Assembly (NCBI GenBank): GCA_963770835.1 | Contig: CAVYRH010000011.1 | Span: 1-64,000 of the forward strand | DNA: 64,000 nucleotides | Direction: 5' to 3' | Source of the DNA: an uncultured Pseudomonadota bacterium | GTDB taxonomy: Bacteria; Oederibacteriota; Muellerivitia; Muellerivitales; Muellerivitaceae | In this document: piece by piece, positions 1 to 64,000 of the stretch | Layout of the letters: every line of letters starts with the position of its first letter | Numbering within the stretch: the stretch's first letter is position 1 | The notes under the pieces: generated by a model | Databases searched by the model: none | The model's input: only the letters and a program-made list of their open reading frames with translations | Told to the model about the DNA's origin: nothing | Position numbers and translations under genes: made by a program

Positions 1-10
1 GTCCACGACG
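1..10. repeat. 5' arm of intron-targeted palindrome (5' exon, contains IBS1 CACGACG of intron 1)
   Basis: GTCCACGACG is the reverse complement of CGTCGTGGAC at 1958-1967; nt 4-10 pair with EBS1 at 224-230. Confidence 0.8.
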
Positions 11-1951
11 GTGCGTCCAGAAAAGGCAGGTGTGTTCAGCAAGAGATAGTCTTGCATGGGTAATAGCCAAAGCCCATTAGCTAGGATGGCAGGCAAGCGG
101 GAAACCAAATGCCTGAAGCCCATCAACAAAGCCATCGAAAGGATGGTGAGCGAGTCGTCGGGCCGTAACGAAAGTAAATGCACAGGTGGCCCCGAAAACA
201 CTTGCCTCGGAGGCTGAGTCCGCCGTCGTGGGACGAAAGCATCATGGGACAGCGCGGAGAAATGGCTGAAGCGCTGGAACACTCCGACGGGGTGATAGCA
301 ACGGCACGAAGACAAGGACACGCCAAGCAACTGGAGAAACCCTCCTTGCCCCAGGCAGAAATGCTTGGAGAAAGGTAGGCCGTATAACCGTGACGCGGGA
401 AAACGGTCGAAGGTGAGAGGGTTTAGGATGGGTTCATGGTAGCGATGAAGCGGGGTAATGCCCGTGGAGCGAAGGAACCCTGCTGTTGTTAAGTCCCTCG
501 ACAAAACGGAAGGCAGTGACGGTATGAAAAAGACGTCAATTAACCTGCAAGACCTGAGACGAGAGATATACGTCAAAGCGAAGGCTGAAAAGAACTGGAG
601 TTTCTGGGGACTGTACACCCATGTTTGCAAGATGGAAACGCTTCAACAGGCTTACCGAATGGCTAAGGTAAATAACGGAGCCCCTGGAATAGATGGGGTG
701 ACGTTTGATGCCATTGAGGAGGCCGGAGTGGAGTCGTTTCTGGAAAGCATCCGGGGTGAATTAGTTCAAGGCACGTATAAGCCCGTTCGAAACCGGAAGA
801 AGGAAATACCCAAGGGAAATGGGAAGGTAAGAGTCCTTGGGATACCCAACATTCGGGATAGAGTAGTCCAGGGAGCACTGAAGTTTATTCTGGAACCGAT
901 TTTTGAGGCCGATTTTCAAGAAGGGTCCTATGGGTATCGACCCAAGCGGACCGCTCATGCGGCTGTGAACAGGGTAGCATCGGCAATCGTCTGTAGAAAA
1001 ACCCGAGTCATTGATGTAGACCTCAAGGCATATTTCGACACGGTAAGGCACGACCTTCTGATGAAGAAAGTTGCCCGAAGGGTTGAGGATGAAACGGTGT
1101 TGAGATTGTTGAGGATGATCCTGAAGGCCAGCGGCAAAAGAGGAGTCCCGCAGGGAGGGGTTATTTCCCCTCTTCTGGCTAATCTCTACCTCAACGAGGT
1201 GGATAAGATGCTGGAAAAGGCAAAAGAAGTGACTCGGCAAGGGAAGAACAACTATATCGAATATGCGAGGTTCGCTGACGATATGGTGATCCTTGTTAAT
1301 GGATATCCGCAATGGGAATGGTTGGCAAAGGCTGCCTACCGAAGGTTACTTGAAGAATTGACCAAGCTCGACTTGCAAATCAACACGGACAAGACGCGGA
1401 TAGCAGACTTAACGAAAGGTGAAAGTTTCGGGTTTCTGGGGTTTGACTTTCGACAGGTGAAAACCCGTCGAGGGAAATGGGGGGTGAAGTTCACGCCGAA
1501 AATGAAGGCGCGAGCAACACTTCTGGGTAAGCTCAAGGAAACATTTGGAAGCTTCCAATCTCAGCCGGTGCAGAGGGTGATTGAGATTATCAATCCCAAA
1601 CTGCGTGGGTGGGTGAATTACTTTCGGATAGGGAATTCTAGGCGCTGTTTTAACTACGTGGAAAGATGGGTCGAGAATAAAATCAGACGGCATATGATGC
1701 GTGCGAAGAAGCTCGACGGTTTTGGGCGGGATAGGTGGAGTAGGGAGTGGATATATAAGTATCTGGGGTTGTACAGAAGCTACCAAATACGATATTACCA
1801 AGAACCGAAAGCGCTACCCGTCTGATAGGTCACATAAACTTTGACAGGAAAGCAACAGGTGAGCGTAGTGCGGGAAATCCGCACGCTACGTTCGAGGAGG
1901 CGGGGACTGGAAACGGAGCCAGAAGGCCACCGCACCAGTCCTCGACCCTAC
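11..1951 (+). mobile_element. Group II intron (IIB-like) encoding an RT/maturase
   Basis: 5' GTGCG; DI basal stem TCCAG/CTGGA; EBS1 loop CGTCGTG (224-230) complementary to exon 4-10; DV GAGCGTAGTGCGGGAAATCCGCACGCTACGTTC (1861-1893) with AGC triad; DVI ending CTCGACCCTAC. Confidence 0.95.
524..1825 (+). CDS. ltrA: Group II intron reverse transcriptase/maturase, no endonuclease domain
   Basis: RT motifs GAPGIDG, RDRVVQ, GVPQGG, RFADD, FLGF and X domain GWVNYF; ATG 524 lies in DIV whereas ATG 458 lies in DIII. Confidence 0.95.
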   Translation: MKKTSINLQDLRREIYVKAKAEKNWSFWGLYTHVCKMETLQQAYRMAKVNNGAPGIDGVTFDAIEEAGVESFLESIRGELVQGTYKPVRNRKKEIPKGNGKVRVLGIPNIRDRVVQGALKFILEPIFEADFQEGSYGYRPKRTAHAAVNRVASAIVCRKTRVIDVDLKAYFDTVRHDLLMKKVARRVEDETVLRLLRMILKASGKRGVPQGGVISPLLANLYLNEVDKMLEKAKEVTRQGKNNYIEYARFADDMVILVNGYPQWEWLAKAAYRRLLEELTKLDLQINTDKTRIADLTKGESFGFLGFDFRQVKTRRGKWGVKFTPKMKARATLLGKLKETFGSFQSQPVQRVIEIINPKLRGWVNYFRIGNSRRCFNYVERWVENKIRRHMMRAKKLDGFGRDRWSREWIYKYLGLYRSYQIRYYQEPKALPV

Positions 1952-1968
1952 GGGACCCGTCGTGGACA
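1952..1968. repeat. 17-nt inter-intron exon: loop and 3' arm of the target palindrome, contains IBS1 GTGGACA of intron 2
   Basis: Joining 1-10 to 1952-1968 gives the hairpin GTCCACGACGG-GGAC-CCGTCGTGGAC. Confidence 0.8.
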
Positions 1969-2768
1969 TCGTGCCAGAGGAGGGTTTGCAGAGCCAGCAG
2001 GTGAGGGAGTAGGCCGATGAGGGTCAACCCAAGTCCTGACCAGGTAATCACCAGAGAGCCTGGAAGTCAGCCCCCGGCGTAGGATCGAGAGGTCCTGCCC
2101 GAAACGGGGTCATAAACCTCATTTAGTGAGGGAACAATCCAGCAGTCCGCAACATCAAGTGAATCCTGCCGCTTCGTGAATGGGACACCGAAAGGTGCAA
2201 GGGGATGCCGAGCCGCGTGTCTACTGGCGAAGGCCACGATCCCGCTGAAGAATCTGGTAGCAAGCGGGGCAAGTCCTCCGGAGTATGGGGAACGGAATGT
2301 TGGAAAGGCTATGCAAGCAAGCTGGGAGATCCTACCCGCCAAAAGACTTGCCGCTATAAGGCTAAAACCGAAAAGAGGCAAGGGTGGGAGGAAGTCGGAG
2401 GGGGTCACAGTACCGATGAAGGGGTGGACAACAAAACCACCCTGAGGGAAGGACCCCTGCTTCAACCATGTGTCTCAAAGAAGGTAGGCGCTGGAGCATG
2501 CCCCAAAAGGGCCAACAACTCTGTAGTACCAAAGCGCGAGGCCTTTGACAACAGGCACTATGCCGAGCGGCCAAGGGGGAAGTCGAACCTGTAAAGCCGC
2601 CGGAGGAGAGGTTGTCGGAAAGCCGTATGATCGAAAAGGTCACGTACGGTTTGACGAGGGGGCGCTGGAAACGAAGTGATGAGGGAACCTCGTTGGGGCA
2701 CGGAACCGGAAACGGGGAAACAGATCAAGGAACCCTCTGCACACCATCGCGCCAGTGCTCTACTCTGC
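1969..2768 (+). mobile_element. ORF-less group II intron with non-canonical termini
   Basis: DI stems CCAG/CTGG and TTGCAGAGCC/GGCTATGCAA; EBS1 TGTCTAC (2218-2224); J2/3 GGA; DIII GGGGTCACAGTACCGATGAAG...GAGGGAAGGACCCC; DV AAGCCGTATGATCGAAAAGGTCACGTACGGTTT (2620-2652); extended DVI ending CTCTACTCTGC. Confidence 0.85.
2498..2575 (+). pseudogene. Relic N-terminus of an intron-encoded protein in DIV of intron 2
   Basis: Translates MPQKGQQLCSTKARGL*QQALCRAAK, resembling the KVRxLQxxLYRAAK N-terminus of group II IEPs; stop at 2546. Confidence 0.55.
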
Positions 2769-2817
2769 AACAAAAAAAGTGCTGAATAGGCTGTCCCGTG
2801 TTTGAGGGAGAATTTCT

Positions 2818-3858
2818 GTGAATAAAACTTTCTTGATGTTCTTCCTGCTTACCCAATCCATTTCCTTCGCGAAATCCCTCCCTATCATCAATCTTGGGGA
2901 CGCCAATCAGGCGCCAAATTATTCATCTAAATTGGTTTGTTCCAATCTTGCTCATGGTGAATTCACGGTTACGGACACTAACGAATATGGGGTGCTAATT
3001 GAGGGCGGCATAGGCATGTACTCCACGCCAAGTCCGACACTGGTGATCCGGCAGGACGGGAAAGTCAGGGAACTGGATCTTCAAAAAATGTTCAAAGGCG
3101 ACATCATCCGGCTAGTTATGGACGAGGAGGGGTTCTTATTTCTGGAAAACCAAGTGAAATTCGGCTGCCATTACGAGATCGCCTGTATTTCCCCAACAGA
3201 CAAAGTGTTATGGATAAAGCCCTTCACCTATGGCGGTGATTGTTTGGGTGGTGATACCTGGGGTATTTCTGTAGAGCTTTCCCATTTTGATAAGGGGATT
3301 TATGTCGATTATTACGAAAGGCTTCCGACCGGCGAATTCGCAATGAGAATCAAAAATAATTCGGCGAAATTATTTTACTTGAAGGACAAACTCAATAATG
3401 AATGGGAAATAGTCCTGCCAGAAAACAATAAAGGGTATGGTGAAAACATGAATTATTATTCCATCCCTAATACAATGAAAGAGGATTGTAAGATCGCGTA
3501 TAAAAACGGGAATAATACCACAATCGGGTGGGTTCAGATAAAAGAGGCGTATAACCCGAAAGTATCAGGCCAGCCCACCCGGTTGGTCGATCTTTACAAG
3601 GACAAATCGGGGAAATTGTACGCCCTGTATTTTTATGATTCCCCTTTAGGGAACGCTTACTCGGATTTCAGGTATGTTGTGACCTATTCAAAAGACGGTT
3701 TACCTACTGGAAAATACGAGATTAAACCAGGTGAAAAATTCCGTATGTTCCAAACCTATCGGTTTGGAGAGCACCCTTACAATGAAAAGGGCGAGATATA
3801 CTTCAGCCGGTCGCGGGACCGCCAACACCAAGATTTGTTAAAGCTCACCCTCCAGTAA
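2818..3858 (+). CDS. Hypothetical secreted protein, AT-rich
   Basis: 346-aa ORF, signal-peptide-like N-terminus, GGGAG RBS, visibly lower GC than its neighbours. Confidence 0.7.
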   Translation: MNKTFLMFFLLTQSISFAKSLPIINLGDANQAPNYSSKLVCSNLAHGEFTVTDTNEYGVLIEGGIGMYSTPSPTLVIRQDGKVRELDLQKMFKGDIIRLVMDEEGFLFLENQVKFGCHYEIACISPTDKVLWIKPFTYGGDCLGGDTWGISVELSHFDKGIYVDYYERLPTGEFAMRIKNNSAKLFYLKDKLNNEWEIVLPENNKGYGENMNYYSIPNTMKEDCKIAYKNGNNTTIGWVQIKEAYNPKVSGQPTRLVDLYKDKSGKLYALYFYDSPLGNAYSDFRYVVTYSKDGLPTGKYEIKPGEKFRMFQTYRFGEHPYNEKGEIYFSRSRDRQHQDLLKLTLQ

Positions 3859-3895
3859 TAAAAAGTTCCGTCTTTAAAAGCGGAGGTTTGAAATA

Positions 3896-3925
3896 GTCCA
3901 CGATGAGGGAACCCGCATTGGACAA
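3896..3925. repeat. Degenerate second copy of the intron target palindrome, followed by a T tract (possible terminator)
   Basis: GTCCACGATGAGGGAACCCGCATTGGACAA aligns with the reconstituted GTCCACGACGGGGACCCGTCGTGGACAA. Confidence 0.65.
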
Positions 3926-4025
3926 CCTTTTTTCAATAAAAGCGTTTTCGGGCCGTTGTCCCACCCCCTGAAAGCTTCCGCCTTCCTGATAGAATAACGC
4001 CTTCTAATTTCCTAAAAGGTAAGCC

Positions 4026-5384
4026 ATGCTCCAGCCCTTCTACACTTTCCTTTCCTTCGTGCGCGACATCGGCGAGGAAAGCTTCGAGATTCTCCTCAAA
4101 AAACCCCTCTTCCATATCGGCCGCCATAGCCTCAAAGTGCGGGAAATGTTCGTGGGAATCCCGTCCCGGCAGGCGGTAACCATCTATGCCGGTGTGCTTT
4201 GGGTTATTCCCATCGCTATGGTTCAGCCCTATCTCAGTCTTTATATGGTGGCTTTGGGGTTTTCCACGACCGAAGTGGGGGTTTATCAATCCCTCATGTG
4301 TTTCGTCGGCCTCGTCTTCTTTTTCATCGGAGGCTATTTTTCCGACGTCTGGGGACGGAAAAAAACCCTTATTTTTTTCGACATCGTGAGTTGGGAGGGA
4401 TATTGCCTGTGCCTGGCCCTGGCCACCAACAAATGGTGGTGCCTGGCGGCTATCTTTTTCATGGCCACCAACGCGGCCTCCGGCCCCCCTTATTTAAGCC
4501 TTTTGTCCGAAGGGGTGCCGGCTAAGAACCGCGCTTTCGTTTTCACGGTCCTGACCATGGTTAATATGGCTCCTTCCCTTTTGTTCTTACCTCTGCTGGG
4601 AGGGATTTGGGTCAATAAAATGGGTTTGGTGGCGGCCAATCATCAGATGTATTGGTTCCACGCGGTTCTAGTCGGCATAGGAATTTTTTTGCGTTGGAAG
4701 CTATTGCCCGAATCGGTCGCTTACGAAAAATCGGCTAAATCTTGGTTTCATGCCTTGAGGGAAGCCATGCGGCAATACCGGCAGGCCCTGGGCGCCTTCT
4801 TCCGGAAGCCGGTTTCCAAGACCTTTCTTTTTTCAAAGTTCTTGGACGAGTGGATTATTTTCGTCTGGGGCACTTACGCGTCCCTTTATTGCGTGAAATA
4901 TTTGGGCCTCAAAGATTCCTATCTTTCCATTCTTCCTCCGCTTGCAAATTACGTAGCTTTCCTTAGCCTCTTCCTGGTCATTCCCAATCTAACTGAGAGG
5001 TTCATGATGAGGATTTTGGGGTTTGACCAGCTCTTCGGTTTGACGGCCCTGGTGGCGCTTCTTTTATTGAGCCGGGGAGGCGAGAATGTCCTCCTGGTCT
5101 GCCTCTTATCCTCCGGCTTGGCGGCGGTGGGAACGGCCTTTTACGGCTCGGTCAGCGCCGCCGTTTGGATGAATATCATGGAGGAGCGGGAAAGGGCCAA
5201 GGTCGTGGCCGCTTCCTATGCCTTGATCAAGGTGGGACTGTTCCTGACAGGTTCATTGGGCGCTTTATTGTACGGAAAAGTCACACCCCAGTCCCTTTTG
5301 TGGGTCATGATCGGCATGAGGGTGGTAGGATTCATCCTCTTGCGGCGGGTGGCGAATCGCATGGCAATTTCATCAACGGCTTGA
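4026..5384 (+). CDS. MFS transporter
   Basis: About 12 hydrophobic segments; motif A GGYFSDVWGRKK. Confidence 0.85.
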   Translation: MLQPFYTFLSFVRDIGEESFEILLKKPLFHIGRHSLKVREMFVGIPSRQAVTIYAGVLWVIPIAMVQPYLSLYMVALGFSTTEVGVYQSLMCFVGLVFFFIGGYFSDVWGRKKTLIFFDIVSWEGYCLCLALATNKWWCLAAIFFMATNAASGPPYLSLLSEGVPAKNRAFVFTVLTMVNMAPSLLFLPLLGGIWVNKMGLVAANHQMYWFHAVLVGIGIFLRWKLLPESVAYEKSAKSWFHALREAMRQYRQALGAFFRKPVSKTFLFSKFLDEWIIFVWGTYASLYCVKYLGLKDSYLSILPPLANYVAFLSLFLVIPNLTERFMMRILGFDQLFGLTALVALLLLSRGGENVLLVCLLSSGLAAVGTAFYGSVSAAVWMNIMEERERAKVVAASYALIKVGLFLTGSLGALLYGKVTPQSLLWVMIGMRVVGFILLRRVANRMAISSTA

Positions 5385-5395
5385 GGTAAAAGGAA

Positions 5396-6274
5396 ATGGA
5401 ACCGGGTTATCTTTACGCTTTTACTGCTTTTTTTTGCATCGGTAGTTATATGGTGCCTGTGCGTTTCGCCACGGCGAAGGGGCTTCAATTCCTGCCTTTT
5501 ATGGGGCTGGGCATGGTGGTTGTGGACCTTTTACGCATACCCTCCCTCGAGAACCTTTGGGCTCATCCCCTTTGGTTTTGGGGCTGCTTTTTGGCGGGTA
5601 TTCTTTGGGCCGCCGGCCAGACCCTGGCCAACCTGTCCTTGGAACAAGTTAGCCTCGCCAAGGCTTCTGTTCTCTTCAATTCAAACTCATTCATCAACAT
5701 CGCCATTGGACTCCTGGTATTTCACGAAGCCTCCGGTTTGAAGTCCTATCTCTTGCTCCTGGCTGGTGGAATCCTTCTTTTTATTGGCGCATGGTGGGTG
5801 GCCCGCATTTCGGCGGCCCCTTCGAAGGAGGGAAACCTTAAAAAAGGGGTTCTTTATGGACTATTGGCGGGGCTCTTTTGGGGCCTTTATTTTGCGCCCA
5901 CGAAAGCCGTGCAAGTTTGGGATCCTCAGCCATCCTTGTCCCCCCTGGATGTTTTAAGCGGTCTGGTCCTTGGGGGCACGATCCCGGCTCTGGCCCTTTT
6001 CTTCTTTTGCCAAAGACGGCTTTGGACCACCCGAAATATCGCCGCCGGGGCGGTGACCACCCTTTTTTGGGTTGCGGGAACGACTTTCTTTTTGTTGGCC
6101 AATCAAGCCTTGGGTTTGTCGAGGTCGGTTCCCATTGTGAATTCCAGCGGACTGGTTTACGCCCTCTGGTCTCTTTTCGTTTTTAAGGAATTTCCACTTT
6201 CCCAATGGCCCAAGGTTTTGGGGGGAACCCTCCTCGTAGTGGGTGGAGTTATCCTGATGGCGTGTTCCAATTAA
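5396..6274 (+). CDS. DMT-superfamily (GRP/GlcU-like) sugar transporter
   Basis: Two repeats of 5 TM segments, GSYMVP and GLYFAP motifs, C-terminal VFKE. Confidence 0.7.
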   Translation: MEPGYLYAFTAFFCIGSYMVPVRFATAKGLQFLPFMGLGMVVVDLLRIPSLENLWAHPLWFWGCFLAGILWAAGQTLANLSLEQVSLAKASVLFNSNSFINIAIGLLVFHEASGLKSYLLLLAGGILLFIGAWWVARISAAPSKEGNLKKGVLYGLLAGLFWGLYFAPTKAVQVWDPQPSLSPLDVLSGLVLGGTIPALALFFFCQRRLWTTRNIAAGAVTTLFWVAGTTFFLLANQALGLSRSVPIVNSSGLVYALWSLFVFKEFPLSQWPKVLGGTLLVVGGVILMACSN

Positions 6275-6291
6275 AATCCAAAAAAAGAATT

Positions 6292-6392
6292 TTGAATCAC
6301 CAAGCTCACCAAGAAAGGCTTAAAGAATAGATTGATTCATAAGATAAAATCTTTTTGGTGTTCTTGGTGCCCTTCGTGCCTTTGTGGTTCAA
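6292..6392. repeat. Nonamer-repeat inverted hairpin element
   Basis: TTGAATCACCAAGCTCACCAAG ... CTTGGTGCCCTTCGTGCCTTTGTGGTTCAA. Confidence 0.7.
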
Positions 6393-6449
6393 TGAGTTTG
6401 CCGATTAGCGCTTGAAACTTCTCTTTGAAAAACCCATAATCTCTTTCTC

Positions 6450-7025
6450 ATGAAACCCCAAAATAATATCGCACTCAAGGAATGGGCCGTTGTTCTGAAA
6501 GGCCTGGAGGAAGGAAGGCAGACCATCCTTCTTCGCAAGGGCGGCATCCAGGAAGAGGGCGGGGAATTCAAACCCGAACACCCCGAATTCTTCCTTTATC
6601 CCACTTTTGAGCACGAAACCGCCGCGGATATCAAGCCCGACTGGCGGCCCCGGCTGGCCTCTATTGAGAAAGAAAACAAGGACCCCAAACGGATCCACTT
6701 CCGCCTTTACGGCGTCGCGGAAAAGGTGGAGAAGGTCACCGATTGGGAGGCCTTCAAGCGGCTGATCCCCTTTACGGTCCTAAGTGATGAAGCCGTCGAA
6801 AAAAAGTTCAATTACGGCGACTGGCAGGGCGCTTATGTCTTTATCACCCGTGTTTATTCCTTGCCGGTTCCCATGGACCTGCCCGTGAAGCCTTCCTATG
6901 AAGGGTGCAAGAGCTGGGTGCCCTTGGAAACCTCCATGTTCACGGCGGGTTCCATGCCGGTTATCCCGGAAGGGGCTTGGCCTTATACGCGGGATAAAAT
7001 TTCCAAGGTCCTTCACTCCGCCTAA
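6450..7025 (+). CDS. DUF1802 family protein
   Basis: ALKEWA, ILLRKGGI.E, FFLYPTFEH and GCKSWV motifs. Confidence 0.85.
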   Translation: MKPQNNIALKEWAVVLKGLEEGRQTILLRKGGIQEEGGEFKPEHPEFFLYPTFEHETAADIKPDWRPRLASIEKENKDPKRIHFRLYGVAEKVEKVTDWEAFKRLIPFTVLSDEAVEKKFNYGDWQGAYVFITRVYSLPVPMDLPVKPSYEGCKSWVPLETSMFTAGSMPVIPEGAWPYTRDKISKVLHSA

Positions 7026-7075
7026 CACCTTTCTTTCCACTCCCCGCCTACCGTTTTTACACCTATGATTATCTT

Positions 7076-7921
7076 ATGAAACTACAACCGGTAGTGGCTG
7101 GAGCTTTTTATCCGGGGAGCCGCAAGGAACTCCAGGCGGCCTTGAACGCCTTGGGCAAGGAGGAAGCCCCGAAGCTGGAGGGAGAGCCCTTAGCCTTTCT
7201 TTTGCCCCACGCGGGTTACCCCTATTCGGGCGCGGTGGCGGCTTTGGGGTATAGAACCTTATCCACCTCGATTGAAACCGTCATCGTCGCGGGTCCCAGC
7301 CATTACCTCCCCTTCCGTGGAGTGTCGGTTTTCGCGGGGGAATCGGCCCTGACCCCCCTTGGGGAAGTGGCCGTAGACCAGGCAGCGGCCGAGTTTTTAA
7401 TGAAAGCCGATTCCCATATCGCCGAGATCATGCCCGCCTTTGCCAAGGAACACTCAGTGGAAGTGCACTTGCCTATGATCCAGACCTACCTGCCCAAGGC
7501 CAAGGTGGTTCCCCTGGTGATGGGGCAGGGCGTGAAAGAGGCGGTGGAACCACTGGCCAAGGCGCTTTTGGCCCTTTCCCGGGAAAAGAAATTTATTTTC
7601 GTGGCTTCCTCCGACCTTTCCCATTACCCCGCCTATGAAACGGCGGTGGAAGCCGACCGGCAGTTCCTGGACGCCTTGTTGACTGGGGACGAGAAAAAGG
7701 TGGATGGAGTTGATGAAACGATCATGTCCCAAGGCTATCCCGACTACTATTGCACCCATTGCGGGAAAGAACCCGTATCGGTCCTTTTGAGGTTCGCCAA
7801 GGGAATGGACGCGAAAAAAAGCCAGCTTTTGGCCTATCGGAACTCAGGCGATGTCACGGGCGAGCATACCCGTGTAGTAGGATATGGAGCAGTGGCCTTC
7901 TGCAAGGAAACTAGCTGGTAG
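7076..7921 (+). CDS. amrB: AmmeMemoRadiSam protein B (MEMO1 family)
   Basis: VAGAFYP, PHAGY.YSG, EHS.EV.LP, SSDLSHY, VVGYGA. Confidence 0.9.
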   Translation: MKLQPVVAGAFYPGSRKELQAALNALGKEEAPKLEGEPLAFLLPHAGYPYSGAVAALGYRTLSTSIETVIVAGPSHYLPFRGVSVFAGESALTPLGEVAVDQAAAEFLMKADSHIAEIMPAFAKEHSVEVHLPMIQTYLPKAKVVPLVMGQGVKEAVEPLAKALLALSREKKFIFVASSDLSHYPAYETAVEADRQFLDALLTGDEKKVDGVDETIMSQGYPDYYCTHCGKEPVSVLLRFAKGMDAKKSQLLAYRNSGDVTGEHTRVVGYGAVAFCKETSW

Positions 7922-7956
7922 TTACCGAGGGATGGCTATTAACTAGGGGCAATTAC

Positions 7957-8538
7957 ATGAATCCAGCGGAAATGGTCAGCGAAAAAGACCAACAATTGCT
8001 TCTTCAGTTGGCCCGTTACGCCATCCAAACCACCATCCAAAAGGGCCGGAGGTTGCCCACGGTGGAATCCCTTTCATCCCTATTGCGGGAAAAACGGGGA
8101 ACTTTTGTCACTCTTTGGGCGGAGGAATTACGCGGTTGCATAGGATTTCCTTATCCGGTGAAGCCCTTGGCCGAGGCGGTTCAGGAAGCCGCCGTCAGCG
8201 CCGCCCTGCAGGACCCACGCTTTCCCCCCGTGCGCCTGGAGGAGTTATCGCACCTGGAAATCGAGATTTCGGTATTGACCGTCCCGAAAGCCCTGGAGCC
8301 GTCCCAAATCCAAGTGGGCGTGCACGGGCTCATTGTCAGCCGCGGAAACCGGTCGGGTCTTCTTCTTCCCCAGGTGGCCATGGAATACCAATGGGATGCC
8401 CAGACTTTCCTGGAGCAGACCTGCGTCAAGGCGGGCCTTCCGCCAGACGCTTGGCGGGAAAAAATCAACCTCTACGCGTTTGAGGCGCAAGTTTTTAGTG
8501 AAGCCGACTTGAAGAAGAAAAAAAACGAGATTCCCTGA
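7957..8538 (+). CDS. amrA: AmmeMemoRadiSam protein A (AMMECR1 family)
   Basis: GTFVTL, LRGCIG, DPRFPP, GLLLPQVA. Confidence 0.9.
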   Translation: MNPAEMVSEKDQQLLLQLARYAIQTTIQKGRRLPTVESLSSLLREKRGTFVTLWAEELRGCIGFPYPVKPLAEAVQEAAVSAALQDPRFPPVRLEELSHLEIEISVLTVPKALEPSQIQVGVHGLIVSRGNRSGLLLPQVAMEYQWDAQTFLEQTCVKAGLPPDAWREKINLYAFEAQVFSEADLKKKKNEIP

Positions 8539-8695
8539 GAATTCTTTTCCCAACCCTCGTTGAAAGGCGGGGAATCCAGACTTATAATAACGTCGTATTC
8601 GGTCTCTTGGTCGGTTGAACCCTGCCCTTGAAAAAAACGACAACTACTCCCCACTATAAGATGGGAAAGCCAAATAGATAGATGGAGCCTGAGCC

Positions 8696-9199
8696 ATGAT
8701 TGAAATGAAGGTGCGGGGCATCGCGATCGATCCCAACCTCAAACAACCCGCGGTCATTCTGACCGATGAGGACGAGAAGCGTTATCTGCCCATTTGGATC
8801 GGGGTAGCGGAAGCTACGGCTATCTTCCTCAAATTGAGCGACCAATCCATCGCCCGGCCCATGAGCCACGACCTGTTGAAAAGCGTTATCGACGCCTTGG
8901 GGGCCAAAGTGTCCAAGGTGCTGGTCAGCGACATCAACCAAAACACTTTTTTCGCCCGCATTTTCATGGAAATCCCCGAGACCGGGGATAAGGTGGACGT
9001 GGACGCCCGGCCCTCGGACGCCATCGCCCTGGCCCTTCGCACGGGTTCCCCCATTTACGTCGCCGAAAAGGTGGTGGTGGCGCCCGGCGTGATCATCCTG
9101 GACAAGGACAAGTGCAAGGAAGAAATGAGCGAGTTCAAGAAGTTCCTTGAAAACCTTTCCCCGACGGACTTTAATTTCCCCGGAAAAAACAAGCCATGA
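8696..9199 (+). CDS. Bifunctional nuclease (DUF151) protein, copy 1
   Basis: LPIWIG..EA, RPMSHDL, DARPSDAIALA. Confidence 0.9.
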   Translation: MIEMKVRGIAIDPNLKQPAVILTDEDEKRYLPIWIGVAEATAIFLKLSDQSIARPMSHDLLKSVIDALGAKVSKVLVSDINQNTFFARIFMEIPETGDKVDVDARPSDAIALALRTGSPIYVAEKVVVAPGVIILDKDKCKEEMSEFKKFLENLSPTDFNFPGKNKP

Positions 9200-9687
9200 T
9201 CGAAATGAAAGTGCGCGGCATCGCGGTGGACCCGGGCTTGAAGATCCCTATGGTCATCCTGACCGACGAGGAGGAAAAACGCTACCTGCCCATCCCCATC
9301 GGGGTCGCGGAGGCCACCGCCATCTTCATCCAGCTCCAAGAGCAGGTCATCCCCCGGCCGATGACCCATGACCTTTTGAAAAATATCCTGGAAGCCCTTG
9401 GCGCCAAGCTGACCAAGGTGTTGGTCAACGACCTCCACCAAAACACCTTTTTCGCCCGACTGTTCCTGGAAATACCCGACGCGGCGGAAAAAATCGAGGT
9501 TGACGCCCGGCCCTCGGACGCCATCGCCTTGGCGCTACGCACCAATTCGCCCATTTTCGTGGCGGAAAAGGTGGTGGTGAACGCCACCATCGTCGACAAG
9601 GAAAAATATAAAGAAGAAATGAGCGAGTTTAAGAAATTCCTCGAAAACCTTTCCCCCACGGACTTTAATCTGCCGGGCCCTACCTGA
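9196..9687 (+). CDS. Bifunctional nuclease (DUF151) protein, copy 2
   Basis: RPMTHDL, DARPSDAIALA; ATGA overlap with copy 1. Confidence 0.9.
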   Translation: MIEMKVRGIAVDPGLKIPMVILTDEEEKRYLPIPIGVAEATAIFIQLQEQVIPRPMTHDLLKNILEALGAKLTKVLVNDLHQNTFFARLFLEIPDAAEKIEVDARPSDAIALALRTNSPIFVAEKVVVNATIVDKEKYKEEMSEFKKFLENLSPTDFNLPGPT

Positions 9688-9721
9688 GCCCCTTCCCGGC
9701 CCCGAAGGTAAGGAGCCTCCC

Positions 9722-10051
9722 GTGTCCCCCCAAAGTTCTTCCATGCGCCAGGCCTTAACCGACAAGCATTTCGTCCTTTTGTTCCATACTACCCATGAAA
9801 CCATGCATGCGGAAGCGGTGATGAAAGACCACCGCATGCGGTTTAAGCTTATCCCCCGGCCCCGGGACATCCAGGACGATTGCGGCCTGGGCCTGGTGAT
9901 CGTGAAGGAGGACCGGCCCAAGGTCGAAGCCCTGCTCCCGGTCGAGGAGATTTACATCAAGGCGGCTTATCATATTGAAAGGAACGGACAATGGATAAAG
10001 GAAAGCTATCCAACGGCGCCACTCTCTTACGACTCTCAACCCTCGGAATAA
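9722..10051 (+). CDS. DUF3343 family protein
   Basis: F.TTHE.M.AE...K...LIPRPR.I..CGL pattern; AGGAG RBS. Confidence 0.7.
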   Translation: MSPQSSSMRQALTDKHFVLLFHTTHETMHAEAVMKDHRMRFKLIPRPRDIQDDCGLGLVIVKEDRPKVEALLPVEEIYIKAAYHIERNGQWIKESYPTAPLSYDSQPSE

Positions 10052-10233
10052 CTTTCGTTATTTGCACCTTCGTGGGGCTGGGGTTAGGATTGTTGGCCAA
10101 ACGATTTCTCCACCTGGGGGATTGGGTGATAATTGTGGGTCTCGTTTTTGGAATTGTTACCAGCTATGTCGTTCTTTTCCAGGATTTGAAGGAGATCAAT
10201 AAAGACATGAAAAATCCCCCCCATCCAAAATGA
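9991..10233 (+). CDS. AtpZ/AtpI-family small membrane protein
   Basis: Two-TM 80-aa protein (LG...G..LG...D pattern) at the head of the atp operon. Confidence 0.7.
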   Translation: MDKGKLSNGATLLRLSTLGITFVICTFVGLGLGLLAKRFLHLGDWVIIVGLVFGIVTSYVVLFQDLKEINKDMKNPPHPK

Positions 10234-10670
10234 CTACCATTTTCCATCGAAACCGGGAAAAAACAGCCGGGATCCCCGAGGAGAGCCGTCTTTGGCTGAA
10301 AAGGGCCGCGATGGTTATTTTAATCGGGGGATTCATCGTCGCCGCTGTCGCTTTTTTTATTCAAAAAAAAGGCCCGGCTTTGGGACTTTTTTTGGGAACC
10401 ATTCTTTCCATCCTCAATTTTTATTCCCTGCACGCCTTGTCCGGAAAAATATTAAAAGCCGGAAGCCGGGGTGGAAAAATCTTCTGGTTCTGGACGATTT
10501 TCCGCTGGGCCATTGCCGCGCTGATTTGTTGGGGGTTGGTCCTAATTTCACCTTCCTGTTTATTAGGAGCCTTGGGTGGATACCTTTGGGCCTTGGGGGT
10601 TTTGGGGTGGAGAGGTTGGCGGGCCGCATCTTCCGATAAAACTTCTCCACGACCGTTGGAAAAAGATTAA
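10230..10670 (+). CDS. atpI: ATP synthase protein I
   Basis: 4-TM protein with G..LG..LS..NF motif upstream of atpB. Confidence 0.7.
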   Translation: MTTIFHRNREKTAGIPEESRLWLKRAAMVILIGGFIVAAVAFFIQKKGPALGLFLGTILSILNFYSLHALSGKILKAGSRGGKIFWFWTIFRWAIAALICWGLVLISPSCLLGALGGYLWALGVLGWRGWRAASSDKTSPRPLEKD

Positions 10671-10687
10671 TTTATGTTGGCCCAGGG

Positions 10688-10716
10688 TTGACCAAATTTT
10701 GGTAAGACACTAAACT
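10688..10716 (+). promoter_or_regulatory. Sigma70-type promoter for atpB
   Basis: TTGACC-17 nt-TAAACT. Confidence 0.6.
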
Positions 10717-10725
10717 ACCCCCGCT

Positions 10726-10743
10726 TTGTGAAGGATTTCACAA
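10726..10743. promoter_or_regulatory. Rex-type operator
   Basis: TTGTGAAGGATTTCACAA is an exact match to TTGTGAA-N4-TTCACAA. Confidence 0.7.
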
Positions 10744-10830
10744 AGTTTTTTTGCGAAGGCACTGATTCAACACCCATCCCTTTTTTTTCATTTCAGGCGA
10801 CGCTGAGAGTTTGAAAGAAAGGTTTTCTCC

Positions 10831-11655
10831 ATGGAGTCCGCTGAGAGTCCCCTGTTCATCCCCTTCCATTTTTTTGGCCTTGAAAACGCCATCAACACCC
10901 TCACTATTTCCTGGTTCGTCACCCTGCTCCTTTTGGTTTTATTCCTTATCGTCCGGAACAATCTTCGAACCGTACCAAAGGGACTCCAGAATTTTTTTGA
11001 GCTTATTGTGGATTTCGTCCAGGGTTTGGCCGAGCCCTTGGTGGGCCGCCATTCCGATTTCTTTTTCCCGCTGTTCTTTTACCTTTTCCTCTTTATTTTC
11101 TTTTGCAACCTGATGGGATTGATTCCGGGGTTGATGTCGCCGACAAGCCGAGTGGATGTCAACGTCGGAATGGCCCTGGTGGTTTTCCTCTCAACCCAAT
11201 TCTTCGGCATCAAGGAAAAAGGGCTCTTCAAGTATCTCTCGCATTTCCTCCCACCCCCCATCCCAATTGATCCAAAGTCTCCTCTTTGGCTGAAAATTAT
11301 GATGCGGACCATTTCGGCGGGATTGTTGATCATGATGCCCGCCATTCACCTGGTGGGTGAGTTGGTGAGGCCCGTCTCGCTGACCATGAGGTTATTCGGT
11401 AACATCATGGGGAAGGAAAAAATCCTCGCTGTATCCGTCCTCCTGATGATGATCCTTTGGAACGTGGCGGCTCCCTTCAAGGTCTTTTCCGTGCTTCCGT
11501 TCCTTCTTCGCGTGATGATCGTTATCCTGGGGGTTTTTGTTTCTTTTATTCAAGCCTTAGTGTTCATGTTTTTGGCCATGGTTTACATCGGTGGGGCCAT
11601 CGAGGAACACGAGGAAGGTGAAGGGCATACGGGCACTGAGACGGCCCACGAATGA
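10831..11655 (+). CDS. atpB: ATP synthase F0 subunit a
   Basis: P.GLQNFFE, NLMGLIPG, RPVSLTMRLFGNI, FIQALVF. Confidence 0.95.
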   Translation: MESAESPLFIPFHFFGLENAINTLTISWFVTLLLLVLFLIVRNNLRTVPKGLQNFFELIVDFVQGLAEPLVGRHSDFFFPLFFYLFLFIFFCNLMGLIPGLMSPTSRVDVNVGMALVVFLSTQFFGIKEKGLFKYLSHFLPPPIPIDPKSPLWLKIMMRTISAGLLIMMPAIHLVGELVRPVSLTMRLFGNIMGKEKILAVSVLLMMILWNVAAPFKVFSVLPFLLRVMIVILGVFVSFIQALVFMFLAMVYIGGAIEEHEEGEGHTGTETAHE

Positions 11656-11741
11656 CGCTGATGTTCCCGCGCAAGCGGGATTCCCGGGGGCTTGCCCCCG
11701 CTTGCTCCCCGGGATTCGTAAAAAAAGTAAGGAGACGGATC

Positions 11742-12101
11742 ATGAAAAGGATTTGGACGGCGTTATTTTTGACACTTGTTTTCGCGGCGATGAACGGGGC
11801 AGTTTGGGCACAAGCCGCGGCCCCGAAAGCGGCTGAGGGAAGTGTTTGGTTCTTCGGTATGACGGTGTTAGGGGCGGGATTGGCCATTGGATTGGGGGCC
11901 ATCGGCGCGGGCGTGGGGCAGGGCATGGCCGTTGGCAAGGCCCTGGAAGCCATGGCACGGCAGCCGGAAATGGTGGGGACAATCCAAACCAACATGTTCA
12001 TCGGTTTGGCCTTCATCGAATCCCTCTGCATTTACGCCTTGGCGGTCTCAATGATCCTGATTTACGCGAATCCCTTCAAGGGCCTGTTCATCGCCGGGTA
12101 A
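11742..12101 (+). CDS. atpE: ATP synthase F0 subunit c with N-terminal leader
   Basis: GxGxGxG motif, ARQPE loop, FIESL; AAGGAG RBS before ATG 11742. Confidence 0.95.
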   Translation: MKRIWTALFLTLVFAAMNGAVWAQAAAPKAAEGSVWFFGMTVLGAGLAIGLGAIGAGVGQGMAVGKALEAMARQPEMVGTIQTNMFIGLAFIESLCIYALAVSMILIYANPFKGLFIAG

Positions 12102-12160
12102 GGCGGTAAAACTCACCCCGGGGGACGGGGTCCCCCGGGGACATTTTGAAAAGGTAAACC

Positions 12161-12649
12161 ATGGAATTCAATCTAAATGTTTTTCTACTTCAACTCGCGA
12201 CATTCCTCGTGGGAATGTGGTTGTCCGCCAAGATATTCCTTCCTTATTTAAGGAAGTGGATGTCAGACAGGCAAAAGCGCATCGAGGACCAGCTGGCCAC
12301 CGCGGAAAAGCGGCAGAAGGACGCGGAGGCCCTGAAGGCGGAATTTGAGAACAAGGTGAGGGAACTGGAGCAGAATACCTCCGACATCCTCCAGCGCACC
12401 CGCCAGGAGGCCACCCGGAGCCGCGATGAGGTGATCCAAGCCGCCCGCAAGGAGGCCGAGCTTATCCTCGCCGACGCCCGTAAGGCCATTGAAAGCGAAC
12501 GCCAGGAAGTGACTCAAGCCCTTCAGAAAGAAGTGGGGGCCTTGGCAGTGGCCATCGCTGAAAAAATCCTCCGCACCTCAGTCGACACGAGGGCCCAGGA
12601 AAAGCTGATCCAGGAAGGCGTTAAAGAGTTGGGGGCCCGGAAGAATTAA
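12161..12649 (+). CDS. atpF: ATP synthase F0 subunit b
   Basis: N-terminal TM followed by coiled coil; IAEKIL. Confidence 0.9.
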   Translation: MEFNLNVFLLQLATFLVGMWLSAKIFLPYLRKWMSDRQKRIEDQLATAEKRQKDAEALKAEFENKVRELEQNTSDILQRTRQEATRSRDEVIQAARKEAELILADARKAIESERQEVTQALQKEVGALAVAIAEKILRTSVDTRAQEKLIQEGVKELGARKN

Positions 12650-12714
12650 GTTTAAGCCACGGGATATCCGTTAATTTGATGTTCCCCGCGGAGAAAAGGG
12701 TTGGTTGGAAAACT

Positions 12715-13261
12715 ATGGAATCCGTCATCGCCGAAAAATACGCCGTGGCCCTCTTACAAGTGGCCCAGGAACAAAAGACAGTGGACGCCATCGGGGCCGA
12801 GATTCAATCCATCCAGAAAATGGTGGAAACGAACGCGGACCTGAGAAACACCCTGGAGCACCCCCGCGTCAAGGCGGATGAAAAGCTGTCGGCCCTCCAA
12901 GGCTTCTTGGGGCAAAAACTCTCCACGACCATGGAAAACTTCCTCCTGCTTCTCATCGTGAAAAAGCGCATCAAACACCTCAAAGCCGTCGCTGATCATT
13001 ACGAAAGACTTCTTTATGGGATGCAGGGAAAGGCCGTGGCCCGGGTCCTGACCGCCATGCCCCTGACGGCCGCCCAAAAGCAGAGCCATGACCGAAAGGC
13101 TCTCCGAAATGTTCGGAGTGACGGTGGAATTAAAGGAAGAAGTGAAGCCCAACCTGATCGGCGGAATGATGATTTATTTGGGCGACCAGCGAATGGACGG
13201 AAGCGTGCTGGGCCAACTGGAACGCATGAAACAACGGCTTTTGAAAGTCGAAATCGAGTAA
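12715..13261 (+). CDS. atpH: ATP synthase delta subunit (apparent frameshift near 13085)
   Basis: IAEKYAVAL N-terminus; LIGGM...DGS C-terminus is in another frame. Confidence 0.85.
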
Positions 13262-13283
13262 ACGAAATAGCGGAGGTAATAGC

Positions 13284-14793
<1,510 letters not shown>

Positions 14794-14824
14794 GATTCAC
14801 CTGACAGCTAAGGACTGGTTTTAA

Positions 14825-15692
14825 ATGGCGCAAATCAAAGAAATCAAAACCCGCATCAAGAGCGTGAAGAACATCGGGCAGATCACCAAGGCCATGAAGA
14901 TGGTGGCCGCGGCCCGCCTGAAACGCGCCCAGGAGCGCATTTTGGGGGCCCGCCCCTACGCCATCAAGCATGGCGGATGTGATGAAGAACCTCGCTTCCA
15001 AGGCGGGCGAAGAAGTCCATCCGCTTTTAAGCGTGCGGGCGGAGGGCAAGACCGCCTTGATGGTGATTACCGCCGACCGGGGCCTTTGCGGAAGCTTCAA
15101 CACCAACATCCTGCGGCAGGCCTATACCTATATGAAGGAAAACCCACAGACGGTCCTGCTGACGGTGGGCAAGAAAGGACGGGATTTTTTCAAGCGCCGC
15201 AACTACCCCATCCGCCGCGAATGGCTGGGGGTTTTTCCCCATGTACCCATGGAGACGGTTTTGGAGATGCGCGACGAGATCGAGACGCTCTTCATCACGA
15301 AGAAATTTAAATCCGTCCTAGTCCTTTACACCGAGTTCAAAAGCGTGATCCAGCAAAAGATGACCATGGACACCCTTCTTCCCATCAGGGTCCGGGAACT
15401 GCCGGGCGAGGGCAAAAAGGTGGACTATGCGGCAGGGGATTACGAGTTCGAACCGGACATTGAAACCATCCTGGAAAGACTGATTTCCCAGTACCTGGCC
15501 ACCCAAATCCACCGTTACCTCTTGGAAAGCTTCTCCTCCGAGATGGGGGCCAAACGCAACGCCATGGAGGCGGCCAGCAAGAATGCTTCCGAAATGATGG
15601 CCAAGCTGACGCTGGAGTTCAACCGCGCCCGCCAGGCCATGATCACCAAGGAAATCGCTGAAATCGTGGGTGGAGCCGCCGCTCTCCAATAG
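14825..15692 (+). CDS. atpG: ATP synthase gamma subunit (apparent frameshift near 14965)
   Basis: [33 protein letters not shown]. Confidence 0.95.
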
Positions 15693-15699
15693 GAGAGCG

Positions 15700-15795
15700 A
15701 GTTTGCAGTTTTGAGTTATTAGTTTTAAGTGATGGATGGCTTCCGCGAAGCGGAAGCTTCGTTAACTTAGAACTCAAAATTTAGAGCTTAAAACT
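15700..15795. repeat. Heptamer-repeat inverted hairpin
   Basis: AGTTTGC AGTTTTG AGTTATT AGTTTTA ... AACTTAG AACTCAA AATTTAG AGCTTAA, with an inner GCTTCCGC/GCGGAAGC stem. Confidence 0.7.
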
Positions 15796-15813
15796 TTAGT
15801 AAAGGATTACATC

Positions 15814-17231
<1,418 letters not shown>

Positions 17232-17353
17232 AAAAGCAGTCGTGCCAACGGCTTTTTAAACCTTTGGCACAACCAAAGCGAGCCGTTCGGCTTGAAGCCT
17301 CTCGGCAGGTCGCAGTTCGCGGCTGACAGTTGACAGCAAGGAAAACAAAAGAA

Positions 17354-17773
17354 ATGTCGAAAACATTCAACCTACAAGTCGTGGCGCCGGACCACCCCGT
17401 CCTCTCGGAAGAAGCGACCTTGGTCGAGCTTCCCGGCGAGGTGGGTGAATTCGGCGTGATGGCGGGGCACATGGCCCTCTTATCTACCCTGAAACCCGGC
17501 ACCTTGCGCATTATCAAAGACCAGCAAAGGGAGCTTTATTTCGTGGCAGGCGGTTTCGCCGAAGTCAACGGCGCTTCCGTCATCGTGCTGGCGGAAGAAT
17601 ACGTCAAGGCCGAGGAAATTGACGTGGAAGACGCCAAGAAAATCAAAAAGCACTCCGAGGAAGTCTTAGCGGAGAAAAAAGAAGGCGCCGACCTCAAAGC
17701 CGCCCACCACGCCCTCTCCCGCGCCGAAGCCCGCTTGAAGGTTGTGGAAGAGTACAAGTTCTTGAAGAAATAA
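17354..17773 (+). CDS. atpC: ATP synthase epsilon subunit
   Basis: LPG..GEFGV..GH, VAGGFAEV. Confidence 0.9.
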   Translation: MSKTFNLQVVAPDHPVLSEEATLVELPGEVGEFGVMAGHMALLSTLKPGTLRIIKDQQRELYFVAGGFAEVNGASVIVLAEEYVKAEEIDVEDAKKIKKHSEEVLAEKKEGADLKAAHHALSRAEARLKVVEEYKFLKK

Positions 17774-17889
17774 TCCTTAAAATACAGCCCTCCTTGATCA
17801 GTTGTGGCTCCCAGGCTTCCCCGGCCTTGGCTTTAAGTCCACCGAAAGATAAAATGGTTTTGGTGTTCTTGTAACAAAGGGTAAGCAAC

Positions 17890-18288
17890 ATGATCGTTGG
17901 ATTGGGTGTGGATTTGATCGAGATCGAAAGGGTGAAGCAGGCCCATGAGAAGCATGGCCAACGCTTCATCGACCGCCTTTTCACGCCTGGCGAAGCCAAA
18001 TATTGCCTCCGGAAAAAAGACCCCTATCCGTCACTGGCCGGCCGTTTCGCGGCCAAAGAAGCCGTCATCAAGGCTTTTAGTCACGGGTTCGGCGGCCGTT
18101 GGAAATGGACCCAAATCGAGGTCGTCCGGGACTTGAGCGGCAAACCCAGCCTGAAATTGACCGGCATTATGGAGAAACTCCGGGTACAGCGAAAAGTCGA
18201 CAACGTGCTGCTCACCATCGCCCATAGCAAGCGGGACGCAACGGCCACCGTAATTTTTGAATCCTCCGCCAAGGCCGGAAAAAAATGA
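17890..18288 (+). CDS. acpS: Holo-ACP synthase
   Basis: GLGVDLIEIER, AGRFAAKEA. Confidence 0.95.
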   Translation: MIVGLGVDLIEIERVKQAHEKHGQRFIDRLFTPGEAKYCLRKKDPYPSLAGRFAAKEAVIKAFSHGFGGRWKWTQIEVVRDLSGKPSLKLTGIMEKLRVQRKVDNVLLTIAHSKRDATATVIFESSAKAGKK

Positions 18289-19787
18289 CCGAATCGCGCG
18301 CTTTCAAACCCCGTTCCTTGACTCCGGCCCAATGGTTTTGGTTTTTGGCTTTCATGGGTCTCTTGGCGCGCATTCCATTCCTCAAAATTTTTTCCGCCGA
18401 AACCACCGACGGGATCCTTTGCCTGACCTATTTTTCCCCCGACCTGGCCCAAACGCCGCGTTTCGTCATTCTCCCCGGTTATCCTGCTTTGTTGTGGGTG
18501 GGGCAAACCCTGGGCCTGCCGGGATGGTTGTGGGGAAGGCTGGTGTCGATGATTGCGGGCCTTCTCTTCCTCATCCCCTTATGGAAGCTTTCCCGCCGAT
18601 GGGTGCCGGTGGAGATGTCGGGTGTGATCTGCCTCATGGCGCTTTTCTCCCCACTGCTTTGGGAGTGGTCCCTCCGGGTCATGCCGGACACCCTCTTTCT
18701 GCTGGCCTTTTGGTGGTGCCTGGAAAGGTTGACCACGGTTTACATCGACAAGACCCCCGCCGCCTGGTGGCAGGCCTGTCTGATGGGAGCGCTGGCATCC
18801 TTGACCCGGCCCGAGGGATTCCTTTTGTTGCCTTGGCTCCTAGTTTCGGGTGTCTCCCTCTCCAAGGAAGGGGTCTGGAAAAGAGCGGCCGGCTTGGCGT
18901 TGGTTTGGGCCGGGCCCCTTTATTTCATCAGTCCCAAATTCCTGACCCTTCTTTTCGCCTACCAGGAAGGCATGGGGTTGACGGAGGGAATGGAAAGGGT
19001 CAGGTTCCCCTTCGTCAACTTCATCGACCATTTTTACGCCTACCTTTCCCAGCCCCTTTACGTTTTCACGCCGCTGGTTTTTTGGTTCGCCGTCCTGGGG
19101 CTCGCCAAAATGGCCCGCCGAAGCGGCCCGGAGGGGGAGGCCTTCCGGAAGATCCTGCTCCAGGTTTACATTCTCGTCTTCCTTTCGCGGCTGATACCGG
19201 AAACCTACCAGGACCGGCACATGCTTTTGTTCCTGCCCCTCCTGCTTTTGGCCGCGGGCTACCAGTTGGAGTCGTTCTTTGAAAGCCTCCAACAGCACCG
19301 GGGAACGGTCCGCCTGATGTTCTGGAAAAATGGCCTTCTTGCCTTTTGCCTTTCCTGGCTTGCCCTTTTTTCCTCGGTGGTTTTGATGGGACAGAACGAT
19401 TCCTTCGGGGACATCAAGCGCTCCTCGGAGTTCCTGAAAAACCTCCCGGCGGACGCCCCGATTTACTCGGACGAGGTGCCCAAGACCGAATACTGGTCCG
19501 GCCGCAAAGTTGCCCTGATGCCCTATCTTTACCAGAACGTCCAGTTCAACCCCAAGCCGGGCGACATCATCGTCCTCCATAGCTTCTATATACCGAGGAT
19601 CAATGACGTGGACCGCCATTTGACGGAAGTCCACGACGCCAAATTGCTCCACGAGGAAATGAGCATGGTGGTGCCGCTCCTAACCGACGTCATGGAGGAC
19701 CCAAACCTTCAAAACCGGACCTCCTCCACGGCCTTCCGTTTCAAACCCCAATTTTTCAAAAGTCGGGTCTACCAAATCCGGAAATAG
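18285..19787 (+). CDS. GT-C fold (ArnT/PMT-like) membrane glycosyltransferase
   Basis: Polytopic membrane protein with PGYP, LTRPEG and DRHML motifs. Confidence 0.6.
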   Translation: MTESRAFKPRSLTPAQWFWFLAFMGLLARIPFLKIFSAETTDGILCLTYFSPDLAQTPRFVILPGYPALLWVGQTLGLPGWLWGRLVSMIAGLLFLIPLWKLSRRWVPVEMSGVICLMALFSPLLWEWSLRVMPDTLFLLAFWWCLERLTTVYIDKTPAAWWQACLMGALASLTRPEGFLLLPWLLVSGVSLSKEGVWKRAAGLALVWAGPLYFISPKFLTLLFAYQEGMGLTEGMERVRFPFVNFIDHFYAYLSQPLYVFTPLVFWFAVLGLAKMARRSGPEGEAFRKILLQVYILVFLSRLIPETYQDRHMLLFLPLLLLAAGYQLESFFESLQQHRGTVRLMFWKNGLLAFCLSWLALFSSVVLMGQNDSFGDIKRSSEFLKNLPADAPIYSDEVPKTEYWSGRKVALMPYLYQNVQFNPKPGDIIVLHSFYIPRINDVDRHLTEVHDAKLLHEEMSMVVPLLTDVMEDPNLQNRTSSTAFRFKPQFFKSRVYQIRK

Positions 19788-19802
19788 CGAGGGAAGGCGA
19801 CG

Positions 19803-21494
19803 ATGAAATTAGCCACAGCCCAAGACATGCGGAAAATCGACGAATTGGCTGTCAAAGAACAGGGCCTGGCCGTTTCTCAATTGATGGAGGCGGCGGGAGC
19901 CGCCGTAGTCATGGCCATGGAGGAAACCTGGAAGGACCTTTCAGAAAAAGCTGTCGGCATCCTCTGTGGAAAAGGGAACAACGGCGGGGATGGGCTGGCG
20001 GTGGCCCGGCTCTTGAAACAAAAGAAAGCCAGCGTGGTGGTGATCCTGATGGGGGAAGAGGAGGACCTTTCGCCGGAGGCGCGAAACCAATACCAAAAAG
20101 CCAAGGCGGCCAAGGTCCCCATCCTCCCCTTGTTGGACGGGGAGGGAATGAAGGCGGCCCGGGCGGCCCTGGAGGAATGCGATCTTCTGGTGGACGCTTT
20201 ATTCGGAACGGGCCTCTCTCGCCCCGTGGAGGGAATCAGCCGAGAATTAATTCAGGTAGCCAAAGGCTTGGGAAAGCCGGTCGTGGCTGTTGACATCCCT
20301 TCGGGCCTTTCCGCCGATTCAGGTTCGCCCCTGGGCGAAGCCCTCCCGGCCCTGATGACCGTGACCTTCGGGCTTTCCAAGATAGGCTTTTACACCCCCA
20401 TCGGATCCAATTTCACCGGCCGGGTGGTCGTGGATGACATCGGCTTTCCGCCCGCGCTTTTGAATGCGCCTTTTTTAAAGTATGAATTGATGGAACGGGA
20501 GACGGTCCAAAAAATTCTTCCCAAGTATGACGAAAACACCCACAAGGGAACTAGGGGAAGGCTAGTCATCGTGGCTGGTGCCACCGGATTAACCGGCGCG
20601 GCGGCCTTGAGCGCCTATGGCGCCATGCGCATCGGGGCCGGGTTGGTGACGGTGGCCTGTCCCGAAAGCCTGATCCCCATCCTGGGGGCCAAGCTGACCG
20701 AGCCCATGACTGCGCCGGTGCCGGAGGTTGAGGGAGGCTTTCTTTCCCTTCGTGCTGCGGGGCGTATCCTTCACCTGACCACCAACGTCAACGCGGTGGT
20801 CATCGGCCCGGGCATCGGGCGGCACCGGGAAACGGGCCAACTGCTCCGGGAGATCCTCACCAAACTCACCGTCCCCATGGTGGTGGACGCCGACGCCCTC
20901 AACCTGTTGGGGGGCCAATTGGACATCTTCCGGGCGGTGCAGGTCCCCGCCGTTTTAACGCCCCATCCGGGGGAAGCGGCCTGGCTCTTGAAGACCACGA
21001 TTACGGAGGTGGAACAAAACCGGGTGAAAGTTGCGAAGCAAATAGCCGAAGGCTATAATGTGACGGTTGTTTTAAAAGGACGCTATACCGTTATCGCCAG
21101 CCCTGAGGGGAAGGTCCGCGTCAACCCCACGGGAAGCCGCGGACTAGCCACGGGCGGCACGGGGGACGTCCTTTCCGGGATCATAGGCGGCCTTTTAGCT
21201 CAGCGCCTGCCGCCTTTCGAGGCGGCGACCGCCGGGGTTTATATCCACGGGTTGGCCGGCGAGAAGGCTAGCCGAAGACTCGGCCCCGACGGGTTGCTGG
21301 CGGGAGACCTTTTGCCTCTTCTTCCGCGTTTGTTGCGCCAGTTAAAAGAAAACGAACGGGAGCCCCTATGGCCGTCGCATCCGAACTCCAAAACCAGTGG
21401 GAGGCTTTTCTCAAACTCCTCCAAGTCCGCGAGCCACGCCTCCACGAGCATCTCCAAACCGCGCGGATCAAGGAAGCCACCAAGTACAACTTGA
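19803..21494 (+). CDS. nnr: Bifunctional NAD(P)H-hydrate epimerase/dehydratase
   Basis: GKGNNGGDG, VDIPSG, TPHPGEA, LATGGTGDVL. Confidence 0.92.
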   Translation: MKLATAQDMRKIDELAVKEQGLAVSQLMEAAGAAVVMAMEETWKDLSEKAVGILCGKGNNGGDGLAVARLLKQKKASVVVILMGEEEDLSPEARNQYQKAKAAKVPILPLLDGEGMKAARAALEECDLLVDALFGTGLSRPVEGISRELIQVAKGLGKPVVAVDIPSGLSADSGSPLGEALPALMTVTFGLSKIGFYTPIGSNFTGRVVVDDIGFPPALLNAPFLKYELMERETVQKILPKYDENTHKGTRGRLVIVAGATGLTGAAALSAYGAMRIGAGLVTVACPESLIPILGAKLTEPMTAPVPEVEGGFLSLRAAGRILHLTTNVNAVVIGPGIGRHRETGQLLREILTKLTVPMVVDADALNLLGGQLDIFRAVQVPAVLTPHPGEAAWLLKTTITEVEQNRVKVAKQIAEGYNVTVVLKGRYTVIASPEGKVRVNPTGSRGLATGGTGDVLSGIIGGLLAQRLPPFEAATAGVYIHGLAGEKASRRLGPDGLLAGDLLPLLPRLLRQLKENEREPLWPSHPNSKTSGRLFSNSSKSASHASTSISKPRGSRKPPSTT

Positions 21495-22039
21495 TCGTCT
21501 ACGCCCATACGGCCGACGATTTAAAAGAGATCGAGGTTGGGCTCAAGGTCTACCATGATAAAGTGAATGAGTTCACCGCCATGGTCTTCGGGGAAAATAA
21601 GGGCATCAAGACCGAATTGGCTTCCGAGGAGGACTGGCAGGCGGCGGCCCCGGCGGTTTCCGCCACGGCCCCGGTTCCTGCGGTGGTCCCCGGCTTCACC
21701 GTCGGCGCGGACCAAAACGAACTTTTGAAGGTTTTGGAAGCTTCCATCCGGCAGAAGGTGGAGGGAGAGGTAAAGGCTTCCATGCAAGCGGCGGCCGCAA
21801 GCCCGCAGGCCCAGCAAGAGATGCTCCAGAAAGTGAAAGAGGATTTCGACCAAGAAGAAGAAAATCGGCGCATGGCCGTCCGGATGGCCCTGATCGCCGA
21901 GGGGGACAAGATCCTGACCCAATTGGTGATGGTCTGGCAACAGGCCAAGCAGAACGGCGATGGTGGACCGCAGTGGAACGAGGTCAAGCAGCGGCTGTTG
22001 GAACTTTTGGATGCCTCCGTCCAATTAACGCATTCCTAA
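21368..22039 (+). CDS. Hypothetical protein (DnaX/DnaA-N-like alpha/beta N-domain, linker, helical C-domain)
   Basis: 223-aa ORF with GGGAG RBS and host-like codon usage. Confidence 0.6.
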   Translation: MAVASELQNQWEAFLKLLQVREPRLHEHLQTARIKEATKYNLIVYAHTADDLKEIEVGLKVYHDKVNEFTAMVFGENKGIKTELASEEDWQAAAPAVSATAPVPAVVPGFTVGADQNELLKVLEASIRQKVEGEVKASMQAAAASPQAQQEMLQKVKEDFDQEEENRRMAVRMALIAEGDKILTQLVMVWQQAKQNGDGGPQWNEVKQRLLELLDASVQLTHS

Positions 22040-22065
22040 GTTTTAAGGATAAAAGTAAAGGCGAT

Positions 22066-22335
22066 TTGAACCACGAAGACACCATGCCGATTTTCCTTAG
22101 AAAAAACCTTTTTTAAGGGGTCGGTATAGTGCCGATTTCTACAATTTCGTTCATTTAAAGTAAATTGGCACAAGACAGGCAAAACCCTTCCCTTGGGTTT
22201 GTGTCGTTTAAAAAGTTCTCAGTAGTTCTTGGTGCCCTTGTGCCGATCCCCCATAAAATATATTATGGAAATCGGTACAATACCGACCTCGTTAACTGCT
22301 TTATGGATGGTCGGCATGGTGCCTTAGTGGTTAAA
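22066..22335. repeat. Nonamer-repeat hairpin carrying four nested TRCCGA...TYGGYA mini-palindromes
   Basis: Outer IR AACCACGAAGACACCA / TGGTGCCTTAGTGGTT; inner units 22085-22126, 22130-22170, 22241-22277 and 22281-22316. Confidence 0.8.
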
Positions 22336-22368
22336 ATAGGTGGGTTTTAAAACGCGAAAGGACAGAAA

Positions 22369-22962
22369 ATGCTGAACCACTATATCGGAACCGCGATGGG
22401 GTTTATCCTCCTCACCTTCCTGACTTCCTGCATCACTTTCGTGATCGTGGTTTTCGGGGTGATCCTCCGCCATAAAATCCTTTTGTGGGACGACAGCTGG
22501 AAAGAAACCATCGAGGCCACCGGGGTCTCCGTCGGTGATTTCGCCGACGACCTGGAAAGGACTTTCCAAAAGATCCGTGGCACTTTCCGCCTCCTGGGTT
22601 TCTTCCTGTTCCTCATCGTGGCCCTGATGGCTCTGGTTGTTTACGCCGGATTCATGCCAAAGCCCGCCTTGGGGCCCTTCCAGGTCATGAGCAGCCTGTG
22701 GCTCCTGATCTTAGTCGCGCTGTCGGTAGTCTTACCCGCTTTCGCCAGTTTCGGCGTGGGCACCTACCTGGCCGAAACGATGCTTTTGAAGGCCAACACC
22801 TTTGCCTGGCGGGAAGCGCGGGAGGATTACAGGGAAAAGAGAGCCAAGATGCAGATGGTGGAAAAGGCCAAGGAATTAAGGGCCAAGCGGGACGCCATGA
22901 GGACCGCCGCGGCCACGCAGCCCCCACCGGAACCGGGCAGACCGGCGCCCGCCGGAAAATGA
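22369..22962 (+). CDS. Hypothetical membrane protein
   Basis: Three TM segments, charged C-terminal helix, AAGGA RBS. Confidence 0.65.
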   Translation: MLNHYIGTAMGFILLTFLTSCITFVIVVFGVILRHKILLWDDSWKETIEATGVSVGDFADDLERTFQKIRGTFRLLGFFLFLIVALMALVVYAGFMPKPALGPFQVMSSLWLLILVALSVVLPAFASFGVGTYLAETMLLKANTFAWREAREDYREKRAKMQMVEKAKELRAKRDAMRTAAATQPPPEPGRPAPAGK

Positions 22963-22981
22963 AAACCCCGAAATAGATCCG

Positions 22982-23386
22982 TTGACTTCCCCCACACCTT
23001 CCGATTTCAAACGAACTGTCCCCCGGAAATCCGCACGTGCGGCTTCTTTTGTCCTTACCTTCCTGTTAGTTTCGGGATGCGCCTCCATCGGTATCCGTGA
23101 TTCCTCCCTTCGGCTTCAAATCTCCCCCTTGCCCGTTTTGCGGGGCCAGCCTGCCTTGGCCCAAGTGAACGCCCCCATGGACGCGGAAAAGGTGACGGGG
23201 GTCGTCGTGGTGATGGGAAGCCCCCGATTGATCTTCCAAAAGGATGAATCCAAGGGCCTCTGGTATTTTTACGGGACCATCCCCTTTTCCCCCTGGGTCC
23301 AACCGGGTAGTTACACCGTCCGGGTCCTGGTCAACTCGGCCCATGAGGAACCGCATTACACCGAGATGAAAGTGGACTTAAAGTGA
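22982..23386 (+). CDS. Hypothetical lipoprotein (Ig-like)
   Basis: Lipobox VSGC; PGSYTVRV; start uncertain. Confidence 0.55.
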   Translation: MTSPTPSDFKRTVPRKSARAASFVLTFLLVSGCASIGIRDSSLRLQISPLPVLRGQPALAQVNAPMDAEKVTGVVVVMGSPRLIFQKDESKGLWYFYGTIPFSPWVQPGSYTVRVLVNSAHEEPHYTEMKVDLK

Positions 23387-24255
23387 AATTTGAACCCGTC
23401 ACGGTCATCATCCCCGCCTATAACGAAGAGAAGGCCGTGGGCGACGTGGTCCAGGAAGTCCGGCGGACCCTCAAGCGCGCGAGGGTCCCGCACGAGATCC
23501 TGGTGGTGGACGACGGAAGCCGTGACCAAACGGCGGCCCAGGCCAAGAAGGCCGGGGCCCGGGTGGTTTCCATGGGCGAAAACCGGGGTTACGGGGCCTC
23601 CATCAAGGCCGGCATGCGGGAATCCAAATACAACCTGATCGCCATCCTGGACGCGGACGGAACCTATCCCGCCGGGGAACTGCCGGAGCTTCTCCGCCTG
23701 GTCGAAACCGCGGACATGGCCGTGGGCGCCCGGGTGAAGCCGGGGGCGGCCATCCCCTCCTTGAGGCGCTTCCCGAAGTGGCTTTTGGGAAAATGGGCCA
23801 ATTACCTGGCGGACCGGAAAATCCCGGATTTGAATTCGGGCCTGCGGATCTTCAAAAAGAACATAACGGCCCGTTATGAGGGGTTGTGCCCGAATGGCTT
23901 TTCCTTCACCACCACCATCACCCTGGCCATGGAATGCCATGGATATATTGTCAAATACCGGCCTATTGCCTATGCCCCGCGCATCGGGGAATCCAAAATC
24001 AGGCCTTTCCATGACACCCTTAACTTCTTTTCCCTCGTTTTACGGGTAGTTATGTACTTCAAACCCTTGAAGATTTTTATCCCCTTAAGCGGTATCATAC
24101 TCATGAGCGGTTTGGCGCTGGGAATGACCACCTGGTTGAACCACCAGCCGTTCACCAACACGACGTTGTTCCTTCTGATCACCAGCCTCCAAATTGCCCT
24201 CTGGATCGCCATCACCGGACTTTTAGCCGACTTGCTTGTCAAAAGAGGAAGGTAA
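23383..24255 (+). CDS. GT2 (DPM1-like) glycosyltransferase
   Basis: IIPAYNEE, VDDGS.D, NRGYG, DADG; two C-terminal TM segments. Confidence 0.9.
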   Translation: MKFEPVTVIIPAYNEEKAVGDVVQEVRRTLKRARVPHEILVVDDGSRDQTAAQAKKAGARVVSMGENRGYGASIKAGMRESKYNLIAILDADGTYPAGELPELLRLVETADMAVGARVKPGAAIPSLRRFPKWLLGKWANYLADRKIPDLNSGLRIFKKNITARYEGLCPNGFSFTTTITLAMECHGYIVKYRPIAYAPRIGESKIRPFHDTLNFFSLVLRVVMYFKPLKIFIPLSGIILMSGLALGMTTWLNHQPFTNTTLFLLITSLQIALWIAITGLLADLLVKRGR

Positions 24256-24259
24256 CCCC

Positions 24260-25678
24260 ATGAAAGTTTTGCTTATCAACCCGCCGTCCGAACACATGAT
24301 CACCACCAACATTCCTTCGGTGGTTGACGAAGAGCGCGGCTTCAACCCGCCCTTGGGGCTCCTTTACGTGGCGGGATACGCCAAGGCCAAGTCGACCCAT
24401 GAGATCCTGGTGATGGACTGCCAGGTGGAGGAAGTCTCGCAGGAAGAAGTCGAGGACCGCATCCGAGAGATGAAACCCGACGTAGTTGGCATCCAGGCCC
24501 TGACCTTCACCATCATCGACGCACGCATGGTGGCCCAGGCGGCCAAGCGGGCCAACCCGAATTGCAAGGTCGTCATGGGCGGGCCCCATGTGCACATCTT
24601 TGCCCGCGAGACCCTTGCCATGCCGGAAGTGGATTTCGCCATCAAGGGAGAGGGCGAATTGGCCTTCACCCAATTGCTATCCGCCCTGGAAGGCCAGATG
24701 GCCCTCGAAAAGGTTTTCGGGCTCGCCTACCGCGACCCGGTCACGGGGCAGGTCAAGGACAACCCGCCCGCCCCCCCGGTGGAGGATTTGGACAGCCTGC
24801 CCTATCCCGCCCGGGAACTGACTCCCATTAACAAATATTACTCCCTTATCGCCAAGCACAACCCCATCACCACCATGTTCACCAGCCGGGGATGCCCCTA
24901 TCGCTGTCTTTTCTGCGACCGGCCCACCATGGGCCGCCGATTCCGTAGCCATTCGGCCATGGCCGTGGTCAATGAGATGGAAGCCTGCGTGAAGATGGGC
25001 ATCCGGGAGTTCTTCATTTACGACGACACTTTCAACGTCAACCGCAAGAGGGTTTTTGAGATTTGTGGGGAAATCAAGAAGCGCAAACTGGAAATCGCCT
25101 TCGATATCCGGGCCCGCGCCGACCGCATGGACGAGGAAATGCTGGCCGAACTGGCCTCGGCGGGCTGCGACCGAATTCACTACGGGGTGGAGTCGGGCAA
25201 CCAGGAAGTGTTGGAGATTCTTTTAAAGGACCTGGACCTGGACCACGTGCGCCGCATGTTCAAGGCAACCCGCGCCCACGGCATGAAGACCCTGGCTTAT
25301 TTCATGATCGGCAATCCCAGCGAGACGCGAGAAATGGCCCTGAAAACCATCGAGTTCGCCAAGGAACTGGACCCCGATTTCGTCCATTTCTCGGTTCTGA
25401 CACCCTTTCCCGCCACCGCCATCTATTACAAGGCGCTGGAGGAAGGTCGCTTCGACCGGGACTACTGGGCCGAGTTCGCCAAGAACCCCACGCCCGATTT
25501 CAAACCCCAGCTTTGGGAAGAATTCATGAAACGGGACGAGTTGATTGACCTTTTGAAATACGCCTACAAGTCCTTTTACCTGAGGCCCAAAATGGTCATG
25601 AAGAATATGGCCTATACCCACTCACCGGTGGATTTTTTCCGCAAAGCCCGTGCCGGTTTGAAGATGCTTCGCATATAA
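24260..25678 (+). CDS. B12-binding radical SAM protein
   Basis: PPLGLLY B12-binding domain, GGPH, TSRGCPYRCLFC, GVESG. Confidence 0.9.
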   Translation: MKVLLINPPSEHMITTNIPSVVDEERGFNPPLGLLYVAGYAKAKSTHEILVMDCQVEEVSQEEVEDRIREMKPDVVGIQALTFTIIDARMVAQAAKRANPNCKVVMGGPHVHIFARETLAMPEVDFAIKGEGELAFTQLLSALEGQMALEKVFGLAYRDPVTGQVKDNPPAPPVEDLDSLPYPARELTPINKYYSLIAKHNPITTMFTSRGCPYRCLFCDRPTMGRRFRSHSAMAVVNEMEACVKMGIREFFIYDDTFNVNRKRVFEICGEIKKRKLEIAFDIRARADRMDEEMLAELASAGCDRIHYGVESGNQEVLEILLKDLDLDHVRRMFKATRAHGMKTLAYFMIGNPSETREMALKTIEFAKELDPDFVHFSVLTPFPATAIYYKALEEGRFDRDYWAEFAKNPTPDFKPQLWEEFMKRDELIDLLKYAYKSFYLRPKMVMKNMAYTHSPVDFFRKARAGLKMLRI

Positions 25679-25721
25679 TCTTGCCTGCCTTAAAACTCCG
25701 CTGAGGAATATATCCAGCTCC

Positions 25722-26771
25722 ATGAAACGCGTTCTTCATTACCTTCCCGTCATTATCGGAATCCTCTTGTTCGTCCTGGTCATCCGCATGTGGAAGGTCA
25801 GTCTTTCCGACACCCTGGCCATGCTCCGGCAGTCCGATTTGCGCCTGCTTTTACTGGCCCTCTTCACTTACCTCGCCATGGTTTACGTGAAGGGCATCCG
25901 TTGGAGCTACCTTTTGAGGATGCAGGGAGCCTCCTATTCCGTTTGGAACTGCTTCCTTATTTACATGGGGACCTTGTACTTGGGAAACGTCACACCCGGC
26001 CGGGTGGGCGACTTCGCGAAAGTGTTTTATCTCAAGCAGGATTTGAAGTTTTCCATCGGCCGGGGCATGGCCAGCGTGCTTTTGGACCGGGTTTTCGACT
26101 TATACCTCCTCCTGGTGCTGGGGGGGCTGGGAATCCTGATGAACCCCATGCCGGAAGACCCCGCCTCGGCCAAGATGGTCCTGGCGGTCAAAGTTTTCTT
26201 CGTCCTCCTTATCCTGGTCACCCTTTTAGCCTTCAACAAGAAAATAGGAGGGATGCTTTTAAAGGCGGCCTTCCAAAGGCTGATGAAGCAGGAACACCGA
26301 AATAAAACGGATAAAATGTACGAGGAATTCCACGATGGAATGGCGGATTTTTACAAGCCTTCCATCCTCGTGCCCACCTTCCTGTCGATCGTTTCCTATG
26401 CTTTCTTCTTCTGGGGCTGCTACCTGCTCGCCCAATCCTTCGGCCTTGGCATCAACCTTTTTTATCTCTCTTTCTGCGTTTCCGTTGTCAACATTGTGTC
26501 CCTGTTGACCCTCTTCGGAATGGGAACTCGGGAAACGGCATTGGTTATCCTCTTCGGGCTGGCCCACTACACGCCGGACCAGGCAATGACTTATGACCTC
26601 CTTCTTTTGCTGGTCGGCGTGATCCTCTTCAGCCTCCTGGGGCTTGTCTGCTTTACCTTCAAGCCGATCCAATTGGAAAGTTTTTCGGGGGCAAAGACGA
26701 ACGCTGCCGCATCCCCCCAACGAAAAAAAGCTTCCGCCGCCAGCTCAAAAAAGTCCAAGAAAAAACGCTGA
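25722..26771 (+). CDS. UPF0104 / lysylphosphatidylglycerol synthase TM-like flippase
   Basis: RW..LL, TPGRVGD, DRVFDL, GMGTRE. Confidence 0.8.
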   Translation: MKRVLHYLPVIIGILLFVLVIRMWKVSLSDTLAMLRQSDLRLLLLALFTYLAMVYVKGIRWSYLLRMQGASYSVWNCFLIYMGTLYLGNVTPGRVGDFAKVFYLKQDLKFSIGRGMASVLLDRVFDLYLLLVLGGLGILMNPMPEDPASAKMVLAVKVFFVLLILVTLLAFNKKIGGMLLKAAFQRLMKQEHRNKTDKMYEEFHDGMADFYKPSILVPTFLSIVSYAFFFWGCYLLAQSFGLGINLFYLSFCVSVVNIVSLLTLFGMGTRETALVILFGLAHYTPDQAMTYDLLLLLVGVILFSLLGLVCFTFKPIQLESFSGAKTNAAASPQRKKASAASSKKSKKKR

Positions 26772-26849
26772 AATTGTTTTTGGTTTAAGAGGGAACGGCG
26801 GCCCACCGTCGTTGCCGCACCTAGCCGCCGGTGCTATAGTGTCGCCCCC

Positions 26850-27641
26850 ATGTTCCTTTACGAATTCCCGACGGCAAAATTCCGGATAGTTTTAGGGCTT
26901 TTGGCCATTGTAGCCGTTGGCTGTTCCCCAACTCCGCCGCCTGTTCCCGAAGTGAAGGGCAGCTATGACGACGCCCAGAAGCTTTACGACCAGGGAAAGC
27001 TGGCAGACGCGGAAAAAATCCTGGACTCCCTTAAAACCAAGAACCCTTCGGAGACCAAAACCCATTTTTTATTGGGACGGATTTACAAGGAAACCCAAAG
27101 GCCGGACCAAGCTATCGAGGAATTGGAAGGGGTGATCAACCTGGACCCCTCGAACGCCACCGCTTATGCCACTTTGGCGCGGCTTTACCAATCGAAGGGG
27201 ATGTTCGACCAGGCCCTGGCCGCCGCCCTTGAAACCAAAAAACTCGACCCGGAGGAGGGCAGCGTCTACAACATCCTGGGGACGGTTTACTTCGACAAGG
27301 GCGACTACGAGGAAGCGGTCAAGAGTTACGAGAAAGCTTTGACCTATGAGGAGGATTCGGCCTGGGTCTATAATAACCTCGGCTTGGTTTACATCCAGCT
27401 GAAGAAATGGCCCGAGGCGGAGGAACAGCTCAAGAAAGCTATCGAGGCCGACCCGGATAACGCCGTCGCCCACAACAACCTCGGCGTGGTTTTGAACCAA
27501 AAAGGGGAGCCGGATAAGGCCCTCAAGGAGTTCCAAGGGGCCCTAAGCTTAGACCCCAATTACCAAAAGGCTTCACAAAACATAACAGACACCCAAAAAA
27601 TGATCGAACGGCTAAAAAAGAAAACGGCTTCCAAAAAATAA
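26850..27641 (+). CDS. TPR-repeat lipoprotein
   Basis: Lipobox AVGC; repeated A.YNNLG TPR units. Confidence 0.85.
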   Translation: MFLYEFPTAKFRIVLGLLAIVAVGCSPTPPPVPEVKGSYDDAQKLYDQGKLADAEKILDSLKTKNPSETKTHFLLGRIYKETQRPDQAIEELEGVINLDPSNATAYATLARLYQSKGMFDQALAAALETKKLDPEEGSVYNILGTVYFDKGDYEEAVKSYEKALTYEEDSAWVYNNLGLVYIQLKKWPEAEEQLKKAIEADPDNAVAHNNLGVVLNQKGEPDKALKEFQGALSLDPNYQKASQNITDTQKMIERLKKKTASKK

Positions 27642-27642
27642 T

Positions 27643-27739
27643 TTGAACCACAGAGTACACGGAGTTCACAGAGTTAAATCGTTGGAATTTAAAAAGACTT
27701 TTGCCTTCCTCTGTGTCCCCTGTGAACTCTGTGGTGAAA
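27643..27739. repeat. Nonamer-repeat inverted hairpin element
   Basis: TTGAACCACAGAGTACACGGAGTTCACAGAG ... CTCTGTGTCCCCTGTGAACTCTGTGGTGAAA. Confidence 0.75.
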
Positions 27740-27756
27740 AGGTTCGAAGGAATTAA

Positions 27757-28518
27757 ATGGCGCGGATTATCTGCATCACCAACCAAAAGGGCGGGGTGGG
27801 GAAGACCACCACCACCGTCAACCTGGCCTCCTGCCTGGCGGCCATCGAGAAGAAAACCCTTCTTGTCGATATGGACCCACAAGGGAATTCCACCAGCGGC
27901 GTGGGGCTGGACAAGAACGAGTGCGACCCCAACATCTACAACGTCCTCATGGGGGACGCGGATATCCTGGGGGCCATCCGGCCCACGGAGTTAAAGAAGC
28001 TTTTTTGCATTCCTTCCAACGGCCATTTGACCGGCGCCGAGGTGGAACTGGTGGGCATGGAGGAAAGGGAGAACCGCCTCAAGAAAGCCCTTTCAACCGT
28101 GGAAAGGGACTTCGATTTCATCCTCATCGACTGCCCTCCCTCCTTGGGCTTCTTGACCCTCAACGCCCTGGTGGCCGCCGATTCGGTCCTGATCCCCGTG
28201 CAAAGCGAATACTACGCCCTGGAGGGTTTAAGTTCGCTCATGGAGACCGTGGAACGAGTGCGGGAGAGCCTGAACCCGAAATTGGAGATCGAAGGGGCGC
28301 TTTTGACCATGCACGATTCCCGCACCCGCATCTCGACCCAGGTGGCGGAGGAAGTGCGGAAGTTCTTTGGGGAGAAAGTGTACAATACGGTCATTCCGCG
28401 AAACGTCCAGCTCTCCGAGTCGCCTTCCTTTGGGAAGCCCATCATCCTTTATGACATCCGTTCCAGCGGCGCGCAGGCTTACTTAAACCTCACCAAGGAG
28501 GTCGTCAAGCATGGCTAA
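27757..28518 (+). CDS. parA: Chromosome partitioning ATPase ParA/Soj
   Basis: NQKGGVGKTTT, DPQGN, DCPPSLG, EYYALEG. Confidence 0.95.
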   Translation: MARIICITNQKGGVGKTTTTVNLASCLAAIEKKTLLVDMDPQGNSTSGVGLDKNECDPNIYNVLMGDADILGAIRPTELKKLFCIPSNGHLTGAEVELVGMEERENRLKKALSTVERDFDFILIDCPPSLGFLTLNALVAADSVLIPVQSEYYALEGLSSLMETVERVRESLNPKLEIEGALLTMHDSRTRISTQVAEEVRKFFGEKVYNTVIPRNVQLSESPSFGKPIILYDIRSSGAQAYLNLTKEVVKHG

Positions 28519-29371
28519 AAAAGCTCTCGGACGCGGACTCGAGGCCCTCATCCCCAAGCGGCTGGTGGAGGAGAAAAAAGGGTCCGCCCAGCAGGTCCCC
28601 CTCTCCAAGATCAAGCCCAACCCCTTCCAGCCCCGGAAAATTTTCCGCGCCGAGGAACTGCAAGACCTGGTCCTGTCGGTCAAGGAGCGGGGCGTCCTCC
28701 AGCCCATCCTGGTGCGCAAAAAGGGAGACATCTGGGAAATCATCGCCGGGGAGCGCCGCTTCCGCGCCGCCCAAAAACTGGGACACCTGACCATTCCGGT
28801 CATCGAGGTGCAGGCCTCGGACGTGGAATCCCTGGAGCTGGCCCTCATCGAAAACCTCCAGCGTACGGACCTATCGCCCCTGGAGGAGGCGGAAGGCTAC
28901 CGCCGCCTGCAGGAAGAGTTCAACATGACCCAGGAACAGATCGCGCAAAAAGTCGGCAAGGACCGTGCCACGGTGGCCAATGCCATGCGCCTCCTAAAGC
29001 TTTCTCCCGAGGTACAGGCCATGCTGTCCTCCGGTGCGCTGACTGCGGGCCACGCGAGGGTCCTGGCGGCCCTGCCGACGCCCCTGGACCAGTACCGGTG
29101 GGCCGAACGCATCGTGCGCCAGGGTTTCACGGTTCGCGACGTGGAAAAATGGCTGCAAAACCAGAAGGGCCCGATCAAGAAAACCAAGGCCAACGGAAAA
29201 GCCAAGGACGCCAATACGGCCAAACTGGAAGAGAGCCTGCGCAACTGGCTCGGCACCAAGGTGACCATCAAAATGCAGGGCCGGCAAAAGGGAACTGTTT
29301 ATTTTGAATATTATTCCCTGGACGACCTGGACCGGATCCTGAACATGTTCCGCAAGGCCGGGTATCGTTGA
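28511..29371 (+). CDS. parB: Chromosome partitioning protein ParB
   Basis: LGRGL, NPFQPR, IAGERRFRA, ENLQR, HTH. Confidence 0.95.
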   Translation: MAKKALGRGLEALIPKRLVEEKKGSAQQVPLSKIKPNPFQPRKIFRAEELQDLVLSVKERGVLQPILVRKKGDIWEIIAGERRFRAAQKLGHLTIPVIEVQASDVESLELALIENLQRTDLSPLEEAEGYRRLQEEFNMTQEQIAQKVGKDRATVANAMRLLKLSPEVQAMLSSGALTAGHARVLAALPTPLDQYRWAERIVRQGFTVRDVEKWLQNQKGPIKKTKANGKAKDANTAKLEESLRNWLGTKVTIKMQGRQKGTVYFEYYSLDDLDRILNMFRKAGYR

Positions 29372-29395
29372 CAATCAATCGGGTTATGCTAAATT
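29368..29395 (+). promoter_or_regulatory. Putative sigma70 promoter
   Basis: TTGACA-16 nt-TAAATT with TGn extension. Confidence 0.45.
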
Positions 29396-29461
29396 ATTTT
29401 AACGAGATTGAACCGCAGGCAACGGCCCGCGGGATTAACCTTGAGTGAAGGAGATTCGACA

Positions 29462-29746
29462 GTGGCAATAACCGCTGCAGAACAGATAGCCAAGAAAATG
29501 GAAGGGGAAGTCAAGCGGCTCGCGCCCCAAGCAGTGATCCGCAACGACTATTCCAGTTATAAAGATGATGGGGTGGACATTTACGTGTACGCTCCCCGGA
29601 AGGTGGCCGACATGCTGCGCGGACGCCTGAAGGGAACCATCGACGCGGAACTCCGACGCGTGAAGGGCGTCCGAGCCCGCCTGCTGATGGAAGACATCGA
29701 AAACATGACGCCCGAGGCCAAGAAGAAATACGGCATCCCCGTTTAA
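29462..29746 (+). CDS. Small hypothetical protein
   Basis: GTG start with AAGGAG RBS; followed by a terminator. Confidence 0.65.
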   Translation: MAITAAEQIAKKMEGEVKRLAPQAVIRNDYSSYKDDGVDIYVYAPRKVADMLRGRLKGTIDAELRRVKGVRARLLMEDIENMTPEAKKKYGIPV

Positions 29747-29783
29747 ATTAATATTTTTTAAAAACGTTTTTCGCCGTTAAAAT

Positions 29784-29820
29784 AAAAGCCCCTCTCCGTG
29801 AAAGGTGGGGGGCTTTTTTT
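29784..29820 (+). terminator. Intrinsic terminator
   Basis: AAAAGCCCCTC...GGGGGGCTTTTTTT. Confidence 0.75.
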
Positions 29821-29915
29821 GTTGAAAATCTAATTTTGAATTTTGGTTATTTTCACGAAGTGAAAATTTCGCTAATTCAAAATTTAACATTTAAAATTTA
29901 TAATTGGTGTTCCCG

Positions 29916-30485
29916 ATGCCTTTTTCCATCGAACTTTTTTTCGACCCCAAGTCCTCCATGGCCGCCCACCAATGTGGGGAAGCGCTTGAAAAAATCAAGA
30001 TACCCTCCATCTTTTCCACCCTGGGGGCCAGTCCCCACGTCAGCCTGGCCGTTTTCGAGCAGTACAACCCCGAGCGCCTGCATGCCCTTTTGAAAAAGCT
30101 GGCCGCCAGCTTCCCCCCCACCCCCTTCCATATAGGGAGCCTGGGAACTTTCGCCGGAAAGGAAGGGGTGCTTTTTCTGGCGCCGGTGGTGACCCGGTCC
30201 CTTTTGGAAATCCACGCCTGGGTCCACAATTCCATCCTCAAGGTGGTGGAAGGCTCCTGGATCTACTACGACCCGGGCCAATGGGTACCCCATTGCACCC
30301 TTGCCATCCGGTTGTCGCGGAAAAAGTTGATACAGGGGATTGAATTACTGGGGCGGAAGGGTTTTACCGTTCGGGGCCGCTACAGCCATTTGGCCCTGGT
30401 GGAAACCCAGCCGGGCCGCATCGCGCCCATCCGACAGATTTATTCCATTCCCTTCTCCGGCAAAAAAACAGTGGGTAGACATTAG
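29916..30485 (+). CDS. 2H phosphoesterase (2'-5' RNA ligase family)
   Basis: Two HxS/T motifs: PHVSL and PHCTL. Confidence 0.85.
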   Translation: MPFSIELFFDPKSSMAAHQCGEALEKIKIPSIFSTLGASPHVSLAVFEQYNPERLHALLKKLAASFPPTPFHIGSLGTFAGKEGVLFLAPVVTRSLLEIHAWVHNSILKVVEGSWIYYDPGQWVPHCTLAIRLSRKKLIQGIELLGRKGFTVRGRYSHLALVETQPGRIAPIRQIYSIPFSGKKTVGRH

Positions 30486-30597
30486 GTATTGGCTGTTTAG
30501 CCAAGGCTTAAAATGAAAAAAGAAATTCGGTTCAAAGACGGCTTGCCCAGCAGCCCCACAGCCTTAGCTAATCGCCAACATCTAAAAACTAATGGCT
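30482..30597. repeat. Degenerate heptamer-repeat inverted element
   Basis: TTAGGTA TTGGCTG TTTAGCC ... CTAATCG CCAACAT CTAAAAA CTAATGG. Confidence 0.45.
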
Positions 30598-30604
30598 GGT
30601 TCTT

Positions 30605-31279
30605 ATGAGATTGAGTGTGATTGTTCCGGCCTACCGGGAAGGGGAAGAAGCAGGTCTCCTCATCCATCTTTTATCCCGCCACCCCCTTGTTTTCGAGGTC
30701 GTTGTATCAGCCTTCGACTGCTCCCCTTCCTTTTACCGCGTTTTAAAAAGAATCACCAAAATCAAACAAGTGGAAGCTCCCAAACGGGGAAGGGGCGCGC
30801 AAATGAATTTCGGCGCGGCGGCCTCCAAGGGAGACCTCTTGTTGTTTCTCCACGCGGATAGCTACCCGGAACTGGGAGGCTTGGAGGAAATGGCTGGAAC
30901 CCTGAGACGAGGGGCATGGGTTGGAGGGGCATTTCGGCTGAAATTCAATCGCCGGGATTGGCGGTACCGCCTTAAGGCTTGGGGGGCCAACCTCCGGTCC
31001 AAAACCCTAGGGATGCCCTATGGGGACCAGGGATATTTTGTCCGCCGGGAAGTTTTTGAAAAATTGGGAGGGTACAAGAACCTTCCCCTTTTCGAGGACG
31101 TGGATTTTTTCGACCGGCTGAAAAAGGAAAAACCTTGGGTTTTACTGAGTTCGGCGGTTGTCACCTCGGCCCGTCGCTGGGAAAAGCAGGGTTATTGGAA
31201 GGCCACCCTCAAGAACACCCTTTGGATTGTTTTGTATAAGCTGGGAGTATCCCCGCATTGGCTAGCGAAGAGGTATTAG
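30605..31279 (+). CDS. GT2 glycosyltransferase (TIGR04283-like)
   Basis: GRG.QMN.GA, LFLHADS, PYGDQG, FEDV, TSARRW. Confidence 0.85.
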   Translation: MRLSVIVPAYREGEEAGLLIHLLSRHPLVFEVVVSAFDCSPSFYRVLKRITKIKQVEAPKRGRGAQMNFGAAASKGDLLLFLHADSYPELGGLEEMAGTLRRGAWVGGAFRLKFNRRDWRYRLKAWGANLRSKTLGMPYGDQGYFVRREVFEKLGGYKNLPLFEDVDFFDRLKKEKPWVLLSSAVVTSARRWEKQGYWKATLKNTLWIVLYKLGVSPHWLAKRY

Positions 31280-31417
31280 TTGTGTGGCCGGTTCGCTCAA
31301 AAGACTAAACCCAAAAAGATGGCCAAGGCTCTTGGGAAAAAGGTCAGTGTTGGAGGCGACATCGCTGAACGATTTGGCGAATTTGGCGGGCTCCAACTAA
31401 AATTTTCCGCCCTTTGA
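31280..31417 (+). pseudogene. Truncated SRAP (YedK/HMCES) fragment
   Basis: TTG start translates MCGRFAQKT..., the SRAP N-terminal signature, but stops after 45 aa. Confidence 0.5.
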
Positions 31418-31893
31418 CCCCAATCAAAATCTCTTCAAAAGTGCCACCCAACAGGACCAGACATTCCACCGGGTGGTGACATCGGATTCTGGTTCGGGCG
31501 GAACGGGAGCCGCCGGGAAAGCCGGAGTGGCATCGGGTTCAGGCTTGGAAGGGGATGGCGTCGTCATTTTCGACCCCAGCACCTATGACCCGGTCCGGCT
31601 TCAACGGGGATTGACCCTTCCCAAGAAGCCCATTGGTTACGTCAAGGTGGATGTCCCGGCCCATCAGCAAAAGGGCGGAATGCTCCAATGGAGGCTTGCC
31701 AACGGGTGGCTGGCTCAAAGTTCATGAAATTAGTCCTCTTAATCGTTCAGATCGTCCCCAAAAGGCCCGAATTTCAGGCCTTTTTGGTTTTGGGGTATTT
31801 TTCATGAGGGGGTTCACCGAAGGGGCCTTACCTCTCACTTAATTATGTGAGTTTAAGTTGCGGAAAAGCCTTTAAAAGCGACAAGTTTTCAAC

Positions 31894-31902
31894 TTATCCA
31901 CA
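31894..31902 (+). promoter_or_regulatory. DnaA-box consensus (single)
   Basis: TTATCCACA in an AT-rich intergenic region. Confidence 0.35.
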
Positions 31903-32298
31903 ACCCTTTGACAGGATTTGTAATAAAACCCCATCCCCTTGGGTTGGTTTACCTCAAAAGTGTCGTTTTCGGCTTGACGCTCCCTCTCATGAGGCTTTAT
32001 AGTTTGCCAGTTGCGTTAGGAATCCCTGGTTTTTATCAATTTGATTCAATTGGCCGTTAAAACCGGGGTAGTTTGGCGCAAGTTTCGTGAGAAGCGGGGC
32101 TTGCGGTCTTCGAGGGTGGCTTTTTTTGGGAAGCGGCCCACGCTCGGTTTATTCTTCGGTTGTCAGGACCCCTGGCAAGGGTTCAGGAGCAAGTTGGTTT
32201 GGGAATGCACTCGACCCTGAGGAGTGCAACCCGAAAAGGCTAAAAAGGCCGGTTTTCCCCTGAGGTACCGGCCTAAAAAAGCTAAAGGAGAGAGAAGA

Positions 32299-33900
32299 AT
32301 GAAGAAATTTTTTGCGCTGTTCGCAGTTTGCTTCATGGTTTTGGGTGCGAAGTGGGCCATGGCCGACTCGCGCACGGATTCCTTGGGGTTGACGCCTGGT
32401 CAACAGGTGGACGACCTGGATTCCATTTGGTTGTATCCCCAGAATGCCGCTAATTTCGGCAACTTGGTGGACAACCGGTTGGGCACCTCGGCTAATTCAG
32501 CGGTTCTGACCCCCACTAACGATTGGTTCGGGATCATTGCCCAGGAATGGCCGGACTTGGGTTATATCGGCGTTTACACCAACCGTCCTTTTGACCAATC
32601 CAACGGGATTGTTCCGTCTTCGAACCCGGCGGATCAATTCGGCATTTTGGATGGCTCATTCGGGACTTGGGATGTCGCACTTAGCCCTTTCTCCACTTTT
32701 ACCAATGCCATTGCTGATAATGGCGGCCATATTACCGCGACCTATGTTCCCCATGCCTTGGCTTTAGTTATCGCGAATCCGGAAAACAAACTGGATGCCT
32801 TCTGGGCCAAGAGCTTCAGCGATGCAACCCTCGGCGTGCATGTGAACTATGCCAGCCAGAACGGCGGGAACATTTCCAACAGCGAAACTTACGTGGCAAA
32901 TCCTCCAGCGGCTGGTTCTTACCTCACGACCACGAACAATGCCTATACCGGTGTTCTGGGCATCGACCTGGGCCTCGGGGTGAAAAACTTCATCCTCTGG
33001 GACAACTTGGATTTAGGCGTAGGTTATTCCATGGGTTCGGTGAACTACAGCTCGGTGTATAACCAAGAGAACACCGCCCAAAACGCAACCGTCGCCACGA
33101 CTGACTATACGGAAAAGGACCACGGGGTTGATGAGATCCGGGTGAATGGCTTGGGAGTGTCGAAGATTTCGGACACCACCAGCGGCCGCACTTACCTCAA
33201 CATCCGTATAGATAACTTGGGCGTCAATTCTACCACGAATACAACGACCCTCGGTGGGGTCAACAACAACGCGGGGGACCAAGTCGCCCAGACCAACGCT
33301 TATAGCGACACCAACATCAACCTGGGTTATGCCTTGGACCACAAGGTGTTGGATGGCAAGGCCTTGGTGATCGCCTCCTTGACCGGCATTTTTGATGACC
33401 GCAAATGGACCTATTCGAACCTCACTAACGCCGGGGGCAGCACCAGCGAAACCCAGCTCGGCGCAAACTCAGGTGAGAGCGAAGAGTTATCCGCCATTTT
33501 GATTCCCTTCAACGTGGCCATTGAAACGCCTTTGTTCGATTGGATGAAAGCTCGCATCGGCCTTTCCAAGAATATCTTCGTGTCCGCCACGGAAAAGATC
33601 GTCCAGCCGACGAATATCAACGGCGCTGGGACAGCTTTTCAGACCAACAATGTCGGGCAGGAAAGTGAGGATCCCGGCACGTTGTACCAAAATATCAACA
33701 CGTTTGCTGGAGTCGGGATGAGCTTCTCGAATTTCACCCTGGACTTCCAGATAAACCCGACCAACTTGCTGACGGCGCTCAATGGCTTGGCTCCCGGCGA
33801 TGGTCTTATTTACGGGCAAAGCACCTCCGGCCAGAACAATTCGGTTATCAACCAACTGTGGACGACGATCGCGCAATTTGATATGCGCTACGCTTTCTAA
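32299..33900 (+). CDS. Probable major outer-membrane beta-barrel protein
   Basis: Signal peptide ending AMA, Asn/Thr/Gly-rich amphipathic strands, C-terminal DMRYAF, strong RBS and own terminator. Confidence 0.75.
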   Translation: MKKFFALFAVCFMVLGAKWAMADSRTDSLGLTPGQQVDDLDSIWLYPQNAANFGNLVDNRLGTSANSAVLTPTNDWFGIIAQEWPDLGYIGVYTNRPFDQSNGIVPSSNPADQFGILDGSFGTWDVALSPFSTFTNAIADNGGHITATYVPHALALVIANPENKLDAFWAKSFSDATLGVHVNYASQNGGNISNSETYVANPPAAGSYLTTTNNAYTGVLGIDLGLGVKNFILWDNLDLGVGYSMGSVNYSSVYNQENTAQNATVATTDYTEKDHGVDEIRVNGLGVSKISDTTSGRTYLNIRIDNLGVNSTTNTTTLGGVNNNAGDQVAQTNAYSDTNINLGYALDHKVLDGKALVIASLTGIFDDRKWTYSNLTNAGGSTSETQLGANSGESEELSAILIPFNVAIETPLFDWMKARIGLSKNIFVSATEKIVQPTNINGAGTAFQTNNVGQESEDPGTLYQNINTFAGVGMSFSNFTLDFQINPTNLLTALNGLAPGDGLIYGQSTSGQNNSVINQLWTTIAQFDMRYAF

Positions 33901-33917
33901 GATTGTTGTGTAGAATG

Positions 33918-33952
33918 ACCCCGCCCCTGAATAAGGGGCGGGGTTTTTTTTT
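33918..33952 (+). terminator. Intrinsic terminator
   Basis: ACCCCGCCCCT-GAATA-AGGGGCGGGGT followed by a T run. Confidence 0.9.
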
Positions 33953-33971
33953 GCCCGCAAAGGAAATGAAA

Positions 33972-34778
33972 ATGAAGAAACCGCTTAAAATTCTAGCTTT
34001 CATGATGCTCGCTACCCTGTTGGGCGGGCCATTGGCTTATGCCGCGGATGAAACCCCAATGGCAGGTGATGACAGCCTGGAAGTTGAGAAGTTGAAATTA
34101 CAAATTGAAGAACTCAAACTGGAAAATCAAAGGTTGCAACTTCAAATAAAAACCATGCAATTGGGCACTACCGCCGGAAATCCTACGACTCTTCCCTCGA
34201 CCCCAACTGTTACCCCTACCCCCGTTGACAAGGGTGGAAAGAAAATTGCGAAGGACATGGCGGAAAAAGCCGAAGCCTTGGCGCAACAATATGCCTCCGA
34301 CGACCATAAGGTGGTTTTGGATTTTTCCAACGGGGTGATGTACTACAAGGGCGCCCATTACGACATCATGGATTTCAACGGTCTTTGTGAAGACCAAAAA
34401 TGGGGTGTGAAACCCAAGTTCGTCAAGTATGACATCGCAGGCGACAGCATGTACCGTTACCAGTACGACAACATGTCCTTGAACCGGTACGACGCCCAAA
34501 CACTCGGGGTTTTTACGTTTGAGGCGCCCCGAAATGACGGCGATTTCACCTTTGTCACGCCGGAAACCGTGACGGAAACTTCCCGGTTCTATGATTTCAG
34601 GAACGATTTTGAGACGGCTTATTTCAAATTCTCGGAAGAACGCAAACAAGACGGCTACCGGGTGATCCGGTTCAGGCACTATGTCGACTTCCTGGGATTC
34701 GACGATGTCCTTGAATTTTGGTTCGATACCAAGGACAATTTCGCGAAATTGAAATGGGGAACGTTGGACAAGAAGTAA
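33972..34778 (+). CDS. Hypothetical secreted protein
   Basis: Signal peptide (AYA), coiled coil, PT-rich linker, globular C-domain. Confidence 0.7.
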   Translation: MKKPLKILAFMMLATLLGGPLAYAADETPMAGDDSLEVEKLKLQIEELKLENQRLQLQIKTMQLGTTAGNPTTLPSTPTVTPTPVDKGGKKIAKDMAEKAEALAQQYASDDHKVVLDFSNGVMYYKGAHYDIMDFNGLCEDQKWGVKPKFVKYDIAGDSMYRYQYDNMSLNRYDAQTLGVFTFEAPRNDGDFTFVTPETVTETSRFYDFRNDFETAYFKFSEERKQDGYRVIRFRHYVDFLGFDDVLEFWFDTKDNFAKLKWGTLDKK

Positions 34779-34814
34779 CATCATCAAGCCGTAACAATAA
34801 TTAAGGAGAAGACC

Positions 34815-35150
34815 ATGGATTCTGTTTACGCTCAAACAACCACACAAACGGCCCCGGCCAAGCCGGTCCCGGGGGCGGGTTCGCCTGCCGCAGGGATCAT
34901 TTCGTTCGCGCCGTTCATCGCCATCATGATTTTGTTTTATTTCCTGATGATTTACCCCCAAAGTAAAGAGAAGAAGAAAAAGGAAGAGATGCTGGGTGGT
35001 ATCCAGCGGGGCGATCGGGTTTTAACCCGGGGAGGCATCTACGGCACGGTGGCCGACATCAAGGAACAAATCTTGATCCTGAAAATCAGCGAAAACAGCA
35101 AGGTGGAAGTGGACCGCGCCTTTGTCGAAACAGTTCAAAAACAATCTTAA
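34815..35150 (+). CDS. yajC: Preprotein translocase subunit YajC
   Basis: FYFLMI.PQ.K, GD.V.T.GGIYGTV. Confidence 0.92.
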   Translation: MDSVYAQTTTQTAPAKPVPGAGSPAAGIISFAPFIAIMILFYFLMIYPQSKEKKKKEEMLGGIQRGDRVLTRGGIYGTVADIKEQILILKISENSKVEVDRAFVETVQKQS

Positions 35151-35562
35151 AAAAGTTGAAAAATCCGTAAAAGGATCGCTAACCCCTTTTGTTCTTTTGG
35201 CTAACGGCTGCGTATTTGACCGCCCGGGCCTTAAGACGGAGAGCAGGGAAACCAGGGGTTTTCGTCCGGGGAAATCCGAACTTACCGAATTCGTAGTATT
35301 CCCGTTAAACTCAACTTGTTGAAAATCATATGCAGATTTGACAAAAAGCTCTCGAATTCTTCCGTGGAAAAGCGGTTTCTGATTTAGGTCTTTTTAAAAT
35401 AGTTTTGAAATTCAGGTTTTTGCTAAGACTAATATTTGTCAACGCTGTTTGGCCAATCCAATTATCAACCGGGAAAATAAAATGGGCGGGGGATATTTGA
35501 GATATAATTTCCCTAGCCCTCGTGATCCGGCCAAAACCAACCTATGAGGCGATCGGAATTCA

Positions 35563-36105
35563 ATGAATGAAATTATGACGGCCCAGGAATTATCGACTTA
35601 CCTGAAGATCACTACCACCACCATCTACAAATTGGCCCAACAGGGCGAGATTCCCTCCTTTAAAATTGGAAGTGAATGGCGCTTCAAGAAAGAGCTGGTC
35701 GACCGCTGGCTAGAAAACGGGGCGGGACACGCTCCCCGGAAAGTCCTCATCGTGGATGATGAACCGGCCATCTGCGAGCTTTACAAGCGCGCCCTGGACC
35801 GAAAAAAATTTGTTGTGGAATCCGTCAATTCCGGCCAAGAGGCTGTGCAAGCCGCCAGCCAAAGCAGTTACGACTTTATCTTCCTGGACTTGAAGATGCC
35901 GGGAATGAACGGCGTGGAGACCTTCAAGGAACTCAAAAAGATGGGGCTCCGGGCCCTGGTCGTCATCGTCACGGCCTATCCCGACAGCGAACTCTTGAGC
36001 GAAGCCATGAAACTGGGGCCATTGACGGTCATTTTGAAGCCTTTTGACCTCAACGAAATCCAGCGGGCGGTGGAATCGCTCGTTTTAATGACAACCCGGG
36101 CCTAA
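35563..36105 (+). CDS. Excisionase-type HTH fused to a receiver domain
   Basis: MT.QEL..YLKI...TIYKL...GEIP..KIG..WRF; LIVDDE, LDLKMPG, KPF. Confidence 0.85.
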   Translation: MNEIMTAQELSTYLKITTTTIYKLAQQGEIPSFKIGSEWRFKKELVDRWLENGAGHAPRKVLIVDDEPAICELYKRALDRKKFVVESVNSGQEAVQAASQSSYDFIFLDLKMPGMNGVETFKELKKMGLRALVVIVTAYPDSELLSEAMKLGPLTVILKPFDLNEIQRAVESLVLMTTRA

Positions 36106-36266
36106 AAACAGTCGGCAGCCGGCAGTTCTCAGTTGGCAGAAAACCAATGTCCTACGGCACCTAAAATTCAACTTCGAATCTTTCTTTCAACATTCCAAAA
36201 ATTCTAACTACCCATTTACAATATTCCTTTTTATTGGACAAAGTAAGAATCTGGAGCCATTGAACC

Positions 36267-37700
36267 ATGAAGGGCCTCACTGAAATCTTGGGAACGCCGT
36301 TGGACCTCCAAACCGGAGGCGTGTCCGGCAAGTCCCTGGATTTTGCCGGGCTTTGGGAACAATGGGTTGAAGAGGGCCCGGCTGTTCTCTTGGAAAGCGC
36401 GGGCGCCTTGGGCGATGCGAACCAGTGGCTGATTCTGGCGGGAGTGCCCGAGAGTGAGTTCTTTGAGAGCAGCGGGAAGGCCTTGTGGAAGGATTCCTCA
36501 GGCGTCCACCCGGCCTCTTTCGACTTTTGGGAGTTTGCGGATCGTATAGGCCACGCCCAGGCGAATTTTTCAAACCTCCCTTCCTGCCTTTCTTCGGCAT
36601 GGTTCGGCGTCCTGAGTTACGATTTCGGGAAGAAATTCAGCCGAAAAGAAAAACAAAATTTTCACCACCAAGACACCAAGAACAGCATTTTCTTGGGAAA
36701 TTCAAAAACTGAAAAACCTTTGGAAACCCCTGATTTTTATTTTTTCAAGCCCTCCCGCCTTGTGATGCTTAACCGACGGACCAAGGAAAGTTTTTTCTTT
36801 GGGCAGGGATCCTGCGAAGTTTCGAAAAATCCGGACTCATCCCGGGCTCCTTTCCAAGTCCGGAATCTTCAGGGCTTTTCCCAACTCGCCCAATACGAAT
36901 CCAGGGTCCGCCGCGCCCAGGAATACATCGCCCAGGGCGACATCTACCAGGCCAATCTAGCCCAAGTTTTCCAAGCCCAGTGGGAGGGAAGCGCCGGAAC
37001 CCTTTACCGGATCCTTCGCGAAATGAACCCGGGACCCTTCATGGGCCTTTTCCGGGGAGAGGATTTCACGGTGGTTTCTTCCTCGCCCGAACGCCTGATC
37101 GCGGGCCGGGGAAATTGGCTGGAAACCCGCCCCATCGCGGGAACGCGGCCGCGCGGCAAGGACGGGCCGGAGGACTTGCGAATGAAGGTTGAATTGAAAA
37201 CCAACGCGAAGGAACAAGCGGAGCATTTGATGCTGGTGGATTTGGCCCGGAACGACTTAGGCCGGGTTTCCCGTTATGGAACGGTTGAGGTCGAGAAATA
37301 CGCCGAGATCGAATCCTACGCCCGGGTCCATCATTTAGTATCCAACGTGTGCTCCCAAAAACGCCCTACCGCCGCCCTTTCGGAGGTGTTAAGGTCCCTT
37401 TTTCCCGGGGGCACCATCACGGGCTGCCCTAAAATACGATGCATGGAAATCATTGAGGAATTGGAGGGCCGATCCCGGGGATTTTACACCGGGAGCATGG
37501 GATATCTGGCGCCGGGGCCCTGTTTTGATTTCAACATCCTCATCCGCAGTTTCACCCTCTTTTCCAATGGAACACTGGAATTCCAAGCAGGCGCCGGTAT
37601 CGTGGCTGATTCCGACCCGAAACGGGAATACTTGGAGACCCTTTACAAGGTGGAAGCCCTGGCCCAGGCTTTGGGCACTTCCTTATTGCAAAACCCATGA
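36267..37700 (+). CDS. pabB: Aminodeoxychorismate synthase component I (PabB/TrpE family)
   Basis: LLES, GDIYQANL, SSPER, PIAGTR, LVDLARNDLG, FPGGTITGCPK. Confidence 0.85.
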   Translation: MKGLTEILGTPLDLQTGGVSGKSLDFAGLWEQWVEEGPAVLLESAGALGDANQWLILAGVPESEFFESSGKALWKDSSGVHPASFDFWEFADRIGHAQANFSNLPSCLSSAWFGVLSYDFGKKFSRKEKQNFHHQDTKNSIFLGNSKTEKPLETPDFYFFKPSRLVMLNRRTKESFFFGQGSCEVSKNPDSSRAPFQVRNLQGFSQLAQYESRVRRAQEYIAQGDIYQANLAQVFQAQWEGSAGTLYRILREMNPGPFMGLFRGEDFTVVSSSPERLIAGRGNWLETRPIAGTRPRGKDGPEDLRMKVELKTNAKEQAEHLMLVDLARNDLGRVSRYGTVEVEKYAEIESYARVHHLVSNVCSQKRPTAALSEVLRSLFPGGTITGCPKIRCMEIIEELEGRSRGFYTGSMGYLAPGPCFDFNILIRSFTLFSNGTLEFQAGAGIVADSDPKREYLETLYKVEALAQALGTSLLQNP

Positions 37701-38554
37701 GCAGTCACCTTTTCCTTGACGACCGGCTGATCCTGATCCGCCAGGCCAAGATTTCTCCCTTAAATACTGCGATTCTCTATGGGGAAGGACTTTTTGAGAC
37801 CCTGCCTGTTTACCATGGCAAACCGCTTTTCTTCCGGGAACACCTGGACCGCTTGGAAAAAGGCTGCCGGTTCTTAGGCTGGAGGGCTCCCCCACGGACA
37901 TTATTCGAAAAAGCCATCCGGCTTTACGCGGCCCAAAATACCAGCCACTTTGCCATCCGGTTCAGCTTGGTCCAAGAACTGGACCCACCCGCCAGCCCCC
38001 GGCAATTTTCACGGAAGTCCCCCCGATTCCTGGCAATGATCCGCCCCTTAAGGCACCAGCCGGAAGACTTTAACCCTCCCATGGGCCGGGCGGGGGTAAG
38101 CCCGTGGACGGTCCCCGGCCCTTCGGCTGTGCCCGGACAGTTCAAATGGATTTTCTATATGATGATCCGGCAGGATTTCAGGCGGCATCCTCAGTGGGAT
38201 GAAATGCTTCGATTGAATGAAAAAGGGTTTGTCGTAGACGGCGGAAGTGCCGCCCCCCTTTGGGCCCTGGATGGCGCGGTTTACGCTCCGCCCCTGAGCG
38301 AAGGTGGATTGGAAAGTGTGACAAGAGGAAAGGTCCTGGAACTTTGCCGGTTGCTCAAGATTCCAGTGGTGGAGAAAGCATGGCGGCCTTCAGACGTTCT
38401 CAAAAAGGGCGAATTATTTTTCACCGGATCAGGGGTGGGGGTCCTTGGGATATCCCACGTGATGGGGAAGAGTCTTCGACGGGCCAATCCCATCACCTTA
38501 CGCTTGTGGCAACATTACCGGGACTTCGTTTTTCAAAAAGCTTCTTTTGAGTAA
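37697..38554 (+). CDS. pabC: Class IV aminotransferase-family protein, probable ADC lyase
   Basis: YGEGLFET, EHLDRL, L.SVTR; translationally coupled to pabB. Confidence 0.75.
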   Translation: MSSHLFLDDRLILIRQAKISPLNTAILYGEGLFETLPVYHGKPLFFREHLDRLEKGCRFLGWRAPPRTLFEKAIRLYAAQNTSHFAIRFSLVQELDPPASPRQFSRKSPRFLAMIRPLRHQPEDFNPPMGRAGVSPWTVPGPSAVPGQFKWIFYMMIRQDFRRHPQWDEMLRLNEKGFVVDGGSAAPLWALDGAVYAPPLSEGGLESVTRGKVLELCRLLKIPVVEKAWRPSDVLKKGELFFTGSGVGVLGISHVMGKSLRRANPITLRLWQHYRDFVFQKASFE

Positions 38555-38759
38555 AGCACGAGACACAAAGACGCCAAGAAAAGCTTTTTTCCGCAACACC
38601 AAGTCAGAAAAACAGCTTTCAGACATACCCTGAAGTTTTTCGACTAATTTAAATTGTCCCAGTCGAATCCGGGGTTAGAATATCGACGATCCACCCGCTT
38701 TATCCTTTGTTCTGAATAAAAACAGGGCCCCAATCAACCGCTGGTTCCAAGGAGGCGTT

Positions 38760-39611
38760 ATGGCTTTAATATTGGATGGGAATGCCGTTTCCAAAGCTGT
38801 ACAGGAAAAAATAGCCGTGGAATTTGAAAAGATGAAACCAACCGGCCAAAGGCCGGGTTTGGCAGTGGTTCTTGTCGGGGATGATCCGGGGTCGGTAATT
38901 TACGTGGGCCGCAAGAAAAAGGCCTGTCAATCCCTCGGGTTTTATTCAGAAGAGTACAAACTGCCGAAGGAAACTTCCCAGGATGAATTGTTGAAACTCG
39001 TCCAATCCCTTAACCAAAACCCCAAGATCCACGGCATCCTCGTCCAGCTGCCCCTGCCCAGCCATTTGAACCCACAAAAAGTCATCGAGTCCATTGATCC
39101 CCGCAAGGACGTGGACGGCATGCATCCTTTCAGCTTGGGGAAGCTGGTGGCGGGGCTCCCGGGTTTGAGGTCCTGTACACCCGCCGGCGTCATGGCCATG
39201 CTGGATCACTATAAGATTCCCGTGGCGGGGAAGAGGGCGGTCGTTATCGGCCGAAGCATCATGGTGGGGAAACCCATGGCCCAGCTTTTGATCGAAGCCA
39301 ATGCCACCGTCACCGTTTGCCACAGCAAAACCCAGGATATCGGCGGGGTGGTGCGGGAAGCGGATTTGGTGGTGGCGGCCATGGGAAAACCCCGTTTCGT
39401 AAAGGGAAATATGGTTAAAGAAGGTGCGGTGGTGGTGGATGTGGGGATTAACCGCACCCCCGAAGGTAAACTGGTAGGCGACGTGGATTTCGATGCCGTG
39501 GCCCCTAAGGCTTCCGCCATTACACCGGTCCCGGGCGGAGTGGGGCCCATGACCATCGCGCTGCTTATGAAAAACACCTATCAGGCTTTTCTGGAACAAA
39601 CAGGGCTCTAA
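38760..39611 (+). CDS. folD: Methylene-THF dehydrogenase/cyclohydrolase
   Basis: GILVQLPLP, KDVDG, VGKP, TPVPGGVGPMT. Confidence 0.95.
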   Translation: MALILDGNAVSKAVQEKIAVEFEKMKPTGQRPGLAVVLVGDDPGSVIYVGRKKKACQSLGFYSEEYKLPKETSQDELLKLVQSLNQNPKIHGILVQLPLPSHLNPQKVIESIDPRKDVDGMHPFSLGKLVAGLPGLRSCTPAGVMAMLDHYKIPVAGKRAVVIGRSIMVGKPMAQLLIEANATVTVCHSKTQDIGGVVREADLVVAAMGKPRFVKGNMVKEGAVVVDVGINRTPEGKLVGDVDFDAVAPKASAITPVPGGVGPMTIALLMKNTYQAFLEQTGL

Positions 39612-39728
39612 AATCGTTTATTAAGTATCGTTTTATGATATCTAAGTAAAGTCCAATGTTCTCCGTTTTCGGTAAAGGGACTTTTTTATTGGAAATCGTG
39701 GCTACTAATAACCCTCCATGGATTTGGC

Positions 39729-40334
39729 ATGAAACAACCCCTTAAAATTGGCCTCACCGGTGGTATCGGTGCAGGTAAAAGCCTCGTTCTGGAATTCCTT
39801 CAGGAAAAAGGGATTCCTGTCTTACAAACCGACCACCTGGGGCACCAACTCCTTGGCGAAAAGGAATTTTCCAAGTCCATTGTCCGGCATTTCGGAAAAA
39901 GAATTTTAGGAAGTGGCGGAATAATTGACCGGAAAAAATTAGGGCAAGTGGTTTTCAATCAGCCCACGAAACGTGAAAAATTAAACAGGTTGCTGCATCC
40001 GGAGATTTTACGACGGGTGGAGAAATGGGCCCGGCATCAGGCCCGAAAGGTTCCGCGCGCTCTCTTGCTCGTGGTGGAAGTACCGCTGCTCTTTGAAAGC
40101 GGTTCGGATCGGCTATTCGACGGGATACTTTCCGTATCCGCTCCCCTTGATTTAAGGCGAAAACGGCTTTTAAAAAGGGGTTTGGACCTTACGGAAATCA
40201 AACGAAGGGAGAAATCCCAATGGTCCCAAACACGGAAAAACCGGGCGGCCGATTGGGTTATTTTCAACCCAAGAGGTCGAAAAGAACTAAAATACGCCGT
40301 TAACCGCTGGTTGGACTCGATGAAAAAAGCTTGA
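39729..40334 (+). CDS. coaE: Dephospho-CoA kinase
   Basis: IGLTGGIGAGKS, IDRKKLG..VF, LLHP, EVPLLFE. Confidence 0.92.
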   Translation: MKQPLKIGLTGGIGAGKSLVLEFLQEKGIPVLQTDHLGHQLLGEKEFSKSIVRHFGKRILGSGGIIDRKKLGQVVFNQPTKREKLNRLLHPEILRRVEKWARHQARKVPRALLLVVEVPLLFESGSDRLFDGILSVSAPLDLRRKRLLKRGLDLTEIKRREKSQWSQTRKNRAADWVIFNPRGRKELKYAVNRWLDSMKKA

Positions 40335-40388
40335 TGATTCGGTGGGGAAACTGGTTTTGAACCGGAAAGGTTTTTAAGAAGCTCTACG

Positions 40389-41849
40389 ATGCCCCAAATT
40401 TCGAAATTTGAAAATCTCAGGCTCTCGCAAAGATGGGCCCTCGTGCTTGGCGCCACCCTTCTGGCGTCGGTGGTTTGTTACATGGCCGCCCAAAGGGGGG
40501 AGCTTTCGCTTTCCTTTCTTCTCCTTTTTTACATTCCCCTCACCCTGTCCGCCGTGCTTTTGGGTTTGAACGTTACCGCCGGCCTGGCGGTTGTCATCGT
40601 CCTGATATCTCTTTTGAACTTACTTTCATCTTCCGTCCCGGCATGGGCTTGGACGACTTTTTTCCTGGGGTTGGCCGCCAATTACACTGGCTTATACCGT
40701 TGGATTAGGGTGGGGGAATTACAGGAATTCCAGTTCCGCAAAGCCGGGGATGAATTGGACTTGGCCATGAATGACGCACGCATCGCCGATGAAAAAGTCA
40801 GGATGGCCCATCAATCCAACCAACTCAAGATTCAGCGGTACATCGCCCTCAACGAGCTGGCCCGCAGCCTGGCCATGACCCTCAAAACCCAAGAGGTGGT
40901 TGTCTTACTCATCGAGACCATTTCCAAGACCTTCATGGCTTCGGGCGGGGTATACACCCTTTTATTGTTCGACAACAGCATGAGAAAGTCCCTGCACGCG
41001 GTCCGTTATAGCGTCGACACGGAAATGGAGGTGCGGCTCAACCGGGAAAGGCTCAACTTGGATGAAATATTCAACGCCTGGGTCGTGTCCCAGGCCAAAC
41101 CCCTTTTCATCGGCGATACCACCAACGATTTTCGTTTCCAAAATTATTCCCCGGAAAACAAGATTCGCAGCCTAGTGTCGGCACCCTTCATGGCGGGTAA
41201 TGAAATGCTGGGGTTGATCCGTATGGAAAGCTGTTTCCCTTCCGCCTTTCGCCAAGAGGATGCCCGCCTCTTGTCCATTTTCTGCGACCTGGGCACGGTA
41301 GCCTTGGAACACGCGGCCCTCTACCGCCAAACCATCGAATTGGCCATTACGGACGGATTGACGGGGCTTTATGTCCAGCGGTACTACAAGGAACGGGTGC
41401 GGGACGAGGTATTCCGGGCGCTGGAACACAAACTGCCCTTGTGTCTCATGATGATTGACGTGGACAAATTCAAGACCTACAACGACAGATACGGTCACCT
41501 GATGGGAGACAGGGTCCTTAAAGGAGTGGCCCAGATCCTCAAGGAGACCGTCAGGACCGTAGATTTGGTGGCCCGCTACGGAGGGGAGGAATTTTCCGTT
41601 CTTCTTTTAAAAACGCCCTGGTCCGGCGCCAAGACGGTGGCCGAGCGCATCCGACAAAAGGTGGCAGCCCAGGAAATCGTTGCTTCCCATGAAACCACCC
41701 ATGTGACGGTTTCCATCGGGGTGGCGGAACTAAACCCCTCTTTCAAGGACGTCGAGTCTTTCGTGGATTCTGCGGACCAAGCCCTTTACCAAGCCAAGGC
41801 CGACGGCAGAAATTGCGTCCGTTTTGCCAAGGGCCGGATTGTCTCATGA
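40389..41849 (+). CDS. Membrane GAF-GGDEF diguanylate cyclase
   Basis: N-terminal TM segments, GAF, TDGLTG, RTVD I-site, GGEEF. Confidence 0.9.
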   Translation: MPQISKFENLRLSQRWALVLGATLLASVVCYMAAQRGELSLSFLLLFYIPLTLSAVLLGLNVTAGLAVVIVLISLLNLLSSSVPAWAWTTFFLGLAANYTGLYRWIRVGELQEFQFRKAGDELDLAMNDARIADEKVRMAHQSNQLKIQRYIALNELARSLAMTLKTQEVVVLLIETISKTFMASGGVYTLLLFDNSMRKSLHAVRYSVDTEMEVRLNRERLNLDEIFNAWVVSQAKPLFIGDTTNDFRFQNYSPENKIRSLVSAPFMAGNEMLGLIRMESCFPSAFRQEDARLLSIFCDLGTVALEHAALYRQTIELAITDGLTGLYVQRYYKERVRDEVFRALEHKLPLCLMMIDVDKFKTYNDRYGHLMGDRVLKGVAQILKETVRTVDLVARYGGEEFSVLLLKTPWSGAKTVAERIRQKVAAQEIVASHETTHVTVSIGVAELNPSFKDVESFVDSADQALYQAKADGRNCVRFAKGRIVS

Positions 41850-43240
41850 GTAAACCTGTGCAAAGGATTTTGGGAGCCTTTTTGGCCTTGGCCCTGCTGG
41901 CGCTCGCTCTTTTGCCGGATCCAGGTGTTTTTTTCATATGGCTTCCAATTTTTTTTACCGCTTATCTCGGTTTTTCCCTTCCTTCGGCGGGAGCATGGTT
42001 TCTCCTGGTCTATTTCACGGGTCTCGCGGTGGGCCGGTTTGCCTTCGGCCATTATGCCCAAAGCTGGGTCGCCCCTGAGATGTTGACCCTCGCCGCCCTT
42101 TATTGGGCCCCCTCTTTCATTCGGAAAAGACAAGCCAGGATAAGGGGAAAATACATATCGCAATACGAGGCAAAAAAGGGGGAATACGAATCCTTCCGGG
42201 AAGTCGCGGACCGGTTAAAAAAAGAAAACACCCAGAATGAAAAACAACTCCGGCACATTGAGCACTTGTACGACGTGATCAAAGAGGCGGGAAGCACCAT
42301 GAACGTCCAGGAAATGATCGAATTGACGAAGGAATTCACCGAACGGATGTTCGACTTGCCCCATTTCATTATCGCGGTGCTCTCCAACGACGCCAAAAAA
42401 TACGAAGTCCGGATCACCTCCGGATGTGACGAATTGCTTTTTCGGTCCTTTGACCTGGATTTGGAGTCTGGCGGGTTAGCGGCCATCTTAAGTCGGGAAA
42501 AAAAGCCCTTGTGGGTTTCTCCGGTGGACGCCAACGGCACTTTCTCAAAATTAAGGAACCTCGCCATCCGCTCCTTCATTTTCCTCCCCTTTTTGGTCCA
42601 AGACAGGGTCATTGGATTCTTGTGTTCCTATTCCAGCCAGGAAGACTTTATCGACCAGGAAAAGTTTTCCAATTTTCAGGTGTTTTGCAACCAAATATCT
42701 ATCGGGCTCCAGAAAGCCCTGCTTTACGAGAAAGTCCAAAAGCTTTCCATCACCGACGGACTGACCAAACTTTATTCCCACCGTTATTTCAAACAGCGCC
42801 TCGAGGAAGAACTCATCCTAGCCAACCGCTATTCGTCCCAATTGAGCCTGCTCATCCTGGACATCGATCACTTCAAACACTATAACGACAATTACGGCCA
42901 TGTGGCAGGTGACCACGTTTTGATGGAGGTGGCCAGAATCTTAAAGGAACAATCCGATATGACCCATCTCGTGGCCCGCTATGGAGGAGAGGAAATGGTG
43001 GTGGTCGCCCCGGAAACAACGAAAGAGCAGGCCATGGAACTGGCGGAAAAAATCCGAAAGACCATTGAGTCATTCTCCTTTGCGGTTGGGAAAGAAACCA
43101 CGAAGGTAACGGTCTCAATCGGGTTGGCTACCTTCCCCCAGGATTCCCAAACCAATTTGGATCTCATCGGCAAGGCAGATAAGGCTCTTTACGCAGCCAA
43201 GGCGAGAGGTCGAAATCGAATCGTGGCTTATCCCCTTTAA
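41846..43240 (+). CDS. Membrane GAF-GGDEF diguanylate cyclase (GGEEM variant)
   Basis: TM segments, GAF, TDGLT, DIDHFK.YND.YGH, GGEEM. Confidence 0.88.
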   Translation: MSKPVQRILGAFLALALLALALLPDPGVFFIWLPIFFTAYLGFSLPSAGAWFLLVYFTGLAVGRFAFGHYAQSWVAPEMLTLAALYWAPSFIRKRQARIRGKYISQYEAKKGEYESFREVADRLKKENTQNEKQLRHIEHLYDVIKEAGSTMNVQEMIELTKEFTERMFDLPHFIIAVLSNDAKKYEVRITSGCDELLFRSFDLDLESGGLAAILSREKKPLWVSPVDANGTFSKLRNLAIRSFIFLPFLVQDRVIGFLCSYSSQEDFIDQEKFSNFQVFCNQISIGLQKALLYEKVQKLSITDGLTKLYSHRYFKQRLEEELILANRYSSQLSLLILDIDHFKHYNDNYGHVAGDHVLMEVARILKEQSDMTHLVARYGGEEMVVVAPETTKEQAMELAEKIRKTIESFSFAVGKETTKVTVSIGLATFPQDSQTNLDLIGKADKALYAAKARGRNRIVAYPL

Positions 43241-43331
43241 CGTCGGTTAAGCAACAGTTCTCCCTTGACGAGTTGGAATTTAAGGGGTTGTGGAAAACAG
43301 ATTACGAGCAGCCAAGAATTGATTTTTAGGG

Positions 43332-43359
43332 TTGACAGTCCCCACCGACATGGTAGGAT
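43332..43359 (+). promoter_or_regulatory. Putative rho promoter
   Basis: TTGACA-16 nt-TAGGAT with TGn extension. Confidence 0.55.
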
Positions 43360-43610
43360 TAATCCATCCACGAAAGACGCCTGACACGATCCCCAATAGC
43401 TCCCGACGAACTACCCCTAAGTTTCATGAAAAGTCGAAAGACACTGGTTTTAAAACCCCAAGGTTTTTTGGGTTTTGAAGTTGAGTAGGCCGGTTCAATC
43501 TCTGGAATAAATTCAACTAACATGGTTTTTCAATCAAAATTTTAATTTTCCTACCACACTTTCGGGCTCTTCTGTGCCCGGAAGATTTTCGCGAAAGGAT
43601 TTAAGGGCTT

Positions 43611-44870
43611 ATGGATATAGGGGATCTGAAAAAGAAGACCATCGCCGAATTGACCGAGGTGGCCCGGGAACTCAACCTGGAAGGCGTCGGTACAATGAAG
43701 AAACAAGACTTGATCTTCAAAATCCTGGAAACCCAGACCCAGCGCAACGGCGTCATCAACGCCGAAGGGGTCCTGGAAATTCTACCGGACGGTTTTGGTT
43801 TCTTGAGGTCCGCCAATTATAACTACCTGCCCGGTCCCGATGACATTTACGTCTCCCCCTCCCAGATACGCCGGTTCAATCTGCGCACTGGCGATACGGT
43901 GACGGGACAGGTCCGCCCTCCTAAGGAAGGCGAGAGGTATTTCGCCCTTTTGAAGGTGGACTCCATCAATTTCGAGCCTCCGGACGCCATCAAGCAAAAG
44001 GTGCTCTTCGACAACCTGACGCCCATCTATCCCAATAAACGCATTTGGCTGGAAACTTCGCCCGACGATTTGTCTATGCGGGTCATGGACTTGCTGATCC
44101 CCCTGGGCAAAGGCCAGCGGGGGCTGGTGGTGGCCCCGCCCCGCACTGGGAAAACCATCTTACTCCAGAAGATCGCCAACAGTATTGCCAAGAATCACCC
44201 CGAGATTTACTTGATTGTTTTGCTAATCGACGAAAGACCTGAAGAAGTGACGGATATGCAGCGGTCGGTGAAGGGGGAGGTTGTCTCTTCCACCTTCGAT
44301 GAGCCGCCCGAGCGTCACGTGACGGTGGCCGAGATCATCATTGAGAAAGCTAAACGGCTGGTGGAGCATAAGAAGGATGTGGTGATTCTGCTCGATTCCA
44401 TCACCCGCCTAGGGCGTGCCTATAACACCATCGTTCCCTCCTCGGGCAAGGTGCTTTCCGGAGGCGTGGATTCCAATGCCCTGCAGCGGCCCAAGCGGTT
44501 TTTCGGCGCGGCCCGCGACATCGAGGAAGGGGGAAGCCTTACCATTATTGCCACTGCCCTCATCGACACCGGAAGCCGCATGGATGAGGTGATTTTCGAG
44601 GAGTTCAAGGGAACGGGCAACCAGGAAATCGTGCTGGACCGCAAGTTGGCTGAACGCCGCATATTCCCAGCTTTTGACATCACCCGATCAGGCACCCGTC
44701 GTGAGGAATTGCTGCTCACGGAAGAAGAGCTGAATAAGGTTTGGATTTTAAGAAAAATTCTGAATCCCAACAACTCCGTGGATGCCATGGAATTTTTATT
44801 GGACAAAATGCGCCGCACCAAATCCAACAAGGCCTTCTTGGACTCCATGAAAGGGACTGTGAACGAGTAA
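43611..44870 (+). CDS. rho: Transcription termination factor Rho
   Basis: [35 protein letters not shown]. Confidence 0.97.
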
Positions 44871-44941
44871 AAGCAGCTGTTAGCCGGCGGTAAAGACCTT
44901 GAAGATATAAAGCTGGCAGCTGACTTTGAGGGGTTGAGCCG

Positions 44942-45871
44942 ATGAATTATTTTGTACGAAAGGTTTACCTCTCTATCGCGGCCGTTTTGACGGTTCTTTG
45001 GTTTGGCATGCTCGCCTTGACCGTCCACGCCATGAAGCCAGAGATGTTTTCCTTCCCTTCGGCCCCCTTTCCGAAGGCTGCCGAAAACCTGCCAGGCTTG
45101 TCACCTTCCCTTGAAGTGTCGGGGATTCATTTTTCCACTTACCACGTTGCTTCCAACGATACTTTTTCAAGCCTTTCGCAAAAATTCCATCTTTCGGAAG
45201 AAACCCTCCGGAGCCTGAACCAAGCCAACGACAACACTCAACCCCAAACCAACTCTATTCTCCTCATCCCCTCCAAGAACGGGATTTTTCATATGGCCCG
45301 GCCCGGACAAAGCTTGGCGGACATTGCCCGCGCCTACGGCCTGTCCTTAAAAGATGTCCTGAAATCAAACCCTCAAAGGGGGGACGCAGACCTGAAACCG
45401 GGGGACGTTTTATACCTGCCCGGAGCCATTTATCTCCAAAAACAGGACGTGCGTTGGATGGCATTGGCTTCCCTCGCCGACCAAAATGGCTTTTTAAAGC
45501 CCACCACCGGGCGGTTCGCAGATGGGTTCGGGATGCGCCTGCATCCCATCACCCATAAAATGACTTTTCACGAGGGGCTTGATTTGGCGCCCGGATGGGG
45601 AGCCCGGGTGGTGGCTTCTCAAAATGGAAGGGTTCTTTTCGCGGGGATTAGGGCCGGTTATGGGCTTTTAGTTATCTTGGACCATGGCGAAGGCCTGACC
45701 TCTTGGTATGCCCATTTGGACGAGATTTTGGTGAAACCCAGCCAAACAGTTAAGCGCGGGGAATTGATCGGAAAGGTAGGAAATACTGGCCGAGTCACGG
45801 GTCCCCACCTTCATTTTGAGGTGCGTTTGAACGGAAAACCGCGGAATCCCCTGCTGTACTTAGTCCAATAG
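44942..45871 (+). CDS. LysM + M23 family peptidase
   Basis: Two LysM repeats, HEGLD, YAHL, TGPHLHFEV. Confidence 0.9.
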   Translation: MNYFVRKVYLSIAAVLTVLWFGMLALTVHAMKPEMFSFPSAPFPKAAENLPGLSPSLEVSGIHFSTYHVASNDTFSSLSQKFHLSEETLRSLNQANDNTQPQTNSILLIPSKNGIFHMARPGQSLADIARAYGLSLKDVLKSNPQRGDADLKPGDVLYLPGAIYLQKQDVRWMALASLADQNGFLKPTTGRFADGFGMRLHPITHKMTFHEGLDLAPGWGARVVASQNGRVLFAGIRAGYGLLVILDHGEGLTSWYAHLDEILVKPSQTVKRGELIGKVGNTGRVTGPHLHFEVRLNGKPRNPLLYLVQ

Positions 45872-46005
45872 TGGCCTAAAAATTATGGAATCTAGGCTCG
45901 CCGAGGGTCTTTACTTCTAAGGTTGATTTTTTTATGTTTTTGAATAAACTAACGACCCCTCAAAAAATGAGCAGGGAACGAGTCATAAAGAAACGGAGTT
46001 GTGGC

Positions 46006-46317
46006 ATGAGAACAGGAATTCACCCTAAATATTATAAAACCAAGATCGTTTGCGCCTGCGGCAACGTGATCGAAACGGCTTCCACCAAAGGCGAAACCTT
46101 TTCGGTTGAAATTTGCTCGGCTTGCCACCCATTCTTTACCGGAAAAATCAAGCTGGTGGACATGGCCGGCCGCGTGGAGAAGTTCCAAAAGAAAAGCGCC
46201 AGCGCCGCCAATGTACAGGCCGAAACAAAGGCCCGCTTGGAAGCCAAGGCGGTCGCCGCCGCGGCCAAAAAGGCCAAACGCCAGGCAGCCCCCCCTCCCG
46301 CCGAAAAGAATTCTTAG
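46006..46317 (+). CDS. rpmE: 50S ribosomal protein L31 (Zn-binding type, Ala/Lys tail)
   Basis: [20 protein letters not shown]. Confidence 0.95.
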
Positions 46318-46337
46318 ACCCCTTTCCGTCTTGCCCC

Positions 46338-46371
46338 AAAACCTCCGGAATTTAAAGCCGGAGGTTTTTTT
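46338..46371 (+). terminator. Intrinsic terminator
   Basis: AAAACCTCCGG...CCGGAGGTTTTTTT. Confidence 0.8.
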
Positions 46372-46427
46372 ATTGAGGCCGATTCCCTTTTACGGTTCAA
46401 ACCTATCAATGATTCAAAGGCTTTCCG

Positions 46428-47498
46428 ATGATAGAGCCCAAACTCCAAAAAACCGAAAAACGCTACCAGGAACTATCCGACCGGTTGATTCACCCAGATA
46501 CTTTTTCCAATTCCGCAGAATTGCAAAAAATCTCCAAAGAACACGCCGATCTGGAGCCTTTGATCCAGAAGATCCAAGAATACCGGAAGTTCCATCGGGA
46601 AAGGGAGGAGACTCGCTCCTTACTGGAAGGTTCCGACCGGGAAATGAGGTTCCTGGCCCAGTCGGAACTTCCAGACTTGGAAAAAAAAATTGGAGAAATC
46701 GAGAAAGACCTGAAGAGGATGCTTCTTCCCAAGGATCCCTATGGGGCAAGAAACGCCATCGTGGAAATACGAGCCGGAACGGGAGGGGATGAGGCGGCCC
46801 TTTTTGTGGCAGACCTTTTCCGCATGTATTCCAGGTATATTGAAAAGATAGGCATGAAAATGGAACTCATCGATTCCAGTCCAACTGAAATCGGCGGTTT
46901 CAAGGAAATCATTTTTATGGTGACGGGTAGGGATACTTACGGGAAGTTCCGTTTCGAAAGCGGTATTCATCGGGTACAGCGGGTTCCTCGTACCGATGCC
47001 TCGGGCCGCATCCACACTTCAGCGGCAACCGTGGCGGTTTTACCTGAGACGGATGAGGTGGAAATCCAAGTCAAGGATTCAGATTTGCGCATCGATACCT
47101 TTTGCTCTTCAGGGGCCGGGGGCCAAAGCGTTAATACTACTTATTCGGCTGTACGTATCACCCACATTCCCACTGGGCTGGTCGTCCAATGTCAAGATGA
47201 GCGGTCCCAGCTGAAAAACAAAGGAAAAGCTATGAAGGTTCTTTACGCCCGCCTTAAAGAAAAGGCGGACGAGGAAGCGCAGGCCTCCCTCTCCGCGACG
47301 CGCAAAAATCAGGTCGGAAGCGGTGACCGCAGTGAGAAAATAAGGACTTACAATTTTCCTCAAAATAGGGTGACGGACCATCGCATCGGCCTGACACTCT
47401 ACCGGCTGGACAAGGTGATGGAAGGGGACTTAGATGAAATCCTGGAGGCCTTGGCATTGGCCTATCAGGAGGAACAGTTAAAGGGGCAAGAAGCCTAA
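46428..47498 (+). CDS. prfA: Peptide chain release factor 1
   Basis: PxT motif (PRT), GAGGQ, RTYNFPQ. Confidence 0.97.
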
Positions 47499-47564
47499 AC
47501 GCCGAAACCGGTTAATGGACCTTACCGCAGGCTTCCAGCGAAAACCAGATAGGGGAGTACTTGA

Positions 47565-48446
47565 ATGCCTGAGGAAAAAGGGGCCAAGGAGGTTTGGACG
47601 CCCCTGAAGATCATTCAATGGGCAGTTCCTTATTTAACCCAAAAAGGTATTACCAGTGCACGGTTGGACGTGGAGCTCATCATCGCCCATGCCCTTCGTT
47701 TGGACCGCCTCAAGGTTTACCTTCAATTCGACCGTCCGTTGGATGCCGGGGAATTATCAGCCATTCGGGAATTATTGAAACGCCGGGCCCAGCGGGAACC
47801 CCTTCAATATATCTTGGGCCAAAGGGAGTTTTTTGGGCTTAATTTTGTGGTTTCCGTTGGGGTGCTTATTCCCCGGCCTGAAACGGAGTTATTAGTAGAG
47901 GGAGTTCTCGAACATTTAAAATCTATACCGGAGGAAAAAAGACTGTTTTTAGATCTCGGTACGGGTAGTGGGTGCATTGCCATTGCGGTGGCTAAAAATA
48001 TTCCTTGCCATGTTTGGGCGGTTGATCAATCGGAAAAAGCCTTAGAAATATCAAAATTGAACGCTCAAAACTTGGGTGTTACAACAATAGAGTGGCGTCA
48101 GGGCAGTTGGTTTGGAGCTTTAAAGTCGGAGGATCCCCTCCAATTTGCCGCGATTGCCAGCAATCCCCCCTACCTTTCCAACTGGGAGAAGTCCGAATTA
48201 TCGCCGGAAGTAAGGGATTATGAACCGCCCGAGGCGTTGTTCGCGGAGAAAGATGGGTTGGAAGCCTATGAGCAGATTGCAATGGGGCTTAAAGACAGGC
48301 TTATGCCTGGAGGGGCCGCTTTCTTTGAAATCCATGCAAATGGTTATGACAAGGTTTCCAGGGTATTGTTCCCACTAGGCTACAAGAAAACTGTGGACAA
48401 GGACTTGCCAGGATATCCCCGCATGATTAAGCTTAAAAATGAATAA
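47565..48446 (+). CDS. prmC: Release factor glutamine methyltransferase
   Basis: PLQYILG, LIPRPETE, DLGTGSG, SNPPY. Confidence 0.95.
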   Translation: MPEEKGAKEVWTPLKIIQWAVPYLTQKGITSARLDVELIIAHALRLDRLKVYLQFDRPLDAGELSAIRELLKRRAQREPLQYILGQREFFGLNFVVSVGVLIPRPETELLVEGVLEHLKSIPEEKRLFLDLGTGSGCIAIAVAKNIPCHVWAVDQSEKALEISKLNAQNLGVTTIEWRQGSWFGALKSEDPLQFAAIASNPPYLSNWEKSELSPEVRDYEPPEALFAEKDGLEAYEQIAMGLKDRLMPGGAAFFEIHANGYDKVSRVLFPLGYKKTVDKDLPGYPRMIKLKNE

Positions 48447-48451
48447 CTTTA

Positions 48452-48481
48452 TTGACTCTTTTTGGCAGGAGTCTGTATAAT
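48452..48481 (+). promoter_or_regulatory. Putative rpoBC promoter
   Basis: TTGACT-18 nt-TATAAT. Confidence 0.55.
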
Positions 48482-48599
48482 CACCCCTCTTTGCCCAAAA
48501 CGAGAAAAAACCCTTTCTCGTTTTTTGTTTTCTAAGGGAAGAAATTCCCGTCAAGCAAGGCGCCTTGGCTCATTCCTGTTGTCTTCTGGAGGACATTCT

Positions 48600-52289
<3,690 letters not shown>

Positions 52290-52301
52290 GGAGGGGAAAA
52301 A

Positions 52302-56579
<4,278 letters not shown>

Positions 56580-56732
56580 GCTGTCTTTTTGTCATAGCGG
56601 TTGAGAAAATCCTCCTTTTGGGCGGTGCCGAAGGTTGGCACTTACCAAATGGGTGAGCTAGAGGAGGGATTTGCTTGAAGATTCCCCCTTGGGCCTTTTG
56701 AGGGCCCAGGGTTTCGTATGGAATATTCATTT

Positions 56733-56772
56733 GGCAAAGGCGGAGCTCACTGTCTTTGCCTTTTTTATTTTT
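56733..56772 (+). terminator. Terminator-like hairpin just upstream of rpsL
   Basis: GGCAAAGGCGG...CTGTCTTTGCC followed by TTTTTTATTTTT. Confidence 0.6.
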
Positions 56773-56791
56773 AGGATGCGTGGAGGAAACT

Positions 56792-57183
56792 TTGCCGACG
56801 CTGAATCAATTGGTCCGCATGGGCCGTGAAAAAAGCAAGCATAAAACAAAATCTCCGGCTTTGAAGGCTTGTCCTCAAAAGCGCGGGGTGTGCGTGAAAG
56901 TGGCGACCATGACACCTAAAAAGCCAAACTCGGCTCTTCGGAAGATTGCCCGCGTGCGTTTGACCAATGGAATGGAAGTCACTTGTTATATCCCGGGCGT
57001 GGGCCACAACTTACAGGAGCACTCGATTGTTTTGATCCGCGGAGGCCGCGTGAAGGACTTCCGGGTGTTCGTTATCACATTATCCGCGGCGCCTTGGACG
57101 CCGCCGGTGTTGCCGATCGTAAACAAGGACGGTCCAAATATGGAATGAAGCGGCCTAAAAAAGAAGCCGTTGCGAAAGCTTAA
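56792..57183 (+). CDS. rpsL: 30S ribosomal protein S12 (apparent frameshift near 57060)
   Basis: [30 protein letters not shown] start. Confidence 0.95.
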
Positions 57184-57193
57184 GGAGTAGGAA

Positions 57194-57664
57194 ATGCCCC
57201 GTCGAAAAGTAGCCGCGAAAAGGGAAATCCTTTCGGATTCCCGTTACAACAACAAATTGGTGACGAAATTCATCAATTGCATGATGTATGACGGCCAAAA
57301 AATGGTGGCTTCCCGAAGTTTTTATGATGCCTTGGATGTGTTGGGCGAAAAGCACGGCGAAGGCGCTTTGAATGTGTTTAAGACTGCCATTGATAACGTC
57401 AAACCAGTTTTGGAAGTAAAGTCGCGCCGAGTTGGCGGAGCTACTTATCAGGTTCCGGTTGAAATTCGTCCGGAACGCCGGGTTTCCCTGGCCATCCGTT
57501 GGATTTTAACAGCGGCCCGGGCGCGTAAAGAAAAAACCGTTGCCGAGAAATTGGCAGCCGAATTGACCGATGCATTCAAAAACCAAGGCACGGCCATTAA
57601 GAAAAAAGAAGATACCCATAAGATGGCGGAAGCCAATCAGGCTTTTGCCCACTATCGCTGGTAA
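57194..57664 (+). CDS. rpsG: 30S ribosomal protein S7
   Basis: [18 protein letters not shown]. Confidence 0.97.
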
Positions 57665-57679
57665 TTTGAGGAAATTAAA

Positions 57680-59776
57680 TTGGCGACGACAACGACACCG
57701 GCAAATACCTTTGGCTAAAACCCGAAACATCGGGATTATGGCCCATATTGACGCGGGCAAAACCACTTTGACGGAACGCATTCTTTTTTACACGGGACGT
57801 ACCCATAAAATTGGCGAAGTCCACGACGGCGCCGCAACCATGGACTGGATGCCGCAGGAACAAGAACGCGGAATTACCATCACTTCAGCCGCCACTACCT
57901 GCTTTTGGAAAAATAACCGAATTAATATTATTGATACTCCTGGTCACGTGGACTTTACCATCGAAGTGGAGCGCTCTCTCCGCGTTCTCGATGGAGCCAT
58001 TGGCGTTTTTGGCGCCGTGGAAGGGCGTGGAGCCCCAGTCGGAAACGGTTTGGCGCCAGGCTACCCGTTACGGGGTTCCCCGTATTGCCTTCGTGAATAA
58101 AATGGATCGAGTGGGCGCGGATTATTTCGCGGCCATCGAACAGATGCGAAGCCGTTTAAACGCCAACGCTCATGCAGTTACCCTGCCGGTGGGGTTTGAA
58201 GAAAAATTTGACGGCATCATCCACTTGGTGGAAATGAAACGATACCGTTGGCTGGATGACATCTTGGGCGCCAAGTTTGAAATTGAGGAAATACCTGCCG
58301 ACATGAAGGAAATGGCCGAAAAATATCACAAAGAATTGGTCGAAGCGGTCGCTGAATTCGATGACGACGTCATGCAAAAGTATCTCGACGGCAAGGAAAT
58401 TACCGCCGAAGAACTGCAACTCTGTATCCGCAAAGGAACAATTTCCAACAAATTTAACCCGGTTTTTTGCGGCTCGGCCTTTAAGAACAAGGGTGTTCAA
58501 CCCCTTTTGGATGCGGTCGTCAATTATCTCCCTTCGCCCTTGGATATCCCTCCGGTCAAAGGTCACAACGCCGAGACCGAATGCGGAAGAAACTCGCGAA
58601 GCCAGTGATGAGTGCGCCCTTTTCCGCCTTTGCCTTCAAAATCATGACTGATCCTCACGTTGGAAAATTGGTTTATTTCCGCGTTTATTCTGGAACCCTT
58701 TCCGTTGGTTCGTATGTTTATAACTCCACTAAGGGAAACCGTGAGCGTATTGGACGTCTCTTGCAGATGCATGCCAACAAACGGGAAGAAATCAAAGAGG
58801 TCCATGCCGGGGATATCGCCGCTACCGTTGGCATCAAAACCATCACCACTGGGGACACTTTGTGTCTTGAGGAGAAACCCATTATTCTCGAGAAGATGGT
58901 GTTTCCTGACCCGGTCATTTCGGTGGCCATCGAACCTAAAACCAAAGCTGATCAAGAAAAAATGGGTTTGGCCTTGAGTAAGTTGGCTGAAGAGGATCCT
59001 TCTTTCCGGGTCAAGAGCGATGAGGAGACGGGCCAAACCATTATTTCGGGCATGGGCGAGCTCCACTTGGAGATTATCGTGGACCGCATGATGCGGGAAT
59101 TCAACGTTCAAGCTAACGTGGGAAAGCCCCAGGTTGCTTATCGCGAAACAATTCGAAAAGGCGTTGAGGCGGAGGGAAAATATATTCGACAAACGGGTGG
59201 GCGCGGCAATATGGCCATGTTTACATCACAATGGAACCACTCAGGGCCTGGGAAAGGCATCGAGTTTGTTGATGCCATCAAGGGCGGCACGGTTCCTCGG
59301 GAATATATTCCCGCCGTTCGAAAAGGGAATCATGGAAGCCAAGGACACGTGGCGTGCTTGCTGGTTATCCGGTGGTCGATTTCAAGGTCACTCTCTTCGA
59401 CGGTTCTTATCACGATGTTGACTCAAACGAAATGGCATTTAAGATTGCCGCTTCCATGGCGTTCAAGGATGCAATGAAGAATGCCGAACCGGTTATTTTG
59501 GAGCCGGTCATGGATGTGGAAGTTGTCACTCCTGATGACTTCATGGGCCCGGTCATGGGGGACCTTCAATCCAAACGTGGAAAGATCGAGGGAATGGAAT
59601 TGCGCGGATCGGCCCAAATCATCCGTTCAAAAGTTCCCCTGTCCGAAATGTTTGGTTATTCGACGAATTTGCGGTCAATGACCCAAGGACGGGCAACCTA
59701 TACCATGCAGTTCGCTCATTACGAGGAAACTCCTCGGTCCGTTCAGCAGGAAATCATCGCAAAAGTAAAAGGCTGA
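57680..59776 (+). CDS. fusA: Elongation factor G (multiple apparent frameshifts)
   Basis: [29 protein letters not shown] and LRSMTQGR across frames. Confidence 0.95.
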
Positions 59777-59819
59777 AAAAATTCAACACCCGTGAAGGGG
59801 TGAAAGGGGAGGCGTGTCT

Positions 59820-61014
59820 ATGTCAAAAGAGAAATTCGTAAGAAACAAGCCGCACGTGAATATCGGGACGATCGGGCACGTCGACCATGGAAAGACGACA
59901 CTGACGGCGGCGATCACGACGGTATTGGCAAAGAAGGGATTGGCGACGGCGAAGGGTTATGCGGACATCGACAATGCCCCGGAAGAGAGGGAGCGCGGGG
60001 TTACGATCAATACCTCCCACGTGGAGTACCAGACCGAGAAGCGGCATTACGCGCACGTGGACTGCCCAGGCCACGCGGACTATATCAAGAACATGGTGAC
60101 GGGCGCGGCGCAGATGGACGGAGCGATTTTGGTGGTCTCGGCGGCGGACGGACCCATGCCCCAGACGCGGGAACATATTCTTTTGGCCCGCCAGGTCGGG
60201 GTGCCTTATATCGTGGTTTTCCTGAACAAGTGCGACATGGTGGACGACAAGGAGCTGTTGGAGCTGGTGGAAGTGGAAGTTCGGGACCTTTTGACCAAGT
60301 ACGGGTTCCCCGGAGATAAGACGCCGGTCATCAAGGGATCGGCCACGAAGGCCTTGGAAGGGGATACAGGGCGAGCTCGGGCGAACCGGCGATTTTCAAG
60401 CTGATGGAAGCGGTGGATAGCCTATATCCCGGATCCGAAGCGGGACGTGGACAAGGATTTCCTGATGGCGGTGGAGGACGTATTTTTGATTACCGGCCGT
60501 GGGACGGTGGCGACGGGCCGGGTGGAACGTGGAAAGGTGAAGGTGGGGGACACGGTTGAGATTGTTGGAATCAAGCCCACGAAGGAAACAGTGGTGACGG
60601 GCGTGGAAATGTTCCGGAAGCTGCTGGATGACGCGCAAGCGGGGGACAACATCGGAGCCCTCCTGCGCGGCGTGGAAAAGAAGGACATCGAGCGGGGCCA
60701 GGTTTTGGCGAAGCCCAAGAGCGATCACCCCGCACAAGAAGTTTAAGGGGGAAGTATACGTGTTGACGAAGGAAGAGGGTGGACGGCACACGCCGTTTTT
60801 CAACGGGTACAAGCCGCAATTCTTCTTCCGGACGACGGACGTGACGGGAAGCGTGAAGCTGCCGCAGGGAGTGGAGATGTGCATGCCGGGGGACAACATC
60901 ACGATGGAGATCGAGTTGATCGTGCCGGTGGCGATGGAGAAGGAACTGAGGTTCGCGATCCGGGAAGGCGGCCACACGGTGGGCGCCGGCGTTGTCACTC
61001 AGATCATTGAATAA
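59820..61014 (+). CDS. tuf: Elongation factor Tu (apparent frameshifts)
   Basis: [31 protein letters not shown]. Confidence 0.97.
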
Positions 61015-61033
61015 AGAAAAGGCGAGGTAAAGA

Positions 61034-61351
61034 ATGGCCACGGCCACAAGTCAAAAAATCCGAATCAAATTAAAGGCCTATGATCACCGGCTTTTGGACC
61101 GGTCGACGGTCGAGATCATCGAAACTGTCCGCCGTACGGGTGCCATCGTTTTAGGGCCGGTTCCATTGCCGACGGAGATCAACCGTTATACGGTGTTGCG
61201 TAGCCCCCACGTGGACAAAAAATCGCGGGAACAGTTTGAAATCCGCACTCACAAACGACTGGTGGATATCGTGAACCCGAACCAGCGAACGATCGATGCC
61301 TTGATGAAACTTGACCTCCCTGCAGGCGTGGATGTCGAGATCAAGTTGTAA
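61034..61351 (+). CDS. rpsJ: 30S ribosomal protein S10
   Basis: [24 protein letters not shown]. Confidence 0.97.
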
Positions 61352-61362
61352 GGGTGAGGGAA

Positions 61363-62002
61363 ATGAGCGACAACGTGAAAACTTTAATCGGCAAAAAGGT
61401 TGGCCAGACCACTTTATTTGAAGAAAGCGGCAAGGCCACCCACGTAACGGTCCTGGAAATCGGGCCTTGTGTGGTCATCCAAAAGAAAACCCAAGATAAA
61501 GAGGGCTATAATGCTCTTCAATTGGGTTTCTCGGAGAAAAAAGAAAAGCACACAACCAAGGCTTTGCAGGGTCATTTCAAAAAGTCGGGTGCAACACCCA
61601 AACGTATTTTGAAAGAAATCCGCGTTGCAGGACGCATCTCCTTTCCAGGTGGGGCAGGCTTTGACGGTCGAAAATTTCAAAGACGTCACTTGGGTCGATG
61701 TAACGGGCGTTTCCAAGGGCAAGGGATTCCAAGGTGTGGTACGGCGCCACGGTTTCAGGGGTGGTCGGAATTCCCATGGCAGCATGTTTCATCGCGCTCC
61801 AGGCGGTATTGGAGCCTCTTCCGACCCTTCGCGCGTTTATCCCGGCAGCCGCATGCCGGGCCACATGGGGACCCAGAAAAATACCGTTTTGAACTTAAAG
61901 GTCGTAAAAGTGGATTCCGATAACAATCTCTTGTTCGTGAAGGGTGCTGTGCCGGGTGCCGATGGGGGCATTGTGACGGTGCGGCCGAGCGTTAAAAAAT
62001 AA
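61363..62002 (+). CDS. rplC: 50S ribosomal protein L3 (apparent frameshift near 61630)
   Basis: [26 protein letters not shown]. Confidence 0.95.
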
Positions 62003-62013
62003 AGGTGAGATCC

Positions 62014-62670
62014 ATGCCCAAAGCCAATGTTTACAATTCAACGGGTCAATCGACTGGTCAAGTCGAATTGCCGGATATTCTTTTTGGCGTCAAACCACGC
62101 CCACATCACTTGTGGCGTAGCGTGACTACCCATTTGTCCAACCAAAGGTTGGGAACGGTTAAAACCAAGGGCAAAGGAGAAGTGTCTGGCGGCGGAAAGA
62201 AGCCCTTCAAGCAAAAAGGTACCGGTAATGCTCGGCAGGGATCCATCCGTGCCGTCCAATTTGTAGGCGGTGGTATCGCTCACGGTCCCAAACCGCGGGA
62301 TTATTCCTTGGGTTTGCCGAAAAAAATGCGGCAGCAGGCTTTGGCGGAGTCGCTTTCTGATAAAGCGCTTCAGGGGAAGGTTATGGTGATCGAGAGCCTC
62401 AAGTTTGACGCTCCTAAAACCAAGCAAGCAGTCGGCTTGTTAAAAAGTCTCGGGCTTAACGGACAAAAATGTCTGATTGTGATCGATACGGCAAACCCGG
62501 ACACTTTTAAGAGCTTTCGGAACCTGCCTAAAACAAAAGTTCTTTTCAAGGAAAACCTTAATACCTATGAAATCATGAACCACGATGTCTTGGTTTTGAC
62601 CCAAGGCACACTGAAACAGTTAACCGAATCTAAATCAAAGCTTTCCTCGGACAAGGAGAAAGCGCCGTGA
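62014..62670 (+). CDS. rplD: 50S ribosomal protein L4
   Basis: GGGKKPFKQKGTGNARQGS, HGPKPRDY. Confidence 0.97.
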   Translation: MPKANVYNSTGQSTGQVELPDILFGVKPRPHHLWRSVTTHLSNQRLGTVKTKGKGEVSGGGKKPFKQKGTGNARQGSIRAVQFVGGGIAHGPKPRDYSLGLPKKMRQQALAESLSDKALQGKVMVIESLKFDAPKTKQAVGLLKSLGLNGQKCLIVIDTANPDTFKSFRNLPKTKVLFKENLNTYEIMNHDVLVLTQGTLKQLTESKSKLSSDKEKAP

Positions 62671-62963
62671 AAAAAATACAGGATGTTATCGTCCGTCCGT
62701 TGATCACTGAAAGAAGCACCCTCTTGAAGGAAAAAAACAAGTATTCCTTCGAGGTGAATCCTTCAGCCACAAAACAAGAAATTAAAAACGCGGTAGAAAC
62801 TATTTTCAAAAAAGAGAAGGTGGAAGTTTTGAAAGTGAATACCACTAACCTGCCAGCTAAGATCCGGCGGTTGGGGCGCAGCTTCTCCAAGCCTTATCGC
62901 TGGAAAAAGGCGATTGTGACTTTGAAGCCGGGCCAAAAAATTGAATTTTTCGAAGGGGCTTAA
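62667..62963 (+). CDS. rplW: 50S ribosomal protein L23
   Basis: [24 protein letters not shown]. Confidence 0.95.
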
Positions 62964-62968
62964 AATTC

Positions 62969-63793
62969 ATGGCCATTAAAGCTTACAAACCTACTTCCGC
63001 GGGCCGCCGGGCGATGACGGCCATTGTGGGCGAAAATTTAACCAAAAAGGCACCGGAAAAGTCTCTGGTGGTTGCCTTGAAATCCACCGGTGGGCGTAAT
63101 ATGCACGGCCGTATTACCAGCCGTCACCGCGGGGCGGGACATAAACGCCAATACCGTTTAATTGATTTTGGCCGGGAAAAGGCGGGCATGACGGCGAAAG
63201 TTTTGTCGCTCGAATATGATCCCAATCGATCTTCCCGGATCGCTCTATTGCAATATTTGGACGGTGAAAAAAAATATATCCTGGCCCCTGAGGGGTTGCA
63301 GGTGGGTGATCAGGTTCTAGCGGGCCAGGGCGCGGACGTGAAACCCGGTCACGCAATGAAGTTAAAAGACATTCCGATGGGGTCCATGATCCACAATATT
63401 GAAATTCGTCCGGGAAAGGGCGGGCAGATGGTCCGCTCGGCCGGTGCTGTTGCGCAGTTGATGGCCCGTGAGGGGGACTACGCCACCGTAAAGCTGCCTT
63501 CCGGCGAGATGCGAAAAATCCATATTGAGTGTGTGGCTTCCATCGGCCAGGTGGGAAATCTGGACCATAACAATGTGAGTATTGGCAAGGCTGGCCGCAT
63601 GCGCTGGATGGGCGAGAGGCCTCAGTCCCGCGGAGTGGTAACCCGTCCGGGCGACGGTCATCCCATGGGCGGCGGTGAGGGAAAGACTTCAGGTGGACGC
63701 CATCCGACCACGCCTTGGGGGAAACCGACCAAGGGTTACAAGACGCGCCAAAACAAGCTGACGGATAAATATATCGTCAAGCGGCGTAAATAA
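62969..63793 (+). CDS. rplB: 50S ribosomal protein L2
   Basis: [22 protein letters not shown]. Confidence 0.97.
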
Positions 63794-63810
63794 AGAAGAG
63801 GTCTAAGACA

Positions 63811-64000
63811 ATGAGCCGATCCATTAAAAAAGGTCCTTATGTGGACGCGAAGCTCTTAAAACTGATCCAAAAGATGAACCGTGCAAACGACAAGAAAGTA
63901 GTCAAGACTTACGCGCGGCGCTCCACGGTCCATCCTGAAATGGTGGGACACACCTTCGCCATCCACAATGGCAGAAAATTCATCCCCATTTTCATTACGG
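63811..64000 (+). CDS. rpsS: 30S ribosomal protein S19 (runs off the window)
   Basis: [12 protein letters not shown]...ARRSTV.PEMVGHT.AIHNG. Confidence 0.95.

Follow-up and report, generated by a model that had tools for sequence, protein, structure and literature searches.

How two different group II introns came to lie within a single short palindrome, and what that palindrome itself is, are the questions raised by the stretch of DNA studied here. The window, 64,000 nucleotides in length, is the start of contig C11 in a 4.58-Mb genome (G000), and at its beginning intron A (positions 11-1951) and intron B (1969-2768) both interrupt one palindrome of 30 bp. According to a review (PMC4424553), the targets of bacterial group II introns are homing sites, terminators and attC sites, of which the last two are confined to class C. 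The host of the palindrome is an uncultured soil lineage of the FCPU426 class. A preliminary description of the locus had proposed that a dispersed, REP-like palindrome serves as a shared hairpin landing pad for two intron lineages, each reading a different arm.

The window opens inside the left arm of the palindrome (1-10, forward strand, as are all features below), which comprises site positions 3-12, is cut by the contig start and holds the IBS1 of intron A. Intron A (11-1951) is a complete En-minus group II intron with the ends GTGCG...CCCTAC, and it splits the site after position 12, that is, 1 nt before the loop, which refines a location previously given as next to the loop. Its EBS1, CGUCGUG (224-230), lies in the d3 loop and forms seven of seven Watson-Crick pairs with the left (5') arm. 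The DI motif is found by Rfam (RF02003) at 37-173, and DV and DVI occupy 1860-1951, with an AGC triad and a 5-nt DV loop, GAAAU. The RT/maturase gene (524-1825) encodes 433 aa with a FADD motif and reaches 378 bits against TIGR04416 (cut-off 300); Pfam gives RVT_1 and GIIM only, and no endonuclease domain was found in this protein. In a quick tree, built with no g4, basal-F, D or E references, the RT groups with the g2 reference B.th.I3 (SH-aLRT 100), to which it is 49% identical. On this single g2 reference it is assigned to group g2, the former class F. One row of that tree, Bfam_G021, represents a different, nested RT and was left out of the reading.

Between the two introns stands the rest of the palindrome, a 17-nt spacer (1952-1968) with site positions 13-29, which contains the central GA and the right arm and ends in the IBS1 of intron B. 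Intron B (1969-2768) is an ORF-less group II intron of 800 nt that follows site position 29 and leaves the site intact. Its EBS1, UGUCUAC (2218-2224), pairs with the end of the right arm by six Watson-Crick pairs and one G-U pair, so that the two guides do read different arms, as had been claimed. The ends of intron B, UCGUG...UGC, were fixed by comparison of copies and are unusual in having U first and G in the penultimate place; across the B family these two bases covary (7 T/G, 5 G/A and no other combination, n=12), and the first base of the 3' exon is A in 11 of the 12 members. DV and DVI lie at 2620-2768, with an AGC triad, a 5-nt loop, GAAAA, and a DVI of about 110 nt, such a long DVI being typical of IIF introns; Rfam places RF02003 at 2025-2157 (the DI motif) and RF00029 at 2618-2768 (DV-DVI). 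Remnants of an ORF remain at 2498-2600, where degenerate first and last codons flank a deletion of about 1.2 kb, and the first 610 nt are 91% identical to an intact ORF-bearing intron of genome G043. Positions 2519-2520 are the target of an IS110-family element that is present in other B copies and absent from this one. The ORF-less form occurs in 14 near-identical copies in G000, and an intact ORF-bearing relative (G000:C11:107425-109405) is a candidate helper in trans. The RTs of the B family, and those of a third lineage named D, have best identities of 34-41% to g1-g3 references and join no named group in the same quick tree.

The DV triad, the DVI with a bulged A and the EBS1-IBS1 pairing identify A and B, by predicted structure, as group II introns, and the AGC-triad DV noticed earlier in both is confirmed by folds, with 5-nt loops. 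A 5-nt DV loop is a trait given for IIE and IIF introns (PMC3753933); D, too, has such a loop, read from its sequence as GAAAA, and by this trait introns A, B and D would be of IIE/IIF type. Identical copies with precise ends at distinct loci point indirectly to mobility of both A and B. The depth of short-read contigs is about 24-35 on intron A vs 3-6 on unique flank (two runs, one of which may be the source sample), and no spliced joint at the intron boundaries was seen in these contigs. An RNA run yielded nothing but short pieces of relatives.

What, then, is the palindrome? The sequence obtained by rejoining the parts around the two introns also occurs intact many times in the genome, which bears out the view that two introns stand 17 nt apart in one palindrome. 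The site has 30 bp in a symmetric 14-GA-14 arrangement, and by matrix search the genome contains 90 intact copies vs 0 in its reversed sequence, so that chance origin is excluded and the supposed dispersal is confirmed. With a further 10 copies split by intron A the total is about 100 in this genome. Of 32 genomes of the FCPU426 class, 28 contain the half-site pattern, and a stricter site pattern is found in none of 15 genomes from other classes of the phylum; 31 of the 54 exact GTDB matches are labelled FCPU426, 6 are unlabelled and 17 carry other submitter labels. Viral contigs contained neither an exact site nor the short serine recombinase discussed below. Among 295 distinct site contexts from G000 and its relatives, the central G is kept in 288 and the central A in 282. 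The degenerate unoccupied copy that had been placed at 3896-3925 does exist, with coordinates refined to 3894-3925; it closes a cassette and is the last site of its array.

The sites form arrays in the same orientation, as direct repeats, and bound shuffled gene cassettes. The cassette gene that follows intron B (2818-3858) encodes 346 aa without a Pfam or NCBIfam match and has no other copy among the sequences compared. Of 53 short segments between sites, 52 have their longest ORF on the top strand of the site, and the GC content of these segments is 46% vs 54% for the genome. Among the genes carried are those of toxin-antitoxin pairs, GNATs and secreted proteins, and a Cas1 gene; one 861-bp cassette is identical at four loci, and no plasmid match was found for it. 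When pairs of sites sharing a flank are collected from the 295 contexts, 31 share the downstream flank only, 37 the upstream flank only and 2 both flanks; these pairs are not independent of one another, and an IS end is involved in two of them. Among identical pairs, variants of the right arm follow the downstream cassette and those of the left arm the upstream one. Because arm variants travel with their own cassettes, exchange is confined to site positions 12-16; one identical-cassette pair differs at position 11, contrary to this crossover map. The compared contexts show cassette shuffling, with exchange that maps to the centre of the site. The same behaviour of the arm variants speaks against a CRISPR-like array, in which the repeat is copied whole by Cas1-Cas2. 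The palindrome is likely the crossover site of an integron-like system.

As to the enzyme, the only recombinase family recurring directly beside the sites, among 955 neighbouring proteins, is a serine recombinase of 275 aa, which has the catalytic and recombinase domains and lacks the zinc ribbon of its 510-aa relatives. Matches reaching the C-terminal part of the recombinase number 17, of which 8 are short, 7 are long and 2 have no downstream DNA. The short form adjoins a site in 7 of 8 copies and the full-length relatives in 0 of 7; in six short copies the site stands 7-103 nt from the stop codon, in the seventh it is split by intron A, and the eighth has none. In serine integrases, as PMC3783163 describes them, the recombinase and zinc-ribbon domains cover a half-site of 25 bp and the coiled coil imposes direction, and a recombinase without zinc ribbon and coiled coil would hence be expected on short identical sites. 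The geometry of the palindrome (symmetric arms around a 2-bp asymmetric core) and the crossover window fit the site of a serine recombinase. Its limited range speaks against such a role: at 70% identity or more, the short form turned up in 7 of the 32 class genomes, and the search did not find it in several site-rich ones such as G002, G023, G041 and G018. We hold it slightly more probable than not that the shortened serine recombinase moves the cassettes, exchanging strands at the central GA.

Several other enzymes were considered. IntI is represented by a best TIGR02249 score of 44.6 bits vs a cut-off of 265, and no XerD is over its cut-off. Tyrosine integrases of 360-370 aa, present in multiple copies, lie beside tRNA genes or their remnants and are not tied to the arrays. 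For Cas1, itself a cargo gene, 7 of 32 genomes gave matches, and for an IS110 protein of 358 aa 6 of 32 did. An integron or CALIN in the strict sense is likewise rejected: the co-oriented shuffled cassettes are there, with IntI under cut-off and a 30-bp site that lacks the layout of core and inverse core which attC has.

The introns might home as described above and the site might still belong to a tyrosine recombinase, as an 11-6-11 site like that of dif modules, served by the class-wide Xer-like protein or by an unseen enzyme. Such geometry fits 28 bp, one arm of the palindrome is more conserved than the other over the 295 contexts, and the single Xer-like gene has the distribution of the site itself, being present in 23 of the 24 genomes of the family, in the 1 genome of its sister family and in 0 of the 15 remaining ones. 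However, the Xer-like gene has a loxP-like palindrome of its own just upstream, unrelated to the cassette site, which argues against a dif/pdif module as far as gene neighbourhood can tell; within the 6-bp overlap that such a site would have, position 17 is variable (44 of the 295 contexts) while the central G and A are kept; and neither XerD nor IntI appears over cut-off. We regard this reading as unlikely.

Equally unlikely in our judgement is that the palindrome is a protein operator or some other conserved repeat without a dedicated recombinase, that homologous recombination between repeats shuffles the cassettes and that the introns merely exploit an abundant conserved sequence. Sites do stand tens of bases upstream of start codons, compensatory changes are almost absent, and no recombinase except the Xer-like one is present in all site-bearing genomes. 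This reading nevertheless leaves unexplained the sites that stand directly after stop codons and those at both ends of cassettes 100% identical between genera, as well as the linkage of recombinase and site in 7 of 8 short copies vs 0 of 7 long ones. Scans for promoters and terminators gave results at chance level.

Occupancy of the sites by mobile elements proves more varied than two introns. Intron A has 12 full-length matches in G000, of which 10 follow the left arm of the palindrome; they represent 8-9 distinct insertions, since one locus with A and B is assembled twice (at the start of C3 and the end of C24) and the end of C4 may equal the start of the window, and the two off-site matches have identical flanks and count as one event. 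The B family has 20 copies in G000, 16 of them at position 29, namely 12 of the 14 without an ORF and 4 of the 6 with one, and with these counts the target proposed as shared is indeed so. Intron A occupies the same site base in G020 and G021, and the 10 B copies of G043 whose junction is visible, found by RT search and not by site, all lie at sites. To the two lineages recognised at first, both correctly placed at the site, a third must be added: lineage D inserts after site position 20, twice in G004, with a matching EBS1. Missed as well were the cassette context and an element of IS110/IS1111 type, 4 of whose 5 copies have inserted at the outer edge of one arm or the other; a second IS110 lands inside B-family introns. 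The insertion positions are fixed, after 12 for A, after 20 for D and after 29 for the B family, and the same intron-site junctions recur in other genomes and metagenomes. Three distinct loci carry A and B together, a co-occupancy not clearly above chance (Fisher p=0.051, with the duplicated locus counted twice).

The RTs of A, the B family and D are only 35-44% identical and fall in separate clades of the quick tree. Relatives of A at 64% and 78% identity carry other EBS1s and have other targets, and the two off-site ORF-bearing B copies have a different EBS1 that matches their own target. EBS1 shifts with target in four sets of sisters, namely the A-relative of Caballeronia, that of G044, the off-site B pair and a B variant of G020; an A-like intron of G024 keeps the same EBS1 and yet is off-site. 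Sister introns with other EBS1s at other targets show that targeting is convergent and arose separately in each lineage, and the RNA guide for the palindrome seems to be an independent acquisition of each intron.

Is it then the sequence or the structure of the site that the introns recognise? A REP-like hairpin recognised as a structure, in the way that class C introns recognise terminators and attC, has some points in its favour: the intact site is computed to fold into a hairpin of 12 bp and -14.9 kcal/mol, the insertion point of B is immediately 3' of the hairpin, and a top-strand bias would suit a single-stranded target. The IBS1 of A, B and D, however, each lies inside the stem, where the hairpin would compete with EBS1 pairing. 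Occupancy by B has no relation to hairpin strength (12 B-occupied vs 78 other intact sites, p=0.49): the fold energy is -9.3 kcal/mol for B-occupied vs -8.6 kcal/mol for empty sites, and one B site folds at -0.6 kcal/mol. Nor is there a linkage with RAYT genes, as no site lies in the 13 kb and 12 kb around two RAYT-like genes, and the sites bound cassettes. We consider a REP-like hairpin landing pad very improbable, and both that label and the hairpin-type target of the preliminary description have to be given up. Class C, with its truncated EBS1 and dependence on a stem-loop, is rejected by EBS1 pairings of 6-7 bp and by the same absence of a relation to hairpin energy. Judged from the insertions compared, targeting is sequence-guided and hairpin stability does not matter. 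Since IBS1 with the next base occurs as often as 304 (A) and 394 (B) times genome-wide, further determinants beyond EBS1 must exist.

Insertions in G000 are on the cassette strand in 10 of 10 cases for A and 16 of 16 for B, although of 84 sites 57 have a perfect B IBS1 on the top strand and 68 have one on the bottom strand. Of 22 B junctions outside G000, where the site pattern served to retrieve many of the loci, 18 are on the top strand and 4 on the bottom strand, which rules out an absolute top-strand rule. Possible sources of the bias are the asymmetric core, the direction of the fork and a need for transcription; GC skew was too noisy to relate array orientation to replication.

Hardly any credence is due to the idea that the hairpin belongs, as one of its domains, to an outer third intron or that the repeats are an artefact of assembly: the window does start at a contig end and one A+B locus is assembled twice, but nine other A matches and all B copies have unrelated ordinary flanks, the same junctions recur elsewhere, in other genomes and in metagenomes, the presence of multiple copies is confirmed by read depth, and no outer intron was found.

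The explanation we prefer, and with considerable confidence, is that A and B are independent mobile group II introns with EBS1 guides directed to different arms of a class-wide cassette-junction palindrome, itself likely an integron-like crossover site. By analogy with group II intron biology, each intron RNP would reverse-splice into the site with the assistance of protein. Lacking an endonuclease, the introns would use primers from the replication fork, as PMC4424553 would suggest, and a relative that still bears the ORF would act in trans to mobilise B, which has none. As EBS1 alone is too short, the protein or EBS2 would have to read further bases. A and D, which split the site, would freeze that junction, and B, which leaves the site intact, would move along with the downstream cassette, at its head. 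The convergence of several parasites on this site would be explained by its roughly 100 copies, which are safe, conserved and intergenic.

Comparison with known systems helps to define what is particular here. The IIC-attC introns (S.ma.I2 and relatives) are also En-minus and specialised on the recombination site of a cassette array; the present introns, in contrast, are of IIE/IIF type with an EBS1 of 6-7 nt and no sign of hairpin dependence, lie mostly in cassette orientation, and comprise three lineages at three positions of a site that is not attC (PMC4424553). The IIB introns UHB.I2 and H.ha.F1/F2 of integrons and CALINs resemble them in standing directly after the cassette site, in cassette orientation and with non-standard ends, but consist of one full copy and two fragments at true attC arrays; no EBS1 adaptation to the site is demonstrated for them in PMC7923331, while here tens of copies in several genomes have EBS1s matching the site. 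The g2 introns B.th.I3 and Mx.xa.I1 share the FADD motif with the RT of intron A, whose EBS1 is retargeted to the palindrome, the 64% and 78% sisters using other targets (PMC3552965). The IS1202-family 'pdif site hunters' likewise specialise on a multi-copy recombination site flanking gene modules, yet they are transposases (PMC10132070), whereas here retroelements and an IS110/IS1111-type element occupy the site of a different system. Integrons and CALINs, and the dif modules of Acinetobacter, share with the present arrays modules of one or two genes (for toxin-antitoxin pairs, GNATs or secreted proteins) in one orientation that are shuffled and exchanged between genera; the differences are the short symmetric 14-GA-14 site without attC boxes, the absence of any IntI or XerC/D over cut-off, and a candidate enzyme that is a truncated large serine recombinase. 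IS1111-attC elements, too, are transposases specialised on a multi-copy recombination site flanking gene modules. The literature covered by our search, to which most subscription papers did not belong, gave no account of the palindrome, of a serine-recombinase cassette array or of several intron lineages on one recombination site, and the supplement of PMC4028801 gave no matches. Introns hunting cassette sites and IS elements hunting pdif are already known, and it is the host cassette system that may prove categorically new.

A more far-reaching proposal, which we hold to be evenly poised, is that FCPU426 has a second, independently invented cassette system, in which a large serine recombinase that has lost its directionality module of zinc ribbon and coiled coil would shuffle cassettes at the 14-GA-14 site. 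The site would be sufficiently old and abundant to have given rise to its own parasite guild, at least three intron lineages and the IS110/IS1111-type element, each on a different base; the recurrent variants of the right arm would be alleles by which the host escapes, some of them matched anew by an EBS1. In any case the EBS1 of introns outside class C seems to have been retuned repeatedly to a cassette junction, in a system distinct from both integrons and dif modules. The locus may be seen as a natural experiment in guide retargeting, with a 30-bp target partitioned among parasites, and a very successful ORF-less bacterial intron, with its 14 near-identical copies, is rare in itself. That introns use the site also marks it as functionally constrained, a point in favour of a gene-capture system, and such a system with a possibly non-directional serine recombinase might serve cassette assembly.

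Right-arm variants at positions 20-23 of the palindromic site are a few recurring alleles among the 295 distinct site contexts in G000, the genome of the window, and its relatives; the base A stands at position 22 in 78 of the 295, while its mirror position in the left arm hardly varies. Two introns of the B family, the relatives of intron B, have an altered last base in EBS1, the guide pairing with a site arm, and both (L411 and L235) occupy right-arm variant sites. L411, at G020:C9:252.5-253.3 kb in another genome, is a second ORF-less member, 783 nt long and 81% identical to B, which was derived independently and lies at the same site position. In L141, from genome G021, the 3' part is ~93-98% identical to ORF-less B while the 5' part is of a different subtype, a mosaic whose sequence suggests domain swapping inside the family; this intron also contains a second, nested group II intron. 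Two B-family introns of G000 (C2:234144 and C19:427462) have different EBS1, one of them adjoins tRNA-Leu, and the motif that they occupy is also found after island integrase and tRNA genes. L190 (NZ_CP049319.1), the plasmid intron most closely related to the RT-encoding intron A, appears from its sequence to lie inside a different group II intron, in the DV region of the latter.

An IS110-family element of 1.5 kb inserts at a single point where the B-family ORF begins; this point corresponds to window 2519-2520 and is empty in intron B of the window. It is occupied at G000:C11:94464-95984 and other loci, and the element interrupts at least three ORF-less B-family copies and each of the three ORF-bearing ones that are 92% identical. 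A second element, of IS110/IS1111 type (358 aa, sub-terminal inverted repeats), is inserted at the outer edge of either palindrome arm, with copies at G000:C3:45299, C3:81892, C3:103117 and C8:165043.

A Cas1 gene and a small ORF downstream form a mobile cassette in G000 (C15:16146-17186, C3:47239 and C16:36044), which is present too in G014, G004, G043 and G044; the Cas1 protein is 100% identical across three genera. The Xer-like tyrosine recombinase at G000:C11:156015-157117 is single-copy and kept throughout the class (also L076 and L083-L094). Directly upstream of its gene lies a conserved loxP-like palindrome, a second copy of which is at C12:15230, and gene and palindrome are likely a single-recombinase dif system.

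G000:C3:1-1721 and C24:20576-22296 are one locus assembled twice, with 1720 of 1721 nt identical. At two loci of G000 (C17:5915-12918 and C3:404-412 kb) and in genome G015, a module that carries ArdC together with addiction-like gene pairs borders arrays, the same-orientation runs of palindromes with cassettes between them; arrays may ride on an integrative element.

Follow-up and report, generated by a model that had tools for sequence, protein, structure and literature searches.

Genomic context and architecture of the element

The window, i.e. the entire stretch of 64,000 nucleotides that was analyzed, is the start of contig C11 of the source genome (G000). It opens on the forward strand with the left arm of a palindrome (1..10), whose first base is lost at the contig start and which serves as the 5' exon of intron 1 (11..1951, forward strand). 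This is an RT-encoding group II intron of another family, with canonical GUGCG...AC ends, lodged where the arm of that palindrome meets the spacer. It shows an Rfam RF02003 match at 37-173, and its RT/maturase ORF (about 524-1825) specifies an RT that is 39% identical to that of the family described here. The spacer (1952-1957) and right arm (1958-1968) of the palindrome follow, and this segment (1952..1968, forward strand) forms the 5' exon of a second intron in tandem, with IBS2 at 1956-1960 and IBS1 at 1962-1968. Further downstream, a cassette-like orphan gene of 346 aa without a Pfam family (2818..3858, forward strand) lies between the invaded site and the next palindrome, which is degenerate (3895-3924). 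Two tandem similar genes at 8696-9687 of the window, upstream of the ATP synthase operon, are presumably DUF151-like. A promoter and terminator scan of 1800-4000 returned 2 and 1 sites respectively, the same as in shuffled sequences.

The second intron, the subject of this report, is an ORF-less group II intron of 800 nucleotides (1969..2768, forward strand) with the ends UCGUG ... UGC, as established from Rfam profiles, BLAST, its copies in the genome, a GH43 reading frame and alignment folding; no credible ORF was detected within 1969-2768. Its 5' end (UCGUG, 1969..1973) was placed by the GH43 frame and by family comparison. Folding of the alignment delineated domain I (1974..2325), which is closed by a stem at 1974-78/2321-25 and contains epsilon-prime (2050-51), a presumed delta (G2217) and, as recognized by their pairing across the family rows, EBS2 (2180-84) and EBS1 (2218-24); from the coordination loop, U2284 is a candidate for EBS3. 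Domain II (2326..2396) and domain III (2401..2457), also delineated by alignment folding, are separated by the J2/3 GGA (2397..2399), in which G2397 would be gamma and pair with C2768, as its counterpart does in known introns. A collapsed domain IV (2463..2614) retains a remnant of the start of an RT ORF (ATG 2499-2501) and a CT (2519-2520) that is the IS110 site in other copies. Domain V (2618..2654), identified with Rfam, carries the catalytic triad AGC (2621-2623) and an AC bulge (2642-2643). Domain VI (2656..2765) has long distal hairpins and a candidate branch adenosine, the bulged A2762, 7 nt from the intron end and in a register matching that of intron 1. The element closes with G(n-1) and the terminal C, gamma-prime (2767..2768), both placed by the copies, the GH43 frame and family comparison, and the first base of the 3' exon (presumed IBS3, 2769..2769) is A.

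Alignment folding with 16 relatives recovered the helices of all six domains, many of them with two-sided changes. In the consensus fold of these relatives the terminal bases of domain VI are wrongly paired with J2/3, and the basal stem around A2762 hence comes from inspection and the Rfam alignment. Single-strand folding gave z = -2.98, with none of 20 shuffles equally stable. Rfam matches above the cut-off were obtained with RF02003 at 2025-2157 (57.8 bits, cut-off 49) and RF00029 at 2618-2768 (41.0, cut-off 40). The six-domain structure and the catalytic domain V, with its AGC triad and 2-nt bulge, mark the element as a group II intron. In this respect the alignment folding and the profile matches bear out the sequence-only reading, which had traced all six domains and whose landmarks (EBS1, the AC of epsilon-prime, A2762, G2767, C2768 and G2397 of J2/3) lie where it had put them. 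Its suggestion that searches relying on GUGYG/AY ends or on the RT would miss such an intron has to be tempered: Rfam detects it, though most copies scored 38.1, below the cut-off.

The ends UCGUG and GC depart from GUGYG and AY, which are a consensus with published exceptions rather than a strict criterion. The earlier reading had treated UCGUG as a whole as variant; this stands for U1 and fails for C2, the family norm, which occurs in 16/18 members including 6/8 of those with G1. Nor is its claim of co-variation between epsilon-prime and the 5' end upheld, as epsilon-prime is AC in 3/18 members and GC in 15/18, 14 of which have U4 and would form a G-U wobble. The AC at 2050-2051 is thus a compatible pairing without family co-variation, and is not diagnostic.

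Delineation of the intron boundaries

Searches of the genome recovered the 5' end of the element 14 times and its 3' end 12 times. There are 10 complete copies free of insertion sequences, of which 9 are identical and the tenth has one extra base; two further complete copies are interrupted by IS110 and two are cut by contig ends. Two pairs of copies have common upstream flanks and may each represent one locus. BLAST homology spans 1952-2769 and not 1969-2768, the limits at which the earlier reading had proposed to look for a stop; the copies do lie in many different flanks. The homology exceeds the intron because the upstream 17 nt are the conserved target, part of a palindrome found at many unfilled sites, and because A occupies position +1 in 12/12 copies with a 3' end. 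With an A at both sides of the intron, homology leaves a one-base doubt on its ends. Empty alleles of the filled sites were sought in the genome with 18 3' flanks, and none was found.

An independent criterion, a reading frame, was therefore used to settle the ends. One copy (G000:C4:389639-390439) interrupts a gene for a GH43 protein, and excision of exactly UCGUG...UGC restores a single frame of 711 aa; removal of one more base from either side destroys it. Pfam assigns PF04616 and PF17851 plus malectin to the two halves, which meet on PDB 5joz between residues 286 and 288, with a split codon in between. Only the ends at 1969 and 2768 restore this frame, in agreement with the earlier placement, and it rules out a start at GUGCC (1971) as well as an extra A at either end. 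Expression of the full GH43 enzyme would require exact splicing. In this GH43 and malectin-domain gene (L022, G000:C4:388678-391610), the target merely mimics the right arm of the palindrome. The element is thus a complete and well-delimited ORF-less group II intron.

Target recognition and the cassette-array palindrome

The 28-bp palindrome (11-6-11) occurs 85 times genome-wide at up to 6 mismatches and is absent from shuffled large contigs. Its copies form rows in the same direction, 0.3-4 kb apart, around single genes, and 10/85 are followed by this intron family, whose insertion at the palindrome edge keeps the 28 bp of the site together. The presence of an integron integrase next to the arrays was considered and rejected: the genome has 12 tyrosine recombinases, and the one adjoining an array end (L239) is phage-type-like and cut by a contig end. 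The palindrome hosts three intron families at different positions, with intron 1 at the junction of left arm and spacer (10/12 copies), a G004 intron (L225, G004:C1) inside the right arm and the present family at the right edge.

EBS1 (TGTCTAC, 2218-2224) pairs with 1962-1968 through 6 Watson-Crick pairs and one G-U, as had been read from the letters alone, and has the same loop position (4th of 11 nt) in 19/19 rows; its pairing with the last 7 exon bases keeps one register in all 19 and changes with the target. EBS2 pairs with bases -9 to -13, with a mean of 4.7 Watson-Crick pairs for each intron's own exon (19 rows) versus 3.0 for 204 cross pairings; for the window row, this comparison used the exon of an identical copy located on C3, and the IBS2 in the window itself has one G-U. 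Retargeted members change both EBS2 and the target. In one subclade (G000:C2 ~234140 and C19 ~427460; L192-L195, L197), EBS1 and EBS2 are now directed to another conserved site, of 17 bp, which in the source genome lies twice near tRNA-like genes. The A at +1 in 12/12 copies compares with A in 41/72 unfilled sites, a difference with a probability of about 0.001 if sites were chosen blindly. The constant +1 A would thus reflect target choice, most simply through EBS3-IBS3; it fits U2284, without covariation, and there is C at +1 in two relatives and G at +1 in sister B (see below). The EBS1 and EBS2 pairings indicate that the right arm and spacer are recognized through base pairing of the IIB-like kind, unlike the hairpin rule of IIC introns.

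Mobility and loss of the reverse transcriptase

The deleted RT ORF, the multiple precise insertions and the presence of a related IEP in the genome together characterize a non-autonomous intron. Its proposed membership of an active non-autonomous family fits the 9 identical copies at different sites and the RT-bearing sisters in the same genome. The element has recently multiplied to many copies, almost all of them located at the right-hand edge of the palindrome, and its RT ORF was lost in an ancestor common to ORF-less relatives in four other genomes.

An IS110-family element (PF01548, PF02371) was found 6 times in the genome, each time in an intron of this family and at one and the same CT of domain IV. 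These 6 copies are on C2, C3, C11, C20 and C26 of G000, at the equivalent of 2519-2520 of the window, a "parasite of the parasite". In three RT-bearing sisters, including B and D, IS110 sits after about codon 8 of the RT ORF. Because B and D carry it at the start of their ORFs, sister C or E would be the source of RT. Candidates for an intact RT are G000:C11:107425-109405 and two G1/A copies on C2 and C19. The family RTs have the motif YADD, and no En domain family was found in them. They form their own clade; the sole named reference in the tree, Rh.sp.I1, is unclassified, and the deep placement of the clade is provisional. The lineage is En-less and IIB-like, and would be class F-like or unclassified.

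Covariation of the first and penultimate bases

Matches to the DNA of the element were detected in 15/99 genomes of the phylum, the strong ones being nearly confined to the host family, and 11 metagenome loci were added to the family set. A pattern scan of the genome contigs gave at least 120 stretches; none of those listed had the DV motif as defined by the pattern used, which is not evidence of absence. The source genome itself has five RT-bearing sister copies or types, namely B, D (two copies), C and E (two copies). Sister B has U1/G(n-1) and sister D G1/A(n-1), and both are 92-93% identical to the element over 569 nt; sister C (78% identical) is U/G and sister E (74% identical) is G/A.

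The 18 distinct complete members of the family comprise 10 with U1/G(n-1), 8 with G1/A(n-1) and no mixed form. Excluded from these 18 were identical copies (L189, L191, L195, D on C26 and repeated G027 copies) and partial ones (L034, L036, L037, L050, L051, L057, L194, L196-L199, C20 and C24). Among 271 informative columns, only n-1 splits the 18 rows exactly as nt 1 does; the runner-up, in a variable loop, is off by one row. Partial copies were surveyed by their ends, which agree genome by genome, with TGC in G027 (every one of 13 matches), G010 (5) and G021 (1), and TAC in G002 (4) and G020 (1), against 0-5 matches per genome for a reversed control pattern. The refuting condition set by the earlier reading, canonical ends in homologous copies, did not hold: the copies keep U1/G(n-1) in many different flanks, and the sisters with G1 have A(n-1). 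The proposal that the two changes form a compensated boundary pair is supported within the family by this comparison.

Two members of unusual structure are L208 (G021:C42) and L196, twintrons with a second group II intron nested in domain III/IV. The ORF-less G1/A member L049 (G002:C90) has a 4-nt deletion in domain V and is probably dead. The member at L199:506 starts with CCGUG (C1), and its 3' end lies off the contig.

Both termini states are present in both RT clades, and the five aligned ORF-less members share one common collapsed domain IV while including both states. A single U/G clade is rejected on the RT tree (p-AU 1e-114; at least 3 state changes) and on the tree of domains I and II (p-AU 3e-7; 4 changes, 2 of them forced by well-supported branches). 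The independent contrasts number 2 on well-supported branches and 4 overall, with which a sign test cannot reach significance. The 5', RT and 3' trees disagree and the family is hence a mosaic, in which repeated mutation and recombination are inseparable. For example, sister B combines a clade-I RT and domain I with a domain VI like that of the clade-II member C.

Termini outside the family

Outgroups with readable ends are G1/A in 6/6 cases (intron 1, Rh.sp.I1, L225, L243, L253 and L255), suggesting that G1/A is the ancestral state; L252 is also G1/A by its EBS1 register. The related introns of Leptospira plasmids, with an RT 52% identical, begin with UCCCG, as fixed by an empty allele and EBS1. 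They insert directly after ATG and end in GC in L. noguchii and AC in L. interrogans, with G(n-1) in 3/3 copies of the former and A(n-1) in 4/4 copies of the latter, which have different flanks; these copies (L242, L245-L251) come from 7 of 20 listed plasmid records. By its EBS1 register L205 (G034) probably has U1 with U(n-1), although a 1-nt slide to GUCGC...AAU also keeps the frame. This intron (L205:1036-2992) is inserted directly after the start codon of a receiver-domain gene; it ends in AUG, apparently with C as gamma, and would supply the gene with a fresh start codon even if unspliced. Further unusual 5' bases in relatives are C1 in L199, A3 in L243 and C3 in Leptospira.

Thus U1 does not always need G(n-1), whereas G(n-1) is seen with U1 alone and was never paired with G1 in any intron examined. 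The occurrence of U1 with A or U partners weakens a claim of strict two-way dependence. Together with the restriction of G(n-1) to U1, it supports the order G-A, U-A, U-G.

Evolution of the variant termini

We favor, with a probability of about 0.7, the interpretation that the element is a non-autonomous IIB-like intron in which U1-G(n-1) is a working replacement of G1-A(n-1), and that selection keeps the two ends matched. The element would be transcribed together with the cassette and splice through a lariat at A2762, lariat self-splicing being predicted from its likeness to known group II introns. The RT of a sister intron would then act in trans in reverse splicing and copying. U1969 and G2767 would constitute the non-Watson-Crick pair of first and penultimate bases in the branched intron, and selection would remove G1-G(n-1) combinations, so that the ends stay matched in spite of the mosaic nature of the family. 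The likely path would lead from G-A through U-A to U-G. Of 24 listed RNA runs, none contained as many as half of the sequence words; the contigs of 4 of them contain no joints and no piece across either end of the element, and are uninformative on splicing.

Alternatively, though this appears unlikely, the match of the termini could reflect linkage of functionally independent letters, with a U/G haplotype that arose once and moves as a short tract over joined 3'-5' ends in circular or template-switched cDNA. The conflicting 5', RT and 3' trees, the mixed ancestry of sister B and the mobile appearance of the U1/A copies in L. interrogans lend this some plausibility; however, on every occasion the 5' tract would need a breakpoint within nt 2-9, as nt 10 onward follows the backbone type. 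Each state also occurs with either type of domain VI and either type of domain I, the U-G pair matches a laboratory suppressor, and the contigs of the 4 RNA runs contain no circle junction, which is a weak argument. A more speculative proposal, to which we give rather little credence, makes the termini pair a reversible two-state switch, with several independent replacements between U1-G and G1-A by a mutational route at the junction, and with the state biasing the choice of helper RT or pathway. UCGUG, the first five intron bases, is identical to positions -9 to -5 in the target arm that occurs most often, and a misaligned cDNA could in this way write U1 repeatedly. If real, such a switch would be a natural parallel, within one ribozyme family, of the GU-AG and AU-AC split of spliceosomal introns.

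It is improbable that one-way epistasis with drift accounts for the pattern, with nt 1 relaxed, U1 close to neutral and G(n-1) no more than tolerated in a U1 background. The U1/A(n-1) of all four L. interrogans copies, the probable U1/U(n-1) of L205 and the odd 5' ends at C1, A3 and C3 are what such relaxation would produce, but drift alone would leave some U1/A forms among the 18 complete members or the partial copies, and there are none. Finally, local decay, sequencing error or mis-set boundaries can be dismissed as very improbable: the overrun of homology to 1952 and 2769 might hint at the last of these, but the GH43 frame, the G at +1 of sister B and the unfilled sites with the upstream 17 nt speak against it, and identical ends recur in 14 copies, in relatives from three other genomes and in metagenome contigs.

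Relationship to known introns and implications

In group II introns the first and penultimate bases form a non-Watson-Crick pair needed for the second step of splicing (PMC4238363, PMC3669008), and in RmInt1 a G(n-1) opposite G1 strongly impairs this step (PMC4238363). U-G and C-G are listed as compensatory mutants attributed to Chanfreau and Jacquier 1993, and TeI4h as having a natural U-G termini pair (PMC8283771 Table 1). The published 5' consensus is GYGYG (PMC2396441); UUGCG starts are known in plant organelles (PMC6867995), and UHB.I2, located beside attC, has the ends UUGCG...GU (PMC7923331). Lariat splicing, reverse splicing, En-independent priming and help in trans are established (PMC4424553, PMC2882425), as is the multiplication of ORF-less introns with helper IEPs (PMC2882425).

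TeI4h of Thermosynechococcus elongatus (IIB1) is mobile and is listed with the natural U-G pair (PMC8283771), and the TeI3 introns of this organism are, like the element, ORF-less through one deletion and with ORF remnants; sister IEPs act on them in trans, as is proposed for the element (PMC2882425). These introns have a CL-type IEP with En, as opposed to the En-less RT here, and different targets, and U-G is reported for one intron there versus a family-wide polymorphism that includes an ORF-less form here. In aI5gamma, U-G and C-G compensate as mutants of G1/A886; of these combinations the present family has U-G, and C1 is found in a single partial member. Those are laboratory mutants of a yeast mitochondrial intron, whereas the family consists of natural, recently mobile bacterial introns. 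The metagenomic UHB.I2 (IIB1/CL1) resembles the element in having U1/G(n-1) and in its location immediately behind a recombination site of a cassette array, with the same orientation as the cassettes; it is a single predicted copy of a different class at attC, and its description mentions no covariation (PMC7923331). Group IIC-attC introns likewise colonize recombination sites of cassette arrays (PMC7923331, PMC4424553). As described there, a DNA hairpin replaces EBS2 and insertion is antisense, whereas in this family EBS2 is present and covaries, insertion is in sense and the site, a 28-bp 11-6-11 palindrome, is not attC. The nearest named relative is Rh.sp.I1 (class F/unclassified), in which, as in this family, an RT-X protein without En of about 430 aa with YADD is encoded in an intron of about 1.98 kb with an Rfam D1D4-4 match (PMC3552965). 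Its RT is 44.7% identical to the family RT; Rh.sp.I1 differs in having G1/A(n-1), and the family forms a separate clade.

The U1-G(n-1) pair itself is therefore already in print, and what is new is a natural covariation of the termini within one family. We found no report of G1-A/U1-G covariation within a family in the literature searched; the Zimmerly database and figure-only supplements may hold more examples of U1.

The contact between the first and penultimate bases is based on the yeast mutants of 1993 and a single crystal structure, and isolated exceptions to it occur in nature. The family adds phylogenetic support for this contact of a kind missing from the literature searched, and the sisters, 92-93% identical over 569 nt in one genome and differing at these two bases, offer natural pairs for testing it. 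For annotation, rules based on GUGYG and AY misplace the ends of a whole multi-copy family. In its host, the element is part of a nested system, in which three intron families share one palindrome and an IS110 element in turn targets introns.
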